Shown: in pieces, positions 1 to 64,000 of the stretch
Position numbering within the stretch: position 1 is the first letter of the stretch
Layout: each line of letters starts with the position of its first letter
Source of the DNA: an uncultured virus (IMG/VR IMGVR_UViG_3300044845_000975)
Taxonomy: Duplodnaviria > Heunggongvirae > Uroviricota > Caudoviricetes
Virus record (IMG/VR): IMGVR_UViG_3300044845_000975
Reading direction: 5' to 3' (one strand)
DNA length: 64,000 nt
The notes under the pieces: model-generated
Told to the model about the DNA's origin: nothing
Databases searched by the model: none
Seen by the model: the letters and a program-made list of their open reading frames with translations, nothing else
Translations under genes and position numbers: made by a program

Positions 1-921
1 CTCTTTAATATCAAGCTTTTGCCGCCTGATTTGAGTAAGTCTAAAAATGATTTCGCCATTGAAGGTAGGAATATTCGATATGGATTAAATAGCATTAAAG
101 GAATCTCTGACAATACTCTTGATTCTCTTATGGAGTTTTGCCAAGCAGACTTGAAAACTAAATACGATGTATTCATTGCAGCTAAACAAGTTGGGCTAAA
201 CATTGGTAATCTATCCGCATTGATTCAGGCTGGCGCACTTAATAGCTTTTCAGAAGATCGTTGCCGTTTAGTTTTAGAGGCTCAAGCCTTTAACATCTTA
301 ACCGAAAGAGAAAAGAGGCTATTCATGTCTTTGGGTGAGAAATATAATTACGATATTTTAAACACAATCCATGATTGCGTTAAAAATAAACAAGTTGGGG
401 ACGATAACAAGCCAATCATGAATGAAAAGAGATTTGATACATTCAAGGGTAAGTATGCTGGCTATCGTGAAATTTACGACAAGAATAGCAAAAGTCCTAA
501 ATTTGCTAACTGGTATTTTGAAAGCAAATTACTTGGTTACTCTTATTCTTATAAGATCAAGGATATTTTTTCGGAAGAAAGTTCAGAACGATACACTGAT
601 TGTCTAACATTCAATTCCCTTGACATTAACGAGTCCGTGCGTATGGTAGGAGTGGTGAAAGACTGCTTTAAGAAGAAAAGCGCCAATGGAAATAAATATG
701 CTAAACTCGAAATCTCTGATGAGAATGGCAAAATTAGAGCTATGCTTCTTGATTCTGCTAGACAAGCTAAACTTACCGAATATTTGGACAATGGCAACAA
801 ATTACCAAAAGAAGAAAACATTGTAATCCTTTCTGGACGTAAAGGAGAAGATATTCTTTTTATTGATAAAATGGCTATTTTAGATGAAAAGATTTATATG
901 AAACTATCTGAGATTAAATAA
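1..921 (+). CDS. dnaE: DNA polymerase III alpha subunit, C-terminal part (5' truncated by window edge)
   Basis: Frame open from base 1; LLPPD..S..F....IRYGLNSIKGI motif, LIQAGAL HhH region, E..LLGY and C-terminal OB fold (KKSANGNKYAKLEISDENG). Confidence 0.9.
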   Translation, partial: LFNIKLLPPDLSKSKNDFAIEGRNIRYGLNSIKGISDNTLDSLMEFCQADLKTKYDVFIAAKQVGLNIGNLSALIQAGALNSFSEDRCRLVLEAQAFNILTEREKRLFMSLGEKYNYDILNTIHDCVKNKQVGDDNKPIMNEKRFDTFKGKYAGYREIYDKNSKSPKFANWYFESKLLGYSYSYKIKDIFSEESSERYTDCLTFNSLDINESVRMVGVVKDCFKKKSANGNKYAKLEISDENGKIRAMLLDSARQAKLTEYLDNGNKLPKEENIVILSGRKGEDILFIDKMAILDEKIYMKLSEIK

Positions 922-931
922 GTGTAAAAAT

Positions 932-3337
932 ATGAGGATGAAAAATTTTAATTTGACCCCGCGAGTCAAAAAAGCAATTCAACAAGCACAAAATGTCGCT
1001 AAAGAATTGGGGCATGAGAGAGTTAATTGTGCCCACATATTCAAAACGATTCTTGAATTGGATTATCCATTATTTAATAATCTTTTTCGTCCTTACTTAG
1101 TTAACCGATATGACTTAGCTTCTGAAGTTATTCCTTTTGTTTTAGAGAATCACCCATCTTTCTTTAAGAAAAGAGTCAATCAAAAAACTTGGCACAACGA
1201 AGTTGAAGAAATTTTAAAATTCTCTAATGAGACTGGTATGCAATTAAATCAGGAATACATTGGCGTTGAACACGTTCTGTATTCATTAGTTATGACTTCT
1301 CCTACTGTCAGGGGATTCTTAGCTGCAAAAAAATTTCCAGTAGATCGTTTTGCAAATACTCTTATTGAGTCAATGAGTCCTCAAAAGATGATGTCTCAAG
1401 AAGAACCAGTTGTCACAGAAGAGGCTGTAGATATTGAGAGTGAAAAAGCGGAAGATGTAAAATATATTCGCAAGTATTGTGTTGATTTAAATAAACTAGC
1501 TTTAGAGAATAAACTCAACAACGTTTATGGGCGAGAAAAAGAAATCGACGCTTTGGCTGAAATTTTATTGAGAAAAAACAAGAGCAATGCAGTTCTTATT
1601 GGAGATCCTGGCGTTGGTAAAACAGCAATCGTTGAAGGATTAGCTCACAAAATTACTCATGGAGAAACTACTGATCTTCTATCAGGCAAGATTATTCTAT
1701 CTCTTAACTTAGGTTCTCTTGTTGCTGGAACAAAATATAGAGGCCAATTCGAAGAGAGATTTCAAGGTCTTTTAGAAAATCTTAAAAAAGATCGTCGCTA
1801 TATTCTTTTTATTGATGAAATTCATACAGTGATTGGCGCTGGTAGTGGAGAAGGTTCTCTCGATGCGGCGAACATGATTAAACCAGCCCTAGCTCGCGGA
1901 GAAATCACTTGTATTGGCGCTACAACACATGCTGAGTACAAGAAGGTCTTTGAGAAAGACTCTGCGTTAAAACGCCGTTTTGAGTCTGTTTCTATTGATG
2001 AGCCTAACACTGTTCAAACCATCAACATTATCAAAAATGCGAAAACTCAATTTGAAGAATTTCATTATGTTAATTTTTCAGAAGATATTATCAAAGATTT
2101 GATTTATCTTTGCGATAAATACATGCCATATAGGAAGTTTCCAGATAAAGCCTTTGACATGATGGACTTTATTGGTTCTAAAATTAAGATTAAAAATTTT
2201 AAACTTCCAAAGAGTATTAAGGACTTAGAAAAAAAAATCAAACAAACTCTTAACGGAAAGACCAGCAATCAAACTCATGACAAGTGCAACGAAATGATTG
2301 CAGACTTTGGTGAAAAACTATGCAAGTGGTCAACTAAAAGTCAAAAAAAAATCAACGTCTCTAGGGAAGATTTAATCTCCTTCTTCGCAGAAAGGCTTCA
2401 AATTAATAAAGATAAAATTGTTATTTCAGATAATGATTGCGGTGAAGACATTGCATCGTCTTTGAAAAAGCTTGTATTTGGTCAAGACAAAGCAATTGAT
2501 AAAATTTCTGATGTTTTAACTTGCTCCCGCGCAGGGTTAAAGTCTAAAAATAAACCTCTTGGTAAATTTTTATTCATTGGTCCTACTGGCGTAGGTAAGA
2601 CTTGGACTGCGAAACTTCTTGCTGACAAGTTCTTTGGTAATGAAAAACTTATTCTTAAATTAGACATGAGTGAATACCAAGAAAGCAGTTCAATTAATAA
2701 ACTAATCGGTTCTACCATTGGTTATATTGGTTCTGAAGAAGGAGGAATTCTTACAGAATTTGTTCGCAATAATCCAAACTCTGTTGTGCTTTTTGATGAA
2801 ATTGAGAAGGCTCATAAAGACCTTTCTAATATCTTGCTTCAAATTATGGATGAAGGTTATGTAACAGACAGTCTTGGTCGAAAAATTGATTTCACTAATA
2901 CTATCATTATTTTAACTGGCAACATTGGTCATGAAACAGCCCAGCCAAAACCATCAATGGGATTTATGCAAACAGCAGAAGAACCATCTGATAATTATAA
3001 AAAAGCTGTGGAATCTTTTTTCCGTCCAGAATTCTTAGCTAGACTTGACGAAGTAATTATTTTCGAGAAAATTACTGGCAAAGAATTTAATCAAATGCTA
3101 GAAAAATTAATCATTAAAACTAAAAAGCTCTTAGCAGAACAGAACAAAAATATCTCTCTTGAAGAAGAAGTATTCCCTTTTCTACTTAAGAAGCTTGAAG
3201 GTCAGGGTAATAATGCCAGAATGATTGAAAAAATTTATCGTCAGCATTTTGAAATCCCATTAGCCAAGTTCTTGCTCAAAACTTCTTCATCTGAAATTTA
3301 TGCAAAAATTAATAGTAATGATGTAATTTTTTCCTAA
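932..3337 (+). CDS. clpC: ClpA/ClpC-type double AAA+ chaperone ATPase
   Basis: Clp-N repeats, Walker A GDPGVGKT and GPTGVGKT, Walker B LFIDEIH and LFDEIEKAH, AGTKYRGQFEER, ClpP-docking MGF loop. Confidence 0.9.
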   Translation: MRMKNFNLTPRVKKAIQQAQNVAKELGHERVNCAHIFKTILELDYPLFNNLFRPYLVNRYDLASEVIPFVLENHPSFFKKRVNQKTWHNEVEEILKFSNETGMQLNQEYIGVEHVLYSLVMTSPTVRGFLAAKKFPVDRFANTLIESMSPQKMMSQEEPVVTEEAVDIESEKAEDVKYIRKYCVDLNKLALENKLNNVYGREKEIDALAEILLRKNKSNAVLIGDPGVGKTAIVEGLAHKITHGETTDLLSGKIILSLNLGSLVAGTKYRGQFEERFQGLLENLKKDRRYILFIDEIHTVIGAGSGEGSLDAANMIKPALARGEITCIGATTHAEYKKVFEKDSALKRRFESVSIDEPNTVQTINIIKNAKTQFEEFHYVNFSEDIIKDLIYLCDKYMPYRKFPDKAFDMMDFIGSKIKIKNFKLPKSIKDLEKKIKQTLNGKTSNQTHDKCNEMIADFGEKLCKWSTKSQKKINVSREDLISFFAERLQINKDKIVISDNDCGEDIASSLKKLVFGQDKAIDKISDVLTCSRAGLKSKNKPLGKFLFIGPTGVGKTWTAKLLADKFFGNEKLILKLDMSEYQESSSINKLIGSTIGYIGSEEGGILTEFVRNNPNSVVLFDEIEKAHKDLSNILLQIMDEGYVTDSLGRKIDFTNTIIILTGNIGHETAQPKPSMGFMQTAEEPSDNYKKAVESFFRPEFLARLDEVIIFEKITGKEFNQMLEKLIIKTKKLLAEQNKNISLEEEVFPFLLKKLEGQGNNARMIEKIYRQHFEIPLAKFLLKTSSSEIYAKINSNDVIFS

Positions 3338-3353
3338 TCTTATCGTTATTAAT

Positions 3354-3584
3354 ATGAAAGATATGAAAACCGATATTAACGAAAATAAAATCATGAGAGC
3401 TATGCGCTCTAGCCGTGGTCAATTCTTTGGACTCACTACTACTCAAGGCAACACTATTAACGGTCGTTTCGTTAGTGAAACCGCTCGATACGTTCGCGTA
3501 TTTGATCGAAATCGCAACACTAACCTAACAATTGCCAAGACTAGTCTAGCTAGTATTCGCTGTAATAATGTCCTTATTGGATAA
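3354..3584 (+). CDS. hypothetical protein
   Basis: Tightly packed ORF followed by a terminator. Confidence 0.7.
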   Translation: MKDMKTDINENKIMRAMRSSRGQFFGLTTTQGNTINGRFVSETARYVRVFDRNRNTNLTIAKTSLASIRCNNVLIG

Positions 3585-3605
3585 TTAGCAATAACAAAAA
3601 ACTAT

Positions 3606-3638
3606 GAAAACCCGTCGAATTAGACGGGTTTTCTTTTT
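3606..3638 (+). terminator. intrinsic terminator
   Basis: gaaaacccgtc/gacgggttttc hairpin followed by a T-tract. Confidence 0.8.
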
Positions 3639-3647
3639 ATTATAAGT

Positions 3648-4706
3648 ATGCCGAGAATAGCTAACCTCTTCAAAGAAAAACTATACGTTTTCAGCAATCA
3701 GCCAGAAGTATATTCTTCGGAAAAAGATTTAATTAAAAGTATTTTTTGGCAAGAGAATTTAAATGAACCCAAGGACATTAAGTTTGTTGATGCCAATATT
3801 AATAATGATTTATTTTTAGTGAATAATGAAGATGGTAATTTTTACGTCAAACTATCTTTAGATTTAGAAAATTCACAATTAGATAAAGAGTTTAATATCA
3901 TTTCAGATAATATTGAGCACTTGCTAACTCCGTTTGCAGTTTCTTACGGGTTTAGTGAATTACTAGGTCAAGTTGAATTCTCTATTTTAGCAGAAGTTCC
4001 TGCTCCTAATTTATCAGATTTTGGAATAGCTAAGTTTCTAGAAAATCCCGATATATCTCAGAATTTCTTTCAAAAACTAAGTCAATTTCGCGCTCAACGA
4101 AATCTCACGTCTTTCGAAGAATATTGTGAACCTTATTTAAATTTTGATATTTTTAAAGTTCCAGATGTTGAAATCTCTTGGATAGAGAGACATAGGGATA
4201 TTAAGAAAATCATTCAAGAACAAGTTATATATTTACAAAAATTACTGCTTCAAAAAATAAAAACTTTTAATTTGCCCAAAGTTCATGTGTGTCATGGAAA
4301 CCTAAATCCATCAACAGTCCTTATTTTAGGAGACTATATGCACGCTATTAACTGGGAAAAAGCATATCATGGAGATCAATACTTAGAGCTTTGCGGGTTA
4401 AAGTATGAACTATTCTTTGATGAAGTTGTTGAAAAAGAGCTTTTAGCTAAATTCGCTGAATCTAGTGATTATAAAATCTCAAATGAACGAATGATGGATT
4501 ATGCATTATTCTCCAAGTATTTTCATTTGCTTAAAATCATGATAGACTACTTGAATGAAACATATATTTTAAAAGCAAACAGAAAAAATAAAATATTAAA
4601 TTGCGCTATTAAGCTTAGTAGAAATTATGATACATTTTATCAATTGCCTGATTTTGATAAAAAGTTGAAACCTATAGCAGAATTTTTCGCAGAAAGTGTA
4701 ATTTAG
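3648..4706 (+). CDS. APH/choline-kinase-like phosphotransferase fold, probable pseudokinase
   Basis: N-lobe FYVK, Brenner-like CHGNLNPSTV and INWE where HGD and IDWE are expected. Confidence 0.7.
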   Translation: MPRIANLFKEKLYVFSNQPEVYSSEKDLIKSIFWQENLNEPKDIKFVDANINNDLFLVNNEDGNFYVKLSLDLENSQLDKEFNIISDNIEHLLTPFAVSYGFSELLGQVEFSILAEVPAPNLSDFGIAKFLENPDISQNFFQKLSQFRAQRNLTSFEEYCEPYLNFDIFKVPDVEISWIERHRDIKKIIQEQVIYLQKLLLQKIKTFNLPKVHVCHGNLNPSTVLILGDYMHAINWEKAYHGDQYLELCGLKYELFFDEVVEKELLAKFAESSDYKISNERMMDYALFSKYFHLLKIMIDYLNETYILKANRKNKILNCAIKLSRNYDTFYQLPDFDKKLKPIAEFFAESVI

Positions 4707-4710
4707 TTAT

Positions 4711-4914
4711 ATGCCTTTACCATCACCAAGTAAAAAAGAAACACAACAGGAATTCGTAAGTCGCTGCATGGGCGATGAAATGATGAATGAAGATTATAAA
4801 GATCAAAAGCAGCGTGCTGCTGTTTGCTATAGTCAATTTAGTCGCCGCATGAAAAACAAGGGCGAGGCTTCTTGGGATGACGTTCGCAAAGGAGACAGCT
4901 TAGGTTTAATTTAA
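4711..4914 (+). CDS. small conserved phage protein
   Basis: P.P.....EFVSRCM...QRAAVCYSQ pattern recurrent in phage proteins; GTGTAA motif upstream. Confidence 0.7.
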   Translation: MPLPSPSKKETQQEFVSRCMGDEMMNEDYKDQKQRAAVCYSQFSRRMKNKGEASWDDVRKGDSLGLI

Positions 4915-4938
4915 TTTTTATAAAGGCAAAAGGAAAAT

Positions 4939-6558
4939 ATGGCAACTTACGTTTTACAAAATTCTGCTCAACAAATTGATCAAGCCGTTGGCGCGGCTTA
5001 TTCAGGACTAATTGTTGCGGGTACTGGAATTGTTAGATTAACTGGCGCTCAAGAAATTAGCGGGGTTAAAACCTTTGCGGATTTTGCTTACTTTGAAAGT
5101 GGCGCAAATTTATCTGGACTTTCCAGCATTGAAAAGGTTAATTTGACCAATTCTGTTTACAGCATTTCTCCAACAGGAGATAATACCGTAGATTTAGGCT
5201 CTCAAAGCAAGAGATTTAAAACTGGATGGTTTAACACCATTACTGGTAACAGCGGTATTATTGGTGGCGATTTTACTGTTTTGGGCACATTGAATGCCAC
5301 TATTGTTCCAGCTATTAGTCTTAATAATGCTCAAGGTAATAATCTCACATTAAGCGGAACCACAAACTTAAATAATGCTAATTTTAGCGGCAATGCTATT
5401 GTAGCTAACGTGCTAACCACTAGTGGTAATTTCAATGTTTCTGGCAATTCCATTTTTAATGGAACCATTACTGCTACTGGCAATAAAACTTTTTCAGGTA
5501 CTTTCAGCCAATCAGGAAGCTCCACATTTAACGGCGACATTAATCATAATGGAGTATTAACTTCAACAGGCATTTGGAATCATACTGGAGTTTTCAACCA
5601 AAGTGGCGACGTTTATTCAAATGGAGCTTTAACACACACAGGATTAGCTTTTTTCAATAATAGCTATACTGGTTTTATTGTGAGTGGGGTTGGCTTAGGC
5701 CAATCTGTTACCATCTACTCTCCAGTGAATATTATTGGCGACGTAGAAATATCTGGACAATCTTTCATTATTAAGAACGATATTTCCCATTCTGGAAATT
5801 TCTCTCAGACTGGCGCAGTGTTTATTACTGGCAATGTTGCAATTTCTGGCGCTTCTACCTTCAACGGTAACTGTTCAATCGTTAATGCATCATTGAATCT
5901 AAGCGGAAACTCTTCGTCTCCATCATTGCTTTTTAATAAAAGTTTGACTACAACGCCTGTCATTGGAGCTATTGAATATGATAAAGCATTTTTTGCTACA
6001 AACGAACTAACTGGATCAGCAAATCGTTCTCTCATTAATCAGACGTTCAATTATATTGCTCCGCAGAATTTTTATGCAGCAATCCCTACTGCACATGCAA
6101 ATACACCACTATTAGGAAGCACTGGCATTCATCTTAATACAGGACGTTATCATATTAAATACGATGTAAAATTTAGTCAAGGGGGAACTGCTACTAAATC
6201 TATCGCTTTAGGAATCACTGGTAATCACATTACTAATAGAATTGGCACTTTAACAAGTTCTGTAGCCACTGGTTTTGCAAGTGTTACTCGCACAGGATTT
6301 TATGCAAATACATCCACAGCAGGAATTATTGCTAGCGGTGTAAATATTGATAACACATCGAGCGATGCTTTTAATAGTTTTTATACTTTTGATGCTACAG
6401 TCACAATTACTGGAGCAACAAAAATTCAACCTATTTTTAGAATTGGAGCTTCCCCCGTTGCTCTTACGGGAAGAGCTTTTTGTATGGAAGTTACTCAATT
6501 AGCTACTGGCACAGGAGTTGGGTTGGTTGGAGCTAACGGCCCTTGGTCGGATTTATAA
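4939..6558 (+). CDS. tail fibre / virion structural protein
   Basis: G/S/T/N-rich beta repeats; LTGAQEISGVKTF and PTGDNTVDLGS...RF motifs typical of fibres. Confidence 0.7.
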   Translation: MATYVLQNSAQQIDQAVGAAYSGLIVAGTGIVRLTGAQEISGVKTFADFAYFESGANLSGLSSIEKVNLTNSVYSISPTGDNTVDLGSQSKRFKTGWFNTITGNSGIIGGDFTVLGTLNATIVPAISLNNAQGNNLTLSGTTNLNNANFSGNAIVANVLTTSGNFNVSGNSIFNGTITATGNKTFSGTFSQSGSSTFNGDINHNGVLTSTGIWNHTGVFNQSGDVYSNGALTHTGLAFFNNSYTGFIVSGVGLGQSVTIYSPVNIIGDVEISGQSFIIKNDISHSGNFSQTGAVFITGNVAISGASTFNGNCSIVNASLNLSGNSSSPSLLFNKSLTTTPVIGAIEYDKAFFATNELTGSANRSLINQTFNYIAPQNFYAAIPTAHANTPLLGSTGIHLNTGRYHIKYDVKFSQGGTATKSIALGITGNHITNRIGTLTSSVATGFASVTRTGFYANTSTAGIIASGVNIDNTSSDAFNSFYTFDATVTITGATKIQPIFRIGASPVALTGRAFCMEVTQLATGTGVGLVGANGPWSDL

Positions 6559-6561
6559 CTT

Positions 6562-7218
6562 ATGCCTTATCTCAATCATAATATTCCCACGGTTACTTGC
6601 TTAATTCGCAACGAATATTTATTCAATAATGAAAAAGGTCATGGCGAATACACACCAGCCGATGTGCATTCTGTTGCTTCAATTGAGAAGAGAGTTCCAC
6701 TATTTGAAGCTTATCTTAATAATGGAGTGAATTGGACTCGTCGCCCAATCACTGCGTTTTGTTGGAAACCTTGCGCTCCAGTGCCTTTAGAGCACGCAAT
6801 GTATTGGGACTGCTTTAGTCCTTATATTGACGTTCAAGTGCGTCAGAGACTCAAAGGATTGAGAGCAAAGCTAGTCACACCATCCAACACTAAAGAGTGT
6901 GGCGAATACATGTTCACAATGGATTGGTCGTGGGAAAATAAAGCAATGCTGGATACTAATTTCAGCGAAACTCCAGAACATAAATGCGCCCATTTCTTTA
7001 AAATGGATAATGGCAATTTCTACGCTTACCCAAACAACAGAATCATTTGGCACGATGATGCTTGGGTTTACGAGCCTATTGAGAGTAATCCAGGGTATAA
7101 AATTGATTTAACTATTTACTCTGTAGAAAACAAAAAGAACAAATTCACTGATTACAGTTATTTCACTGAGTTTTCAGACGCGCCAATTCATCACACAGAG
7201 CCTCAATTAAATCACTAA
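6562..7218 (+). CDS. conserved hypothetical phage protein
   Basis: 218-aa ORF with YLNHNIP, WDCFS and YAYPNNR patterns; function unknown. Confidence 0.7.
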   Translation: MPYLNHNIPTVTCLIRNEYLFNNEKGHGEYTPADVHSVASIEKRVPLFEAYLNNGVNWTRRPITAFCWKPCAPVPLEHAMYWDCFSPYIDVQVRQRLKGLRAKLVTPSNTKECGEYMFTMDWSWENKAMLDTNFSETPEHKCAHFFKMDNGNFYAYPNNRIIWHDDAWVYEPIESNPGYKIDLTIYSVENKKNKFTDYSYFTEFSDAPIHHTEPQLNH

Positions 7219-7637
7219 CTTCTTTGCAGATAACAATACATGCCGTAGCCTGCCATGATTTGTAAAAATCTTTCAACAGTGACAGTATGCGGTTGTTTAA
7301 TGTAGTCCCAAATTGTGATCTGATCTGTTGGTGCTATTGTGTTTTGCTGCAAACTAAGATTAAGCATCACAACTAATTTTGTGAATTCAGCCTCATCTGT
7401 TTTGTTGGCAGCAAGTTTAATATTTTCTGGTTGCACATCAAAAGGAGTAATGTTATCTGTGCTAGATGCGAAATAAGATATAGCATCGTCCAAAGAATTA
7501 GCCCATATCCACCCATCAACAGGGTAAGTATATTCATCTTTGTTTTCAGCTACTAAAACGTAGTTAGCTCCCTCAACAAAGTTAGGGGCATATAGAATTT
7601 GAGATTCGTCTTTTTTATAAAATCCTGCGTTATTCAT
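7215..7637 (-). CDS. hypothetical protein, possible fibre assembly protein
   Basis: Last gene of the minus-strand tail operon; YTYPVDGW motif. Confidence 0.6.
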   Translation of the reverse strand: MNNAGFYKKDESQILYAPNFVEGANYVLVAENKDEYTYPVDGWIWANSLDDAISYFASSTDNITPFDVQPENIKLAANKTDEAEFTKLVVMLNLSLQQNTIAPTDQITIWDYIKQPHTVTVERFLQIMAGYGMYCYLQRS

Positions 7638-7643
7638 AATAAA

Positions 7644-10172
7644 TTATCCTGCTACAGCAAAACCTTTAAGAATTGCTTTGTAAGTTCCAAGTAATCGAAA
7701 AGAGAGTGTTTGTGCCGAGCCACCTGCCATTGGCCTTGACATTGTTACACTGGTATTTGGAACGATGCTTTCGATTGTTGAATTATATTTAACTGTTCCA
7801 GAACCGTTTGTTGTCAACGGTAATGCGGAACCACCAACCGAACTTGCTACTTGAAATGTGTTTGTTGTTGACCCTACCACATAATAGATTGTATTAATAA
7901 CAATACCTGTTGTAGAGGTAATTGTAGAAAATGCGACTTCATCGCCATTACTTAAACCATGGTTGTTTAATGTTACTAAATCCCCGACATCGGTAAATGT
8001 TACCGTTCTACCCGTTGTAAGACTTGTATTTGTTCCTGTAACTTGCATACCAGTAACTAGACCAGTAGTACTAGCCATTGATATTGTTACTGAGCCGCTT
8101 GTTAATGTTCCTGTTAGGTTAACAGGAGTTGGTGCTCCCCAGTTACCCGTTATGGTTATAGTTCTAGTTGCGCCAACCGTCGCTGTTCCTAAATTTGCAA
8201 AAATGGTTTCAAGAGCTTCTTTTGACAATTTATTATTTGTAAAATCAACAGTATATTTTATATTATATATTCCATTAGATGCTAAAGAATAGCAATTCGT
8301 AAACATTGTTGTCAAAACAGTTGCGGCGTTAGCATTTAGTGCTGGCACCTTTGACAATGAAAAGCAAGTATTAAACATGCTAGTTGAGTTTGTCACAGCA
8401 GCTAAGTCAAATTCTGGAACTGTTTTTAATGAGAAGCAGTTAGATAAGAACAAATTTATTGAAGTTACTTTGGTTGTGTTAAATAACGGGACTTCCCTTA
8501 AAGAATAGCAGTTTTGAAACATACTAGCCATAGTCGTCACGTTTTCAGTATTAAACAACGGAACAGTTGTCAGATTAAAACAGTTAGCAAACATACTGCC
8601 CATATTTGTTACTTTTGAAGTATTGAAAAGTGGAACTTCAGTGAGATTATTACAACTTGAAAACATTTGATTCATTGATGTAACATTTTCAGTATTAAAC
8701 AAAGGAACTGTTGTTAAACTAGTACAAGCTTCAAACATTGAAGACATATCTACACTAACATTAGATGTATTAAATAACGGAACTGTTGTTAAACTTGAAC
8801 AACCATTAAACATATTACTCATGTTTATAACTGCAATTGTATTAAACAACGGAACACTTTCTAAACTTGTGCAGTTAGAAAACATAACAGACATAACTGT
8901 TACTTTTGAAGTATTGAAAAGAGGAACTTTAATTAAGTCGCCGCATAATCTAAACATTGTTGTCATACTTGTGACATTAGATGTATTAAACAAAGGAACT
9001 GTTTTTAAACTACTGCATGATTCAAACATATTACCCATTAATGTAACATTTGACGTATTAAATAACGGAACTGTTATTAAACTTGTGCAACCATTAAACA
9101 TATTACTCATTGCTGTAACACTTGATGTATCAAATAGAGGCACAGTTTCTAACGAAACGCAACTTTGAAACATGCTACTCATATTTGTTACTTTTGAAGT
9201 ATCAAAAAGTGGAACCTCTTTTAAAGAAGAGCAAGTTAGAAACATGCTGCTGGTATTTGTTACTTTTGAAGTATTAAAAAATGGTATATTTGTTAATGAA
9301 CGACAAGCATCAAACATATTGCTCATGTTTGTAACATTTGATGTATCAAACAAGGGTACGCTTTTTAAACTAAAGCAATCCGAAAACATTGATGATGTTG
9401 TTGTAACGTTAGATGTATTAGTTTCATTATTAAATGTTACTATTTCTAATGATCTGCAATCAGTAAACGCAGATGACATATTAGTTAATAAGGCGCTTGT
9501 TTTACCTATATCAACTCGCATCAAGCTATGCATGCCTCTCAAAGCATTGGTTAAACTAGCTAAATTGCCTATATTAATTAAATTAGCGTAACTTGCAAAC
9601 CTTGGAAAAATAGCGGCTGATGTAACAGAAGACGTACCAAGTGTAAGAGATGTTAAATTTGGGCAAGAGATATATAGTTCAGCTATTGGTTGAGAATAGT
9701 AATTAGTTCCGCTACCTGCATAACCTGGATACCTTGTTTGGAAATTTAATGATGTTAAACTTGCACCACTTTGAGGAGTAATTGTTAACAAAGCTTGCTT
9801 GTATCCCTCAGAGTTTAATGTTACACCTGATGTATCGTATCCTGTATAATTGTAAGCATGTGAGGCAATGCCAGTTTGGCCAGTGCCAATAGATTCTGTT
9901 ACACTACCATCACCCCAATCAACTGTATAATTTCCGCTAGCAGTAAAGGCTAAAAAATTCGATTCATCATTTGATATAAAAACCAACGATACTACTTTTT
10001 CATCTGAGCTAGTTATACTAGGGATATTTAGGTAATCGCCAGGTCTTGAATATACTCCATCATTATTAGTATGCGGCAATTTTACTCTTTCATCTCTATT
10101 GTAGCCCAAATAAGAAGAAGAAATCTCTTTATCAGATAAAGTAGCTGTTTTTTGACCGTAGCGAATGCTCAT
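7644..10172 (-). CDS. BspA/DUF285-like leucine-rich-repeat surface or virion protein
   Basis: About 15 tandem 23-aa repeats (VPLFNTSNVTxMxxMFxxCxSL), N-terminal YTVDWGDG motif, beta-rich C-terminus. Confidence 0.85.
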   Translation of the reverse strand: MSIRYGQKTATLSDKEISSSYLGYNRDERVKLPHTNNDGVYSRPGDYLNIPSITSSDEKVVSLVFISNDESNFLAFTASGNYTVDWGDGSVTESIGTGQTGIASHAYNYTGYDTSGVTLNSEGYKQALLTITPQSGASLTSLNFQTRYPGYAGSGTNYYSQPIAELYISCPNLTSLTLGTSSVTSAAIFPRFASYANLINIGNLASLTNALRGMHSLMRVDIGKTSALLTNMSSAFTDCRSLEIVTFNNETNTSNVTTTSSMFSDCFSLKSVPLFDTSNVTNMSNMFDACRSLTNIPFFNTSKVTNTSSMFLTCSSLKEVPLFDTSKVTNMSSMFQSCVSLETVPLFDTSSVTAMSNMFNGCTSLITVPLFNTSNVTLMGNMFESCSSLKTVPLFNTSNVTSMTTMFRLCGDLIKVPLFNTSKVTVMSVMFSNCTSLESVPLFNTIAVINMSNMFNGCSSLTTVPLFNTSNVSVDMSSMFEACTSLTTVPLFNTENVTSMNQMFSSCNNLTEVPLFNTSKVTNMGSMFANCFNLTTVPLFNTENVTTMASMFQNCYSLREVPLFNTTKVTSINLFLSNCFSLKTVPEFDLAAVTNSTSMFNTCFSLSKVPALNANAATVLTTMFTNCYSLASNGIYNIKYTVDFTNNKLSKEALETIFANLGTATVGATRTITITGNWGAPTPVNLTGTLTSGSVTISMASTTGLVTGMQVTGTNTSLTTGRTVTFTDVGDLVTLNNHGLSNGDEVAFSTITSTTGIVINTIYYVVGSTTNTFQVASSVGGSALPLTTNGSGTVKYNSTIESIVPNTSVTMSRPMAGGSAQTLSFRLLGTYKAILKGFAVAG

Positions 10173-10175
10173 AAA

Positions 10176-10544
10176 TTATGCAGTAATTCTATTAATATAC
10201 CCATATACATTGATTCCGCTTGGAACGGAACTTGTTCCATAAATAACGCTTGCTGTTGAGCCACTTCCCTCAAGTATTAATCCAGGCGAAATAAGAGTTG
10301 GCCCAGCATAAGCTTGAACCAAGACTGGACCAAGAATGTTGGAAGATGATCCAGTTGCGCCCCAATATAAAGTTAATAGTGAATCAGCAATTCCCGTATT
10401 ATTAGCATACAGCCAAATTTCATCAACATCCACGCTATTATTTTGCGTTGCGTGCAAAAAAGTTCCTGGAACTCCAGAAGATGTCACAGTGATTCCCGCT
10501 CCAATAGCGTTTTGAGATAGTGGTATTTTAGTATAAGTTGGCAT
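10176..10544 (-). CDS. small virion structural protein (putative)
   Basis: Within the tail operon; DEIWLYANN and VYGYINRI motifs. Confidence 0.6.
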   Translation of the reverse strand: MPTYTKIPLSQNAIGAGITVTSSGVPGTFLHATQNNSVDVDEIWLYANNTGIADSLLTLYWGATGSSSNILGPVLVQAYAGPTLISPGLILEGSGSTASVIYGTSSVPSGINVYGYINRITA

Positions 10545-10547
10545 AAA

Positions 10548-12890
10548 TTAAATAAAGATTGATAATCCAATGATTAAATTGGCATCATTAGGTTGGCTAG
10601 ACGCTCCGCTGCCACCACTTCCAGCATTATCAGTAAAGGATGCTGAAATAGTTGAACCGTCTCTTTCGTAAAGAGTAATTGTTTTTGTAGTGTCTCCAGT
10701 AACAGCAATTCCAGTAATGGAATTATTGTGCCCGCTAACAGCGTATCCACTAATTGATTGACCATTAGACAGTGAATAATAACGATTATCCGCTGCGCCA
10801 GTGGTTAAGAAAGCTCCAGTTTCGCTGTCTCCAACGAATTGACCAGTTTGACTTGTAGTAATAAATGATCCTGTTTCACTTTTTAATGTATAATTAGTGA
10901 TACCAGAAACATCGCCAGTCGTAATTTGTCTAGCAAACCAAGCTCCGCTTCCAGAATTATAAAGCAAAGAGTCTTTATCAGAAGGGTTTAATGCATAAAC
11001 TTGATGCAATTCATCAATCTCAAAACCATTTTGTACTTTGACATACACTTTACCATTGTTATTGTTTGAGCGTAAAAGAATACCTAAATAAACTAAATGA
11101 TTATTACCATAAGGTTTATTAACAATACCATAAATAATATTACCAGTAGGACCAAGCCACATTGGATCACCAGCAACCCCAGCGCTAGTATTAAATCCTT
11201 CTAAAGTTCCTTCGGTAATAATATAACCAAATTCATTAACAGGTAAATCTTGAGCCAATAAACCAATAGTTTTTGAAGAAGTACGCTCTCCAGTGTTAGA
11301 AGCAAGTTTAATTAAAGGGTTTGAACCATTTGCTCCACCAATATAAACAGGCTGACCTTTGTAAATAGTAGTTCCTTGATCGTTTTTACCATAAAGATGA
11401 ATAGTGTCAACAGCTTCACCACTCAATAAAACAGGAATATCTAAAACAGTTGGTCTGGTTTGAAAATCTTTAAGGCCAGAAACGTCTTCGTTTCCAGTTA
11501 AAGAGACGTAAACTCCAGTCGGATTTGAACCTGAAAAATTATTTATTTGATTTTGTAAATACCCGCTAACTCCAGTAACATATACTGTTGTAGCATAAGC
11601 GCTCAAGTCAACGCCTGTAATATATCCAGAAGGATTACTCGTCGGATAGAATTGGCCAGTTTCAGTTTTTAAAACATAACCAGTGAGATAGCCAGTATCA
11701 GTTGGACCGCCACCGTCAGTAAAGTCTGTGGTTAAAGTTGAGCCGTCTCTTTGGAATAAAGTAATTGTTTTTGTACTAACTCCAGTTACAGTAATACCAG
11801 TTAAAGCATCATTAAAACCAGTAGTAGCATACCCACTAATTGACTGCCCATTATTTAAACCATAATAACGAGAATCAGCAGCACCCGTGGTTAAAAACGC
11901 TCCTGTAGAAGAAGAGGTCACAAAAGAACCAGTAGAACCAGTGCCAACAAATTGTCCAGTCTGAGATGAAACAATAAAATCGCCAGTTTCAGATGGCCTA
12001 ACAACAGAGCCAGTAACGAAATTACCAGTAGCTCCTGTAGATACAAATTGTCCAGTCTGAGAAGTTGTGACAAAAGAACCTGTAGAGCCAGTTGTTACGA
12101 AAACTCCTGTTGCTGATTGTAGGGCGTAGCGATTATCGGCTGCTCCCGTGGTTAAGAAAGCTCCCGTTTCTGTAGGACGAACAACACTTCCAGTTACAAA
12201 ATTACCAGTTTGCGCAGTTGTTACAAAGTCGCCAGTTGCAGATTGCAAGGCATAGCGGCCATCAGCCGCTCCTGTAGTTAAGAATGCGCCAGTAGAAGAT
12301 GAGGTAACGAAATCTCCTGTTTGACCAGAAGTAACAAATGAACCAGTAGATGACTGAAGAGCGTAACGATTGTCAGCAGCACCAGTAGTTAAAAATGCAC
12401 CAGTTTCACCATCTCCAACAAATTGCCCAGTCTGACTATTAGTAATAAAAGAACCAGTCTCAGAAGGTCGCACTACCGCACCAGTAACATAAGCAGATAA
12501 ATCAACACCAGTAATGAAACCATTTGGATTAGACGCTGCATAAAAAGCTCCAGTTTGAGAGTTAGTAATGAAACTTCCAGTTTCAGAAGGGCGAACAACT
12601 TGGCCAGTTACATAATTAGACAAGTCAACTCCAGTGATGAATCCAGAAGGATTACTAATTGGATAAAAATTGCCAGTTTCAGACTTAGTAACATACCCAG
12701 TTAAGTATCCAGTATTACTAACGCCAGTTGTTAAACCGCTTACATAAGCTAATGAACCAGTAGTAGCATAGTAAGCCTCAAGCGAGTCAGAAGCTCCAGG
12801 TGCGTGAGTTGGGGCATGAGCAGTTACACCAAATCCAATAGTAACAGGAATACTTGCAGGAGGGTTAATTTGAACACTAATATCACTCAT
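10548..12890 (-). CDS. repeat-rich tail fibre protein
   Basis: Repeated ETGAFLTTGAADxRY, VVRPSETGSF and SNPSGFITGVDLS blocks; fibre-like domain near the C-terminus. Confidence 0.75.
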   Translation of the reverse strand: MSDISVQINPPASIPVTIGFGVTAHAPTHAPGASDSLEAYYATTGSLAYVSGLTTGVSNTGYLTGYVTKSETGNFYPISNPSGFITGVDLSNYVTGQVVRPSETGSFITNSQTGAFYAASNPNGFITGVDLSAYVTGAVVRPSETGSFITNSQTGQFVGDGETGAFLTTGAADNRYALQSSTGSFVTSGQTGDFVTSSSTGAFLTTGAADGRYALQSATGDFVTTAQTGNFVTGSVVRPTETGAFLTTGAADNRYALQSATGVFVTTGSTGSFVTTSQTGQFVSTGATGNFVTGSVVRPSETGDFIVSSQTGQFVGTGSTGSFVTSSSTGAFLTTGAADSRYYGLNNGQSISGYATTGFNDALTGITVTGVSTKTITLFQRDGSTLTTDFTDGGGPTDTGYLTGYVLKTETGQFYPTSNPSGYITGVDLSAYATTVYVTGVSGYLQNQINNFSGSNPTGVYVSLTGNEDVSGLKDFQTRPTVLDIPVLLSGEAVDTIHLYGKNDQGTTIYKGQPVYIGGANGSNPLIKLASNTGERTSSKTIGLLAQDLPVNEFGYIITEGTLEGFNTSAGVAGDPMWLGPTGNIIYGIVNKPYGNNHLVYLGILLRSNNNNGKVYVKVQNGFEIDELHQVYALNPSDKDSLLYNSGSGAWFARQITTGDVSGITNYTLKSETGSFITTSQTGQFVGDSETGAFLTTGAADNRYYSLSNGQSISGYAVSGHNNSITGIAVTGDTTKTITLYERDGSTISASFTDNAGSGGSGASSQPNDANLIIGLSIFI

Positions 12891-13237
12891 TATTCAAAAC
12901 CTCCACCTTCTACTGTTACATCGCCTTGAAGAACTCTAACAGGACAGCCGCTACTAGGTGGATAAATGTAAACCTCATGTTCATAACTGTCTAGTGACAG
13001 AGATGATGTTTGAGTTGCTGTTAAAGCCATATTCACAATTCCTGATCCAGTGCTAGTAATTGAAGCGTTCCAATAAGGGCCAATATTGCCATCCCATTTT
13101 CTTCGAAGAAAACCGCTTACAAAATATCCTGAAAGAGTATATTCTCCTGTTGAAGTACTCAAGTCCATTGAATAAGAATAACATGCTCCCCTTTCTATTG
13201 CGTAAGAACCAGTTAAATTGTAAGTGCCTGCTGCCAT
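12890..13237 (-). CDS. tail/baseplate-associated small protein (putative)
   Basis: MAAGTYNL...RVLQGDVTV pattern; GTGTAA motif 9 nt upstream. Confidence 0.6.
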   Translation of the reverse strand: MAAGTYNLTGSYAIERGACYSYSMDLSTSTGEYTLSGYFVSGFLRRKWDGNIGPYWNASITSTGSGIVNMALTATQTSSLSLDSYEHEVYIYPPSSGCPVRVLQGDVTVEGGGFE

Positions 13238-13259
13238 ATCATTAAATTACACTTCAAAA

Positions 13260-15422
13260 TTACCAATTTCCTAAAAGAACTCTGCCCCATTGATTAATTC
13301 CTGTTGCTGCGTATAAATACTCGCCACTCACGGAAAATTGACCCTTAACACCACTACTACTAGCGTTAGCTGGGGGAGTAACATACTGAGCGAATATTCC
13401 TGTTGTTTCTTCGTAGGGAAGAATCGTTTTCCATTGCCCCGATTTGAGCAAGTAAAGATTTTGCCCAGAGTCTCCAACTTGATAAATTAAAGCTCCATCC
13501 GAACCATCAGCAATTGCTGGAGTTTGAAGTCCAGAGAAAAAGTTATTTGTTCTTTCGCTAAAAGTTAAAGTAGGAGGAATTCCCTGATCAAATGTTAACG
13601 ATGCAGCAGGTTGGAATAAATAACCAGTAACTACTTGCGTGTAAAGAACTCCCGAATCAAAATCATCTCTGGGAACAAATTTATAATAAATATTTTGATT
13701 TGTTAAAATTTCGTCCGCAAAAAGAGAGAAAGTTTGACTTTTAGCGTCAATAACAAAATCAACGGTTTTCAATAAATCAAAGCCACTTAAATCATAATAA
13801 TTTCCAGAACTAGAACCAGTATAAACATCAACACTGCGAGCAACGTATTTATCAGTTGCATCACTATCAAAATTAAGAGTAAAATCAATTTGCCCGCTAA
13901 GAGGAGTGTTTACAATTTCTATTTTACCAGAAATTTCATTGATTAAAATAGAAGCTCCGCTATCTGGTGCAGTATAAAAGAAAAGAGAATCTTGCGCAGA
14001 AGTTGCGCCACTTTGTACAAAAAATGACCCAGAATCTTGCTCAATTCCATTTAAATATACTCTGTAATTATCGTTAACATAACCAGTTAATCCAGTAGAT
14101 TCCGTGATGTAAATTTCATCATCCAGCACTGGCACTGTAGTGAAATTAACAACGGGAGGAGAATTTAAAAATTTTATTTCGTAAAGATTATTAGCTACTA
14201 ATGCATCATTTTTGTAAACATCATAAACATTGCCACTGTTTGCATAACCTGTAATTTGAAAACCTGAAACTACACCATCAGCAGTATAAGACCAAGCAGT
14301 TGCTTGAGACAAACCAGAAACATATCCAGTGACCAAAGGATTCAAATGTCCTGTAATTAAAAATCCAGTAACACCACTTGTTCCAAAAATACCGCTAAAA
14401 GTATCAAAATCAATAAATTCAGGCTGAGTTAAATCAACATTTGAAATGCCGCTAAAACCGCCACCACTAATGTCAACGTAGCCACTTAGTCCACTAATAC
14501 CCAAAACATCAGTAACGCCACTAATACCACTCCAATATTGAATTTGATAACCAGTATAATTCCAAACAGTTTGAACTGTGTTAACTATGCCTGTGATTTG
14601 AGAAGAGTAGTAATCGTTAACATTTACAGAGTCTAAGCGAGCAGGAATATGGTAAACTGTTGTTAAAACAGAGTTTTCTAAGCCCTCATTCGATACATTA
14701 AACAATAAATCATAATATCTTTCGCCAGTTGGAGAAACAAAAAGTTCTGCGTTTCTTTGCTGAGTTAAAATAAATGATAAATTTCTTTGATTAGTCGCAA
14801 AATTAGGACTAATTAAATAAGGATCAACATTTCCAACACTAGCTCCAGTGGAATACAGAGAAACTCGATAAGAGAAATCAATATCTTCTTGAGCTACCTG
14901 TAGTTCGTTAGATATTTCGTTATCGTAAATATCAGAGTATGTAAAATTAAAAGTTGAATCTTTAAATTTAGAATAAAAAAATGCAGTACCAGTCCCTTGA
15001 GAATTTTCAGGGGGATTAAAGCCACCCGCGATTGGTGATACGGGAGGCGGTGGAGGCGGTGGTGGAGGAGCGGGTACAGGCGGCGTAGGCGGTGGCGTTG
15101 GCGACGGAGTAGGCGTCGGCGTTGGGGTAGGCGTCGGCGTCGGCGTCGGCGTTGGGGTAGGCGTCGGCGTCGGGGTCGGCGTCGGCGTTGGAGTCGGCGT
15201 CGGCGTTGGAGTCGGCGTCGGCGTCGGAGTTGGGGTAGGCGTCGGCGTTGGGGTAGGCGTCGGCGTTGGGGTCGGCGTCGGCGTCGGAGTTGGCGTCGGA
15301 GTTGGCGTCGGCGTCGGAGTTGGCGTCGGCGTCGGAGTTGGCGTCGGCGTCGGAGTTGGCGTAGGCGTCGGCGTTGGCGTCGGCGTCGGCGTTGGGGTAG
15401 GCGTTGGAGTCGGAGTTGGCAT
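13260..15422 (-). CDS. tail-associated protein with N-terminal (Pro-Thr)52 and poly-Pro tract
   Basis: ATG at 15422 just after the J stop; PT repeat 15108-15419; Ser/Gly-rich body; C-terminal [11 protein letters not shown]...NQWGR fibre-type motif. Confidence 0.75.
15108..15419 (-). repeat. coding hexamer repeat, (Pro-Thr)52
   Basis: 312 nt of CCN-ACN with synonymous variation. Confidence 0.95.
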
Positions 15423-15429
15423 AATACTA

Positions 15430-18400
15430 TTAATTATTAATTCCAAACCCCTTAATAATTCCATTACTTCTTACAGGGGCAGTGTAAGAAATAACTTTTA
15501 AACCACTAACTGCTGTTGGAGAAATAGGATTCGGATATGAACCAGTATTGCGAGCAGTAACCTTCAAAGAGAATCTGCCCACTTCAGACTGATCTTCGAA
15601 TACTATTGAAGTTCCAGTGACGCGGTTTTTAATACTGCGATATTTTGGAGTCACTAATTCCACATCATAAGCATTTGCGTTATTAACAGCAGACCAACTA
15701 CCAGAAATATCAGCAGTATCATTTTGAGCATCAAAAGCTCCAGTAATAAATGTTTGAATCTGTGGATACGATAATTGATACAAGGCTTGATTGTTTACGG
15801 TTTCTGAATTACCTTCGGAAACTTCAGTTCTTCTGTCAGATGGGAAGGCTGCAAAGAAATCATTAAGTAATCCAGTTTCTCCCTTTTCAATTTCTGCGAA
15901 TTTGCCAGTATCGAATTTTGAAGCAATGATTTCATATTCGTTCAAGTTTAATTCGCGAATAGATTGAATTTTGTAAATCTCTTGTTTGGTATTAGCTAGA
16001 GTAATAGAGCATGGCGCTCCTGGTTGAATTTCTTGTAACAAAGGCAACCCGCTAGAGACTGGATCAATATAAAAAACCGAACCATAATCCACTGGATTAA
16101 CTGAATCAACTACACCACTACCAGAAGCTTGAAAAACAACAGACATTGGAATATCTGTTTGGTAAAGCTCTGAAATATTTAATTTCGAAGGACTCTTTGC
16201 TAAATTATAAAAATCATTTACTTGATTCTTGCCAGTTGGAATTAAAACAGAAATTTCATTCAACAATCCAGTTGTAGAAAAGTCGCTTGACTTAAGAGAG
16301 ATGTTTGTATAAATAGAATTATTCGCAAAATCAGTTGACAAAACTCGACCAACATGTTTTTTTAATGAAAACACTTCGTCATTAATGGAAATCAAATCTC
16401 CAGGTCTGCAAAGCAGAGTTTCCAAACCTCCAACGAAAGAAACATTTTGGTCTTCATTAATAGTTGAATAAATAATATGCTGACCAATTCTTTGAGCATG
16501 AGCGCGACTAGTAACGCCAAAAGTTGAAGCCGCAGTTCTCAAAATACCTCTATTTTTAATATCGTCAGGGTCTTCAATGTATTCTATTTTCTCTTTAAAC
16601 AAATCTTCTCGGTCCAAATAAGAAACTTCAGCCACGTTATATTGCAAGTCTCTGCGATCATTGCTGTATGTAAACATGCCTTCTTTCACGTTGGCATTGT
16701 TAAAAAATGCCATGATTGGTTTCAAACGGTCATTTGTGAAATTAATCTCTGAGTTTGAATAATACATGTTTCCTCTGAAAGAAGAAACAATTGATTTTAA
16801 AAGATCAAACACATTAGTTTTATCCGCAATTACACCATTAAAAGAATATCGAGGTTCAAGACCGCCATCAAAAGATGGAACACCTTCAAACACTCCATTT
16901 TCATCCACAGCATCACAATATCTGGCAATTTTATAAAGCTCCCAAAAGTTAACTTGCTCAGGAGAAACAAAGTTTCCTAATCCATATCTTCTATTAATTA
17001 GCAAATCAAAAATAATCCAAGCTGGGTTATCTGTCCAAGCAAATTTAAAAGTTCCATCCCAATTTCCAACATACACAGTTTCCCTTGGGGATTGCAAGTT
17101 TTTGGTAGATATGAATCTCTTATCTACTCCATTAGCTTTTAATGGAAAATAATTAGAAGGCACGAAAACCTTTTTAAATCTAGCATCATAACTTCTTGGG
17201 GGAATTTCACTCAAACTGCGAGCATCTAATTTTAATCCGCAAACAGTAGAGTAAGGATAAGAGAAGGGAAGATTAATAATTTCACTAATCTTATCCAAGG
17301 AGATTTCTCTACGAATAAGAGAGGAGTAAGATTCGTATGTTGTTCTGTAAACGCGAACAAAACGGTTTCTACCAACCTCTGATGGAGGTAATTGAATTGG
17401 AGTAGCAATATTTTCAGTGCCCAAAATAAATCGGCTGTATTGCCGAATTGAACTCGCATTTTCTTCTCGACCAATATCAATAGTAACAGGTGATTCCACC
17501 AAGCCTTTTACTTGGTAATTTCTTGAAGTGGTAACAGTTTCCGTGCCATCCATATCTTGATAACCAGCTTCAATTTGAAAACGAATAATTGAAGGTATTG
17601 GAGTTCCAGCATCTACTTTATCTTCTTTAGTTGTTTTGCGTTTATATTTACTTAAATATAATTCTCTATGAGCAGTATCTCTCAATACTCTTACAGACAA
17701 AGATGCAAAAACCTGATCAACATTAGGATTTAAAATTAAATGCGTTACAGGAACGGCTGGGTCAGCAGAGTATTTAACATATTGGCTATTCCAATTACTA
17801 TAACTATAAGTTCCTTGACCAGTACCTCTATTATCTTCACTGCCTTCTGGACGATAAGCAAATTCAAGAGAGGCTCTTAATAAAGAGGCCCAAATATATC
17901 TATCAGTATAACCACCGCTTACTTTTTCGGGGTTTACCACATAGTCAAATGAATTATAGAATAATGAGTTTTTAAAATTTAAATCATTAATTTTAGATAA
18001 ACTATCAATAAAAACTGTATCACTAGCTAAAAGAGAAGCTTGAGACACGATTGGACCAGACGGACTATTTGTAAAATTATCTACATACTTATTTGAACCA
18101 TTCTCATAAGTAACTACTCCTTTAAAGCATTTAGAAGCTTTATCTAAAGTAATAATAAATTTAACATACCACTCACCTTTCCACATAGTCTTGCCTAAAT
18201 ACGCTTTAAAAGTGAATGTCAAAATATTAAATAATTGTTCATAATCATCATCAGCGTCTTCTTGAAAACTCTTGTTCCAAGTATCATAGTTGGGAGATGT
18301 GTTATCAATTGATTCTTCAATAGATACTAAATTATACTTACTGCGACCTACTAAAATTTGGTTAACTAATTTATTTAATTTAGTGTCATTACCAAATAAA

Positions 18401-19638
18401 CCCGAATGAATTCTTTTATATTCATCATATTCACTAGAAGAAACATATTCTTTTAATAAACCAGAAATAACACCAGAAATTGAAGAAGGACTATTGGGAT
18501 TATAACTAGAAATAACGCTTTTCTTTGTTGAGCTTAAGAGAGTCTGTGTGCTCCTACCTTTAGCAAAAGGGCCAATTAACTGAGTGTTGTAAGATGAATC
18601 AAGATAAGTTTTATTAAATAAACTCAGGGGTTTTTGTAATTCGTCGCCATTTCTGATTTCAAAAGTAGCATTTGCAATATTAAACTTCGCGAAAGGTTTA
18701 ATAATGTTTAAATATTTAATATTATTAATAATGGCATCAACACCATTCTGAACAATTACATTATCCTGCTTATAAAAAAATAAATAAAACTCTCCTTTGA
18801 TAAAGGACTGATCTGAAGACTCGCTGCTCTGAAAATATGTTAAATTGATTTTTTTAGGAGCCAGCATTAATCTTTTTCTTTGGATTTCTGAAGCCTCCAA
18901 AGGCAAATAAATTTGATGATAAATATCACTATCTAATTCCAACAAATCGTCAAGAGAATAAACATAATCAGAATCAACCAAGAGATTCAAAGAAATTTTT
19001 AAAGCAACAAAAGGATACTCCTCCTGCGTTAATTCTGGTAGAATCGGCAATAAATAATTCTGAACTTCAGCTTGAGAGTTGTAGTTAAATTTTGCCTGCA
19101 ATAATCTTAATTGTTTAAAGAATGGCGATTGACTTTCATCGGAAATATTAGCATAAGCTGACTTAATATTAGAAATTGATTGATAAATCGAAGACGCAAT
19201 ATTTGTTCTGCCGTCAATCACAGAAAAAGAAATATCATTTTGAGAACCTGTTAAATCTTTCAATTCGTTTGAAAATACTGTTAAGAACTCTCCATTTGAA
19301 TAAAATTTGCCAGAGAAAGCTTGACCAATAAATGATAAATCAATTTTTTGAACAATGTCAGAGCTTGAAGCGTCAATAGGCTGTCTAATAGGCACATCGT
19401 TGATATAGATACCCTCAAACAAACGAATATCATCTAAATACTCTCCATTAGGGTTAACCAATCCATCAATCGGGCCGTCAGAAACTAAATCAATACTTTC
19501 AGTGTATTCGTAAGCTGAAATAGCTTGCAAGTCCCCTAATTTTGGGGGTTTCAAATATGGTGGCGGTGGCGGTTTTGGCGGTTTAGGTCCACCTGCCCCA
19601 CCCAAAACACTTAAATTTTTATATACAAAATGATTCAT
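15430..19638 (-). CDS. host specificity / central tail tip protein J (lambda gpJ-like)
   Basis: [32 protein letters not shown]...[24 protein letters not shown]-terminal FN3-like segment. Confidence 0.9.
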
Positions 19639-19639
19639 A

Positions 19640-20296
19640 TTATTTGCGAGATGGGTCTAAAGTGAAATTTTGGGTTACGCTAGTTAATTCAGAATTAGAA
19701 CCATCAATAACAGCAGTTTGATTGTTTGATTTTTTAGAAGTTGTATTAACAAACTCATCAGTAAGAGTGAGCGAAAGAGGAAAGGTTTTAATGGAACTCT
19801 GAATAACAAAAGAACCCACTTTAATTCTGCCATATACTAATGGCACTGGATTGCCTTGTTCAATAATATTCTCCCTATTAGAGAATGCTAGAGATCGGTT
19901 TAATGCGGTAGAAGTTCCTGTTGAGCCAGGAACTTCAGGAAATTCCATTTTACCAGCTTGAACAAAAGAATAAACAGCAGAACCAACCGCAAGGACAAAA
20001 CTCGCAACCATTAACCATGTAATTGATGTGCCAGCTATAGGCCCACTTCCCAAAATCATAGGGACAAAATCTAATTTTTGAATCTTCTCGTCGCAGAATT
20101 TTCCATTTTTAAGCCACTTACCATTTGTAACACAGGTATAATGTATATTTTTTAAAGCCAAATCTTTTAAATCTCTGCGAAATTCAGAATAATTAGCCTC
20201 CAAAGCATTCAATATATCTTTAGGAGATTTGGCGGCAAATTTATGAATTTTGCCGTACTTATTGCCTAGAATACCATGTAAATGAACTTGAATCAT
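19640..20296 (-). CDS. tail assembly protein I (lambda gpI-like)
   Basis: VHLHGILG..YG N-terminus and QGNPVPLVYGRIKVGS. Confidence 0.85.
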   Translation of the reverse strand: MIQVHLHGILGNKYGKIHKFAAKSPKDILNALEANYSEFRRDLKDLALKNIHYTCVTNGKWLKNGKFCDEKIQKLDFVPMILGSGPIAGTSITWLMVASFVLAVGSAVYSFVQAGKMEFPEVPGSTGTSTALNRSLAFSNRENIIEQGNPVPLVYGRIKVGSFVIQSSIKTFPLSLTLTDEFVNTTSKKSNNQTAVIDGSNSELTSVTQNFTLDPSRK

Positions 20297-20697
20297 ATTA
20301 AACCTTTTACCTTGTTCAGTATATTTACATTTGATTCATTAATTTTTGGCTCGTAAAGTGAAAATTTATCAGAAGGCAAAGAGTAAACAAGAAATGGCAA
20401 ACAAGTGGCTTCTGAATTATTTTCGTCTTGTTCTGAAAATTTTTCATCCGAACTGGGGTGAGAATGAAACAAACAAATCATTTCATTTTCACTTTGAAAC
20501 CTCAAGTATTCCACAGGATCAATGCAGAAAAATAAATTTGGCTCAGGAGAGCGATTAGGTACAAATTCTGCAATGTAGTTATTTTTATTTTTTCCTACAA
20601 AAGCGCAGCATTCAATATTAAAATATTTACTAGAGTGCTCTTTTAAAAAATTAAGAATATTTTGAAGACTTTTATCTTTGACGGAAGGATTGTCCAT
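20293..20697 (-). CDS. tail assembly protein K, JAB/Mov34 domain only
   Basis: ECCAF and FHSHP.....S..D; position between L and I; no NlpC/P60 half. Confidence 0.85.
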   Translation of the reverse strand: MDNPSVKDKSLQNILNFLKEHSSKYFNIECCAFVGKNKNNYIAEFVPNRSPEPNLFFCIDPVEYLRFQSENEMICLFHSHPSSDEKFSEQDENNSEATCLPFLVYSLPSDKFSLYEPKINESNVNILNKVKGLI

Positions 20698-21694
20698 ATT
20701 GATATTTATCTGTAGCTGGGAAACCTCCAAAGGGCAAGTATGAACCAGATGAGGATGCAGTTAAAGCTGATGGCACAGTATTGTTCACAGTGTAAGAACC
20801 AGAGGAAACGCCATCGCTATTAAGGCCATTATAAGTGATTGTTTGAGATGAAAATCTTTTACGACAAGCTCCAATTGTTTTTGAGCAACCATCTTTTTGC
20901 CAAGGCGCGTCGTCTAATCCTGGGAAAGTATTTTCACTAGCAATATGCGCTCTGTTGCAAATATACCACGTTCTGAACGGGTCTTTGTCAGTGGTTGCGT
21001 AAATAATTTCTCCCACATTGTAGCTTTTGCCGTAAATCCATTCATTATCTGTGGTTTGAAAATTAAAGTCTCCACTAGGAATATAAGTAAAACTAGAATC
21101 GTCTTCTTGACAAACTGGACGACCAAAATAATTGCATCCCAAACCCCTGTATTGCCAGTAGCAATAGCGACCCAATACTAATCGGGCTGGCACAGAAAAG
21201 TTTTCCAAATCAAACGGAGCAGTTAATTCAAACTCTACAAGGCTTTTGTTTTCCTGTAGTTTTTGAGAAATAATATAAGAGTCTTTGGAAATTTCAGCCG
21301 TTGGGTCAGAAACCCCAAATGGATTAATGCCGCCATCAAAATTAACATCATCAATGTATTTTAAGAAGATTTTAATTCTTTCAATTTTAGCATTCTTGAA
21401 ATCATTTTTTCGACGAAGAACTTGACTAATAGTGTAATTCTGATTTGAAATCCTAATCTTAGGTCGAGAAATACGATTAAAAATATTTGATTCGAAATCT
21501 TCCACCTCTACAGCCATCGGTATATAACCAACACTATTTAAAACAATTGATGTTTCAATGCCATTAGAGCAAGGATGAAAAGGAAAGTAAGAATCTGGCT
21601 CATTAACCGTATCGTAGTACAATCGGTAAAATTCTAAAATTGCCGTTGGCTCAAGATCAATCAAGTCTTTTGAAATTTTATCGTTAATCGGCAT
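20672..21694 (-). CDS. minor tail protein L (lambda gpL-like)
   Basis: RPKIRISN, KYIDDVNF, VEFEL..PFD, CYWQYRG.GC, CSKTIGAC and LPFGGFP. Confidence 0.9.
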   Translation of the reverse strand: MPINDKISKDLIDLEPTAILEFYRLYYDTVNEPDSYFPFHPCSNGIETSIVLNSVGYIPMAVEVEDFESNIFNRISRPKIRISNQNYTISQVLRRKNDFKNAKIERIKIFLKYIDDVNFDGGINPFGVSDPTAEISKDSYIISQKLQENKSLVEFELTAPFDLENFSVPARLVLGRYCYWQYRGLGCNYFGRPVCQEDDSSFTYIPSGDFNFQTTDNEWIYGKSYNVGEIIYATTDKDPFRTWYICNRAHIASENTFPGLDDAPWQKDGCSKTIGACRKRFSSQTITYNGLNSDGVSSGSYTVNNTVPSALTASSSGSYLPFGGFPATDKYQYGQSFRQR

Positions 21695-22217
21695 GGCTAT
21701 AAATAATAAAGAATGTAACTATAAATTACACGAATTTTTAGGAGAAGAGTGTGTTAAAGAAGAATTGTACACCTTATACAAGACGTTTTTTGATAAATCG
21801 ACACCTTTATCTTTCAAGACCAAGACTCTCTCCAATCTTAATGAAAAAATAGAAAGCTATTTTGGCTACTTGACTGAAAACACAAAAATAATTTATGCGC
21901 GTAAAAAGTCTAAAATAATTGGTTTTATAGCTTTTGACTTGGAAAGGAAAACGCAATCTTACTCAGTGCAAACAGCACACTTGGCAAAATTAAATGCTTG
22001 CGAATTTGTTTTTGCCGCTACTGATTGCGACAATCTCTTTGAATTAAAAAGAGCGGCTCATGATATTTTTCAGTTGCTAAAAGAAAAATACAGATTACTA
22101 TACATAGTGGGCAACGTAAATCGCGAACGAAAAAAAGACAAATATATTAACACAATAGTAAGAATTTTTAATTTTCAAGTTTTTGATAAAAACGTCGCGC
22201 TTTATGAAATACCGTAA
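21693..22217 (+). CDS. hypothetical protein, weak GNAT-like appearance; start uncertain
   Basis: KIIGFIAF strand; first gene of the divergent cluster; listed ATG overlaps the gpL ATG. Confidence 0.5.
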   Translation: MAINNKECNYKLHEFLGEECVKEELYTLYKTFFDKSTPLSFKTKTLSNLNEKIESYFGYLTENTKIIYARKKSKIIGFIAFDLERKTQSYSVQTAHLAKLNACEFVFAATDCDNLFELKRAAHDIFQLLKEKYRLLYIVGNVNRERKKDKYINTIVRIFNFQVFDKNVALYEIP

Positions 22218-22722
22218 TAAATTTGATTTTTCTGGTCAATGTTCTGAAAATGGCTACAATGCAGAAAATCTTTTTATTTCGATTGCTGAAAAACAAGGCT
22301 GGAAAGCTATCAAAGCAGATCGAAAGCAGCAATTGGTTCATATAGATGTTTTCTTAACCAAAGACAATTATGAAACACGGTCTTTGGATATTAAAGCAAG
22401 GAAAAAAATTAAAAGAACCGACGCCGAAACAAACGATGAGTTAATTTGGGTTGAATTTTTAAATGTTGCTGGTAATGGCGGCTGGCTCGTTGGAGCAGCA
22501 GAATACATTGCTTTTGAACGCGAAAACGATTTCATTATAGTGAATAGAAGAGCTTTATGGAAACTTTGCATGGAAAAAGTAGATCAAAACTCTAGAGTCA
22601 CCTCTTCTAAAGATGCTCTATATAAAATATATCAGAGGCAAGGTCGCAAAGATGAGATTTCAATTATTAAATTTTCAGATATTTTTGATAATTTAAAATT
22701 TAAAGTTTGGCCAAAATGCTAG
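22204..22722 (+). CDS. PD-(D/E)XK-like nuclease family protein
   Basis: E...HID...DIK pattern followed by IWVEF.N..G..GW. Confidence 0.55.
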   Translation: MKYRNKFDFSGQCSENGYNAENLFISIAEKQGWKAIKADRKQQLVHIDVFLTKDNYETRSLDIKARKKIKRTDAETNDELIWVEFLNVAGNGGWLVGAAEYIAFERENDFIIVNRRALWKLCMEKVDQNSRVTSSKDALYKIYQRQGRKDEISIIKFSDIFDNLKFKVWPKC

Positions 22723-23369
22723 ATATTTCAACATGCAATAGCAAATGGATTTGGAGCTTGATATTTATCAGGATTCCTAAAAACGCTAGTACTTCTGTTT
22801 TTAATCACTTAGGAAATATAAACCTAATTAAAAAACATGAGAAATCTTTTGAGCGACTACTCAAAGACAAGACTTACAGGGGTTGGTTTTCGCCAACTCA
22901 TGCAAAGCCAAACGAAATTCACAGCATTCTTGGAAACATGGTGAAGAATTACGCTTCGTTTGCGATTGTGCGAAACCCGTATGACCGCATGGTTTCAATG
23001 TATCATTTTGCTAAAAAGAATAACTTAGCAAAGCTTTACTCAATGAGTGAGGAATTTACTTTTAAGGAGTTTTGTGAAATCTTGCTTGACAAATATGTAG
23101 AACAAGATAAAACTTTTATCGCAATTCATCCTCAAGCTGACTGGCTAGAAGGAGCATTTAAACCCAATTTTATTCTTAAGTTCGAAAATTTACAAAAAGA
23201 CTTTGACAACATGCTCAAACAGTGCAATATTAAGCATGTTAATTCTGAACTCCCAAGAGAAAACTCTACTGAGCGCAGTCACTATCACGACTATTTCGAC
23301 TTTCAATCACGCAAAATAACTGAAAAAATCTTTGAAAAAGACTTTAATTTATTCGAATATAAATATTAA
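22716..23369 (+). CDS. sulfotransferase family 2 protein
   Basis: 5'-PSB FIRIPKNASTS, 3'-PB VRNPYDRMVSMY, KFENL..DF and DF.LF.Y terminus. Confidence 0.88.
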   Translation: MLDISTCNSKWIWSLIFIRIPKNASTSVFNHLGNINLIKKHEKSFERLLKDKTYRGWFSPTHAKPNEIHSILGNMVKNYASFAIVRNPYDRMVSMYHFAKKNNLAKLYSMSEEFTFKEFCEILLDKYVEQDKTFIAIHPQADWLEGAFKPNFILKFENLQKDFDNMLKQCNIKHVNSELPRENSTERSHYHDYFDFQSRKITEKIFEKDFNLFEYKY

Positions 23370-23371
23370 AC

Positions 23372-23623
23372 ATGACTGGCTCTATTAAAATAATTGGCGC
23401 AAATAACCAATCTCACTTGGGTTGGATGGAAAAAACTTTTGAAAACTGTTTCCTAGATCACGTTGGAGAAAACAATACTCATTTGCTTGTTTTGCCTGAG
23501 AACGGCAAAATTCCAATTGACATCTACAAGACTTGGGTTATTAGTGATAAAATTATTTTCGAAGGTTATGCCTCTATTGAAAATGAAATGGGCAGACTAG
23601 CTTTTGAATTTTCGCCTCAATGA
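23372..23623 (+). CDS. hypothetical protein
   Basis: Translationally coupled between the sulfotransferase and the glycosyltransferase. Confidence 0.65.
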   Translation: MTGSIKIIGANNQSHLGWMEKTFENCFLDHVGENNTHLLVLPENGKIPIDIYKTWVISDKIIFEGYASIENEMGRLAFEFSPQ

Positions 23624-24537
23624 AGTTTTTAATTATTGATTCTCACAAGGGTTCCTTAAAAGAACCGCAGAACTTGCACTGGCTTAATGCCAAACAAATC
23701 AAAGACCACCTGATAACTTTGGGTCATGAGGTTGATTTAATCTGGAGCTACCCTTCAGTGAATGAAGAAATTAAAAGCGGATATGACCGCATTATTTTTA
23801 ATCATGCTAGCCACTATTCGTATGTGGATTACAAATGGCTAGAAGAGAGTCCAAACGCTGAACTCTTTCATATCACTAATGAGTATAATCTTGGCGAGCC
23901 ACGCATCCTATGGATGGCCGCGAAAGCTGGTCGCCGCTATCAAGTAATTGCTAATCACAGCGCAGACATCTCTAAAATTGTTGAAAAATATGTGGATAAA
24001 TGGAATTTTGTTAATTTAAATAGTTTAGTATTTGATCCCATCTCATCAACAAAAGAAAAGAAAGGTTGCGTTTATTACGGGTCTTTCCGCAAAGATCGAG
24101 CCTTGTCGTTTCAAAAATATTTAAAAGGCTATGTTACAGTGTCCACTCACCAAAAGAATAGGGAAAAGTTTTCTACCATTAATGTTCATGGCCCTTTTAT
24201 TGATCGAATCAATTGGTCAAAAGATGGTTTACTTGATTTCAAAACATCTTTGTATATTGAAGATGAAATCAACCATGACAACTATAATTGTTTGGCTAAC
24301 AGATTTTACGAGTCTCTCAATTATAATGTACTTCCTCTTTTTGATGGTAACTGTAAAAATACCGTCAAATTGTCTGGTTATAATGTTCCTAATCATTTCT
24401 TTGTTGATTCCGAAGAGGAATTAGTTCAGAAAACTGAAAATACTCCTTTTTATCAGGATTATCTTCAGCAGTGGAAAGATAAAGCGCTTGTTGAGAAAAA
24501 AAATGTCTTGACAAATATCGCAGTAATGTTAAAGTAA
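23620..24537 (+). CDS. GT-B glycosyltransferase resembling T4 DNA beta-glucosyltransferase
   Basis: YYGSFR, SLYIED...DNY..LANRFYE, LFD, FFVDSEEEL correspond in order to T4 BGT motifs as I recall them (YGGSFR, LIIGD..YNDN..TLRVWE, LID, FYVNNRAEL). Confidence 0.65.
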   Translation: MKFLIIDSHKGSLKEPQNLHWLNAKQIKDHLITLGHEVDLIWSYPSVNEEIKSGYDRIIFNHASHYSYVDYKWLEESPNAELFHITNEYNLGEPRILWMAAKAGRRYQVIANHSADISKIVEKYVDKWNFVNLNSLVFDPISSTKEKKGCVYYGSFRKDRALSFQKYLKGYVTVSTHQKNREKFSTINVHGPFIDRINWSKDGLLDFKTSLYIEDEINHDNYNCLANRFYESLNYNVLPLFDGNCKNTVKLSGYNVPNHFFVDSEEELVQKTENTPFYQDYLQQWKDKALVEKKNVLTNIAVMLK

Positions 24538-24574
24538 AGAGTAAATAAATCCTAAATAAATAACAAATATATAC

Positions 24575-24820
24575 ATGAGCAAGAAGCTTGCAAATGCAAT
24601 TGAAGAAGCAACCCCAGAGCAAATTGATTTGTGCTGGGCAGTCCTTAAATACAAGGAAATTGGAGTCTTTCGTAAAGTAAAATCACTGTGTTCCGCTTTC
24701 GGACTTGACTTTGATGAAGTTATCAATGAACTTCCTCAAGTTGATGGTCGAGTAGTTGACCGCGAAACTCGTCATTTAATTCACGAAACTCTGATTAAAG
24801 TCTCTCAAAATACACATTAA
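24575..24820 (+). CDS. hypothetical protein
   Basis: Downstream of promoter TTGACA(24508)-N16-TAAAGT. Confidence 0.7.
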   Translation: MSKKLANAIEEATPEQIDLCWAVLKYKEIGVFRKVKSLCSAFGLDFDEVINELPQVDGRVVDRETRHLIHETLIKVSQNTH

Positions 24821-24833
24821 AAACTCGTTAAAT

Positions 24834-25031
24834 ATGAAAACAAAAGGTAAATCTGGTGTTAGTTGGTATAGCGTTTACAATCACAAGGGCGATCATCAAG
24901 CTTCTTACGATATGTGTTTTCAAGATGCTTATTCTTGGGCACTTGACTGTGCAAGGCACGTTGGAGGTTATGTTTGCGAAGCAGGCATTGATAAGGAGGA
25001 AACAGTCGTTTTTGAATCTTCTAAGAAGTAA
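24834..25031 (+). CDS. hypothetical protein
   Basis: Tightly packed ORF. Confidence 0.6.
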   Translation: MKTKGKSGVSWYSVYNHKGDHQASYDMCFQDAYSWALDCARHVGGYVCEAGIDKEETVVFESSKK

Positions 25032-25034
25032 AAA

Positions 25035-25283
25035 ATGCCTTTATTAGCAACAATCAAATTGCTACTTGAGCTTGGGGTGCAATTCCTCAAGCTCAAGAAT
25101 AAATCTTATCTTTACGATATTTTGGAAAAGCATTCTTCTAGAGTTAAGAAGCTCAATGAAAAAAGAGAAGAACTGCGTTTAATCGCCAAATCCGATGAAC
25201 AAGCTCAAGCAAAGAGACTCATGGATGAAATTATCGAAGAAAAAGAAAAATTAAATCTATTCCTTAAGCAAAACGATCTATGA
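25035..25283 (+). CDS. hypothetical coiled-coil protein, possible i-spanin
   Basis: Hydrophobic N-terminus then charged helix; ATGA overlap with a lipoprotein gene. Confidence 0.45.
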   Translation: MPLLATIKLLLELGVQFLKLKNKSYLYDILEKHSSRVKKLNEKREELRLIAKSDEQAQAKRLMDEIIEEKEKLNLFLKQNDL

Positions 25284-25513
25284 AAAAAATCTTACTTTTA
25301 ACAGTGTTCATGGCATCTTGCTGCGGCACTAATGAAAAATCAGTTTCTCAACGAAGGCTACAGCAGCCAGAAGCTTTATTTCTACCACCAAATACAGTGA
25401 TTAAAACAACAAATGGAGAATATGTTTCTGGCAATGTTGTAGAGATTTGGCATTCAGAAAAAACACTAGAACAACTAGAGCAAAAAATCGCACGATTTAT
25501 CCCTCAACCATGA
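25280..25513 (+). CDS. predicted lipoprotein, possible o-spanin
   Basis: MKKILLLTVFMASC signal peptide with lipobox-like Cys. Confidence 0.5.
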   Translation: MKKILLLTVFMASCCGTNEKSVSQRRLQQPEALFLPPNTVIKTTNGEYVSGNVVEIWHSEKTLEQLEQKIARFIPQP

Positions 25514-26193
25514 GCGCAACTAACACTAATAAGGTAGAATTAATCGGATTTTACGGAAACGATGAAGTTCACGCTTGTTCCGCTTGGACAAGCACAAGTC
25601 GAGACATTACAGAGGAAAAGCGCGAACGTATTCCTAAACTATTAAAAATGCTTGCTGATGCAGGACATCATACACCTTTTGAAAAATCTTCTCTTCATTT
25701 TCTTGTGGATTGCGACATTGCAAGCCATATTCATTTACTCAAGCATCGCATTGGTGTTGCAATCAATGGTGAGAGCGCTCGGTATAAAGAGTTGAAGGAA
25801 GACAAATACTACATTCCTGATGATTGGAGCAGCATAAAATATTCAAATACTGTGTGGATGGACGACACAGGACATGCTGATGGTAAGTGGGTTGATATTT
25901 TAGAGCAATATACTGATTTCGGAAATCGGCTTTACCATGCTTGCCTCAAAGACCTTGAACCTGTTCTTGGACGCAAACGTGCCAAAGAAAGCGCTCGCTT
26001 CTTCAAGACATACAACAGTCAGATTCAGGCTGACGTGATGTTCAATTTTCGCAGCTTTCATCACTTCTTGGCATTGCGCAACAAGCCAGATGCTCAGAAG
26101 GAAATTCGAGACATTGCTGCTACTATGCTTGATCTGGTGAAGAACATTGAAGGTAATCCTTTCAAATATACCATTGAAGCATTTGGACATTAA
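25510..26193 (+). CDS. thyX: flavin-dependent thymidylate synthase
   Basis: GHHTPFE, KHR...NGESARY (ThyX motif), NFRSFHHFLALR...AQKEIR. Confidence 0.93.
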   Translation: MSATNTNKVELIGFYGNDEVHACSAWTSTSRDITEEKRERIPKLLKMLADAGHHTPFEKSSLHFLVDCDIASHIHLLKHRIGVAINGESARYKELKEDKYYIPDDWSSIKYSNTVWMDDTGHADGKWVDILEQYTDFGNRLYHACLKDLEPVLGRKRAKESARFFKTYNSQIQADVMFNFRSFHHFLALRNKPDAQKEIRDIAATMLDLVKNIEGNPFKYTIEAFGH

Positions 26194-26195
26194 TT

Positions 26196-26531
26196 ATGAA
26201 ACTAAACATTAGAAAATGCACAAAAGCAACTGTATATTATCAAAGCGAAATCGCACAAATTGATACGGATGATTTTAAAAATAACGAAGATTATCCTTTT
26301 AAGGGCGAAACCGAAGAAGAGTTCATGGAATATCTTAGATACTTTGATTTCGACAGCACTTATGGATTAAGCGAAGAAAGCGTCGAAGAAATTCGCAAAA
26401 TCTTTGAACCAAACTTGCAAGAATATTACAACTCTTCTTGGGATTGGGAAGAAAGTTGGAAAGAAAGTGGTGAAATTGATTCAACCGCTCGAAAAACTGG
26501 AGGTTTTATTCCAAAGTGCTCTGTAGAATAA
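26196..26531 (+). CDS. hypothetical acidic protein
   Basis: Tightly packed ORF. Confidence 0.65.
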   Translation: MKLNIRKCTKATVYYQSEIAQIDTDDFKNNEDYPFKGETEEEFMEYLRYFDFDSTYGLSEESVEEIRKIFEPNLQEYYNSSWDWEESWKESGEIDSTARKTGGFIPKCSVE

Positions 26532-26715
26532 TATGGACTTCAATAAATTATTAGATAATTTAAAATTCGAAAGCAGAATGTTTCTTTATTCTGAAACGGG
26601 ACATTCGGAATATTTAGTTTTGGATGCTATTATCAGAAGCATTGAAGATGCTCTTGACAATAAAGATTCTCAGCCTTATGTTGAGATGGATAACGACGAA
26701 GCTCCTTTTTAATTT

Positions 26716-27303
26716 ATGGAAAACATTAACGAACAAGACCTCACAAATTGGGAAAATACAGAAGCATGGAATGCTTTTTATAAAAACTATTACCCATATT
26801 TAAAAAATATGGCAATCAGTTGCAAACTACCTTCTCAAGATGCTGAGGATGTTGTTCAAGATGTTTTGATTTCAATGGCAAAACAATTCCGTGATCAAAA
26901 ATTCACGTCAGAAAAGGGAGCTTTTCACGCTTGGGTAACAAAGTTTGCTAAGTGGCGAATTATTGATATTGTTCGCAAAAACAAAATCAGATCAAACCTT
27001 ATTACTTCTGGAGATGATTTTTTAATGGAGTGTCAAGCAGATAACTCTCCATCCATTGACGAAAAATATAAAATTGCTCATCAAAGAGAAATCATTAAAC
27101 AAGCTGTTAAAAACTTTAAAGGAAACAAAAAATCAAAAGAGTATCATATTTTTTATGATTTTTTTATCCAAAACATGTCTCAAGAAGAGATCGCCGCTAA
27201 ATACAAAACAAACATGAATAATATTTATTTAGCAAAGCATAGAGTTCTAAAGAGACTCAAGAAAGACATCAAGAGCATTGATGGAGTCAAATATGCTTAT
27301 TAA
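26716..27303 (+). CDS. ECF-type RNA polymerase sigma factor
   Basis: Region 2 DAEDVVQDV...F.AW...I.D..R; region 4 HTH SQEEIA...NIYLAKHR. Confidence 0.88.
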   Translation: MENINEQDLTNWENTEAWNAFYKNYYPYLKNMAISCKLPSQDAEDVVQDVLISMAKQFRDQKFTSEKGAFHAWVTKFAKWRIIDIVRKNKIRSNLITSGDDFLMECQADNSPSIDEKYKIAHQREIIKQAVKNFKGNKKSKEYHIFYDFFIQNMSQEEIAAKYKTNMNNIYLAKHRVLKRLKKDIKSIDGVKYAY

Positions 27304-27306
27304 CAC

Positions 27307-27334
27307 TTGACAAACCCTATTTAGAGATTAAACT
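27307..27334 (+). promoter_or_regulatory. sigma70-like promoter, leaderless to uvsE
   Basis: TTGACA-N16-TAAACT, ATG 6 nt downstream. Confidence 0.7.
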
Positions 27335-27340
27335 ATTTGC

Positions 27341-28243
27341 ATGAACCTAGCCCTTTGCTGCATCTCCAAAACCCTGTCCGATAACGGCCAGACCTTCCGC
27401 TCAATGACTTACACGCAGTTTGTCAAACAACCATTTGACTCTGCGATGCAAGAACTCTCGCAGCGCATTTTGCACAATTTCAAAATGACGCTCAATACTA
27501 TTCGGTTTTGCCAACTCAATAATATTCAAGGCTACCGTCTATCGTCATCACTTGCTCCAATTCTTACTCACAAAGATTTACGCATGAAGATCGCAGACTT
27601 ACCCAACTTTGCAGCCATCAAAGCTGTGTGCGAGTCAATCAAGCAGTTGCTAGCTGCTAATCCTATTCGCATCTCTGCTCATCCTAGCGAATACATCACA
27701 CTGTCATCTGACAATCCAGAATGCATTAACAACAGCATTACTGACCTAGAACAGCACGCAGAGATTTTTGACTTGCTTGATTTACCTCAAGATTACCGCT
27801 CTCCGCTCAACATTCATGTTCGTCAAGAGGGTGACGCTCAAGCTATTACAGATAAAGTTTTGCGCGTTTACGACTCTCTGCCAGATAACATTCGCAACCG
27901 TCTCGTCCTAGAAAATAACGACAATGCCAAAGGAACTTGGAGCATCCGCAATCTCATTAAGTATTTTCATAGCACTCGCGGCATCCCCGTTACTTTTGAT
28001 TCTTTGCATCATAGCATTCTCTCTGGTGACATGACAGAACAAGACGCTTTTAACGCAGCTTATGACACTTGGCCCACAGTTCCCATCTTTCACTACAGCG
28101 AAGGCATTAATGGCACTCGCAAGCACGCTGACATGCCAACCACGACACCACGCAGTTATGGTCGCAATGTGTTGCATGATGTCGAGCTTAAAAATAAATG
28201 TCAGGCTATTTTTCGCATTCGCGAGTTGACAAACGCAATATAA
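27341..28243 (+). CDS. uvsE: UV DNA damage endonuclease
   Basis: YRLSS, RISAHP, NIHV, RLVLEN, PVTFDSLHH, FHYSE, KHAD, DVELK. Confidence 0.93.
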   Translation: MNLALCCISKTLSDNGQTFRSMTYTQFVKQPFDSAMQELSQRILHNFKMTLNTIRFCQLNNIQGYRLSSSLAPILTHKDLRMKIADLPNFAAIKAVCESIKQLLAANPIRISAHPSEYITLSSDNPECINNSITDLEQHAEIFDLLDLPQDYRSPLNIHVRQEGDAQAITDKVLRVYDSLPDNIRNRLVLENNDNAKGTWSIRNLIKYFHSTRGIPVTFDSLHHSILSGDMTEQDAFNAAYDTWPTVPIFHYSEGINGTRKHADMPTTTPRSYGRNVLHDVELKNKCQAIFRIRELTNAI

Positions 28244-28253
28244 ACAATATAAT
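28226..28253 (+). promoter_or_regulatory. sigma70-like promoter, leaderless
   Basis: TTGACA-N16-TATAAT, ATG 6 nt downstream. Confidence 0.8.
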
Positions 28254-28259
28254 AACACT

Positions 28260-28844
28260 ATGAACAAACCATTTTGGTATAAAACACCCCAAAGCTTAGA
28301 ATGGAATCTTGATGATGACACTGTAGGCTGGAGCGCATGGGAGAAAGAAACGCGCAAAAACTATCCTATTCAATACTTCTTTCGGGAAGATGTAACAATG
28401 TACTTTAAAATAAGGTGGACAAGAATCAAGCACTTAAAATATACTATTAAATGCTTTTTCTTTCCTAAGCACCCTGAATTGCGCAAGGCTATCTCTAATA
28501 CTTGGGTAGATATTACCAGTCTTGTGATTGATCTTAATTTTGCAATGATTCTCTCTTTCAAGAAAGAGGCAGACGCATCTTGCGTTGATTGGGATGGCAC
28601 GGAAAATCACAGAAAATTCAAAAATTGGCTTGACGCCGCCGTAGAATGGATTAATGTAAATCGCCCCGCTTTGCAAAAGCAGCGAGATGGCTCTTACCCA
28701 TCTTATCCTCTTGCTCCTGAAAAGAAGGGGTTAAGTTATGAACAACTTTATAGTGAAGTGATTCGTATTGAAAAGCTTATTAATGATACAGATTCCAACA
28801 TTCTAAAGCAAATGATTGAATATCGCGAATACATGTGGACATAA
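28260..28844 (+). CDS. hypothetical phage protein
   Basis: 194-aa ORF with its own promoter. Confidence 0.7.
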   Translation: MNKPFWYKTPQSLEWNLDDDTVGWSAWEKETRKNYPIQYFFREDVTMYFKIRWTRIKHLKYTIKCFFFPKHPELRKAISNTWVDITSLVIDLNFAMILSFKKEADASCVDWDGTENHRKFKNWLDAAVEWINVNRPALQKQRDGSYPSYPLAPEKKGLSYEQLYSEVIRIEKLINDTDSNILKQMIEYREYMWT

Positions 28845-29169
28845 TTATGAATGATTTAAATGAATTAGAAGAACATTTAGACAAAATGTTCTCAAATCAA
28901 AAAGAAAAGAAAAACCAAACCTTTGTTGCTCGTTATAAAGGTAAGAATATTCGAACCAAGAGTGGTAAAAGCTCTTGGAAAGCTATTAATCATGTTAAAG
29001 CAGCCGTAATTCTTCACTTCAGCGATCTTGAGAGTGAATATGTTTATGATTATAAGGGTAAGAAACCTTATGGTTATTGGGATAAATTCGATTACCAAGA
29101 ACGAGACAAGAGAAGAGATGATTTCCGCAAAAAGCTTTGGGAATTAATCGAAATCGTAGAATTAGAATA

Positions 29170-29604
29170 ATGAATACAACTAACCACTACACAGACTTCG
29201 CCAACGCAGAAAAATATGCCAAAGATTATGATGCCATCATTTCTCTTGGACATTATATGCCTGAGCAATATCGTCAAGGCAAAAAGTATCTAATGCTAGA
29301 CTTTGAAGATGAGACATTTGGCTCAATCGCAGTAAACCCCAAAGACGCAAAATATGCACCCACAGAAGGACACATTCACCAATTGCTTAAGTTTATTCGT
29401 AGTCTTGCTCCTGCTGAACGTTTGCTGGTTCATTGCTTTGCAGGATATAGTAGAAGTCCTGCGGCAGTGGTCATTGCCAAGTGTGAACGTGATGGAAAAA
29501 CTATTCATGATGCAACGCAAGAGCTTTACGATGCACGAATTCCAGACAAATTAGTTCCGCATCCTAATGACATCATGCTGCACAACTACTTAATGATTAA
29601 ATAA
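29170..29604 (+). CDS. protein tyrosine/dual-specificity phosphatase
   Basis: HCFAGYSRS (CX5R) motif, upstream FED and downstream PHPN. Confidence 0.88.
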   Translation: MNTTNHYTDFANAEKYAKDYDAIISLGHYMPEQYRQGKKYLMLDFEDETFGSIAVNPKDAKYAPTEGHIHQLLKFIRSLAPAERLLVHCFAGYSRSPAAVVIAKCERDGKTIHDATQELYDARIPDKLVPHPNDIMLHNYLMIK

Positions 29605-29605
29605 T

Positions 29606-29779
29606 ATGAAACCAAATTATTATTCAATTATTTCTAATTGCGTAGAAAGAGGAGCCGCTTTAGGTTTTGATCGAGCGCATAAACATATTGATAATCCAAC
29701 AAGTTTCGAAATCAAAGAAAAAATCTACGATGCGATTATGGAACTAATCAACGAGCATTTCTTTTTTGAACCTTATTAA
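29606..29779 (+). CDS. small hypothetical protein (57 aa, not in ORF track)
   Basis: MKPNYYSIISNCVERG...RAHKH; fills the gap between neighbouring genes. Confidence 0.65.
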   Translation: MKPNYYSIISNCVERGAALGFDRAHKHIDNPTSFEIKEKIYDAIMELINEHFFFEPY

Positions 29780-29785
29780 TAAAAT

Positions 29786-30511
29786 ATGAAAGAGAAAGAC
29801 AAAATTATCCTTGTTGGTGATATTCATGGCGAATTCGCACGCTTGCGTCACGATATTAATCGCTTGCATGAAGATTCATACATTATTCAGGTTGGTGATT
29901 TTGGCGTAGGCTTTCATAAGTTAAACTATTATGAAGCAGAGTTCGAAGCTCTACAAAAAGTGCTAGAGCAGAAAAACTGCCATTTATACGTTATTCGTGG
30001 TAATCATGATAATCCAGAATGGTTCAAAGAAACCAACAACCCTTTTGATTTCCAAAACATTACGCTGCTCAAAGATTATTCCGAACTAAACCTGCTTGGC
30101 AATAATATTTTGCTAGTTGGAGGCGCAGTTAGCATTGACAGAGAGTGGCGAATTAGTAAAAACAATTTTTTTCAAAATGTAGGAAGCAGCAAACGACTTT
30201 GGTGGGAAGGTGAACCATTTGTTTATAATCATAACTTTGATTACAAAAAGTATGACATTGTTGTAACACATACTCGTCCTGCTAATAGTGGAGCATTCAA
30301 GGGATTTGATAATATCAAACGTTTCCTTGATCATGATGACACTCTCAAAGAAGAACTAATTGAAGAAAGTCAAGACATGGAACAATTGTGGAGTAAAACT
30401 AAACCTAAATTGTGGGTTTATGCTCACTTTCATCAATCATTAACTACCCAATACGAAAATACTACTTTTCGCTGTGTTGACATTGATGAACATTGGCTTT
30501 TGCCTCTATAA
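29786..30511 (+). CDS. calcineurin-like metallophosphoesterase
   Basis: GDIHG, GDFG, GNHD, VTH and AHFH motifs. Confidence 0.9.
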   Translation: MKEKDKIILVGDIHGEFARLRHDINRLHEDSYIIQVGDFGVGFHKLNYYEAEFEALQKVLEQKNCHLYVIRGNHDNPEWFKETNNPFDFQNITLLKDYSELNLLGNNILLVGGAVSIDREWRISKNNFFQNVGSSKRLWWEGEPFVYNHNFDYKKYDIVVTHTRPANSGAFKGFDNIKRFLDHDDTLKEELIEESQDMEQLWSKTKPKLWVYAHFHQSLTTQYENTTFRCVDIDEHWLLPL

Positions 30512-31229
30512 CTTTATCGAATTTTCGGGATAAACCTATTTCTGTTCCTTGATAAATATATTCTCCAAATTTAATAAAATCAGCTTTTTTGCAGAATCTT
30601 ACTACAGAATATTTAGAATTCTTTAAAAAAGATTTTTTTACTGTATATTGAATATTTAATAATTTTAATAGATTTTCAAAATCAGACCAATCTTGGTCAT
30701 AGGAGCCTGCCAAAGCGTATTGAAAAACTTTTTTATTTTTAGAAATATAAAAACAACCATCTGCATCACTATATCCTCTCCAAAAATAATGTTTTAGATT
30801 TTTAGGAATATGGCTTAAAATTTTACTAGGACTTTTTAAGCTTTTTTCGGAGTAGTCGTTCTTGTAAAGAAAAGAAGATAAATTAACATCAAAATTAACA
30901 GCTTCTGTTATAAATTTTGATCTATTTTTTCTCATGCGCGAATTGATGCGCCAATTTTCTTTAAATAAATATTTTATATCTAAAAAGTCCGACTCATTAA
31001 TTCCAATATAGATATATTTATTTTTTGTTGGAAAATTACTATTATATATAGAGCCATCTCCCCATAGTATCCCAAATAAATAAGCTAATTCAGGCGTATT
31101 TACATCAACATGAGAATTGCGAATATTATTATTTACAATAGCTTCATATTTTTCACGGCGATTTTTTAATTGAGTTTCTGATAAAGTTCTAATAGTTCCC
31201 ATATACAATAGTAATATGACCTTATTCAT
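30462..31229 (-). mobile_element. free-standing double-motif LAGLIDADG homing endonuclease gene
   Basis: LAYLFGILWGDGS and FWRGYSDADG; very AT-rich; antisense to neighbours. Confidence 0.85.
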
Positions 31230-31290
31230 ATTTCAATAAAGAAAACACAGAATCGAAAAATAAATGTATTTTTTAAGTGTAAATATAAAT

Positions 31291-31476
31291 ATGAACATTA
31301 TCACTTGGATTCTTGAGCACAAGCTCGATTTAATTAATGCTGTTACCGCTGTTGTTGCAGCAGCTTCCGCTATTGCCGCTATTACTCCTACCCCGAAAGA
31401 TGACGGCTTCTTGAAGAAGGCTTATGTATTGATTGATTGGCTAGCTCTCAATATTGGTAAAGCAAAAGATAAATAA
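31291..31476 (+). CDS. small membrane protein, holin-like
   Basis: Hydrophobic helix, TPTPKDD, LALN.G; GTGTAA motif 8 nt upstream. Confidence 0.55.
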   Translation: MNIITWILEHKLDLINAVTAVVAAASAIAAITPTPKDDGFLKKAYVLIDWLALNIGKAKDK

Positions 31477-31486
31477 TTAACCGAAA

Positions 31487-32152
31487 TTATAAGCCGTCTC
31501 TTATCAAAGGGGCGGCTTTTTCGTGTTTATAAAACAAGTCAAATTGTTTATCCGATAGTTCGCTCAAGTTATTTGAAATCTTTTTTGAAAAATTTCTATA
31601 AAATACTTTTCTGCGTAATTTGACCTTAATCCAATTTCTTGAATAAGCCATATAAAGATAAGAAAACAAATAAGCATTTGCGCTCATTGCATAGTCTTCT
31701 GGATTAACTATGTGGCTCCAGCGTTTTTTTATCTTTTTTAATGCGCGTTTCTCACAGTCTAATTCTAGCGCAACAGCTTTCCTAGCATAATGTTCGGGGT
31801 TTTTTAATTCAATGTGACCATTTAACCACTGAAAGAACAAGTCAAATTTGCGAGAAACTTCGTGATCATGCCATACAGATTTTTCATTCAACCATTGGTC
31901 AAAGTGACATTCTTCGTGGACAAGAGTTGAAAGAATCCATTTCACGGGTCGATCAATAGCAACCACTAATTCTTTGGAGAAGTCGCTGAAAAAACCACTG
32001 CACCTTCCACCCGACATATTTAAGCTTTTTCCGCCGCCAATTCTAAAAGTTATATTGTGCTTTTTGCATCTCTCGTCCACTTCGTAAAAGTAATCTTTGA
32101 CTTCTTTAGGCAACTTTTTAAACAGATGACGAGATTTATTGTCAAATTTCAC
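31487..32152 (-). CDS. HExxH zinc-metallopeptidase-like protein
   Basis: LVHEECHFDQW and downstream ELDCE. Confidence 0.6.
   Translation of the reverse strand: MKFDNKSRHLFKKLPKEVKDYFYEVDERCKKHNITFRIGGGKSLNMSGGRCSGFFSDFSKELVVAIDRPVKWILSTLVHEECHFDQWLNEKSVWHDHEVSRKFDLFFQWLNGHIELKNPEHYARKAVALELDCEKRALKKIKKRWSHIVNPEDYAMSANAYLFSYLYMAYSRNWIKVKLRRKVFYRNFSKKISNNLSELSDKQFDLFYKHEKAAPLIRDGL
31491..31521 (+). terminator. intrinsic terminator
   Basis: aagccgtct/gggcggctt stem plus T-tract after the holin-like gene. Confidence 0.6.
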
Positions 32153-32186
32153 ATAATATTTTACACTGTTCGAGCGTAATTATTGC

Positions 32187-33008
32187 ATGGCAATTACTAA
32201 TTTTGATGATAGTTGGAAATTTTGGATTTGGGATAATGTTAAAAGAGGCTCGCCTAAAAAAGAAATCGCGGGAATCTTATTGGAGAAAGGCTTTGACAAA
32301 CAGTTGATTATCAACGAATTTGGAATGCCAAGCATCTTTGAAACTCAAAATAATGCTCCAGAATTAGATATAGATAAAATCCTTGCTAATTCTTCATTTC
32401 CAGCTAAAAGACTTTCAGATAAATTAAATATTTTTGAAATTAAAAATGTCTTTAATGAAGAAGAATGCGCCAAAATTATTGAAGTGATTCGCGCAAATTG
32501 CTCAAAGTCTTCTGTTATTGATTACCAAACAGGAGGAAATACTCTTTCTGATTTTCGCACAAGCTCAACCGCCAACTTGTATCGCGATAAATACAGTATT
32601 GTTAATCTCGTAGAGGATAGAATTTTTAGCTTGATTAATATCCCCGAAAAATTCACTGAACAAATCCAAGGCCAATACTACAAAGTGGGCGAACAGTTTA
32701 AGCCTCATTTTGACACTTTGTTTCCAAACTCCGAGTTTCAAAAGAAAGAAATCGACTCCAAAGGAAATCGAACTTGGACAGCAATGATTTACCTGAACAA
32801 TACTCCCAAAGGTGGACACACCAAGTTCACTAAAATAGATTACGAATCAAAACCCGAAATGGGTAAAATGATTTTGTGGCAAGATACAAAAGACGGCCAA
32901 AACATTCAGGAATCTATGCACTGGGGAATGCCAGTTGAAGAGGGAGAGAAATTTGTTTTGACTAAATGGTTTCGCGAAAAGATTTACCAACCAGCCCTTG
33001 ACAAATAA
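32187..33008 (+). CDS. prolyl 4-hydroxylase-type 2OG-Fe(II) oxygenase
   Basis: RTSS, Y..GEQFKPHFD (HxD), RTWTAMIYLN...GGHTKF, H.GMPV..GEK....KW.R. Confidence 0.9.
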   Translation: MAITNFDDSWKFWIWDNVKRGSPKKEIAGILLEKGFDKQLIINEFGMPSIFETQNNAPELDIDKILANSSFPAKRLSDKLNIFEIKNVFNEEECAKIIEVIRANCSKSSVIDYQTGGNTLSDFRTSSTANLYRDKYSIVNLVEDRIFSLINIPEKFTEQIQGQYYKVGEQFKPHFDTLFPNSEFQKKEIDSKGNRTWTAMIYLNNTPKGGHTKFTKIDYESKPEMGKMILWQDTKDGQNIQESMHWGMPVEEGEKFVLTKWFREKIYQPALDK

Positions 33009-33031
33009 AGAAACAAATATATATTGTTAAC

Positions 33032-33289
33032 ATGAAAAAAATAATTGAATACTCTACATGCATGGACGAGTCTTGGACAGTCGATGGAAAAGATTTGCGA
33101 GAAATGGATAAAACTGAAACAGATAATTTTCTTCAATACTTATTGATTAAAGTTCAAGACCGTATTAATGATGGAGGTTTATTTGTTACTGATTTAATCA
33201 AATTATTTCAGTATGACGAAATAGATTTTGACCGCGAAAGCTGCGAGCAGTGCGGTCACACAACTTCAACAACAACTTGGGAAATTTAA
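33032..33289 (+). CDS. hypothetical protein with CxxC
   Basis: Promoter TTGACA(32998)-N16-TATATT, ATG 6 nt downstream. Confidence 0.7.
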   Translation: MKKIIEYSTCMDESWTVDGKDLREMDKTETDNFLQYLLIKVQDRINDGGLFVTDLIKLFQYDEIDFDRESCEQCGHTTSTTTWEI

Positions 33290-33294
33290 ATAAA

Positions 33295-33858
33295 ATGGGA
33301 ATGTTTGATAGCATTGTTATTCCTAAATCTAGACTATTAGGAATCGACGAAAAAATAAATAAGTATCTAAGTCTCATTGAAGATGAGGAAATAACCTTTC
33401 AAACAAAAGACTTTGATCAAACCTTATCCACTTACTATATTAAGGGTGACTCTTTAATGTACAAAAAAGGAGTTTACGAATGGGTAGATGACGCAAATCA
33501 TTTCTTGCATGGTTACATGAAAACCGTTTCTGAAGAAATAGTTCCTGACGACATTACAACAACCATTATATGCTACGACTATTTCAACGCAGAACCTTTA
33601 GATATTGCTATTCATTTAAAAATTGTTTTTATTAAGGGCAAAGTAGATGAAATATCCTTGCACACATACGAAGAAGAGGACTCTAAAGCTAGAATCGAGA
33701 GAAACAAAAAATGGGCTGAAGAAAGTCGAAAAGAATTAGCTTTTAGAAAAACATTTTTAGGCAAATGCCAGAGAGTATTGAGAAAATTTTTGTTTAAAAT
33801 TAGCAGAGTTTTCCTGCGAATAGGAGATAAGATTCAGAAGCTATCATTCAAAATTTAG
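33295..33858 (+). CDS. hypothetical phage protein (MGMFD...FQTKD type)
   Basis: MGMFD start and FQTKD motif. Confidence 0.7.
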   Translation: MGMFDSIVIPKSRLLGIDEKINKYLSLIEDEEITFQTKDFDQTLSTYYIKGDSLMYKKGVYEWVDDANHFLHGYMKTVSEEIVPDDITTTIICYDYFNAEPLDIAIHLKIVFIKGKVDEISLHTYEEEDSKARIERNKKWAEESRKELAFRKTFLGKCQRVLRKFLFKISRVFLRIGDKIQKLSFKI

Positions 33859-33905
33859 CTGCAAAAAAACATTGACACCCTAAAATACTAGAGTATATTT
33901 TTACC

Positions 33906-34304
33906 ATGAATGCAATGAACCGTATTTACGCAAAACAAGATCAAATCCTATACAAGAAAAAAGGCAATAAATATGTCCAAGCTAACGATGTATCCGTGTT
34001 AGATGGATTGCGCGAAGGCTGGTATTTGGTTAGGGTAGAGGATGGATGTAAGTCAATCTACCACTCTGTTTATCCTGCCAAAGCAGAGATTCTCGCAGCA
34101 GCAAAAAGCAAAAGAGATGAATTGGTAAAAATCATTCGTGAAGCTAGTGAAGCAAAGCCCAAAGAAGGTGTTCCTCTTAGCGAACAAGCTCTTAAAGATT
34201 GGAAGCATTTCGTCTCCAAACATGGTGAAGAGTTTAATACTCTTTATTATCCATCTTTCCACGAAAACGCCGATAAAATTGTAGAAGCTCTTTTAACTAA
34301 ATAA
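33906..34304 (+). CDS. hypothetical protein
   Basis: Promoter TTGACA(33872)-N16-TATATT, ATG 6 nt downstream. Confidence 0.7.
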   Translation: MNAMNRIYAKQDQILYKKKGNKYVQANDVSVLDGLREGWYLVRVEDGCKSIYHSVYPAKAEILAAAKSKRDELVKIIREASEAKPKEGVPLSEQALKDWKHFVSKHGEEFNTLYYPSFHENADKIVEALLTK

Positions 34305-34308
34305 AAAT

Positions 34309-34611
34309 ATGACAGAAAAAGAATTCGTAATATGGCTTCATGGTTTCCTAGAAATTAGCGAATCCAAAACTCTTGCTGAGAGGCAGGTGCAAATCATCAA
34401 AGATCATTTAAATGAATTCTTTGTGAAAGTTACGCCAGAGCGAGAAGAGAAAAATAATGATTGGTCTAAACTGATAGAAAAATATAAACTACGTCCACAA
34501 GTTCCAATGCAACCGATGCAACCGATGCATCCAGATGCATTCAAGATAACCTGCTCTAATGACTCTACAGGTAAATTTCAGCCACTAGACCTGACTAAAA
34601 CATATTGCTAA
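34309..34611 (+). CDS. hypothetical protein
   Basis: F..WL.GF.E...QIIKDHL pattern. Confidence 0.7.
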   Translation: MTEKEFVIWLHGFLEISESKTLAERQVQIIKDHLNEFFVKVTPEREEKNNDWSKLIEKYKLRPQVPMQPMQPMHPDAFKITCSNDSTGKFQPLDLTKTYC

Positions 34612-34612
34612 T

Positions 34613-35065
34613 ATGAAATCAATTAAATTCAAATCCACAAAAGGCGACGATTTTTTTGTCAATCTGCCAAAAAACTTTAAAAAAGTTAAATTGCCATTTT
34701 TTCAAAAATGGGTGAATGCATTAGAGAGCGGTAAATATCGTCAATGCACACATCAACTATGCGCTCCAGATAATAAAAAATTAAGTTACTGCTGTCTTGG
34801 AGTTTTGAGTAAAATTCAAAACAGGCTAGAGAAAGATGAAGACGGATTCATGCGAGACACTTTACATAAAGGCATGTCACAAGAAATACTGCACAAATCT
34901 AATCCTTGCTATAGCGTAATTCGTAATAATGGCAAGCTTCCAAAAAAAGTGAGCGTAGAAATAAATAGTAGTGAGCATCGCAATACTCTAATGGATTGCA
35001 ATGATGATCTGGGATTATCTTTTAAAGATATTGCTAAAATTATTAAAACAGTATTTAAAAAGTAG
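34613..35065 (+). CDS. hypothetical phage protein
   Basis: W..ALESGKY.Q...YCCLGV...ND...SF..IA pattern. Confidence 0.7.
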   Translation: MKSIKFKSTKGDDFFVNLPKNFKKVKLPFFQKWVNALESGKYRQCTHQLCAPDNKKLSYCCLGVLSKIQNRLEKDEDGFMRDTLHKGMSQEILHKSNPCYSVIRNNGKLPKKVSVEINSSEHRNTLMDCNDDLGLSFKDIAKIIKTVFKK

Positions 35066-35072
35066 AAACAAA

Positions 35073-35515
35073 ATGGATTTCGAACAAAAATTAATGAATA
35101 AATATCCAGAACTCTTCCATAAGAAAGAGGATGGAAGTTTGGAGTGCCTTTGTGGCGTATGGGTTCCAGAAGGCTGGGAGACTATTGTAGATGAGTTGTG
35201 TGGTTGTATTCACGATTACACTACAAAAACATATAGATTGAAAAATGGAGAAAAGGTTTATCCACCAGCAGTTAAAATAGATCAAATCAAAGAGAAATTT
35301 GGTGGTCTGAGATTTTATTACTTTGGTGGTGATGATAAGGTTGATGGCATGGTTACTTTTGCAAGTTATCTTACTAGTAAGACTTATGAAGTAAGGCTTG
35401 TGAAGTGAGTGGTGAAAAGGGTGAGCTTTGCTCAAATCGTGGTTGGTATAAAACTTTATCACCAAAGATTCGTGAGGAAAGTCCATATAATAATTACAAG
35501 TCAACTAAACAATAA
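35073..35515 (+). pseudogene. QIKEKFGGLRFY-type protein frameshifted by a 14-bp tandem duplication
   Basis: agtaagacttatga/agtaaggcttgtga at 35376-35403; removing one copy restores the C-terminus CEVSGEKG...GWYKTL, ending just before the next ATG (35517). Confidence 0.75.
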
Positions 35516-35516
35516 T

Positions 35517-36002
35517 ATGATTCCAATCAAAGGTAAAAACTACATGATCAACTTCAAAGGCTATTGGGGTTCTTATTCGGGTGAAGGTCTATGTACAGGA
35601 GAAAAAGAAGATTTTTGTGGTAAAGATGGTAACACTTTTACCTATGGATTTAAAATCCCCATTGATGAAGAGACTTGTTTCTTTCTTGAAACTGACATTG
35701 TTGCAATGATTGATGCAGAACAAATTCAAAACCAAATTGATTCAGAAAGCGACTACTGCGCAAAATGCGATAGCTGCGGAGAGACGGGTTGCTGTCCTCC
35801 CGTCAAATGTGAGGCTGTAATTTGCAAGTATGGTGATATTAATCTAAAGGAATATAATTGCTTCCAAGATCAGTGGGAAGTCATGTATAATGCTTTAAAA
35901 ATCATTGTTGAAGAATGTGGTGGCGGTAAAATTGGCGACTACGCCAAAGAAACTCTAAATGAAGTTGACAAATTGTGGGATAAACTCTATAGTAAAGAAT
36001 AA
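35517..36002 (+). CDS. hypothetical Cys-rich protein
   Basis: C..C.SCGE.GCC motif. Confidence 0.65.
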   Translation: MIPIKGKNYMINFKGYWGSYSGEGLCTGEKEDFCGKDGNTFTYGFKIPIDEETCFFLETDIVAMIDAEQIQNQIDSESDYCAKCDSCGETGCCPPVKCEAVICKYGDINLKEYNCFQDQWEVMYNALKIIVEECGGGKIGDYAKETLNEVDKLWDKLYSKE

Positions 36003-36158
36003 AATTATGTTTGAAGGATTTGATACAGGTTCACCTTGGGGTGATGAAGACAATCAGCCAGAACCACCGCCGCCTCCTTGGTATATACAGGTTTTGATTT
36101 TAGCTACATTAGCGGCGATTATTTGGGCAATTTACGAAGGAATTAAAAGTGCATAATT

Positions 36159-36482
36159 ATGTTAAACTATTCTGAAACAATTACAATCGAGCGCAATTAC
36201 TACTTTGAAATTGCTGGTGAAAAAGTACCAAATGAGGAAGATATGTTGGCATTTCTCTTGGATGAAGGCATCTTGTTTTCTGGCAATGATTATGGAGATG
36301 GCACTATAAATCTTTACATCAACGTCAACGATTATTTTGCCCCTGCTTCTGATGCAGAAAGCTTACCCCATAAAGACATTCCGAAGCTATTTGAAATGTA
36401 TAAGGAAAACGGTTACGATGGTGTCGCTCAATATGTAGCAGACAAAAGAGAAGTTCCTAACAAAAAATGGAGAGACAAATAA
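36159..36482 (+). CDS. hypothetical protein
   Basis: NVNDYF.PASDAE pattern; tight packing. Confidence 0.65.
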   Translation: MLNYSETITIERNYYFEIAGEKVPNEEDMLAFLLDEGILFSGNDYGDGTINLYINVNDYFAPASDAESLPHKDIPKLFEMYKENGYDGVAQYVADKREVPNKKWRDK

Positions 36483-36483
36483 T

Positions 36484-36789
36484 ATGAAACAAGAACAAAT
36501 CAGAAACGCCGAATCAGTTGTTGTGCAAGCTCTTGAAATGTATTCAACTAAGCAACATAAGTGGGATACCAATATTGAAACAATCACCAAAGAAGCTTTC
36601 ACAGAGTTGAGGCTAAAAGTCATACATGAAATGGCGGCTAAAAGAATTGATAATGAAATAGATCGTCTCAATAAAGACCTCTGGGAACATCAGAAAGCTA
36701 TTGACAATCTGAGAGGATACATTACATTCTTGGAGAGTAAAATCTCTAAACTAGAGAATAGACTTGATGAACATGAAGACAGTTATTAA
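36484..36789 (+). CDS. hypothetical coiled-coil protein
   Basis: Tight packing. Confidence 0.6.
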   Translation: MKQEQIRNAESVVVQALEMYSTKQHKWDTNIETITKEAFTELRLKVIHEMAAKRIDNEIDRLNKDLWEHQKAIDNLRGYITFLESKISKLENRLDEHEDSY

Positions 36790-36944
36790 TTTATGAACAC
36801 ACTACTAGCACTAACCATTAATATTCCTGATTGGCTCTTGTCATTCTGGGGAGGATACTTCACGGCAACTGGAATTGGAGTAGCATTACTACTCATAGCA
36901 AACTTTAAATCTTTTGGACGATGAGTGAAATTTTGAAAAAATAA

Positions 36945-37367
36945 ATGAATAGAGAACTAAAATTCCGAGTCTGGCTTCACGATACGAAAGAATGGGGTAA
37001 TGTTTCGTGCTTAGAAGTTTTCAATACAACAGGAAAACTTGAATATTTGTATCAAGATCAGCCATACACTATTCAGCAACACACTGGACTTAAAGATAAA
37101 AATGGAAACGAAATTTATGAAGGCGATATTGTAAAATATGCTCGTACCAAAGTCGAAAGCACTGAATTTGCAAAAGGTTGTTTCAAAAATCACTTAATTG
37201 AACTTGGTGAAGAAATTGGTGAAATTCTTTTTATCAAACCATCTTTTTGTTTATCCTTTGATCATATTCGCTACGATGATATTATGCCAATGTGCCTTGC
37301 TGAACACCGATATGAGGTTATTGGCAACGTCTTCGAAAATAAAGAACTATCAAAAACAAATGAATAG
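36945..37367 (+). CDS. YopX family protein (copy 1)
   Basis: RELKFRVW, QQHTGLKDKNGNEIYEGDIV, EVIGNVFEN. Confidence 0.9.
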   Translation: MNRELKFRVWLHDTKEWGNVSCLEVFNTTGKLEYLYQDQPYTIQQHTGLKDKNGNEIYEGDIVKYARTKVESTEFAKGCFKNHLIELGEEIGEILFIKPSFCLSFDHIRYDDIMPMCLAEHRYEVIGNVFENKELSKTNE

Positions 37368-37767
37368 ATTAAAATACAGAGTGTGGATTACACCATGGGG
37401 CAGTGATACTACGCCTTACATGCACTACATTGAAGACTTGCATTTAGGTGTTGTAATTGGTAATTGGGAAAGAGGTGGATACAAAGATGCTGTTTTTCAG
37501 CAATACACAGGCTTGAAAGATAAAAACGGAAAAGAAATTTATGAAGGCGACATTGTAAAATATAATCCAGATGATCGAACTGTAGATAGAGAAGGAATTA
37601 TCGAATGGTCTAACTATTATCATGGATGGACCATCAGAGATAAACAGTGTTATCCAGAATCAAAATATGGTGTGTTTTCACTAGCTTGTCCATTCATGTC
37701 ATTTAATGATGTGGAAATTATTTGCCATATTTTCGAGAACCCTGAATTAATTAAAACAAATGAATAG
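37360..37767 (+). CDS. YopX family protein (copy 2)
   Basis: LKYRVW, QQYTGLKDKNGKEIYEGDIV, IFENPEL. Confidence 0.9.
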   Translation: MNRLKYRVWITPWGSDTTPYMHYIEDLHLGVVIGNWERGGYKDAVFQQYTGLKDKNGKEIYEGDIVKYNPDDRTVDREGIIEWSNYYHGWTIRDKQCYPESKYGVFSLACPFMSFNDVEIICHIFENPELIKTNE

Positions 37768-38266
37768 ATTTAAATTCCGCATCTGGGATAAACAATATAA
37801 AAAGTGGCTAGAAAACAGCAGCAGTCTTCATTGCAACAGCAATTGGACAATTTGCCCATTCACAGGTAATGTTGTTGATTATGTTGAAACTTGCGACGAA
37901 AATGGTGAGAATTTTTCTGCTTCCCCTGCTAATGATTATTATTGGGAAGATGGAAAACTAATTAAAGAACCGCGATACATCACTCAGCAATACACTGGAT
38001 TGAAAGACAAAAATGGAAAAGAGATTTATGAAGGTGACTTGATTCGTTATGAGAAAGAATACACACCTCTAGATAAATACTCAATCATTGCTCCTGTTGT
38101 CTTTTCTCCTTTTGGATATGGGTTTGTGATTGATTCTTCTGGCAGACATTCTATTGGTGACTTCAAGTATGGTGACTATACCCTTCTTCTTTCTCCAATT
38201 GTGATGGAAAAAAAGGTCACATACGAAGTTGTTGGTAATATTTTTGAAAATAAAAATGATGAATAG
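37760..38266 (+). CDS. YopX family protein (copy 3)
   Basis: FKFRIWD, QQYTGLKDKNGKEIYEGD, EVVGNIFEN. Confidence 0.9.
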   Translation: MNRFKFRIWDKQYKKWLENSSSLHCNSNWTICPFTGNVVDYVETCDENGENFSASPANDYYWEDGKLIKEPRYITQQYTGLKDKNGKEIYEGDLIRYEKEYTPLDKYSIIAPVVFSPFGYGFVIDSSGRHSIGDFKYGDYTLLLSPIVMEKKVTYEVVGNIFENKNDE

Positions 38267-38687
38267 AGAAATTAAATTCCGAGCAAGGGATACAAAAAAT
38301 AATAAGTGGTTAGATTCAGTTCCATCTATGGAATACCTGCTTGACGGTGGGGATCATTCAATAAGTCATCACGATATAGATGATGAATCTTCTATTTACA
38401 CTTACCCTAAAAACTTATTAGGTGATACGTTTAATAGCAGAATTGTTTGGCAGCAATACACTGGATTGAAAGACTCTAAAGGAGTCGAAATTTACGAAGG
38501 TGACATTGTTAAATACTATTTTAACAATCCTGACATTAATTGGGTTGACTTAGTTGCATGGGAGAGTTATGGTTGGAGGCTTCTTCATTTTGATGGGACT
38601 GAGAGTGGATCAACCCCATTAGTTTCTATCCCATCTATGGAAATTATTGGCAACTTCTTTGAAAATAAAGAACTTTTAAATCTATGA
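38259..38687 (+). CDS. YopX family protein (copy 4)
   Basis: REIKFRA, QQYTGLKDSKGVEIYEGDIV, EIIGNFFEN. Confidence 0.9.
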   Translation: MNREIKFRARDTKNNKWLDSVPSMEYLLDGGDHSISHHDIDDESSIYTYPKNLLGDTFNSRIVWQQYTGLKDSKGVEIYEGDIVKYYFNNPDINWVDLVAWESYGWRLLHFDGTESGSTPLVSIPSMEIIGNFFENKELLNL

Positions 38688-38834
38688 CAGGCGACGAAAT
38701 CATCACAATCTCAATTGAGAGCAAAGACAAAAAACTCTCTACAAGCTACAGCGTTTTGCAAGCTGATATATTTAAAATTACCAAAGGAGAATTTCATTTG
38801 ATGGAACTTGATAGATTAGTAGAAAGATTCAACA

Positions 38835-39098
38835 ATGAAAACAACAATCAAACAAATTCTTGAACCTCATAAAGAGGCAATTAAAAATTGTGAAGGCATT
38901 TATTCTTTTAATGAATTAGACTTGGACGTATCAATTCCAGATTTTAACAGCTTTTCTTTATGGTTAGATGGAGATACGAAAGTAAAGATTGATGTTCCAG
39001 TTAACATCGAAAATGCTTCTATGATTCAATCCATCATTAGAGATTTAGGCCGCGAATTAATGCACAGTTGGAGCCAACAATATTCAATCAAACCATGA
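38835..39098 (+). CDS. hypothetical protein
   Basis: ATGA overlap with the macrodomain gene. Confidence 0.6.
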   Translation: MKTTIKQILEPHKEAIKNCEGIYSFNELDLDVSIPDFNSFSLWLDGDTKVKIDVPVNIENASMIQSIIRDLGRELMHSWSQQYSIKP

Positions 39099-39610
39099 TA
39101 ACAACAATTAATAAAGATATTCTAACAGTAGATAAAGGCGTCATCGTTCATTCTGTTAACTGCATTGGTGCAGTAGGCGGTCTTGCTGGTGCAATTGCAC
39201 GCAAATGGCCCAAAAATGCTGATGAATATCGCGCTCACGTCAAACGTCAAGAGCTTCCAATTGTGTTGCTAGGCAGCGTTTTTGAAGTGAATGTAGCTCA
39301 TAATGTTATTGTTGCTAATCTCTTTGGTCAAAACAGCGTCTCAACCAGTGAGAGGCAGACAGAATATGCTGCATTGATTAGTGGCTTCAAAAGTATTGCA
39401 CAAACATTCTTTCAAGGCAATGATAGAGAAGAAAGAGATTATGGAAATCCTTTTGGATTAATTGAATTTCCAATTAATCTCACAGACATTTATATTCCAT
39501 ATAAAATTGGCTGCGGATTGGGTGGTGCTAGTTGGAATATAGTGGAAGAAATTCTTCACAAAATCTTTGACAATAGCCACAAAAACGTATATATTTGCCG
39601 CCATGAATGA
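39095..39610 (+). CDS. macrodomain (ADP-ribose binding/hydrolase) protein
   Basis: DIL, IVHSVNC.G..GG.A..I, ANLFGQ, PYKIGCGLGGASW. Confidence 0.88.
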   Translation: MITTINKDILTVDKGVIVHSVNCIGAVGGLAGAIARKWPKNADEYRAHVKRQELPIVLLGSVFEVNVAHNVIVANLFGQNSVSTSERQTEYAALISGFKSIAQTFFQGNDREERDYGNPFGLIEFPINLTDIYIPYKIGCGLGGASWNIVEEILHKIFDNSHKNVYICRHE

Positions 39611-39815
39611 AGAAACCGTAACAATCAGTAAAAAAGAATACGAAAGCCTCAAAAAAAACGCTCGCTGGCTTCAATGCCTTAAGAGGGCTGGCGTTGATAA
39701 CTGGCAAGGCATTGACTATGCATACGATCTTAAACGAGAAATGGAACAAGAAGATAACAATTGAATAAGAATTTTGCAGTAGAAATGATCAACAATGCAT
39801 TGGAGAAATTAAATT

Positions 39816-40187
39816 ATGAGTGATTCATTAAATCCAAAAGATTATAATTTTATTTGCGTCATTCTTGGCGACAATGATTTTATTTCAGACATGCATTATG
39901 CAATGAACGATCTACAAAGTAGAGTAGATTTAAAGAGTTTGTGCCCATTTTCTGTAAAGCAATTCTTCATCGAGTCTATGCTTTATCATTACAAGACAAA
40001 ACATATTCTTAGAGGTGACGCAATTGATGCAGCAGAAGAAAAATCTATACGAGATTACTTCTCAGGAATCAGAGTTCTATTCAATGAGAAATTTCCAACA
40101 TATGATATCGAGGGAAATCATCCATGTGAACATGATGGTGGAGCCATTTATGTGGATGTAAATACGGGATTCATTTCAAGCTTCTAA
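39816..40187 (+). CDS. hypothetical protein
   Basis: Within the dense plus-strand ORF run. Confidence 0.6.
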   Translation: MSDSLNPKDYNFICVILGDNDFISDMHYAMNDLQSRVDLKSLCPFSVKQFFIESMLYHYKTKHILRGDAIDAAEEKSIRDYFSGIRVLFNEKFPTYDIEGNHPCEHDGGAIYVDVNTGFISSF

Positions 40188-40190
40188 AAC

Positions 40191-40472
40191 ATGATTCACA
40201 CTGAAACAAAATTCGCTTATCGCCACAAGCCAACAGGCAAGTGGGTGCATATTAATTGCTCCTATGACCCTGACTTGTGGGAAGATGATAAACATCCATA
40301 CGTTTATGAAATGGAGCTTTATGATGATTTTTTGGATGCAACAAAGAGCGACTTAAACCATTTACAATTTGATTTGCGTTGCAGCACCATGAATGGTGAA
40401 AGATATGCTGCTCAAAACTTTCTTGAATTTGAGCTTGTGGAAATTGAAGTAGAGTATAGAATAAAACAATGA
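40191..40472 (+). CDS. hypothetical protein
   Basis: Tight packing. Confidence 0.6.
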   Translation: MIHTETKFAYRHKPTGKWVHINCSYDPDLWEDDKHPYVYEMELYDDFLDATKSDLNHLQFDLRCSTMNGERYAAQNFLEFELVEIEVEYRIKQ

Positions 40473-40732
40473 CATCAACTATTAAATCTATTGTTGAATC
40501 AGCAGGATTTTTATTTTGCCCATCTTGTAAAGGGAGTGGTGAAGTTACCTATTTTTGCGGCCATGATGTTGACATAGACTGTATCTGGTGTGCTGGTCAC
40601 GGTATTATTAAATCTTTAAATAAACAAAAAAATAGAAAAACATGTTCTATTTGCAGTGGTCGTGGTGGTCTAGGCTGCTGCGATAAAAAAGGATTTCATG
40701 AATGGGAGAGCTATATATTAGCAGAATTATGA
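40469..40732 (+). CDS. DnaJ-type zinc-finger protein
   Basis: Three CxxCxGxG motifs. Confidence 0.65.
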   Translation: MTSTIKSIVESAGFLFCPSCKGSGEVTYFCGHDVDIDCIWCAGHGIIKSLNKQKNRKTCSICSGRGGLGCCDKKGFHEWESYILAEL

Positions 40733-41506
40733 AATCTAAAAAAATCTATCTACCCGAAGACGCCACGCGCTCAGGCGTTGACATCACTTACATTAAAGGT
40801 TCTCAAGAACTTCGCATTGGCGGCTGGTATGATGGCATGGTTGGAATCTCTGGCGGCGAGATTTCCTTGAAAGATTTCTTTCATAAGCTTGGTATTACTG
40901 AACAATGCTGCCAAAAAGCTTTTAAATAAATATGAATGGACAAGCTGGAAAGGGCGACTCTCCCCGCCCCGTAGATCGGGAGAAGTATGAGCAAAATTGG
41001 GAAAACATTTTTCGAAAGCAAAAGCGCGAAATATGTGATGGCTTTGGAAGCTGTTGGAACTTGTGCCAACGAAGTGATTGCGGTCTTCATATAGTTCGTC
41101 CAGGAAAAGTCCAATGCTGGTGCGACGACGAAGATGGGCCACTTTATTCTTAATCATGAACGAGACTTTTAATCCAGAAAAAATTAAAAAACAATTTGCC
41201 AAAGCCTTAGCAGAAGAGCATCTTGAAACAGCCTTTGACAAGTTTATAATTATTGGTTATAATCAAGACGAACGATCAGAGTGCATTACTAACTGCACAG
41301 AAGAGCAGATTATTTTATTATTAGAAATTTTTAAAAACCAATATGGAATTGGAGAGCCTAGCAGTGAGTTATAAATTTATTTTATTATTCTTATCTTTTG
41401 TTGGAATAATTTTTGGAACTTATTTAATTTTCTCAAAAAGAAGTTGACACAATAATCTTTTACGCTACCTTTCACACGCAAACAAAACTCGTAACAAACT
41501 AATCAA

Positions 41507-41740
41507 ATGAATAAATCTCAGAAAGAAGCTTTGAAAAACACAATGGAATACATGAATTCTGTAGTTAATGCTGGAACTGGTAATTGGGGAGAATTCGGAG
41601 AGCCGAATCTAGGAGAGATTGCTGTGCTAGGAATGGTGAATCTTGATATTCTCACAAGTGCTTTTCCAGACATTGCTAAAGAAATTTTCCCCCAAAGCGA
41701 AGTTGAAAATAAAAATCAAATGCTATTCAATTTTGTTTAA
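41507..41740 (+). CDS. hypothetical protein
   Basis: Promoter TTGACA(41444)-N16-TACCTT upstream. Confidence 0.65.
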   Translation: MNKSQKEALKNTMEYMNSVVNAGTGNWGEFGEPNLGEIAVLGMVNLDILTSAFPDIAKEIFPQSEVENKNQMLFNFV

Positions 41741-41782
41741 GATTCTCATTGACAAACCTTCAATCTAGTATATAATTTTACC

Positions 41783-42130
41783 ATGAACAAACATACCATC
41801 ACAATCGGAGACAGCAGTTACATTATTGACCTTGATCGAGCACAGGAACTTGGCATCTGCACTAAGAAGCAGTCCATCACCAGCTTCGAGGTTGGCGATG
41901 TTTTTGAAACGCGAAGCGGTCTTGTTCGCATTCTTATTATCGAATGCAACTGCGGTACCCCTAGCAATGAAACGCTCTACCAATTTGCTGGTCGCGACGG
42001 CCTGAGCACTTACAGCGATCATGATAATCCTATTTCTTACGACAAGATGCTTGAGTATCTAAACAGCAGGGGTTATACTTTTGTTTGCAACATCAATGAT
42101 AGTATTGCAGAGCTTCTTAACAGCATTTAA
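41783..42130 (+). CDS. hypothetical protein
   Basis: Promoter TTGACA(41749)-N16-TATAAT, ATG 6 nt downstream. Confidence 0.7.
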   Translation: MNKHTITIGDSSYIIDLDRAQELGICTKKQSITSFEVGDVFETRSGLVRILIIECNCGTPSNETLYQFAGRDGLSTYSDHDNPISYDKMLEYLNSRGYTFVCNINDSIAELLNSI

Positions 42131-42187
42131 GTTTTAAATAGAATAAAAATTTTGGATGCATGATGAAATCGGTAAACATAGCGGACT

Positions 42188-42871
42188 CTTGAGGGTCGGT
42201 GCATTGGAAACGATGCATTTGTAAGGTGTAAATTCGGTGAACGGTTTAAACTCCCAACGCCGAGCGAAGCTAAAGAAATCTAAAGTAAGTTTGGTAACTT
42301 AGTCTGTATTGGTGTAAATACTAATATGGAAAAAGAAACTAAATTAGCTTATGTGGCAGGATTTATTGATGGAGAAGGTTGTTTAGCAATAAACAAAAGA
42401 ACTCATCGAAATAGAAACGGCGAATGGATAGGGTACTCTTGTTATGTTGATTTAGCAAATACCAATAAAGAAGTAATGGATTTTATAAGAGATTTTTTAA
42501 AAATATCTTCTAAAGTTTATGAAAATAAGTTAAAAGGTAATCGCAAATTAGCATACAGATTGCGTCTAAACATGAACGAATCTAAAAAACTGCTCTCTTT
42601 GATTGGAAAGTATTTAATAGTCAAAAAAAAACAATGCCGAGTATTTTTAGATTTCTGTGAAAACAGTAAAGATAAAGAAAAAAGAGAAGTTCTTTGGCTT
42701 GAAATGAAAAAACTTAATCATAGAGGTCTTTAGACCGTGTAGAGACTATAATCACCTATCTAAAGTTTCAGAAACGATGTGAATAAGACCCGTCAACACT
42801 CTGAAACAATGATAAAGGCATAGTCCAGACCACAAACAGAGAAATCTGGTAGTGAAAACTATAGTGGTAAG
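42188..42871 (+). mobile_element. group I intron (684 nt) in tRNA-Leu
   Basis: 5' exon ends in U paired with G in P1 (GACU/GGUC); P2 with GAAA loop; P3 AGGTG/CACCT; P-like AAATTCGGTGAA and Q-like AACGCCGAGC elements; P7 GACTAT/ATAGTC; two GAAA-capped P9 hairpins; terminal G. Confidence 0.92.
42326..42733 (+). CDS. intron-encoded single-motif LAGLIDADG homing endonuclease
   Basis: LAYVAGFIDGEG, YLIVKKKQ; located between the Q and R elements (P6 region). Confidence 0.9.
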   Translation: MEKETKLAYVAGFIDGEGCLAINKRTHRNRNGEWIGYSCYVDLANTNKEVMDFIRDFLKISSKVYENKLKGNRKLAYRLRLNMNESKKLLSLIGKYLIVKKKQCRVFLDFCENSKDKEKREVLWLEMKKLNHRGL

Positions 42872-42956
42872 TAAAATCCGCTGGCGAAAGCCTTGCCAGT
42901 TCGATCCTGGCTGCATCCACCAATTTCGGTTAAGACCCACCAAAACTATCAAAATT

Positions 42957-43136
42957 ATGGGATACGACAAACACTATCAACGCCAGAAACAATCTTTGTT
43001 TTTCCCTGGCCCAATTGACCCTAAAACTGGCAATTACACCCCTTCACCAGCAGCCAGAGAAGGAATTAAGCAGTTCCCTAGAACAAGAGCAGAAAAAGAA
43101 AAATTAGAAAAATTTTATCGCCGCCATGGTTTGTAA
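42957..43136 (+). CDS. small hypothetical protein (59 aa)
   Basis: ATG downstream of the tRNA; the longer ORF call overlaps the intron and tRNA exon. Confidence 0.55.
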   Translation: MGYDKHYQRQKQSLFFPGPIDPKTGNYTPSPAAREGIKQFPRTRAEKEKLEKFYRRHGL

Positions 43137-43146
43137 TTAATGAATT

Positions 43147-43258
43147 TTATCTACCGTGTTTATGCTGACCGAGTTGACAAGCCGAGTTATGTCGGCGGAT
43201 GAAGTGTGAGAGAGCATGTGCCACTAGAATTCTGGGGGACTCTCACAGCGGTAGATAA
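43147..43258 (+). ncRNA. candidate structured ncRNA A
   Basis: 10-bp closing stem ttatctaccg/cggtagataa, inner stems gccga/tcggc and tgtgagag/ctctcaca; strand assumed from flanking genes. Confidence 0.5.
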
Positions 43259-43265
43259 TTAATTT

Positions 43266-43338
43266 TCGAGATTGCGAGTCAGCCTCCGAATCTATACAGT
43301 GATTCTCGACTGTGATAGGAGATAAAGCAGACCGCCCA
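43266..43338 (+). ncRNA. candidate structured ncRNA B
   Basis: GC-rich imperfect hairpin around acagt/actgt with alternative pairing tcgaga/tctcga. Confidence 0.3.
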
Positions 43339-43355
43339 AATTAAAATTAATAAAA

Positions 43356-43468
43356 AAGTGCGTGGCGAAATGCAAAGACGCCTTGGTTTCATGAGCCAAG
43401 TTCCCTATACCAAACCAGCCGTAAGGATACCGTGTATAGTGCAAGTTCAAATCTTGTCGCACTTACCA
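43356..43468 (+). tRNA. atypical tRNA, CAU anticodon, ~41-nt variable region
   Basis: Acceptor AAGTGCG/CGCACTT-A-CCA; anticodon arm TTGGT-TTCATGA-GCCAA; T-arm GCAAG-TTCAAAT-CTTGT; 113 nt. Confidence 0.75.
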
Positions 43469-43514
43469 ATTTCTGATTGACAAACACTATTTTGCCAGTA
43501 TATTAACTCACAAT

Positions 43515-45455
43515 ATGAAAATCCAAAACATTGCAAACCCACTCATCTCTTCTGAAAACATGTCCTCTTCCATTATGGGAATGGACGCTAGGGGAGCAGA
43601 CATGGCAACCTACTATCTTCGCGACAAGATTTACAGTGATAAAATTCTAGCTGTTGTGCGCGAGTATGCTTGCAACGCGCTTGACGAGCATAAGAAACAC
43701 AAGATTGAACAACCAGTGCGCTTTGGCCTTCGTGTTGGTAGTGGAGAAGAGCCTTCATCTTTCTTTGTTCGCGACTACGCTAAGGGACTGAGTGAAGATG
43801 ATATTCGCAACGTGTTTGGCATGTATTTCCGCAGCACAAAGAGCGGCAGTAATGATCAGATTGGTGGTTTTGGCATTGGTTCCAAGGCTGGCCACAGCTA
43901 CACTGATACTTTTTACGTTAAAAGTTTTTACAATGGCGTTTGCAGCCTCTATGCTTGCACTCTCGGTGGCGGCAACACTGGAGTTCCCGTTGGCCACATC
44001 TTCAAGGTGAGTGAAGAACCAACCAGCGAAACAGGCTTAGAAGTTTCTTTGGAAATTAAAACAACAACAGACTATGCTAAGTTTTCAAATCATTGTTATG
44101 ATTTTTGCACATTTTGTTCTCAAAACATTATTCTTTATTTGAACGATGTTGAAGTTCTTCCACACAAACCTAGTTACGAAGAAACGGTTTCTGATTTTAA
44201 ATTCCGTTTTTATAACGACGTTTCAGACTATACGAATGTTAAAATTCACATGGGAGATGTTTGCTACGACAAAAATACATTCGCTTCAGCCTATAACAAT
44301 ATTTGCACAGGTAAAATAAATAAAAATACAGTAATGGTAGTCGAAGTGCCAATGGGCAAAATGACTCTACCAATTTCTCGCGAAGGCTTTGAAGTGACGC
44401 CAGCAAACAATCGAGTGCTGAATGAACTAAAAGAATCAATTGTTAAAATTGTGGAAAAAGACTTGGCTAAAATCAAGCCAATGTCAATCCCTGAACTTAT
44501 TAGTTCAAAAAATGAGTACTCTGTTATTGGCGAAAATTTTCATGTTTATAAAAAAGATTTTTATCCAAACACTCATGAAGTAACACTAAACATTGGAAAA
44601 CTCAATGACAACGCTCTTGAGAAGGTTGATGGTAAGTTTGTTTGCGTTCTTTTGCCTAATAAAGCTTCTTCCGAATACTGGCGCAATAAGATTAAGGAAC
44701 ATGCCACCGCTAATGGCAAAAACTACTATTACTTGAATGAAGGTTTCCTAGATCAGTGCAAAGATCGCCAAGAAGTTGACTCATTCTTTGAATTCAAGAA
44801 AGTAAAGAGTTCATACTTTGGTTGGAAAAAGGGAGCTTCTAAAAGAGTTGTTGACATTAACACAAAGTTTGCTGTTAGCGGCCATTGGAGCAGCAACCAC
44901 TATTGGGATAATAAAAGTCTCAATGCTCTTGAACTTCACAATATGTCTCGCTCCGCCCTTAATCTGCCAACAGCTTCCACTATTGACGAAGCAAAAAAAC
45001 AGATTAAAAATACCAACTTCGAAGAAAGACTTCAGCTTGAGCATTTTAGCTTCTACAGCGACCACTCTAGCGCTTTCACAAATGGCGCAAAAGTCTTTTT
45101 CCGCAGCAAAACCTTGAAGAAGGCAATGCTTGAGATTGGTTGGTTAGATTCCGCAGAAAGTGAGTATAAAAACAAGCTTGAAATTGTTTGCAAGAAAGAA
45201 AAAGATCAAGCAGCACTGAACAATCAGGTGCAAAATTCTTGCCCCAAATTTCTTACTGACTACAATTCTCGCAAGATTAAATTCTCCAAAAATCCCAAAT
45301 ACGCGCAAAAAGCTTATTGCATCATGGAAAAAATTCGCCAAGAACACTCTCTTCGCTCTTCAATCATTAAATCTCTTGACTTTGGCGTTGGACATTGGTA
45401 TAGTAACGTCTTTATTACCCGCAGCGAATTCAGGAAAATCCTGAAAATGAAATAA
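43515..45455 (+). CDS. rIIA: rIIA-like protein with N-terminal GHKL ATPase domain
   Basis: IYSDKILAVVREYACNALD, VRDY..GLS, STK...IGGFGIGSK, SRE motif; upstream of rIIB. Confidence 0.85.
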   Translation: MKIQNIANPLISSENMSSSIMGMDARGADMATYYLRDKIYSDKILAVVREYACNALDEHKKHKIEQPVRFGLRVGSGEEPSSFFVRDYAKGLSEDDIRNVFGMYFRSTKSGSNDQIGGFGIGSKAGHSYTDTFYVKSFYNGVCSLYACTLGGGNTGVPVGHIFKVSEEPTSETGLEVSLEIKTTTDYAKFSNHCYDFCTFCSQNIILYLNDVEVLPHKPSYEETVSDFKFRFYNDVSDYTNVKIHMGDVCYDKNTFASAYNNICTGKINKNTVMVVEVPMGKMTLPISREGFEVTPANNRVLNELKESIVKIVEKDLAKIKPMSIPELISSKNEYSVIGENFHVYKKDFYPNTHEVTLNIGKLNDNALEKVDGKFVCVLLPNKASSEYWRNKIKEHATANGKNYYYLNEGFLDQCKDRQEVDSFFEFKKVKSSYFGWKKGASKRVVDINTKFAVSGHWSSNHYWDNKSLNALELHNMSRSALNLPTASTIDEAKKQIKNTNFEERLQLEHFSFYSDHSSAFTNGAKVFFRSKTLKKAMLEIGWLDSAESEYKNKLEIVCKKEKDQAALNNQVQNSCPKFLTDYNSRKIKFSKNPKYAQKAYCIMEKIRQEHSLRSSIIKSLDFGVGHWYSNVFITRSEFRKILKMK

Positions 45456-45480
45456 TCTCTTGACAAAGAACCAAAAACTT

Positions 45481-46107
45481 TTAAATTAATGAACCTTTTC
45501 GAAGATTATCTTTCGCCCAAAGAGGTTGAAGATTTAAATAATGATTTGCTTTCCATGGGTCAGGAGAATTTTTAATAAACCAATTTAAAGGAATTTTATG
45601 GTCAATATGCCACTCTCCATGATTATCCCATGACATACCTTCTGTCCAAAGAGATTCAATATGTAATTTAAATTCTTCTAGCGAGCAACCAAGGTAATCT
45701 AGCGAGCGTAATTCTTTATCTTGTTTTACTGCCCTAGTAACTCTTTGAATGCCTTTTCTCACAAGACACTCCAATTTAAATAATAAATTATTTTTATATC
45801 TTTTTCTTGTTGATTTCATGACATTTTGGACGTGCCTTTTTTTATTTTCATTCCTCCATTTGGTAGATGTTTCATTCATCTTTTCAGAATTTTTATAATA
45901 ATATTTTCTTTTATATGACCTCGCTTTATCTTTATTGTTTTCCACCCATTGTTTAGTATGTTCTATTTTGTTTTCTTTATTTTTTAAATACCATTCTCTA
46001 TTAATTTTATTTATGCAGCATTTGCATCGAGCTAATGGAAAACCTTTAGAAAAATGAAAATCATTTACATCTTTCTCTTCCTTACATAATGAACAAAATT
46101 TTTTCAT
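45481..46107 (-). mobile_element. free-standing HNH homing endonuclease gene
   Basis: N-terminal CxxC..CxxC, LGCS...GMSWDNHGEWHIDHKIP...NHYLNLQPLWAKDN. Confidence 0.88.
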
Positions 46108-46245
46108 ATAATTAATTACACATAAAAAATGAAATCTAAAACAAAAATGAAATCTAATTGAAAAATTCTTGACAAATAGCAATTCTCTAGTATTATTCTT
46201 TCGAATCCCCGCAACAAAACAATAAACAAATAGATAAACAAATAA

Positions 46246-47238
46246 ATGGATTACATCATTAACAGCAGCAGCATCATTCTCTTCCTTGATAATAAGCCAA
46301 TCAAGTTTGAAAAAAGCAGTCGCCAATACGCGCAAATCATCGAGAAGTTTGACCTTCCCGCAGATCAACAAGAAAAGGCGATTCGAGAAGTTATCTTTGA
46401 TTCTCCCTCTTCCTTGAATAAAAATGGCTTTAAAGCCACTGATGAAGGAGTCTTTTACAAGGGCGAGAAGCTTCCAGAAGCTCTTGCTGCGAAGGTTCTT
46501 AGTCTCAACAAGGAAGGTCTTCCTCTCAACTTGTTTGAAAAGTTCTGGCAGAACATCAAGGAAAATCCTTCATGCTCTTCTGTGAATGAGCTTTATGAAT
46601 TCCTTTCTTACAAGGAACTGCCAATCACTGAAGATGGTTGCTTCCTTGCTTACAAAGGTGTTGATAGTAATTTCTGGAGCATTAGCGGCAACAAAGACAC
46701 TAATGTTATCAAGGGTAAGGTGAACTCCTCTGGTCAAATCTACAACGCTGTTGGCGAGCGTATTGAGGTTGTGCGCCGAGATGTTGACGATGACCGCAGA
46801 AATCACTGCTCTCACGGTTTGCACGTTGGCAGTCTCGACTATGCAAGCAACTTTTCTCGCGGAAAGCTTGTAGTGGTCAAGGTTAACCCGAAAGACGTTG
46901 TTAGCGTTCCAACAGACTACAGTTGCCAGAAGTGCCGAGTGAGCGCTTACGAAGTAATTAGTGAGTTTGGCGCTGAAATCAAGGCTCCCGCTGTTGATGA
47001 AAACAATGAGCCGATTATCAACACTGACTGTGCTGCGCGTGATGCCTTTGTTAACAGGGTAAAAAATTATCTTAATAAGATGATTGATAAGGGCTACAGC
47101 GAAGTTTGTGTTCGCAAGATTCAGAACAGTTTCTCACCAGAGTATCCTTCTAAGAATCGAGTACTGGACGCTCTTGAAGAGCTTGGTTACTACTGGCACG
47201 AAGATGATGATGGTCTAATGGTGGTTCTTGAAGACTAA
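46246..47238 (+). CDS. rIIB: rIIB-like protein
   Basis: ENPS...ELYEFL...PITEDGCFLAYKGV, CSHGLHVGSLDYA, VKVNPKDVVSVPTDY. Confidence 0.9.
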   Translation: MDYIINSSSIILFLDNKPIKFEKSSRQYAQIIEKFDLPADQQEKAIREVIFDSPSSLNKNGFKATDEGVFYKGEKLPEALAAKVLSLNKEGLPLNLFEKFWQNIKENPSCSSVNELYEFLSYKELPITEDGCFLAYKGVDSNFWSISGNKDTNVIKGKVNSSGQIYNAVGERIEVVRRDVDDDRRNHCSHGLHVGSLDYASNFSRGKLVVVKVNPKDVVSVPTDYSCQKCRVSAYEVISEFGAEIKAPAVDENNEPIINTDCAARDAFVNRVKNYLNKMIDKGYSEVCVRKIQNSFSPEYPSKNRVLDALEELGYYWHEDDDGLMVVLED

Positions 47239-47244
47239 AAAAAT

Positions 47245-47274
47245 AAACGGGGGGAGAAATCCCCCCGTTTTTTT
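47245..47274 (+). terminator. intrinsic terminator after rIIB
   Basis: aaacgggggga-gaaa-tccccccgttt plus T-tract. Confidence 0.9.
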
Positions 47275-47308
47275 GTGTATATTTAAATGCCAGAGTGTAT
47301 ATATGATT

Positions 47309-47590
47309 ATGGCATATTCTTCTTCACCGCAGACTTACTTAGGAGCGTCTTTAGGTGCTTTTGGCAGCACAATCATCACTGGTACAGGTATTTACACTGG
47401 TAATTGGTGTGCTATTCGTTCTTTGGACGTTAACTTCACCTTTGGTCAAAACATTTCTGGCGACAATATTACTAATGGAATTTATTTAACAGGCAAAGCT
47501 TTCGCTGCTCCAACAGAAATCTTGGGCAACTTCACTAGAATCCAGTTAATCACTGGTGCTTGTCAAGCTTTTGTTGTTCCAACTACTTAA
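47309..47590 (+). CDS. small beta-rich virion protein (putative)
   Basis: G.FT.I.L..G C-terminal pattern; GTGTAT motif 8 nt upstream. Confidence 0.6.
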   Translation: MAYSSSPQTYLGASLGAFGSTIITGTGIYTGNWCAIRSLDVNFTFGQNISGDNITNGIYLTGKAFAAPTEILGNFTRIQLITGACQAFVVPTT

Positions 47591-47594
47591 TTTT

Positions 47595-48473
47595 ATGATT
47601 GGATTACGACGATCTTTTTTTGCAACTTCTAGTAATCCTCTTTTAAGGGATTTATATTTATTAGGTAAAAAGTACGACGGTTATTTTAATGATGACTTGA
47701 ATTTTTTCACTATTAACGGCCCAATTGCCACAGCGCAAACTTATAATATTTCTGGTTTCACTAACAGCGCAGATAATTATTCTTGGTTATTTAAAGGATA
47801 TTTTATTCCAACAACAACCGAGACATACACATTTTATACTAATTCTGACGATGCGAGTTATTTATGGATTGGTGTTGACGCTTCTGGCGATTCAACAACG
47901 AGCAATGCTCTTGTGAATAATGGCTCCACACATCCGCTTCAAGAAAGAAGTGGTTCAGTAGCTTTACAAGCTAACACACTTTATCCGATCAAAATTGCTT
48001 TTGGAGAAAGCGTTGGCGATGATACTTTAACTGTTTCCTTTTCAACTCCAACAATCAATAAAACAACAAATGGCTTTAACTTCTACAGAGGTGGCCAATA
48101 CGCTTGGAATAATTGGAGTGAAAATGTTACGCCAACTCCGACTCCGACTCCAACTCCGCCGCCACCAACTCCGACTCCGCCGCCAGTAAATACGTTTTCA
48201 TTAGGGTTTGCCAATATTTCTCAAGAGTCATGCACTGCTTTAAGAACTAATTACTACAGTGATTCTGCTTTATTACAAGCTGGTTCAAGCTTGTATCAAG
48301 ACAACACACTAGCTAACCCTGTCAATGCTGGAAGTTATTCTGATGGAACTGATGTTTTTGTAGTAATTGGTGGTGGTGGGTCTATTTCATACGTAGAAGC
48401 GGGTATTTGTAGTACACCACCTCCTCCAACACCAACACCACCTCCTCCAACGCCTACTCCAACACCTCCGTAA
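47595..48473 (+). CDS. PA14-domain protein with Pro/Thr-rich linker and tail
   Basis: YSWLFKGYF.P...YTFYTNSDDASYLWIG...NNGSTH...YPIKIAFGE; two PT/PP tracts. Confidence 0.85.
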   Translation: MIGLRRSFFATSSNPLLRDLYLLGKKYDGYFNDDLNFFTINGPIATAQTYNISGFTNSADNYSWLFKGYFIPTTTETYTFYTNSDDASYLWIGVDASGDSTTSNALVNNGSTHPLQERSGSVALQANTLYPIKIAFGESVGDDTLTVSFSTPTINKTTNGFNFYRGGQYAWNNWSENVTPTPTPTPTPPPPTPTPPPVNTFSLGFANISQESCTALRTNYYSDSALLQAGSSLYQDNTLANPVNAGSYSDGTDVFVVIGGGGSISYVEAGICSTPPPPTPTPPPPTPTPTPP

Positions 48474-48486
48474 GCTTAAATATAAT

Positions 48487-48518
48487 AAAAACCCACTCTC
48501 AAAAGAGTGGGTTTTTTT
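48487..48518 (+). terminator. intrinsic (probably bidirectional) terminator
   Basis: aaaaacccactct/agagtgggttttt hairpin. Confidence 0.9.
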
Positions 48519-48604
48519 GTTTCTTGCGTTGAGCCTAGTGATTTAACGAATATATAGCATTATTCTCTTGACAAAAGGGTTTTCCTGCGTATAATTTAAG
48601 TCCC

Positions 48605-49069
48605 ATGCAAGCTTTAACAGAACAACTCCTGAAACTATGGTACGAATTAATTGGCGGCGATCATCACAAAGATCGTGACTGTCATTTTTACATCGAAAGA
48701 AACTTCTCTACTTATAAGCGATCAAGGTGGAGACTACATCATCGCGGTTATTTGCTTGACGATATTGAAGAAGTTTACAATACTTACAAAGAAGCAGAAA
48801 AAGGATTGCAGGAGCTTTTGACTGAAAAAATCAAAGAATTTTGCGAAACTGACCCTCTTGAAGAGAGGTGCGAGAGAGAAGTCGAAGTATTAAAAAAACT
48901 AAATAAACTTTTGGAAGGGGATGACTCACCTGCTGATGAACCTCAAAAAGATGGAACCATTTGCCCAATTTGCGGGAACGCATTTTTAACTTATTTTATA
49001 CCATTAGACCCTTTATCAAAAGAGAATTTAATTTGCGGAGCTTGCAGCAGCGTTTTCAGGTCAGAATAG
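48605..49069 (+). CDS. hypothetical protein with C-terminal zinc ribbon
   Basis: HHKDRDCH motif; promoter TTGACA(48568)-N16-TATAAT. Confidence 0.7.
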   Translation: MQALTEQLLKLWYELIGGDHHKDRDCHFYIERNFSTYKRSRWRLHHRGYLLDDIEEVYNTYKEAEKGLQELLTEKIKEFCETDPLEERCEREVEVLKKLNKLLEGDDSPADEPQKDGTICPICGNAFLTYFIPLDPLSKENLICGACSSVFRSE

Positions 49070-49112
49070 TAAAAATGTTTTTATTTTAAATTTATTATAA
49101 TATATAACCAGT

Positions 49113-49688
49113 ATGACAACAGAACAAATCAAAGCAATGCAATTAAAAATCGGCGTAACTCCAGACGGATTTTGGGGGCCAAAATCAATCGCTGCATGTC
49201 AAAAATACCTTCGATCATTAATGCCAAAAGTTAATCCTTGGCCCAAGAGCGATACAGCTTCAATGTGCCGCTTTTACGGTAATCCTGGCGATGAAAAAAA
49301 TCTTGTGACTGTGGATTTCCCATTCACCACTTTTTACGAAGGCAAGAAAATCACAAAATTTCGTTGCCACAAGAAAGTCGCAGATTCTCTTGTTCGAATC
49401 TTAAAAAATATCGGAGAAAAATACGGCAAAAACCGTGAAATCATGGAGGAAGCTGAAGATTTTGGCGGCGTTTATAATTTCCGCAATAAGCGGGGAGGTT
49501 CCAGCTACAGCGTTCACGCATGGGGCGCAGCGATTGATCTTGATGCTGATGACAATACTTTTCGCGACTCTTGGCCCATGAAAGCAGACATGCCTCTTGA
49601 AATCATGGAAGAATTCTCAAAAGAAGGTTGGCTATCTGCTGGTGCTTTTTGGAATTACGACGCAATGCACTTCCAGGCAACGAGATAA
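49113..49688 (+). CDS. endolysin, M15-family peptidase with short peptidoglycan-binding N-terminus
   Basis: Q..IG...DG.WGP.S; YNFR...SVHAWGAAID; DAMHFQ. Confidence 0.88.
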   Translation: MTTEQIKAMQLKIGVTPDGFWGPKSIAACQKYLRSLMPKVNPWPKSDTASMCRFYGNPGDEKNLVTVDFPFTTFYEGKKITKFRCHKKVADSLVRILKNIGEKYGKNREIMEEAEDFGGVYNFRNKRGGSSYSVHAWGAAIDLDADDNTFRDSWPMKADMPLEIMEEFSKEGWLSAGAFWNYDAMHFQATR

Positions 49689-49926
49689 ATTTAAAAAACT
49701 CTTGACAACAAACCAAACTTGCGCCATGTTTTTGCAATGAACGAAGAAATTGCAATGAAATTAATTCCTCCAGCCCAACGCCTTTATAATATTGTAATGG
49801 ATGAGTTAGATGAGCGATGTGAAATATATGAAAAAAACTTCTTTTCCGATGAAGATAAGTATCATATTCTACGCTATCTAACAAACATGTTGGAAACAGA
49901 AGAAGCTCAACTCTATAAAAAACTAA

Positions 49927-50319
49927 ATGAAAATTAAGATCACTGAGATTGATACAGAAGAAGGCAAAACGCCAATCGAGCTTGAAGACATTGAACTTTC
50001 CGAAAACAAGCATGGTCAAATTATTCTGTCTTTTAACACAAAGAATCACAAGTATCTTGACATTGGTTACGGCATTGCATCTTTTCATGTTGATGGAGAG
50101 TATTGCGAGTTTGGATCAAGAGGTTTTGTAATTGAAACGAATGATCTTTTTCAACCAAAGGAGTTATCTTTTGAAATTCCAGAAAGTTCTCTCACTCTTT
50201 ACTTGATTCCAGAGAGTGATGAAGAAAAGCAAAAGCTTTGGGGCATCTCAGCTATTTTACCGCAAAAATGGAGTTATGTTATTTGTATTGTTCCATACAA
50301 AGACTTTTATAAACATTAA
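49927..50319 (+). CDS. hypothetical protein
   Basis: Dense plus-strand ORF run. Confidence 0.6.
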   Translation: MKIKITEIDTEEGKTPIELEDIELSENKHGQIILSFNTKNHKYLDIGYGIASFHVDGEYCEFGSRGFVIETNDLFQPKELSFEIPESSLTLYLIPESDEEKQKLWGISAILPQKWSYVICIVPYKDFYKH

Positions 50320-50321
50320 TT

Positions 50322-50597
50322 ATGATTGAAGACATTGCCATTCCTCATGACATTCGGGAAGCTGCCCAAAAGGTTTCAGACTATGCTAAAATGCAGGGTT
50401 GGGGAGATCAGTGGTGCATTGGGGGCGTGTCTAGTCGCGCCACGCACGACGCTTACATTGACTACAAAACTGAATACAATGAGCTACTGAGTATTTGCGC
50501 CTCTATTTGTTATGCGCGAATTGCCATGAACGAGACTCTAGTAAGGAAAGGGTTAAATGAACTTGACAATTACTTTCGAGAAGAGAATGTGAATTAA
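50322..50597 (+). CDS. hypothetical protein
   Basis: Tight packing. Confidence 0.6.
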   Translation: MIEDIAIPHDIREAAQKVSDYAKMQGWGDQWCIGGVSSRATHDAYIDYKTEYNELLSICASICYARIAMNETLVRKGLNELDNYFREENVN

Positions 50598-50598
50598 T

Positions 50599-50862
50599 AT
50601 GAAACTACAATGCAAACTCTGCGGTAAAAATTTACATAGCAACGAAATGCTATCAGCGCCAAACCCTTTTGATGCTGACGATATTCTTCAAGCTTGCCCA
50701 GATTGTAAACAGATTACAGATGGATTCGATCATATCTGCGACATTGACGGCTGTAAAAATTTTGCTGGCTGCGGATTTCCCGTGCCCAAAAAATATAAAA
50801 GTCTTTTCCCGCAGGATTATCTATACACTTGCCACAAACATTGGAAACAATACGAAAAATAG
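50599..50862 (+). CDS. zinc-binding hypothetical protein
   Basis: Several CxxC motifs. Confidence 0.65.
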   Translation: MKLQCKLCGKNLHSNEMLSAPNPFDADDILQACPDCKQITDGFDHICDIDGCKNFAGCGFPVPKKYKSLFPQDYLYTCHKHWKQYEK

Positions 50863-51126
50863 TATGAGAAATTTTATCAAAGAGATCGTAAAGCAATTAA
50901 AAATTGAAATAAAATTGATAACTTCAAACCCAGAAATTCTTGCGGCGGTTTTTTTGATTTTTTTATACCTCATGTTTTTAGCTTCAATACTCATTTCTAT
51001 CTTGACAAAAGTACAATAACAACATACAGTATTTGAATTAAAGAATGAACATTCATCCCTTATGTTATTTTGATATGGCGCAGGAAGAAATCGAAGCTTT
51101 CTTAGCTAAAACACAGTCACAAACTA

Positions 51127-51399
51127 ATGATTAAAATTAGCGAAATCCTTAACTACGGCGGAGCTTGCCCCTTTCAAATCGACGCTCTTACAAATGATAA
51201 TCGAAGAATCTATGGTCGTTATAGACACGGTTATGTTCGCGTTTACATTAGTAAAACTGGTGATTTGACAGATGATGCAGCAATAGATGGTGATTTAATC
51301 TACAGACATGACACTGGCAGACCGTATGATGGATACATGAGCTTAGAAGAGTTTAAAGAAAAAACTAAATCCGTTCTTGACTGGTCTGAAACAAATTAA
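51127..51399 (+). CDS. hypothetical protein
   Basis: ACP.Q.....Y.RYRHG pattern. Confidence 0.7.
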   Translation: MIKISEILNYGGACPFQIDALTNDNRRIYGRYRHGYVRVYISKTGDLTDDAAIDGDLIYRHDTGRPYDGYMSLEEFKEKTKSVLDWSETN

Positions 51400-51411
51400 A
51401 CAATAAATATC

Positions 51412-51663
51412 ATGGGAGAATGGACACATGTAGAAGGCTCTCACAACTCTAAGAGAGTCTCAATGAAAAAATTAACTGAGTTAATCATTGGAGACGATGA
51501 ATTAGTGTTTGGAAAACAAGAGAATGGAGAAGATTTTGTTTTTCATTTTTCTGGTTCTGGACTCGTTGCCGCTAAAAAACTAGAAGCAGTAACCACGGAG
51601 TTTAAAAGATTAGATAAAAATGCTCGATTGCACATGATCGCAACAATAGATTTTTACGCATAA
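51412..51663 (+). CDS. hypothetical protein
   Basis: M..WTHV.G start. Confidence 0.6.
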   Translation: MGEWTHVEGSHNSKRVSMKKLTELIIGDDELVFGKQENGEDFVFHFSGSGLVAAKKLEAVTTEFKRLDKNARLHMIATIDFYA

Positions 51664-51893
51664 AGAAAACGGAGCAAAGCATTAATTAAACAATAAATAT
51701 TATGGTGAGTTTTATAATTCAAGCAATGCATCTTTTGTTTTGCTGGTGTTACACAGTGTTTATGAATTTATTATGGCATTTTAATATCGTAAATACTCAG
51801 TGCAAAAACAGAGCTTCGCGAAATTATCAAAGAGCCGCCGAATCTTTTGGCAAATGTTAGTTGACTAAATAGAAAAACTTGGTATCTTTTTAC

Positions 51894-52187
51894 ATGCAAA
51901 AGCTAAAACGCAACAATTGGAGCAACGACGAAATCGTTTATTTGGTTAACCAAATGAAACTAGAGGAAAACGCAAGTAAATTCTATGAAAGCGTAGAGAG
52001 TTATAATGAAGCGTTGAATGATGTCATGACATTATTCTTGGACTTTGAGCAACCCGTTACTGAATGGGGAGCACTTTCTTATGGCTTGGAAGACAAATTC
52101 ATCGTTCATACAGGCGGAGTGCCAGAAGAACATGAAGAGTATTTCCTCGCGGAGCGAGTAGATAACACTGCAAATATTTTAAATTAA
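51894..52187 (+). CDS. hypothetical protein
   Basis: Promoter TTGACT(51861)-N16-TATCTT, ATG 5 nt downstream. Confidence 0.65.
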   Translation: MQKLKRNNWSNDEIVYLVNQMKLEENASKFYESVESYNEALNDVMTLFLDFEQPVTEWGALSYGLEDKFIVHTGGVPEEHEEYFLAERVDNTANILN

Positions 52188-52205
52188 TTTAATTTACTTA
52201 ACAAA

Positions 52206-52697
52206 ATGAATAAAATGTATCTAGTATTAGGTGATTGGTCAGATGATGGCCATGGAAAGTATGACAAAGTGCTTGTTGAAAGCAACAAAAGTGTTGAAGA
52301 GATTCAGGATGCATACAAAGCATCTTGCAAGCTAACTGGTGTATCATTTAATCACAACGAAGATTTCACCGAGCGAAAAAGAAATTACAAAGAAAAACAA
52401 AAGTATCAGATTGCTACTGAATATGAACAAGGCTTTAATGTCTCTGATGAGGCCAAACAAGCACTGAGAGATGCTGGATTCGATGTAGAAAAGCATTTTG
52501 CTTATGGTATGGATGAAGATAATGACCAGATTGAAGATAATGATGTTATCTTTCTTTACCTCTGGACTGAGTTTGTCAAGCTGAGTTTACCTGATCTCAT
52601 TATTAACAAAATTCCAGAAGACGATAATATTCCAGTTATCAATGGTTACTGGGATAAAAATCTCAATGTGCAATTTGGTTACGGATTATATCATTAA
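52206..52697 (+). CDS. hypothetical phage protein
   Basis: GDWSDDGHG...FGYGL pattern. Confidence 0.7.
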   Translation: MNKMYLVLGDWSDDGHGKYDKVLVESNKSVEEIQDAYKASCKLTGVSFNHNEDFTERKRNYKEKQKYQIATEYEQGFNVSDEAKQALRDAGFDVEKHFAYGMDEDNDQIEDNDVIFLYLWTEFVKLSLPDLIINKIPEDDNIPVINGYWDKNLNVQFGYGLYH

Positions 52698-52738
52698 ATT
52701 TTACTTGACTTCATCAGGAACCTCTATACATTAACTAC

Positions 52739-53044
52739 ATGAAAAGAATCATTTTAGAAAAAGAAAAAGAAAAACAAACAATTGATTTGGCTGATGTTAA
52801 TTACATCGCATATCCACTTATAGGAGCGTGTCATAAATCTTCAAAAGAAAAAGCTTTTGTTGTTATGACTGATTACGAAAACCGTAATGCATACAAGCTA
52901 ATGTGTCTAGGTGGTTTTGAAAGAGGTAATAGTTATGATAGCAAAGAGTTTTCTGGTATATTGGAGAACATCTTTAAACATTGTGGGTATGATTTCTTTT
53001 TGTTTGATACACCCAAAGAACTCTTTGCTTGGTTAGCAGAATAA
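52739..53044 (+). CDS. hypothetical protein
   Basis: Promoter TTGACT(52705)-N16-TACATT, ATG 6 nt downstream. Confidence 0.7.
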   Translation: MKRIILEKEKEKQTIDLADVNYIAYPLIGACHKSSKEKAFVVMTDYENRNAYKLMCLGGFERGNSYDSKEFSGILENIFKHCGYDFFLFDTPKELFAWLAE

Positions 53045-53055
53045 AGAATAAAAAC

Positions 53056-53454
53056 ATGAAAAGAATCATTAACTTCATCAAAAGCCTTAAATTTATTTTC
53101 ATGCCTCATTACTGGATTATGCTAGGCAAGTATGACTCAGCATGGGATGCTAAACTCAATGAGTTGGCCAAAGAGCATAAGTTTAAATCTGAAGCTGTAA
53201 AACATAGTGACTGCATCTGCTATGCATCTTTGGGTGGTGTTCACATGTGGGTTGGCAGTTACCCTTACTCCTTTTTTGCAAAAGTTACCATAAAATCAAT
53301 ATTCACTATTAGTGATGTTGAACGTGTTGTTTTTTATGAGTATCAAGACAATTATACTCAATCTCGTCCAAGTCGTTTAACCATTCATAAACTCACTAAG
53401 AAATTACTTGCTGATTTGAACATGAAAGACGTTAACCTTAAAATTGAAAAATAA
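53056..53454 (+). CDS. hypothetical protein
   Basis: WV..YPY and RPSRLT motifs. Confidence 0.65.
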   Translation: MKRIINFIKSLKFIFMPHYWIMLGKYDSAWDAKLNELAKEHKFKSEAVKHSDCICYASLGGVHMWVGSYPYSFFAKVTIKSIFTISDVERVVFYEYQDNYTQSRPSRLTIHKLTKKLLADLNMKDVNLKIEK

Positions 53455-53455
53455 T

Positions 53456-53635
53456 ATGAGTGAACAACTATCTAGCTTGTTGGGTTTATTAGCTGTAATT
53501 ATTATAACTGTTTGTGCATTTATGGTTGCCGAACAACGAGATCAACTAAAAGCAGAAGCAGTAAAGCGTGGCTTTGCAGAGTGGATTGTAATAGGACAAA
53601 ATCAAACAGAATTCAAGTGGAAGGATAAACAATGA
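53456..53635 (+). CDS. small single-TM protein (paralog 1)
   Basis: TM helix then GFAEW...TEFKWK. Confidence 0.7.
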   Translation: MSEQLSSLLGLLAVIIITVCAFMVAEQRDQLKAEAVKRGFAEWIVIGQNQTEFKWKDKQ

Positions 53636-53814
53636 ACGACAATAACATTTTATTAGCAGTTATATTTGTATTTGGGTTAGTTTTTGGCTTTGTTTTTGGT
53701 TTTGCAATAACCTCTGATCATTGGCGACAAGAAATTATTAACAAAGGCTTCGCAGAGTGGCATCTTGTTGATGGAACAAGAGAAACAGAATTCAAATGGA
53801 AGGAAAAACAGTGA
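53632..53814 (+). CDS. small single-TM protein (paralog 2)
   Basis: TM helix then GFAEW...TEFKWK. Confidence 0.7.
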   Translation: MNDNNILLAVIFVFGLVFGFVFGFAITSDHWRQEIINKGFAEWHLVDGTRETEFKWKEKQ

Positions 53815-54485
53815 CGAAAACAATAATTATTATGCCATTTTTATTGGCGCTATGGTCTTTGGGAGAGCAATCAGTGTCAATCACTTACTCTCAAATCTTT
53901 GCCGACAAACAAATTGTCGTCACAGAAAAACTTAAGCTTTGGCAATCTTTAACTATTTTAACTAAAAAAGGATTCATTCGATATGAGTAAAAAATCAAAA
54001 TATAAAAAATCCCCGTATTATGGGCTTAGAGTAGCCACGAAAAAGGGTGAAACAGCAGTAGTTATTGCGGATTCTTTGTTTCCAAAGTTGAGAATCGTAC
54101 TGGATGGTTGTGAAACTGTCTTGCTTATTCACAAAGATGAATTGTATTTTCCCAATCACTCCGAAGGTTATAATCAAAAAGTTTTTACGCTATGCTCGAA
54201 GAATTAAGAACTTTTCTAGCTACTTGTGATAACTGCGGATACAGTCAGAAGTTTACATGCGACAAAGAACAGTACCCGCCCCTGTGGGGAAAAGCTATTC
54301 AGCAGCAGCACATTGGCTCTCGAATGGAAGAGTTGAGAGATGCGTTGTGCCCAGATTGCATTATTAATATTGTTTCTGGAAGCAGCGTAAAATATGCAAA
54401 ATCAACTGTTCATAAATATTAAATAACTAATAAACAAGAAGAGAATAACACTTGACAAAACATCTAAAGTAGATATAGTAACATC

Positions 54486-54875
54486 ATGAAAGAAACAATC
54501 GCTCAGTTCTTAAAGATCAAAGACTTTCCATTTACCATTAAAAATGAAAATGGAAATATAATCTATTACGAGGGTTCGAATGGATATTGGGAAAAAAGAG
54601 AATTTGATCTAAATGGAAATCGAATCTATTACGAGGGTTCAAATGGAGCTTGGGTCAAAAGAGAATTTGATCTAAATGGAAATCGAATCTATTTTGAAAA
54701 TTCAAAAGGAGTTTGGTATAAAAGAGAATACGATTCAGATGGAAATGTAATATATTGGGAAGATTCAAATGGACTTGTTAATGATAATCGTCCTAAGCCA
54801 GTTGTCGAAATGACTCTTCAACAAGTTGCAGACAAGCTAGGAGTGGATGTAAAGAGCATCAGGATTAAAGAATAA
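54486..54875 (+). CDS. beta-hairpin repeat protein (four 20-aa units)
   Basis: IY.E.SNG.W.KREFD.NGN units; promoter TTGACA(54452)-N16-TATAGT. Confidence 0.8.
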   Translation: MKETIAQFLKIKDFPFTIKNENGNIIYYEGSNGYWEKREFDLNGNRIYYEGSNGAWVKREFDLNGNRIYFENSKGVWYKREYDSDGNVIYWEDSNGLVNDNRPKPVVEMTLQQVADKLGVDVKSIRIKE

Positions 54876-54912
54876 CACTTGACTACATTAGGAAAGTCGA
54901 TATAATAATATT

Positions 54913-55239
54913 ATGAAACCAACCATCGCTCAATTTTTAAACATCAAAGACTTTCCATTCACCATCAAAGACAAGGATGGTATTCAAATCTATTATGAAT
55001 GCTCAGATGGATATTGGATTAAGCGCGAATACATTTCAAATGGAAAAGAAATCTATTGTGAAAATTCGCATGGATATTGGACTAAAAGAGAATTTGATCT
55101 AAATAAAAACATGATCTATTTTGAAGATTCAAATGGAACTATTTACGATAACCGTCCTAAACCAGTTGTCGAAATGACTCTCCAAGAGGTTGCAGACAAG
55201 CTTGGAATGGATGTAAAGAGCATTCGCATTAAAGAATAA
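54913..55239 (+). CDS. beta-hairpin repeat protein paralog (three units)
   Basis: Same N- and C-termini as the previous gene; promoter TTGACT(54879)-N16-TATAAT. Confidence 0.8.
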   Translation: MKPTIAQFLNIKDFPFTIKDKDGIQIYYECSDGYWIKREYISNGKEIYCENSHGYWTKREFDLNKNMIYFEDSNGTIYDNRPKPVVEMTLQEVADKLGMDVKSIRIKE

Positions 55240-55260
55240 AAAACAAGCTATAGTAATAGT

Positions 55261-55665
55261 ATGAATATCTACAATCTACTTGAAACACTGGACGAGTCTC
55301 GCATGGGAGGCTTTTATGATGTAGAAAATCTCGGCTATGAATTTGGTCTTAGTGGAGGCATTTGCTATGGCATGAGCATTGAAGATGACTTCAAAGAGTG
55401 TGAACACCGTGATGTAACTTGGATATGCACAGACACTTTAGTTGGCATTTTCTTTTTATTCCTGTATGATGAGTTTGTCGGTGTGCGCATTCAAACTGAA
55501 CGCAAGAGTGATAGCCATTTTTATTGGAAAGACCAAACCACATACAACAGAGTCAAAGAATGGTTCTGGAATGAATTTCAAAAACAAAATGAAACACTTA
55601 AACCTTCTTTTGTTGATTTTACACAAGACCTATCCGATTATAACAAACAATCAAGACAACAATGA
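55261..55665 (+). CDS. hypothetical protein
   Basis: WICTDT.VG...Q..RKS pattern. Confidence 0.7.
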   Translation: MNIYNLLETLDESRMGGFYDVENLGYEFGLSGGICYGMSIEDDFKECEHRDVTWICTDTLVGIFFLFLYDEFVGVRIQTERKSDSHFYWKDQTTYNRVKEWFWNEFQKQNETLKPSFVDFTQDLSDYNKQSRQQ

Positions 55666-55739
55666 AACTTGCCTCCATCGAAATTATCTCTGAAATTAAA
55701 CCCCATCCTAATGCTGACAAAATTGCCGCCAACACATGA
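55662..55739 (+). pseudogene. possible 5' remnant of a phage RNA ligase gene
   Basis: MKLASIEIISEIKPHPNADKI resembles the N-terminus of DRB0094-type RNA ligases; stops after 25 aa; ATGA-coupled to the upstream gene. Confidence 0.5.
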
Positions 55740-55971
55740 AATAGAAGCTGAATTAGAAATGTGGAGGGATGGTAATATCATGCATGAAAACCACAGAGAT
55801 CAGTTGGAAAAACTCGAACACGAACGAAACAAAATGCGTAATGCTTTAGAAAGCATCGAAGACCGCTTTGTTGATGGCGAAAATACTTATGACGATTGGT
55901 TATTCATGGGGACGACTGCACGAACAGTACTATACGAACTTAGAAATCACTTAAGATAATATAAACGATTT

Positions 55972-56439
55972 ATGACAACATCACAAACAAACAACGGCGG
56001 CTACGTTCACCCAACTCCAATGGTTGTCACACCTACAGGCGAGTTGATGCCAACCACTTGCTACGGTTCCTTTGGAGGTATGTCCCTTCGCGACTGGTTC
56101 GCAGGTCAAGCTATTGGTCACTTAGCTGCATACTCAATGCAAGACGGCTGGGCAAGGAGTGGCCCAGAATGGAGAGACGGAGCGGCGAGTGAGGCTTATA
56201 AATTCGCAGACGCAATGATCGAAGCAAGGGAGGAAATAAACGCAACCCTTTTTGATGAGGTAAAAAAACTGCAAGACATTAAACGCAAACATGAGGAGAA
56301 CGAGCTTCGCATGGCTCATGAAATTGACCAACTGCGTGCTGCGTTACTAGCAATGCACGAATTCTACCACTATAGTGAGTATAGTATTAGCGGATCACTA
56401 CTCAAGCAAGTGGAAGCTGCACTACAAATCGTTTCTTAA
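55972..56439 (+). CDS. hypothetical phage protein
   Basis: GMSLRDWFAGQA...AY..ADAM pattern. Confidence 0.75.
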   Translation: MTTSQTNNGGYVHPTPMVVTPTGELMPTTCYGSFGGMSLRDWFAGQAIGHLAAYSMQDGWARSGPEWRDGAASEAYKFADAMIEAREEINATLFDEVKKLQDIKRKHEENELRMAHEIDQLRAALLAMHEFYHYSEYSISGSLLKQVEAALQIVS

Positions 56440-56442
56440 AAT

Positions 56443-56775
56443 ATGAATAAAGAAAAACAGCAAATTAAAATCGCTGAGGCTGTTGGGTGGAAAAAATTAA
56501 AAGGCTTTTCAGATTCAGGATGGCCACTTCTTCTTACGCCCCCCGAAAAACCGAATAAAGAAGGGTATTTGGAAGCTATTCCAGATTACCTAAATGACCT
56601 CAACGCCGTTCATGAGTTGGAGCAATGGATGTTCCAGTCCTACGAGACGCTAGAAGGGGCTGAACGTCTTTCTCTTTACACAAAGCTCCTTTGCAAATTG
56701 GAGCATCCCCTTTTCGCCACCGCATCCCAACGTGCCGAAGCATTTCTTAAAACATTAAATCTTTGGGAAGAATAA
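56443..56775 (+). CDS. hypothetical phage protein
   Basis: IAE..GW, PDYLNDLNA, ATA.QRAEAFL pattern. Confidence 0.75.
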   Translation: MNKEKQQIKIAEAVGWKKLKGFSDSGWPLLLTPPEKPNKEGYLEAIPDYLNDLNAVHELEQWMFQSYETLEGAERLSLYTKLLCKLEHPLFATASQRAEAFLKTLNLWEE

Positions 56776-57394
56776 TAGAAAAACACTGATAATTCTTTTC
56801 TGTGCTAAAAACAGGGTATTTTCGCGGTTTTTTAATTGTTTCTAATTAATCACCAATGAATCGCGCCCCTGATGTTATTGTTAAAGTATGCTAATAACCA
56901 TTAGAAACTAATAAATTACTATGTTTAATAAATGCAAAACAACTATTTGTAAATTATCAAAACCGTTTTGAACTGGGAAAACGCTGATAAAAAAGCAGTT
57001 CACAAAGCGATTAGAGAAAAGCCTTTGGGAGAGGCTAGAGAAAGCTCAGGAGAAGCACTCCAAAAAGCAAATTTTAGTTTGAAATCTTGATTAAAATCTG
57101 GTTAAGAACAAGGGCGCTAGCCCTTGATTACCAACAACTTACACCAAGTACCTATTTACCAGAAAAAACAAGAAAAAAACAACAAGCAAAGAGGGAGTAA
57201 ATAGAATAAGAATAAAGAGTAATACTATATATAATAAGAATAATATAGTAGAATATAAAGAAAAAGAAGATAAAAGAGAAAATAAGGGGGATGAAAGCTT
57301 ATACAGCGAATTAAAAATGTTTTTATATTCAAAAATCACTTTTTTCCAAGAAAATCTTGACAGGAACGCTTTCATAGATTACTATTACACACGA

Positions 57395-57646
57395 ATGAAA
57401 AACAAAATCACACTAATTCCTTATTTGTTGGGGTTCAACGCATTAGCAGTAGTCTTTACGCTGCTTTGGATGGCAGTAATGTTCCCATATTATTTCTTTC
57501 GTGCAGTAAAAGGAGGCATTAAAGAAGCGTCTCGCCTCATTATAAACGAAAACAAAAGAGCCTACAAAGCGGCTTTCCACACTAGCCCAAAAAGACCCAA
57601 CGAACAAAAACAAACTGAAAATAAGATACCTGGGTGGCTGAATTAA
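57395..57646 (+). CDS. small membrane protein
   Basis: N-terminal hydrophobic helix; TTGACA at 57357 upstream. Confidence 0.6.
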   Translation: MKNKITLIPYLLGFNALAVVFTLLWMAVMFPYYFFRAVKGGIKEASRLIINENKRAYKAAFHTSPKRPNEQKQTENKIPGWLN

Positions 57647-57913
57647 TTAAAATTGACAACAAAAAATCCCAAGCTCACGTCTTGGGTTCCTAAAGGTTTT
57701 AGATTTAGTTTTTTCGATTAACAGAAAGATTCTTTTAATGAGGCGCGACTTCAAAGAGTCCATTTATTCAGGGTTCCCACCTGTTCCAATCAAAAGCTCC
57801 AATCAATGAATCAATAGTAGCTAAATAATGCGTATTTTTTATACTGAATAAGCAATCAGTCAACACAGTATATTACACTTATTTTTGCGGTTTTCTATTT
57901 TTTTCTACAAATT

Positions 57914-58666
57914 ATGAAACATTCTCAGCCAAATACAACAACTCAACCAAAGCGGTGCTCAACATACTTTTGCGGAAATGATGCGGTTTATACTCGCGGC
58001 GATCCTTACACGAAAAAATGCCAAACATGTTATGACAAGCGATTCGACAAGTCATCTCCAGCTTGGAGGCTAATAAATAATGAAGAGCAAAGCTCCAAAT
58101 ATGCAAATTTACAAACGACTAGCTTGCAAATAAAGCCTCAAGTAGTTTGGCTCTATGGTCTTTCGGGCAGCGGCAAAACAACACTCTCGCGAGCAGTTGC
58201 CGAGAAATTAAAAGCATTAAATATTCCTTGCTTAATCTTGGATGGTGATGAGCTAAGACAGGGAATCAGTAAAGACTTGGATTTTACCTTGCTTGATCGC
58301 TACAAAAATGTTCAACGAGCAGCAGAAATTGCGCGTTTAGCTTGCAGCCAAGGGTTAGTAGTATTGGTGGCCATGATTTCGCCAATGAATATTCACCGCC
58401 TTGAGGCGCAAAGAATAGTTTCGCCGCTACCATTCACAGAAATCTTTCTTGATTGCTCTCTTGAGAAAGCTATAGAGCGTGACGTTAAAGGTTTATATGC
58501 ACGGGCAAAAGCAGGAGAAATACCCCTTTTTACAGGATTAGATTCTCGCTTTGTTCCTCCAAGCTGTAATAAAAATACAATAAATACAGACTCAACAACA
58601 ATCCACGGCAGCATCCAAAAAGTTTTAAACATAATGAGCTTGACAAAAGCCCAAGACAGTGTATAA
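57914..58666 (+). CDS. cysC: adenylyl-sulfate (APS) kinase with N-terminal Cys-rich extension
   Basis: WLYGLSGSGKTT, LDGDELR, ISP...R, RDVKGLY...FTG.DS. Confidence 0.92.
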   Translation: MKHSQPNTTTQPKRCSTYFCGNDAVYTRGDPYTKKCQTCYDKRFDKSSPAWRLINNEEQSSKYANLQTTSLQIKPQVVWLYGLSGSGKTTLSRAVAEKLKALNIPCLILDGDELRQGISKDLDFTLLDRYKNVQRAAEIARLACSQGLVVLVAMISPMNIHRLEAQRIVSPLPFTEIFLDCSLEKAIERDVKGLYARAKAGEIPLFTGLDSRFVPPSCNKNTINTDSTTIHGSIQKVLNIMSLTKAQDSV

Positions 58667-58687
58667 TAAAGGGTAACTAATTTCAAC

Positions 58688-58763
58688 AGCGGTTGGCTAG
58701 GCTTGGTGGTCTGGCGAGTCTCATAAGCTTGCAAGCTGAGTTCGATTCTCAGAGCCGCATCCA
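58688..58763 (+). tRNA. trnM: tRNA-Met(CAU), unpaired 1:72 as in initiator tRNA
   Basis: Anticodon loop CTCATAA, T-arm CTGAG-TTCGATT-CTCAG, CCA end; promoter TTGACA(58640)-N16-TATAAT. Confidence 0.8.
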
Positions 58764-58799
58764 AATTTACGAACACGATTTTTCTTAATAAACAAAAAT

Positions 58800-59030
58800 A
58801 TGCAAATCATCTACAAAGAAAAACAGCAAAAGAAACTTGTTCTTGCTGACGTTAAAAAAGATCAATTTTTTGTTAATAATTGTGGCCGCTTGTGCCAAAA
58901 ATATAATCATGATTCTTATCATATTATTGCTGATGAAAATGGTGTTCCGTGTAGCGGAAGAATCGTTGATATGTCCCGCAACACTATAGTTACTCGCATT
59001 CTTCCAGAAGTAGAAAAAATTGAGTTCTAA
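58800..59030 (+). CDS. hypothetical protein between the 28-bp repeats
   Basis: 76-aa ORF; its stop codon overlaps the second repeat. Confidence 0.7.
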   Translation: MQIIYKEKQQKKLVLADVKKDQFFVNNCGRLCQKYNHDSYHIIADENGVPCSGRIVDMSRNTIVTRILPEVEKIEF

Positions 59031-59056
59031 TTTACGAACACGATTTTTCTTAATAA

Positions 59057-59132
59057 TCCCAAGTAGCTCAGTGGTAGATGCATTCGGCTGTTAACCGAAA
59101 TGTCGAAGGTTCGAATCCTTCCTTGGGAGCCA
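59057..59132 (+). tRNA. trnN: tRNA-Asn(GUU)
   Basis: TCCCAAG/CTTGGGA-G-CCA; TTCGG-CTGTTAA-CCGAA; GGTTCGAATCC. Confidence 0.95.
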
Positions 59133-59297
59133 ATTTACTAACGCGATTTTTCGTAATAATGAGCGACTTTTAAACAAATAAGTATTTACGCTCTGCGCCA
59201 GGAATAAAAAATCAATTAATAACATGAGAGCTTCATGTCACAAATTGCGCGAAAGAAAAGTCTTGACACTGATTAAATAATCAGTATATTCTTGGCC

Positions 59298-59531
59298 ATG
59301 AAGCAAACACACCCAAGAACAAATCTGTATCGCTTAAAAAGCAACCCAACTACAATCGTTATGCGGCTTGGTGATCATCAGCAAAAAGTGGTTTGGACTG
59401 ATACTATGGCCAAGTATGGCGTAAATGACGCTTGGATCATCGGCAGATTTATTCCTGATAATGCCGTCAAACTCACAAAAGAAGAGTCGCGAGAAATAAA
59501 AAACAAAATAAAAGCATTTCTAAAAAACTAA
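59298..59531 (+). CDS. hypothetical protein
   Basis: Promoter TTGACA(59263)-N16-TATATT, ATG 7 nt downstream. Confidence 0.7.
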   Translation: MKQTHPRTNLYRLKSNPTTIVMRLGDHQQKVVWTDTMAKYGVNDAWIIGRFIPDNAVKLTKEESREIKNKIKAFLKN

Positions 59532-59567
59532 TTTGACGCCGATTAAATAATCAGTATATTATCCGCC

Positions 59568-59756
59568 ATGAATAAAGAACTTAAAGAACTTAACGAACAA
59601 CACCGATTATTTGGTCTTTTTGTTTTGCGCGTATTAGAGCGCGAAGCAGAATGGAGCGCAGACATTGTGGATGAAATCTCTGATGCTGCAATGGATCTTT
59701 GTCTTGCATACACAGACAATGAAGGAAAATTCAAAGCCATCCTTGACAACAAATAA
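59568..59756 (+). CDS. small acidic protein
   Basis: Promoter TTGACG(59533)-N16-TATATT, ATG 7 nt downstream. Confidence 0.7.
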   Translation: MNKELKELNEQHRLFGLFVLRVLEREAEWSADIVDEISDAAMDLCLAYTDNEGKFKAILDNK

Positions 59757-59777
59757 ATAATCAGTATATTCTCTCCC

Positions 59778-59948
59778 ATGAACACACTATTTGAACTCAT
59801 CCCCCTCTTCAACGAATACTCTCACGAATGGGAGGTTCGCGAAACTGACGAAAACGATAATACGCTGGAAGTCTATGGCTTCGCCACAGAAGAAGAAGCA
59901 GAAAAGTTTGTTGATGCATGGATTCGTCGCGGAGAACTTTCGGCATAA
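59778..59948 (+). CDS. small acidic protein (56 aa, not in ORF track)
   Basis: Own promoter at 59743; paralog at 61599-61757 on the minus strand. Confidence 0.8.
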   Translation: MNTLFELIPLFNEYSHEWEVRETDENDNTLEVYGFATEEEAEKFVDAWIRRGELSA

Positions 59949-59989
59949 AATCCTTGACACTGAATAAAAAGTCCTTATATTATCTCACT

Positions 59990-60283
59990 ATGAATACCGA
60001 AACAAAACGCCGTGGCCGCCCATCAGGAGCTAAATCACTTGTTAACATCACGCTGAGGCAGCTTAATGAACTTTTTCCTCTTGATGCTTCTGTGCCAGTT
60101 GGCGCAATCTGGCTTCGCGAATACGGTGTGACCGTGAAATCCCACGCTCCCATTGTAGTGCATGAAGCAGAACCAGAGATTGAAGAAGAAGAAAAAATCC
60201 AATTCACCGTTACTCATTACAGCGGCGAAAATGAACAACTTCCTGATCCCCCTGATGAGATTTTTGTTGACATGAGCGAGTAA
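59990..60283 (+). CDS. hypothetical protein with AT-hook-like RRGRP
   Basis: Promoter TTGACA(59954)-N16-TATATT. Confidence 0.65.
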   Translation: MNTETKRRGRPSGAKSLVNITLRQLNELFPLDASVPVGAIWLREYGVTVKSHAPIVVHEAEPEIEEEEKIQFTVTHYSGENEQLPDPPDEIFVDMSE

Positions 60284-60319
60284 TCGCTTATAGTATCAGC
60301 CTTAACAAGAACCACCCTT

Positions 60320-61228
60320 ATGAACAAAGCATTCAACGAAATCGTCGGACAAGAACACATCAAGCGTCAACTCAGCTTCTACTTGGACTCTTACAAGGCA
60401 ACGGGCGTTTTGCCCTTCCTGATGTTCAACGGTCAGCGCGGCATTGGCAAAACAGAATTCGCTCGCGCTGTTGGCACTGCTTGCAAGAAAACCTTCTACG
60501 AGATTAACAGCAGCAGCATTAAAAACGAAAAACAATTCTTCGAGCAAATGATGCCGCAGATTCAAGACACTGAATGCTGCTTGTTCTTTGATGAGAGTCA
60601 CGAACTCCCGCGCAAGCTGGTTGTTGCTTTCCTCAGCGTTCTTAACACTGAAAAGAAAAGCGTCGTTTACTACACCTATCAGGATGTGGAATACCGCTTC
60701 GACTTCACAAAGATGAGCTTCATCTTCGCAACGACTGAAATGGATCGTTTGTTTGCGCCCTTCAAGGATCGCCTTACTGTAGTGGACTTTGTGCCATACA
60801 GCAATGATGAAGTTAAACGCATTATTCAAAAGCGTTTGCCTGATGTGAAGTTTGAAGCTGGCGTCTTGAATGAGATTAGCACCACGATTCGCGGCAATGC
60901 TCGCAGTGCAGTTAAACGCGCAAAAGATATTGAGATGTATTGTGAGGCAAACAACAACCCTAGCTTCACTATGCCTGATTGGGTTAACCTTTGCGACAAG
61001 GCCAACATTAACAAGCGCGGCCTCAGCAACACTGAGATTCAAATTCTCAATGCTCTCAAGGAGCGCGGCCCGCTCACTCTCACTATGCTTTCCGCCATCA
61101 CTGGCCTCAGCGTGCAAGCTCTTCGCAAGGATGCTGAACTTCACTTGCTCAAGATGAACTTGATTCGCATTGATGGCAAGCGCGAATTAACAAGCGTAGG
61201 AATGCGCTTTCTTGAAACAATTGTCTAA
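60320..61228 (+). CDS. ruvB: Holliday junction branch migration ATPase RuvB-like
   Basis: F..IVGQ, GQRGIGKT, FFDE.H, FATT, RG.AR, GL...E, winged-helix E..L...GKR. Confidence 0.8.
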   Translation: MNKAFNEIVGQEHIKRQLSFYLDSYKATGVLPFLMFNGQRGIGKTEFARAVGTACKKTFYEINSSSIKNEKQFFEQMMPQIQDTECCLFFDESHELPRKLVVAFLSVLNTEKKSVVYYTYQDVEYRFDFTKMSFIFATTEMDRLFAPFKDRLTVVDFVPYSNDEVKRIIQKRLPDVKFEAGVLNEISTTIRGNARSAVKRAKDIEMYCEANNNPSFTMPDWVNLCDKANINKRGLSNTEIQILNALKERGPLTLTMLSAITGLSVQALRKDAELHLLKMNLIRIDGKRELTSVGMRFLETIV

Positions 61229-61288
61229 CGGTGGTTCGTTGACAGCCCCCCTTTCTCTTGGTTGCTAGGGGATTGGGGGGCAAATAAT

Positions 61289-61364
61289 GCGCTCGTAGCT
61301 TAATGGACAAAGCACCGTTTTTCTAAATCGGTGATTACAGGTTCGAGTCCTGTCGAGCGTGCCA
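61289..61364 (+). tRNA. trnR: tRNA-Arg(UCU)
   Basis: GCGCTCG/CGAGCGT-G-CCA; loop TTTCTAA; A20; one U-U mismatch in the anticodon stem. Confidence 0.85.
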
Positions 61365-61443
61365 AATCAAAAAATGCCAAATAAGAAAGCGCCAAATAAC
61401 AAATAACAAAAAGGCAAATAACAAATAAGAAAACGCCAAATAG
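61363..61443 (+). repeat. low-complexity CAAATAA repeats
   Basis: About seven CAAATA(A) units after tRNA-Arg. Confidence 0.7.
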
Positions 61444-61504
61444 TAAACACGATTTCTCTTAATAAGAGATAAGCAAAAAACTCCTAGTCTGTAGGTGAGA
61501 GTAT

Positions 61505-61551
61505 TAGGGATTATACCTACCCAGGGCCGCCTGCTATAGGTATTTTACCTA
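61505..61551. repeat. 47-bp dyad element, copy 1 (core inverted)
   Basis: TAGG-gattata-CCTA-cccagggccgcctgcta-TAGG-tatttta-CCTA. Confidence 0.9.
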
Positions 61552-61564
61552 GGTAGAGGGCATG

Positions 61565-61586
61565 AAAAAGCGCGGTTTCCCGCGCT
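61565..61586 (-). terminator. intrinsic terminator
   Basis: gcgcgg-gaaa-ccgcgc plus T-tract on the minus strand. Confidence 0.85.
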
Positions 61587-61598
61587 CTTGTTATTTAT

Positions 61599-61757
61599 TT
61601 AATGCCTTTCAATCCACTTGTCAACAAAGTTTTCCGCTTCTTCTTCCGTGTCGAAAGAATAAACTTCTAGCGCATTATCGTTTTCATCAGTTTCGCGGAC
61701 ATCCCATTTCAGAGTCTCGTCGTTAAATTCAGGGCAGAGGTCAAGCAGGATTTCCAT
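61599..61757 (-). CDS. small acidic protein (52 aa, not in ORF track)
   Basis: MEILLDLCPEFNDETLKWDVRETDENDNALEVYSFDTEEEAENFVDKWIERH; paralog of 59778-59948. Confidence 0.8.
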   Translation of the reverse strand: MEILLDLCPEFNDETLKWDVRETDENDNALEVYSFDTEEEAENFVDKWIERH

Positions 61758-61761
61758 AGTG

Positions 61762-62067
61762 TTATTTAAGATACGCCATTCCGTAAGGGCCGCAACCAGA
61801 AAGCGCGTCCTGATTAAAAATATTTCCGCGAGCGTGCATGGCTGGCGCTTTCCAGCTTGCTGCTTTCAGCAAGTCTCCATTGCTCAAGTCAATGAAACCA
61901 TAAGCACTAGTATTAGAACCATCTTTTTTAATGATTCGCGCAAAGCGTTTTCCCATAGAGATTTCTACTTTAGGCGCTGGCAATGTTGGGAATGTTTTGT
62001 TGTGATGCTTCTCAAGCATATCTTGAAGAGAGGCACAAAATGTTTCGATTTGTTTGGTGATGTCCAT
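61762..62067 (-). CDS. conserved phage hypothetical protein
   Basis: S.YGFID..NGDLLKAASWKAPA.HARGNI; promoter TTGATT-N16-TATCTT, ATG 5 nt downstream. Confidence 0.8.
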   Translation of the reverse strand: MDITKQIETFCASLQDMLEKHHNKTFPTLPAPKVEISMGKRFARIIKKDGSNTSAYGFIDLSNGDLLKAASWKAPAMHARGNIFNQDALSGCGPYGMAYLK

Positions 62068-62126
62068 GGGATAAGATAGCAGAAAGTGAGAATGAATCAA
62101 CTCTTTTTTATCTATTTTTATTTGCT

Positions 62127-62173
62127 TAGGAGGTTTACCTAACCAAGGCGGCCCTGGGTAGGTATTTTACCTA
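62127..62173. repeat. 47-bp dyad element, copy 2
   Basis: TAGG-aggttta-CCTA-accaaggcggccctggg-TAGG-tatttta-CCTA. Confidence 0.9.
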
Positions 62174-62188
62174 GGGACAAGACATAAG

Positions 62189-62210
62189 AAAAGGGGCGGT
62201 TTCCCGCCCC
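62189..62210 (-). terminator. intrinsic terminator
   Basis: ggggcgg-gaaa-ccgcccc plus T-tract on the minus strand. Confidence 0.85.
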
Positions 62211-62224
62211 CGTAGGGATTTTGT

Positions 62225-62995
62225 TTAAGCTTCCATCATTAGCTCACTTTTGTCGATTTCCGTTTGAATCACTGAGTTGTGCCCAGCGCGAGCATCAAAG
62301 ATGCTCTGCATGGTCATCGTTCGGGCGGGCAGCTTGCTAAGGTCGCCACCTTTGAGGCATTCAGTAACGCCATTGTAAAGGCTCCATAGAGTGTGCCCGT
62401 TGAATTCGGGATGATTAGGCGTGCGAAACTGCTGCATGATGGGGTAAACTTCGCGGGCGGGGATTGCCTTAGCGTCTGCCAGTGACATGATGAGGCCCGC
62501 CGCTTCATCTTCAACAAGTTCGATTGTCTTATAGTTATCAATGCGGTTAGTCATGTCCGAGAAGTGAGAGACACAACGGCCAACAGCTTCCGACAGCACC
62601 CGCGCAATGTCGCGCAAGATGTTTGTCGTGTGCTTGCGGGCAAGCTTGATGTCAGAAGAGAAGCAAAGATTTTCACACACAAGCATTCGATTTCCGATGC
62701 AAATGCTGGCAGCAAAGCTCTTGTCGTGCGCGTTGCGCAGGCCAAGCACTAGTTCACGGTCGGTGGCATTGACATCTTTCCCGACGATTGAGAAGCCGCC
62801 AAAATAGCGTTGGCCCATGCGGGCGAGCGCGTGTTCCTCTTCTTTGATTGAAAAGCCAGCGCGGGCGATTGCTTCGCGCATCTGGTCAACAAGAAGAGCA
62901 TGGCCGATGGGCTGGAAGCTTTCCGTGGCGGCAGGGGTAGCGACGGTCAAGAGTTGTTCAGCGGATACTTTGTTTTTTGCGATGAGGAGTGACAT
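62225..62995 (-). CDS. DUF932-like protein
   Basis: PI.H, RYFG, LGLRNAHDKS, VCENL, KHT, TLWSLYN.VTE. Confidence 0.75.
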   Translation of the reverse strand: MSLLIAKNKVSAEQLLTVATPAATESFQPIGHALLVDQMREAIARAGFSIKEEEHALARMGQRYFGGFSIVGKDVNATDRELVLGLRNAHDKSFAASICIGNRMLVCENLCFSSDIKLARKHTTNILRDIARVLSEAVGRCVSHFSDMTNRIDNYKTIELVEDEAAGLIMSLADAKAIPAREVYPIMQQFRTPNHPEFNGHTLWSLYNGVTECLKGGDLSKLPARTMTMQSIFDARAGHNSVIQTEIDKSELMMEA

Positions 62996-63104
62996 GATTT
63001 TTTTGTTTTCTATTTGGTTCGTTGGTTTCTTTAACGTGCATAAGATAACAGAAAGGAAACAAAAGTCAACAGTGAACAGCGTTTTTTCTGCATTTTTATT
63101 TGCT

Positions 63105-63151
63105 TAGGTGTTTTACCTATCCAGGGCGGCCCTGGGTAGGTATTTTCCCTA
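63105..63151. repeat. 47-bp dyad element, copy 3
   Basis: TAGG-tgtttta-CCTA-tccagggcggccctggg-TAGG-tattttc-CCTA. Confidence 0.9.
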
Positions 63152-63164
63152 GGGCTAACTTAAG

Positions 63165-63190
63165 AAAAAGAGGGCGGATCACTCCGCCCC
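63165..63190 (-). terminator. intrinsic terminator
   Basis: gggcgga/tccgccc stem plus T-tract on the minus strand. Confidence 0.8.
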
Positions 63191-63259
63191 CCTAGGTGAT
63201 TTAGCTAATTCGTCTGAGCGCGGCGATTACAGCCACTAAGAAGATGACTAGTATTTCCA

Positions 63260-63892
63260 TTAGTGCTTAGGGTAAAAGACTACGGGTTGATTCTTATCCC
63301 AGCAAGCGCGGCAAGGGCCGCACACTCCGCCTTGCTTGTAGGCGGGGCAGGTAACTTTCTCAGGGTTACTAGTAACGCCCGACATAGTAACGCCCGCACG
63401 TTCAGCCGCGCCCGTAGGCAATGGCCCATCCATCATATAGGCAGAAAGCCTAACTGTCAAATTCTCAGGAAAGCTGCCATGCTTAAGAACATAGGCATTA
63501 ACCGTAGCATATTCCCTAGTTGGAATCCAGTGGCGCACGTCAGAAGTTTTCTTACATACGGCAACGATATTCTCTAGATGTTCGAGGGATTGAATGTCTC
63601 CCGAATCATGCCAGCGGAAAACATTAATTCCCGATTGCATGATTTGAAAAGCCATCGCTTCAACCCACAGGGGATGAGAAAGACTTTCAAGACGACGTTG
63701 CAAAGCACGCTTCACATTGCCAAACACATAACGCCCCTTTAGAGCGTAGCATTTAGAGCAGATGGAGCCAGCAACGGCACGAAGCTTACTGCCGACAAGG
63801 CAAGCCTGCGCGGGGATGGAATAGGCAAACCCTGGCATTTTAGATGGCTTAGACAAGCCGCCAGTGATTTCTTTAGCAAGTAGTGGAGTCAT
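63260..63892 (-). CDS. GP88-family protein (radical-SAM-like Cys motif)
   Basis: SKMP, C...C..CYA.KG.Y, FRWHDSGD, HWIPTRE, C-terminal CPA...C..CRACW; promoter TTGACT-N16-TAACCT. Confidence 0.75.
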   Translation of the reverse strand: MTPLLAKEITGGLSKPSKMPGFAYSIPAQACLVGSKLRAVAGSICSKCYALKGRYVFGNVKRALQRRLESLSHPLWVEAMAFQIMQSGINVFRWHDSGDIQSLEHLENIVAVCKKTSDVRHWIPTREYATVNAYVLKHGSFPENLTVRLSAYMMDGPLPTGAAERAGVTMSGVTSNPEKVTCPAYKQGGVCGPCRACWDKNQPVVFYPKH

Positions 63893-64000
63893 GGTTTACA
63901 GGTTAGCAGATTAATCTTCAAAGTCAATACCCATGGAACGCAATTCGCGCCCCACGTTAGCGAGTGAAACAAGATGTTCTTTTGAATCCTCGCCCTCGTC

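Follow-up and report, generated by a model that had tools for sequence, protein, structure and literature searches.

Layout of the split tRNA-Leu(UAA) gene

The stretch of DNA under study (64,000 nt from an uncultured virus, hereafter the window) is phage DNA. Besides three ordinary tRNAs, its genes specify RIIA and RIIB, a homologue of tail protein J, a minor tail protein, a clamp loader and a ClpB-like ATPase. In addition, it contains a tRNA-Leu(UAA) gene in two pieces; this gene and all features described below lie on the + strand. The 5' exon (34 nt, 42154-42187) comprises the 5' strand of the acceptor stem, the D arm, the 5' strand of the anticodon stem, C32 and U33. The 3' exon (51 nt, 42872-42922, from the ARAGORN call on the joined exons) begins with U34, A35 and A36, and continues through the remainder of the loop, the 3' strand of the anticodon stem, the long variable arm, the T arm, the 3' strand of the acceptor stem and the discriminator A to CCA. 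The exons are separated by a 684-nt IC3-like group I intron (42188-42871), whose last base, G42871, is the omega-G. An earlier note, which had been made from the sequence alone, stated that removal of 42188-42871 would give a complete 85-nt tRNA-Leu with CCA. This is borne out by ARAGORN, which calls the exons, joined and given with their flanks, as a type II tRNA-Leu(taa) of 85 bases with a UAA anticodon, a cloverleaf, a long variable arm and an encoded CCA. After joining, the anticodon loop reads CUUAAAA and the anticodon stem GCGGA/UCCGC, and the expected ligated junction is GGACU/UAAAAUCC. The base that follows exon 1 is C and the base that precedes exon 2 is G. Since these flanks permit no other 7-nt loop, the cut is unable to slide, and the point of insertion is between U33 and U34. 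A promoter-like site (TTAACA, 16 nt, TAGAAT; 42117-42144; 10 of 12 matches) ends 9 nt before the start of the tRNA; such sites are no commoner in this region than in shuffles (7 seen, 6.4 expected), so this one carries little weight.

It had been predicted that tRNA scanners would miss this gene, and the programs used here do so. In the raw 64-kb window ARAGORN finds three tRNAs, none of them at 42154-42922, and with introns allowed it reports no gene at the locus. Likewise, the Rfam models tRNA and Intron_gpI (RF00028) give no match at the locus, at the gathering score or at E<=10, whether the whole region or its 3' half is searched. Rfam is blind to the window intron because an ORF of about 450 nt splits the core, and hence a covariance model of our own and ORF-less relatives were used. 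On the loci of 11 relatives, Intron_gpI reaches its gathering score of 50 in two (L004, 56.9 bits; L046, 56.2 bits), matches three more with an E-value of 1e-5 or better at scores below 50 (L341, 47.2 bits; L104, 46.3 bits; L239, 35.2 bits), and gives no match at E<=0.01 in the other six. As scanners miss intron-split genes, the tRNA inventories of phages are undercounted.

A family of introns in phage tRNA genes

Relatives were collected with a P4-P6 pattern that is common to the window and Agrobacterium phage Atu_ph07 and that occurs in at least 120 viral contigs. By an ARAGORN exon-join test, a split tRNA is present in 62 of 120 viral contigs among the matches listed. Curation of the 62 loci by eye left 54 non-duplicate ones, which together with Atu_ph07 and the window make up 56 rows. 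Leu(UAA) genes split at the classical CUU/AAAA site account for 37 rows. The remainder consists of Arg(UCU) (4 rows), genes with a CAU anticodon split at loop position 2 (4 rows) or at loop position 5 (3 rows), Leu(UAA) split at loop position 2 (2 rows, the window and L046), Asn (2 rows), and Gln, Ile(UAU), Lys and Thr (1 row each). Another pattern, TAGTN{4,5}AAGTAAAATC, was rejected as an intron finder, being too unspecific: it occurs at 115 loci or more, and among the matches listed none has an intron core.

An alignment of 47 ORF-less phage tRNA introns (A2), to whose consensus P7 and the P9 hairpin were added by hand, was used to examine the structure of the family. Of its cells, 94.5% are paired, compared with 74.1% in shuffles, and pairing falls to 30-41% when the partners are slid by 1-3 columns. 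Compensatory changes are found in 36 of the 46 pairs, including those of the P3/P7 pseudoknot, and none of 500 shuffles equals any of the observed covariation measures. The covariance model R1 was built from A2 without the window, with E-values from a short calibration. Over the 64-kb window it gives only two matches, both on the + strand, and they are the two halves of the tRNA-Leu intron: 42183-42300 (56.1 bits, E 3e-17, model positions 1-120) and 42720-42871 (75.9 bits, E 1e-22, model positions 97-207). About 40 nt of the 5' match are partly circular, because the seeds were collected by the P4-P6 pattern, which the window also fits. An Infernal search with group I intron models had been proposed as a check on the intron, and its outcome is divided: Intron_gpI of Rfam is blank on the window, and R1 matches the intron halves and nothing else.

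Structure of the intron core

All core helices from P3 to P8, including the P3/P7 pseudoknot, are present in the window intron, and each of the pairs listed here is standard. P1 (42184-42197) is formed by the exon sequence GACU (42184-42187) and the internal guide GGUC (42194-42197) with four of four pairs, and sets U33 against G at the 5' splice site. The 5' half of the core (42199-42276, within the first R1 match) contains P2 (8 bp with a GAAA loop, 42199-42206/42211-42218), the 5' strand of P3 (AGGUG/CACCU, 42224-42228/42753-42757), P4 (6 bp, 42234-42239/42258-42263), P5 (42243-42244/42253-42254) and the 5' strands of P6 (3 + 7 bp, 42264-42266 and 42270-42276 with 42727-42733 and 42736-42738). 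The 3' half (42727-42871, within the second R1 match) holds the 3' strands of P6 and P3, together with P7 (GACUAU/AUAGUC, 42744-42749/42820-42825), P8 (4 bp, 42757-42760/42811-42814, with an 8-bp extension at 42765-42772/42800-42807) and two hairpins with GAAA caps read from the sequence, provisionally named P9 (42837-42840/42845-42848) and P9a (42849-42853/42858-42862). P4 and P5 were placed in the register of the family, and the first 3' hairpin was drawn as a GAAA hairpin from the sequence. G42871 stands directly before the 3' exon, and the R1 alignment stops exactly there. Thus the splice site after U33 with a U.G pair in P1 and a terminal G, as well as P3, P7 and P9, are found as the earlier note had described them. 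Its "GTGTAA motif" is part of a 9-nt repeat, GGTGTAAAT, which occurs at 42225-42233 (P3/J3-4) and at 42311-42319, the second copy lying 7-15 nt upstream of the ATG of the ORF.

The base before the cut is U and is opposed by G at the same alignment column in 48 of 48 family rows, and in 47 of the 48 the two guide bases that follow, again in shared alignment columns, are paired with the exon as well. The guide varies with the class of exon: GAGU goes with exons ending in ACUU (Leu, Gln), GAG with CUU (Arg, Lys, Thr, Ile), GUG with CAU, and GGUC with GACU. The window carries GGUC; therefore it is the ribozyme's own sequence that specifies the offset of one base relative to the classical tRNA-Leu intron. 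The latter, type Leu.3Ug, is inserted at CUU/a...g/AAAA (Williams 2020) and so lies one base further 3', between U34 and A35, as had been stated. Loop position 2, after U33, is the site of the classical tRNA-fMet intron, fMet.2Ug (Williams 2020). In the same nomenclature, the window intron is "Leu.2Ug".

Of the columns that are invariant in the family alignment the window matches 40 of 41, and of the nearly invariant ones 34 of 35. The exception is column 170, an A just 3' of P6 that is invariant in the family and is C in the window. Together with a short P5 hairpin of merely two standard pairs, and with a big P6 insert and an extended P8 that could impede folding, this substitution might be taken to mean that the intron is real yet splices poorly or not at all, that the tRNA-Leu gene is a pseudogene, and that the ORF is the sole part under selection. 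The RNA data in public archives are in line with that reading in so far as the spliced product is absent from them: among contigs of public RNA runs, none joins 42187 to 42872. However, this absence carries no weight on splicing, because the RNA runs are present as small shares and as contigs only; in the same contigs no clear transcript of the window phage was found. RNA-library contigs over the region are mostly related introns, and two are close to the window (42253-42358 and 42587-42758); they may represent precursor, excised intron or contaminating DNA. The loss of splicing is further opposed by the retention of 40 of the 41 invariant positions and of every helix, by exons that form a flawless tRNA with CCA, and by the recurrence of the phage sequence, intron included, almost unchanged in lake metagenomes. 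In lake-water metagenomes, 14 DNA runs, some of them possibly from the source sample itself, contain a fraction of 0.81 or more of the sampled words, and one contig of 2,101 nt has a single mismatch to the window. A stretch of 24 kb of the window shows no megablast match among 50,697 GenBank phage records. We therefore regard a defective intron as quite improbable, and an intron that splices as the better account of the locus.

The LAGLIDADG gene in P6

A gene for a 135-aa protein (42326-42733) is contained in the P6 loop in its entirety, the 3' strand of P6 being made up of the final codons of the gene together with its TAG stop. Upstream of the ATG there is no clear Shine-Dalgarno sequence. 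As had been claimed for it, the product is a LAGLIDADG protein, and it is of the single-domain, I-CreI-like type: it scores 40.7 bits against PF00961 (cut-off 23.1) and 31.2 bits against PF14528 (cut-off 22.5), and a profile of its family matches I-MsoI, I-CreI and I-CvuI over their full length. The AlphaFold2 model (pLDDT 93.1) has the fold alpha-beta-beta-alpha-beta-beta-alpha and resembles I-Vdi141I, I-CreI and I-MsoI with TM scores of 0.71-0.77 and a Foldseek probability of 1.00. The PHROGs label of the ORF family, "HNH endonuclease", is contradicted by Pfam and the fold; as Pfam, profile, fold and motif all say LAGLIDADG, it is regarded as a mislabel. In the motif GFIDGEG, D15 is invariant and E17 is kept by 90% or more of the 16 family members, and a reading of the motif suggests that the acidic residue or residues would be catalytic.

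Of 53 candidates from the protein search, 37 reach E<=1e-3, and one of these is the window's own fragment. Fifteen, all metagenomic, are close relatives of 135-144 aa with 43-73% identity, the nearest being P0001-P0005 at 65-73%; no close relative was found among the genomes of 185,579 species, where the best identity is 31-36%. The contexts of several relatives could be read. In L239 (53% identity) the ORF sits in P6 of a tRNA-Leu intron at the 34/35 site; in L240 and L241 (41-45%) it sits in the same place but is broken by a stop or a frameshift; in L343 (48%) it occupies P6 of a tRNA-Asn(GUU) intron at 35/36, with the cut CUGU/UAA; and in L242 (35%) it lies in P6 of a group I intron outside a tRNA. 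Among 160 related loci R1 gives split matches flanking the ORF only in L239, L240, L241 and L343. In the contexts that could be read, this LAGLIDADG lineage is thus tied to P6 of tRNA introns at three sites, namely Leu 33/34, Leu 34/35 and Asn 35/36.

The ORF is not a constant companion of the splice site. By tblastn, 20 other Leu 33/34 introns contain neither this ORF nor a remnant of it, and HNH-like ORFs (motif assigned by eye) are found in two of the Leu 33/34 introns (L321, sense; L328, antisense) and in three Leu.3Ug introns (L018, L043, L019). Because HNH-like ORFs replace LAGLIDADG in these relatives, endonuclease genes of different families have entered the introns independently. The statement that classical Leu introns typically have no ORF fits this sample, although some phage Leu introns carry the HNH-like ORFs just mentioned.

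Since P6 is split by an ORF of about 450 nt, help with folding may be needed, and the protein might mainly be a maturase that assists the intron, or might be both maturase and endonuclease. LAGLIDADG maturases are known in bacteria, passages of a 2014 review (PMC3984707) naming the protein of the Thermotoga neapolitana 23S intron. On the other hand, the acidic motif residues are conserved across the family, which fits nuclease activity, and related introns of about 200 nt that contain no ORF manage without such a protein. A primarily maturase role is accordingly unlikely in our view, and we continue to treat the protein as a probable homing endonuclease.

Distribution and phylogeny of introns after U33

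A second scan, with a pattern spanning the 3' junction of the window, yielded 24 viral contigs. In 21 of the 24, a tRNA-Leu(UAA) is split after U33 by an intron of 199-790 nt with the guide GGGUC or GGGUU near its 5' end. Two contigs (L333, L338) were rejected as chance matches of the pattern; in L331 the 3' exon is present and no 5' exon was found within 1,450 nt upstream of the 3' junction. The exons of the Leu 33/34 relatives are only 59-80% identical to those of the window, so that this type of intron is distributed over diverse phage tRNA-Leu genes.

An unrooted tree of 194 core columns was reconstructed with IQ-TREE. It places the window together with five Leu 33/34 introns and the tRNA(CAU) 33/34 intron L104 in a clade (UFBoot 96) that stands apart from the classical 34/35 Leu introns. 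L104 is also the nearest non-Leu relative in the sample, with 78% identity over 183 core columns; by eye, its anticodon stem is without the three G-C pairs typical of initiators, and its tRNA is therefore probably not an initiator. The members of the clade have in common a J7/3 that is one base shorter and P3 AGGUG/CACCU. Most simply, the clade can be read as a "2Ug" lineage occupying tRNA(CAU) and tRNA-Leu(UAA) genes on the basis of the exon end ACU that they share. L046, a further Leu 33/34 intron, is placed elsewhere in the tree, and hence introns may have arrived at the 33/34 site on more than one occasion. In the same tree the Arg, Gln, Ile and Thr introns nest among the Leu.3Ug introns, so switching between tRNA species seems to be common in the family.

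The 33/34 and 34/35 sites adjoin, the guide lies in the same aligned columns in both classes, and core identity to some 34/35 introns amounts to 70-76%; these points would be expected if a classical 34/35 Leu intron had recently slid by one base in the window phage. However, the clade that joins the window to other 33/34 introns, and the derived features common to its members, speak against such a slide, which we consider very improbable. The window intron is thus better viewed as a member of a 33/34 clade, and the suggestion that it is an independent intron holds in part: it falls outside the main 34/35 Leu clade, but it is not unique, the 21 contigs of the second scan being alike. The locus is real and its first reading correct; the single locus is less singular than had been thought, and the family behind it is the more interesting object.

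Comparison with known introns and endonucleases

The classical trnL(UAA) intron of cyanobacteria and plastids was compared with the window by way of the phage Leu.3Ug introns, with which the window intron aligns colinearly. Both types share the host gene and the anticodon, a compact core from P1 to P9 without P5abc, a U.G pair at the 5' splice site and an omega-G at the 3' end. They differ in that the window site is one base further 5' (CU/UAAAA instead of CUU/AAAA) and the guide is GGUC instead of GAGU; moreover, the window intron belongs to another clade, resides in a phage and contains an endonuclease gene. With the tRNA-fMet intron of Synechocystis (fMet.2Ug), it has in common the loop position after U33 and an endonuclease presumably aimed at anticodon-loop DNA, whereas its host tRNA is Leu and its endonuclease is LAGLIDADG. 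I-Ssp6803I, the enzyme of the Synechocystis tRNA-fMet intron, is of the PD-(D/E)XK type. This family is listed in passages of a 2014 review, which cites the I-Ssp6803I paper (PMC3984707).

Other phage-borne group I introns that house a homing-endonuclease gene are those in T4 td and nrdB, in the DNA polymerase genes of SPO1 and Bastille, and in the DnaB helicase gene of crAss-like phages. The 3' core of the window intron (P7'-P9) is 85-89% identical over 59-61 nt to the DnaB helicase introns of two crAss-like phages. In contrast to the window intron, these phage introns are located in genes for proteins, and the endonucleases encoded in them are for the most part of the GIY-YIG or HNH kind. 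The protein of the window resembles I-CreI, I-MsoI, I-CvuI and I-Vdi141I in its single LAGLIDADG motif, its length (about 135-170 aa in this group) and, in the model, its fold; identity is 16-23%, and those enzymes are encoded in rRNA introns, whereas the target of the window enzyme would be a tRNA gene.

The four classical types of bacterial tRNA intron are IC3 (Williams 2020). The same study extended the tRNA group I introns of bacteria from 4 to 21 types, and pointed out that introns longer than about 400 bp may hold genes. According to passages of the 2014 review (PMC3984707), the phage introns known by then were all in protein-coding genes, despite the many tRNA genes of phages. In a preprint of 2018 on Lak megaphages (10.1101/356790), unclassified tRNA introns are described as previously unreported and enigmatic. 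Passages of two papers on algal organelles place LAGLIDADG ORFs in introns of cox1 or rRNA genes, not of trnL. In the literature that was searched, we found no paper on a group I intron in a phage tRNA gene, and none on a LAGLIDADG gene in a tRNA intron.

Proposed splicing and homing, and the wider family

Taken as a whole, the data favour the reading that a phage tRNA-Leu(UAA) gene is split between U33 and U34 by a 684-nt IC3-like group I intron with an I-CreI-like LAGLIDADG gene in P6, and that this intron splices and homes as outlined below; we assign to it a probability of roughly 85%. In splicing, the exon sequence GACU would pair with the guide GGUC to form P1, so that U33 takes part in the U.G wobble pair by which the 5' splice site is defined. 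By analogy with the textbook group I pathway, a guanosine cofactor would attack after U33; G42871 would then take the same site, and the 3'-OH of U33 would join U34, giving the CUUAAAA loop. The anticodon stem GCGGA/UCCGC may keep the exons together during these steps, as in the Anabaena intron. The title of a paper by Zaug et al. from 1993 reportedly describes such an exon-holding role of the anticodon stem in the latter.

The intact endonuclease gene suggests that the intron may be mobile. By analogy with known homing enzymes, the 135-aa protein would most likely act as a homodimer that cuts, near the anticodon loop, the tRNA-Leu(UAA) genes of related phages that lack the intron and infect the same cell. 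For enzymes of this family the expected cut is a 4-nt 3' overhang within a few bases of the insertion site. In mixed infections the break would be repaired with the intron-bearing copy as template, and the intron would thereby spread. Because this target includes the inverted repeat of the anticodon stem, a homodimeric enzyme would fit it well. That the enzyme might also cut the host gene during infection, as the earlier note had suggested, belongs to the bolder proposal set out below, and would follow from the near-identity of anticodon-arm DNA in phage and host tRNA-Leu(UAA) genes. Compact LAGLIDADG enzymes that are presumably aimed at tRNA-gene DNA represent a fresh resource for work on meganucleases.

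Comprising 62 or more split tRNA genes in the 120 viral contigs listed, and another 21 from the second scan, the family provides a well-sampled set for studying the co-evolution of ribozyme guide and endonuclease target. A bolder proposal, to which we give only a small chance, is that these introns are part of a large and mostly unannotated IC3 radiation in phage tRNA genes, which hops between tRNA species through small changes in the 4-nt guide and in which one LAGLIDADG lineage has been re-aimed at no fewer than three anticodon-loop sites. If true, the family would offer a natural series of coupled retargeting of a ribozyme and an endonuclease.

As a separate observation, the cultured Agrobacterium jumbo phage Atu_ph07 has one tRNA gene split by an intron of this family, and the gene is unannotated.

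Related introns in other phages

The cultured jumbo Agrobacterium phage Atu_ph07 (L001, MF403008.1) carries a tRNA-Leu(UAA) gene (locus 1252-1619 in the coordinates of that locus) that is interrupted at the classical CUU/AAAA site by an ORF-less group I intron of 278 nt (locus 1286-1563). The split gene is absent from the annotation of the record, and its 3' exon is overlapped by a CDS annotated as 'hypothetical protein' (locus 1561-1677), which is probably spurious. In addition, the uncultured huge phages LR756501, LR756503 and LR756511 (H6-H8; 595-735 kb, records without annotation) contain stretches 73-76% identical to an intron of the Leu 33/34 type, together with its exons. Judging from these sequence similarities, they probably also bear Leu 33/34-like tRNA introns.

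Endonuclease-like genes are found in several of the related introns. A LAGLIDADG gene occurs on one metagenome contig (L343), which contains two intron-bearing tRNA genes in tandem (locus 1-207 and 240-980); the upstream intron, truncated by the contig end, scores 97.9 bits with R1, a covariance model of 47 related ORF-less phage tRNA introns, and the other tandem member is a tRNA-Asn gene whose intron carries a LAGLIDADG gene. Such a frame is also present in the near-identical tRNA-Leu 34/35 introns of L240 and L241, where it ends after about 20 codons and resumes in a different frame (locus about 1500-1900), so that the endonuclease gene is either in decay or affected by an error of sequencing. 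ORFs of 156-200 aa with an HNH-like motif, as judged by eye, are carried by further phage tRNA-Leu introns that measure 650-790 nt. These are the Leu 34/35 introns of L018, L043 and L019 and the Leu 33/34 introns of L321 and L328; the ORF of L328 lies on the strand opposite to that of the tRNA.

Similarity to the 3' core of the window intron extends to the introns of two crAss-like phages, Kolpuevirus 'frurule' (L002) and phage cr111_1 (L003), which show 85-89% identity over 59-61 nt (around locus 1500). Those introns interrupt the replicative DnaB helicase gene and encode GIY-YIG endonucleases.

One contig in the metatranscriptome run X15, derived from a related 33/34-type intron, links the intron's terminal G with a site close to the 5' end of the same intron. 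The joint connects the positions equivalent to 42871 and 42221 in the window, with 32 other letters between them and exon sequence absent, and its 5'-side point directly precedes the guide GGGUC. Such a joint is what a circularised excised intron would yield, although an assembly artefact is also conceivable.

Repeats and base composition of the window

The window intron contains two short direct repeats. One copy of GGTGTAAAT lies in P3/J3-4 (42225-42233) and the other (42311-42319) is located 7-15 nt 5' of the ATG of the LAGLIDADG ORF; both copies of CTAAAG (42270-42275 and 42280-42285) are at the start of P6. CTTTAG at 42728-42733 could serve as the pairing partner for either CTAAAG copy.

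The G+C content of the segment 60001-64000 is 0.47, versus about 0.35 elsewhere in the window, and this richer segment adjoins the tRNA cluster at 58.7-61.4 kb.

Follow-up and report, generated by a model that had tools for sequence, protein, structure and literature searches.

A gene for a 113-nt tRNA-shaped RNA with a CAU anticodon, referred to here as the CAU RNA, lies at positions 43356–43468 on the plus strand of the window, the 64,000-nt stretch of viral DNA analyzed here. It sits just before rIIA and rIIB (described in PHROGs as "RIIA/RIIB lysis inhibitor"). The gene is near-identical in eight contigs and scores 39.5 bits with the Rfam tRNA family (RF00005) and 142 bits with model R1, an RNA model built in this analysis. 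The window also contains a gene for tRNA-Leu(UAA) that is interrupted by an intron-like insert of 684 nt, within which lies a LAGLIDADG gene. A group I intron model was tried for this insert and gave no Rfam match at E ≤ 10. An earlier note on this DNA had placed a separate, normal-length CAU tRNA at 58688. ARAGORN does call a CAU tRNA at 58688–58763, but this tRNA is not on the Rfam gathering list for the whole window and, when read directly, has an A1/A72 mismatch.

The CAU RNA can be read as a cloverleaf with an additional arm, all on the plus strand. The 5′ strand of the acceptor stem (43356–43362) pairs at seven of seven positions with 43458–43464, and the 3′ side of the molecule (43458–43468) is completed, by direct sequence reading, with A73 at 43465 and an encoded CCA at 43466–43468. 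U8 and G9 lie between the acceptor stem and the D stem. The leucine-type D arm (43365–43381) has a stem of 3 bp (43365–43367 with 43379–43381), a flanking A13/A22 mismatch, and a 9-nt loop, AAUGCAAAG, from which GG is absent. The anticodon arm (43383–43399) consists of a 5-bp stem (43383–43387 with 43395–43399) and the loop UUCAUGA, which provides U33, the CAU at 43390–43392, G37, and A38, and the T arm (43441–43457) carries the canonical loop UUCAAAU. The variable region takes up 41 nt (43400–43440) and comprises, in order, the 5-nt linker GUUCC, a 6-bp CUAUAC/GUAUAG stem (43405–43410 with 43434–43439), an 8 × 7 internal loop, a CC-GUAA-GG hairpin (the CC-GNRA-GG tip at 43419–43426), and U48. 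Normal acceptor, anticodon, and T arms, the CCA, the 41-nt variable region, the 3-bp D stem, and the GG-less D loop had all been reported in the earlier note, and reading of the sequence confirmed each of them. Among homologs the inner motif of the variable arm, AACCAGCCG-N-AAGGAUACCG, is conserved, and the tetraloop is GUAA, GCAA, or GAAA. As a side observation, UCC at 43402–43404 could pair with GGA at 43425–43427 as a pseudoknot, recalling the arm stem of leuV, with no covariation either way. A spare anticodon in the large arm was also considered and rejected, as the arm has no hairpin with a 7-nt loop and no CAU, and the GAU in its conserved motif is not preceded by U.

The match to RF00005, with an E-value of 3.7e-7 over 311 nt of scanned sequence and 7.1e-6 over 6 kb, lies above the gathering cut-off of 29 bits, as does that of a related copy in a second phage, G001 (49.4 bits), which places the RNA within the tRNA family. 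ARAGORN called three other tRNAs and did not report the CAU RNA, and a default-filter Rfam scan of the whole window also lacks it. The minimum-energy fold is the cloverleaf plus the extra arm, with unremarkable stability (z = −1.9, with 7 of 200 shuffles equally stable).

The body of the molecule resembles that of a leucine tRNA. With its long variable arm, 3-bp D stem, and A73, the RNA has the marks of a class II tRNA-Leu body, and its D arm is that of Escherichia coli leuV tRNA-Leu(CAG) except for four D-loop letters (leuV has UGGU, the CAU RNA GCAA), among which are the G18G19 of leuV (the full D loops are AAUGCAAAG in the window, AAUGUAAAG in G001, and AAUUGGUAG in leuV). The likeness to leuV covers the 3-bp D stem with a 13/22 mismatch, A14, A15, A20a, the 7/5 acceptor/T arrangement, a long variable region, and A73, G37, and U48, which the alignment shows to be common to both RNAs. 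The differences are the length of the variable region (41 nt versus 14 nt in leuV, counted from the alignment), the GCAA in place of the letters that include G18G19, and the anticodon, which is CAU in both the window type and G001 rather than a leucine anticodon (NAG or YAA). CAU is one base from a leucine anticodon (CAA or CAG), and in L229, a member of the frame family described below, the loop is UUCAAGA with the leucine anticodon CAA, so that nucleotide 36 alone distinguishes it from the loop of the window copy. Among annotated ordinary tRNAs, the best scores with model R1 belong to E. coli leuQPV (48.9–50.3 bits). The leuV-like D arm and the shared A73 and G37 bear out the suggestion in the earlier note that the body is of leucine type, and the sequence comparison supports derivation of that body from a class II leucine tRNA.

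Homologs provide the strongest view of how the gene has been maintained. Eight further lake contigs carry the CAU RNA with 97.3–100% identity, while the adjoining rIIA in the same contigs falls to 77.5–81.3% identity over the next 546 nt and 59.8–63.6% over the following 654 nt. Variants within these window-type contigs are found at neutral spots only (position 13, position 26, the N of the tetraloop, and the CCA, which is UCA in two of the eight, L029 and L046). The G001 copy comes from a very different phage, a 58-kb record rated 91% complete with a GC content of 59% (versus 0.37 for the window) and no protein in common with the window at blastp E<1e-4 (82 versus 56 ORFs). In that record the CAU RNA is the sole RF00005 match. 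The two copies are identical at 84 of 113 positions (74%). Differences occur in 21 of 56 paired columns, all of which still pair, and in 8 of 57 unpaired columns. Nine of the 28 pairs are changed on both sides with 100% of cells paired, a value reached by none of 500 shuffles, and slid controls gave 0–2 double-sided pairs. Compensatory changes are present in all four variable helices: three double-sided changes in the acceptor stem, two pairs changed on both sides and one on one side in the anticodon stem, one compensatory and one wobble change in the stem of the variable region, and three pairs changed on both sides in the T stem. The loops are conserved; the T loop is invariant, and the anticodon loop is the same in both copies save for position 32. 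Model R1 scores the window-type and G001 copies at 129–142 bits. On this comparative evidence, the phage gene is genuine and under selection and encodes a tRNA-shaped RNA.

The CAU sub-family was found as two independent lineages, such that conservation of single bases (CAU and G37) is thinly sampled. In viral contigs, the exact D-arm pattern returned 1 locus, which is a sub-family member, and two members were recovered with each of the structural pattern (3 loci), the variable-arm motif (17 loci), the arm plus T loop (7 loci), and the loop plus linker (3 loci). Metagenome contigs yielded 41 loci with 7 members, and genome contigs 24 loci with none. A BLAST search of 50,697 phage records returned a 19-nt T-arm match and nothing more. 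Two candidates that look alike by eye, L217 and L213, were rejected because model R1 gives them 26.2 and 18.7 bits. A further pair of class II CAU tRNAs (L043 and L059; 54.5 and 54.7 bits) has A37 and a differing sequence and was likewise excluded from the sub-family, scoring 41–45 bits with model R1 versus 129–142 bits for members.

The CAU RNA also belongs to a larger family of phage tRNA look-alikes built on a leucine-type frame, i.e., a 7-bp acceptor stem, U8, the D-arm motif GGCGRAAUGYAAAGACGC, and a UUCAAAU-type T loop placed around a variable center. The D-arm motif was found at 48 IMG/VR loci, 41 of which have the full frame, and the window-type RNA (contig L253) and the G001 copy (L228) account for two of the 41. 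Framed loci show 20 different acceptor stems that are always complementary, with covariation across the 7 bp. The D arm is identical in 33 of 41 members and the T loop in 36 of 41; A73 is found in most, and CCA is encoded in 9 of 41. The centers of at least 41 framed phage RNAs are mutually unrelated and range from 32 to 223 nt, and 37 of 41 members are missing the anticodon arm. The GG-less D arm, the UUCAAAU T loop, the 7-bp acceptor stem, and, mostly, A73 are held in common with the CAU RNA, but the CAU sub-family retains a full CAU anticodon arm and a specific variable-arm motif where most relatives do not. Other members of the family score 45–55 bits with model R1. In contig L047, the CAU RNA is preceded at a distance of 15 nt by a second tRNA-shaped RNA that has no anticodon loop. 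Phage annotations under-report the family because ARAGORN and the default Rfam filters miss all of it. Given that the 37 members without an anticodon arm cannot decode, a non-decoding role is plausible for the whole family, the window member included. The family is widespread and poorly understood, and the CAU RNA is probably not an ordinary decoding tRNA.

Phages T4 and T5 have been known for decades to encode tRNA-like stable RNAs, and the CAU RNA is of the same kind as these stable RNAs encoded among phage tRNA genes. RNA1 of T5 (NC_005859.1, 30501–30644) is annotated as a "tRNA-like stable RNA with unknown functions," and rnaC and rnaD of T4 (NC_000866.4, 70908–71171) as "small, stable RNA; species 1/2." In T5 RNA1, a leucine-type D arm and a T arm flank a long central insert, and the 3′ end of T4 rnaC is a T-arm-like hairpin. 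T5 RNA1 differs in keeping GG in the D loop and scores 18.6 bits with model R1, and by reading, neither it nor rnaC/rnaD has a 7-nt CAU anticodon loop or a GNRA-tipped arm. The likeness to T5 RNA1 and T4 rnaC/rnaD is one of kind, with no sequence homology to the window RNA shown.

What could charge such an RNA can be judged against the identity rules in the passages on E. coli tRNAs of a review by Giege and Eriani (2023, PMC9976931). According to these passages, leucine identity rests on A73, G18G19, A15–U48, and A20a, with the anticodon and the long arm dispensable, and the G18:U55 and G19–C56 contacts are required for leucylation. MetRS charges a tRNA-Val given a CAU anticodon no less well than tRNA-Met, t6A37 ranks as a strong determinant for IleRS of bacteria, and A1–U72 is a context-dependent antideterminant for E. 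coli MetRS (PMC9976931). The MetRS determinants listed there, CAU and A73, are present in both the window and G001 copies, and the G18G19 listed for leucine is absent from both. G37 stands in both lineages where tRNA-Ile2 has A37. Elongator tRNA-Met and tRNA-Ile2 resemble the CAU RNA in having CAU, A73, and a canonical T loop, but their class I body, short variable loop, D-loop GG, and A37 are all lacking in it; the 41-nt variable region, the GG-less D arm with its 3-bp stem, and G37 exclude the elongator class. It does not look like initiator tRNA-fMet either, as the 1:72 position is A1–U72 in the window and G1–C72 in G001 with no mismatch, and pair 31–39 is U–G in the window and C–G in G001 where the initiator has three consecutive G–C pairs at the base of its anticodon stem. 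By these rules, which are those of E. coli, recognition by MetRS would be favored and charging with leucine or isoleucine disfavored.

We infer that a leucine-derived frame, a live CAU arm, and a GNRA hairpin together make a methionine-charged, structurally distinct tRNA able to meet AUG, a reading to which we assign a probability of about 0.38. With this frame, RNase P and the enzymes for 3′ trimming and CCA addition would be able to excise the RNA from an early transcript, and the RNA would be kept stable. Host MetRS, which mainly reads the anticodon, would recognize the CAU loop and A73; loss of G18G19 would remove recognition by LeuRS, and G37 would remove the t6A37 on which bacterial IleRS relies, so the RNA would be methionylated. 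The big variable arm with its GNRA-capped hairpin could be an added binding or insulating module. The RNA might decode efficiently, or it might act chiefly by binding factors that read CAU. Several points count against decoding. The ribosome and enzymes make use of the tRNA elbow, which should be disturbed where G18G19 is lost, and G37 beside U36 is atypical in readers of codons that start with A. To our knowledge, AUG is also a codon for which phages do not usually need an extra supply, and it is used at 16.5 and 20.8 per 1000 codons in the window phage and G001, respectively. For the window copy, A1–U72 counts against charging by MetRS, being a listed antideterminant in the passages cited above (PMC9976931).

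A different use of the same features is possible, if tentative: the RNA may be a non-decoding mimic or decoy in which the leucine frame serves processing and stability while the two hairpins (CAU and GNRA), together with the frame, bait a host factor that handles tRNAs. MetRS could be the target, as could a defense toxin directed at tRNAs, either an anticodon nuclease or an AbiEii/MenT-type nucleotidyltransferase active on the ends of class II tRNAs. Membership in a family that mostly lacks the anticodon arm, a context absent from the earlier note, lends weight to a role as decoy or synthetase ligand, which that note had raised, as does the near invariance of the D arm (33/41) and T loop (36/41) across framed relatives of which 37/41 have lost that arm. 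The position just before rIIA/rIIB, the anticodon-less RNA 15 nt upstream in contig L047, the status of the gene as the only RF00005 match in G001, and its movement between unrelated phages are consistent with this role. The MenT sections of a preprint (10.64898/2026.01.19.700257) describe toxins that extend the 3′-CCA of tRNAs, with MenT1 acting on a tRNA-Leu and MenT3 on tRNA-Ser; the AbiEii/MenT link to the CAU RNA is an idea only. The geometry of the anticodon arm argues in the other direction: a single spacer nucleotide, a 5-bp stem, and a loop of 7 nt with U33 and a purine at position 37 are kept exactly, with compensation, in two distant lineages, and bait for an acceptor-end toxin would not require them. 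No defense or counter-defense partner was identified, and the two phages have no protein in common. The suggestion in the earlier note of a mis-charging tRNA, taken here as charging by LeuRS, fares less well. A leucine-charged missense tRNA, in the style of nematode nev-tRNAs, would have LeuRS charge the body such that AUG is sometimes read as leucine, and the leucine-type body with A73, A15/U48, and A20a is suited to it. E. coli LeuRS ignores the anticodon and long arm in the review passages (PMC9976931), and the nev-tRNAs, as described in the relevant parts of PMC3333845, are class II, bear non-leucine anticodons, are charged with leucine, and decode in vitro. Other letters, however, stand in place of G18G19 in the two lineages and in the frame family as a whole, and the G18:U55 and G19–C56 contacts that E. 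coli LeuRS needs according to the same passages go with it, while CAU would draw MetRS as well (PMC9976931). Under E. coli rules, leucine charging is disfavored and this reading is unlikely.

An AUA-reading Ile2 tRNA, in which TilS turns C34 to lysidine and IleRS charges the product, is also quite improbable. The CAU anticodon and A73 fit, the second CAU tRNA at 58688 could split methionine and isoleucine roles with the CAU RNA, AUA accounts for 8.9 of every 1000 codons in the window phage and 2.9 in G001, and class II CAU tRNAs exist elsewhere (L043 and L059). The marks used by E. coli TilS and IleRS are C4–G69, C5–G68, C29–G41, and U12–A23, and all are absent from the CAU RNA. L043 and L059, for their part, have A37 and lie outside the sub-family (41–45 bits with model R1), and G37 cannot become the t6A37 that is a strong IleRS determinant in the review passages (PMC9976931). 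The earlier note had further raised a removable insert, whereby excision of the ~35-nt hairpin of the variable region would leave a CAU tRNA of normal length. The split tRNA-Leu(UAA) nearby does indicate that inserts in tRNA genes occur in this phage. Self-splicing introns are nevertheless far larger than this hairpin, which is located in the variable region, where no Rfam intron family is found (besides tRNA, positions 43250–43560 contain no meaningful Rfam match), and 85 window ORFs gave no match to an RNA ligase or polynucleotide kinase in PHROGs. Even after excision, the D arm would be of class II, with a 3-bp stem and no GG, and family members carry stable, diverse centers of 32–223 nt. 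With an arm stem that covaries and arm loops that are conserved, the idea finds no support and is very improbable. The least credible account is a decaying pseudo-tRNA or chance cloverleaf. It could draw on the silence of ARAGORN, a fold energy only 1.9 standard deviations better than shuffles, and the position of the gene outside the coverage of four RNA runs. The search for homologs had been set beforehand as the test of decay, and here the account fails: homologs exist in two unrelated phages with compensatory changes in all four variable helices and conserved loops, and the RNA keeps 97–100% identity beside flanking genes that are 60–81% identical.

A bolder and rather doubtful extension would make the CAU RNA and its relatives a mobile class of phage counter-defense RNAs, with leucine frames that would undergo processing as tRNAs do and carry interchangeable hairpin cargos. 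Under such a scheme, the cargo here would be the live anticodon arm and the GNRA hairpin, and the RNA might act as a sponge for an abortive-infection toxin that targets tRNAs (e.g., an AbiEii/MenT-like toxin that prefers class II) or as a private, toxin-proof Met-tRNA. If true, the class would be the natural counterpart of engineered aptamer-tagged tRNAs. In the engineered systems, as covered in the relevant parts of Mukai (2020, PMC7590224), a hairpin at the tip of the variable arm binds a protein and the tRNA is sequestered or is still charged. Those tRNAs are synthetic and have a protein partner, whereas the CAU RNA is natural and its binding arm putative.

Other long-armed tRNAs provide useful comparisons for a methionine-charged RNA on a leucine frame. 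The nev-tRNAs share a class II, tRNA-Leu-derived body with a foreign anticodon but are eukaryotic, keep the determinants for leucylation, and are charged with leucine, while the CAU RNA has lost G18G19 (Hamashima et al. 2012, PMC3333845, in the parts that treat their charging). The allo-tRNAs are unusual long-armed bacterial and phage tRNAs with diverse anticodons, some with a proposed regulatory role; the structures given in the passages of Mukai et al. (2017, PMC5389517) that describe them have 8/4 or 9/3 acceptor/T branches, and the CAU RNA has 7/5, which sets it apart from this group.

A search of the full-text literature, with subscription journals outside its scope, found no published account of this CAU RNA. 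The molecule presents a clean identity conflict within one RNA: a leucine body, a methionine anticodon, and G37. Because a selected anticodon arm has been kept, it links the enigmatic stable-RNA class of T4 and T5 to ordinary tRNAs, and the same arm makes it directly testable by standard assays of charging, decoding, and protection from toxins. If charged and used, it would be a natural tRNA with an embedded hairpin module, of interest for genetic-code engineering. If a decoy, it would represent a new layer of the conflict between phages and hosts over tRNAs.

Matches to a synthetase, TilS, a CCA-adding enzyme, or an RNA ligase were absent from 105 window ORF scans and from 55 of the 56 G001 ORFs (an ORF of 3452 aa was left out), and the only "kinase" match among the window ORFs, at 57914–58666, is to Pfam APS_kinase. 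There is no sigma-70-like promoter directly upstream of the CAU RNA; the nearest on the plus strand are at 42117–42144 and 41749–41776. Two neighboring partners for the variable arm were tried and rejected. Pairing of the 3′ strand of the arm with CUAUAC of an 83-nt upstream element is contradicted by CUACAC in three contigs where the arm is unchanged, and the pairing considered between the arm and the P1 element is not maintained in G001. In four RNA or RNA-labeled runs, contigs cover 43145–43340 and parts of the tRNA-Leu insert and not 43374–43514. The departure of these contigs from the window sequence at 43340 indicates that they derive from relatives lacking the CAU RNA, and they are silent on its expression. 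In all, 24 sequencing runs matched, and of the 18 that contain at least half of the sampled words, 3 are flagged as a possible source and all are lake-water DNA.

The CAU RNA, a 113-nt gene at window positions 43356-43468 (+), is tRNA-shaped, mobile, and under selection; it is built on a leucine frame, and both its CAU anticodon arm and its extra hairpin are conserved. A complete cloverleaf can be read directly from the sequence. It has a 7-bp acceptor stem followed by U8 and G9, a 3-bp D stem bordered by mismatched A13 and A22, and a 9-nt D loop (AAUGCAAAG) without GG. The anticodon arm pairs a 5-bp stem with the loop UUCAUGA, which supplies U33, CAU, G37, and A38. In the 41-nt variable region, a 5-nt linker precedes a 6-bp stem, inside which an 8x7 internal loop leads to a two-pair stem capped by a GNRA tetraloop. 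The T arm has a 5-bp stem and the canonical loop UUCAAAU, and the 3' end carries A73 and an encoded CCA. This reading and a score of 39.5 bits with the Rfam tRNA model (cut-off 29; regional scan with lax filters) bear out the earlier note, which had described a 113-nt CAU tRNA on a class II-like body. The gene is absent from the ARAGORN output and from a default whole-window Rfam scan. The predicted fold is the same cloverleaf, with an energy only 1.9 sd better than shuffles, so thermodynamics by itself is insufficient for the case.

The stronger evidence comes from conservation. Near-identical copies (window type) occur in eight further contigs, seven of them metagenomic and one in IMG/VR, at 97.3-100% identity. 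In these contigs the adjacent rIIA gene is 77.5-81.3% identical over its first 546 nt and 59.8-63.6% over the next 654 nt; in contig L047, the 100 nt upstream of the RNA are unrelated. The few variants among the copies fall where the structure is indifferent: A or G at position 13, C or A at position 26, GUAA to GCAA at the free tetraloop position, and UCA for CCA in two contigs.

A divergent copy is found in G001, the 58-kb record of an unrelated phage rated 91% complete. GC content is 59% in G001 versus 37% in the window, and blastp at E<1e-4 finds no protein in common between the 82 ORFs of the window and the 56 of G001. The two RNAs are identical at 84/113 positions. Among paired columns 21/56 differ with every pair kept, and only 8/57 unpaired columns differ. 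A five-sequence alignment has two-sided changes in 9 of 28 pairs with 100% of cells paired, a level of covariation reached by none of 500 shuffles, while slid controls give 0-2 such pairs. All of this covariation stems from the one divergent lineage and so represents two independent samples, not many. The CAU sub-family comprises these two lineages in the collections scanned; the metagenome and genome scans demanded the D arm, a YUCAUR loop, and a GTTCRAAT T loop, and members with other anticodons were covered within IMG/VR only. The inner variable-arm motif AACCAGCCG-N-AAGGAUACCG is also conserved. Even from two lineages, constant loops and a constant inner motif beside freely covarying stems mark the RNA as a working one. 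For that reason the pseudogene reading is rejected; the earlier note had tied a decaying pseudo-tRNA to a lack of expression and of conserved homologs, and such homologs exist.

The body of the RNA is of leucine type. Compared with E. coli leuV, annotated as tRNA-Leu(CAG) in NC_000913.3, the D arm is identical in sequence but for one D-loop stretch, where the CAU RNA has GCAA and leuV has UGGU, meaning that G18G19 has been lost. The two share A14, A15, A20a, U48, G37, and A73 but differ in the anticodon loop, UUCAGGU in leuV versus UUCAUGA. A covariance model made in this analysis, R1, gives the three E. coli Leu(CAG) genes 48.9-50.3 bits, the top values among the annotated ordinary tRNAs scored. 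Other members of the wider frame family reach 45-55 bits, and the window-type and G001 copies 129-142 bits. Both the alignment and the scores support a Leu-type body; the earlier note had listed long arms with A73 as Leu-type features.

The frame family consists of phage RNAs in which a Leu-type, GG-less D arm and a T arm surround varied centers. The D-arm motif alone occurs at 48 loci in IMG/VR. A script recovered the full frame (7-nt 5' strand, U8, D arm, 5-bp T stem with T loop, and a 3' strand that forms at least 6 of the 7 possible pairs) in 41 of these, the other 7 not resolving within 260 nt. Acceptor 5' strands of 20 different sequences occur among the framed loci, always matched by a complement. 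The D arm is identical in 33/41, the T loop is UUCAAAU in 36/41, the discriminator is A in 30/41, and CCA is encoded in 9/41. The D and T arms enclose 37 different centers, 32-223 nt long, across which no common motif was found. A hairpin with the geometry of an anticodon arm is present in only 4/41: the window type (UUCAUGA), G001 (CUCAUGA), L229, whose loop UUCAAGA departs from that of the window at nucleotide 36 alone and supplies CAA, a Leu anticodon, and L237, which lacks U33. Rfam searches of 20 family loci returned weak tRNA matches (27.4-37.5 bits) in 12 and no other family.

A second tRNA-shaped RNA, at L047:1057-1142 (+), lies 15 nt 5' of the CAU RNA in that contig. Its 7-bp acceptor stem is the same as that of its neighbor, its T arm is similar, and A73 and CCA are present. 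The D arm is degenerate, and a 4-bp hairpin capped by a GUGA tetraloop takes the place of a 7-nt anticodon loop; ARAGORN calls nothing there. Known counterparts include T5 RNA1, annotated as a "tRNA-like stable RNA with unknown functions," which has a Leu-type D arm but still contains GG, and T4 rnaC/rnaD, annotated as "small, stable RNA." The CAU RNA is a variant of such phage tRNA-like stable RNAs, a kind already known but unexplained. It stands out because its leucine frame retains an anticodon arm that is under selection and bears an anticodon of methionine type. In a separate 109-nt tRNA-like RNA at L217:244-352 (+), the acceptor stem is 7 bp long, a T arm and A73 are present, and the ~39-nt variable region has a CC-GAAA-GG tip; its "anticodon" loop, GAAAGCC, lacks U33, and a further T-arm-like stretch lies upstream. 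It is not counted in the family because R1 scores it at only 26.2 bits.

Inferences about charging use E. coli identity rules, which may not be those of the hosts. In the excerpted text of Giege and Eriani (2023, PMC9976931), E. coli LeuRS needs A73, G18G19, A15-U48, and A20a and is indifferent to the anticodon and long arm, so the loss of G18G19 argues against leucylation. The same excerpts name t6A37 as a strong determinant for bacterial IleRS; G37 cannot carry this modification, which argues against isoleucine. They also describe MetRS as reading CAU strongly, with a tRNA-Val given CAU charged like tRNA-Met, and the CAU loop with A73 favors MetRS. The best single reading from this analysis is that the CAU RNA is a MetRS-recognized, probably methionylated, AUG-matching tRNA of unusual build. 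MetRS would recognize the CAU loop together with A73 and methionylate the RNA, the charged RNA would match AUG, and the large variable arm would act as an added binding or insulating module.

An RNA that serves as a decoy or tRNA mimic carries nearly the same weight, because several points count against the MetRS/AUG reading. Most relatives of the CAU RNA are incapable of decoding, its elbow contacts are lost, AUG supply is rarely limiting, and U36 beside G37 is an atypical combination in tRNAs that read codons starting with A. The A1-U72 pair counts in the same direction, as it is given as a context-dependent antideterminant for E. coli MetRS in the excerpts of PMC9976931. One version of the decoy, offered as an idea, would lure AbiEii/MenT-type toxins, which extend tRNA 3' ends and of which AbiEii "likely" prefers class II tRNAs, according to excerpts of a 2026 preprint (10.64898/2026.01.19.700257).

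Other CAU tRNAs are present. The separate, normal CAU tRNA reported earlier, at 58688-58763 (+), is called by ARAGORN but is missing from the Rfam gathering list, and we read A1 and A72 in it as mismatched and its anticodon stem as weak. Directly after it comes a 28-nt direct repeat (58764-58791), whose second copy at 59029-59056 immediately precedes a tRNA-Asn. Two unrelated class II CAU tRNAs, at L043:2488-2575 (-) and L059:68-161 (-), indicate that long-armed CAU tRNAs exist in other metagenomic contigs as well. These have A37, D-loop GG, and U as discriminator and score 54.5 and 54.7 bits in Rfam.

The window is part of a siphovirus-like lake-water phage without a close cultured relative, with lambda-type tail genes, a ClpB-like ATPase, UvdE, a sigma factor, thymidylate synthase, and further auxiliary genes. 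The rIIA gene (43515-45455), only 27% identical to its best match among 50,697 phage records, begins 46 nt downstream of the CAU RNA and is followed by rIIB (46246-47238). A strong sigma-70-like promoter for rIIA lies just 3' of the RNA at 43477-43504; the sigma-70-like promoter search found none directly 5' of it. An early-type promoter (TTGACAAAC..., 16-nt spacer, TATATT/TATAAT) at 43477-43510 and 41749-41776 (+) is conserved and common to the related contigs L001 and L002, and it marks a boundary of mosaic exchange beside the CAU RNA. Between rIIA and rIIB, an endonuclease VII-like ORF (45481-46371, -) that overlaps the rIIB start in our ORF list may be a mobile endonuclease insertion.

Several further RNA elements lie upstream. 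A split tRNA-Leu(UAA) gene (42154-42922, +) has a 5' exon at 42154-42187 ending in ACU, a 684-nt insert at 42188-42871 containing a LAGLIDADG endonuclease ORF (42326-42733; Pfam 4.6e-10), and a 3' exon at 42872-42922 ending in A73-CCA. The 5' junction has a U-G pair and the 3' exon is preceded by G, both compatible with a group I intron; Rfam intron models gave no match to the insert. Its core (42809-42880) resembles stretches of Agrobacterium phage Atu_ph07 and crAss-like phages, and in RNA-run contigs of relatives 42243/42274 is joined to 42736/42738, an ORF-less form.

The P1 element (43146-43259, +), a structured RNA ~110 nt long, folds around a three-way junction (z = -4.2) and has relatives at nine or more IMG/VR loci. 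RNAalifold predicts 21 pairs, 9 with compensatory changes, and Rfam has no match at E<=1. It also lies just 5' of the CAU RNA in G001, between a Gp2.5-like SSB and DNA polymerase, and elsewhere sits near recombination and replication genes, such as a RecT-like gene in L142. An 83-nt element at 43256-43338 (+), with possible pseudoknotted hairpins, is 96-98% conserved in window-type contigs and is conserved in L001 too, where ~410 nt of other sequence replaces the CAU RNA. Contigs of four RNA-labelled runs cover 43145-43340; the RNA-run contigs matching this region derive from relatives without the CAU RNA. Farther upstream, three tandem paralogous ORFs (37198-38687, +) all match phrog_98, of unknown function, and this region has repeated matches in L001 and L002.
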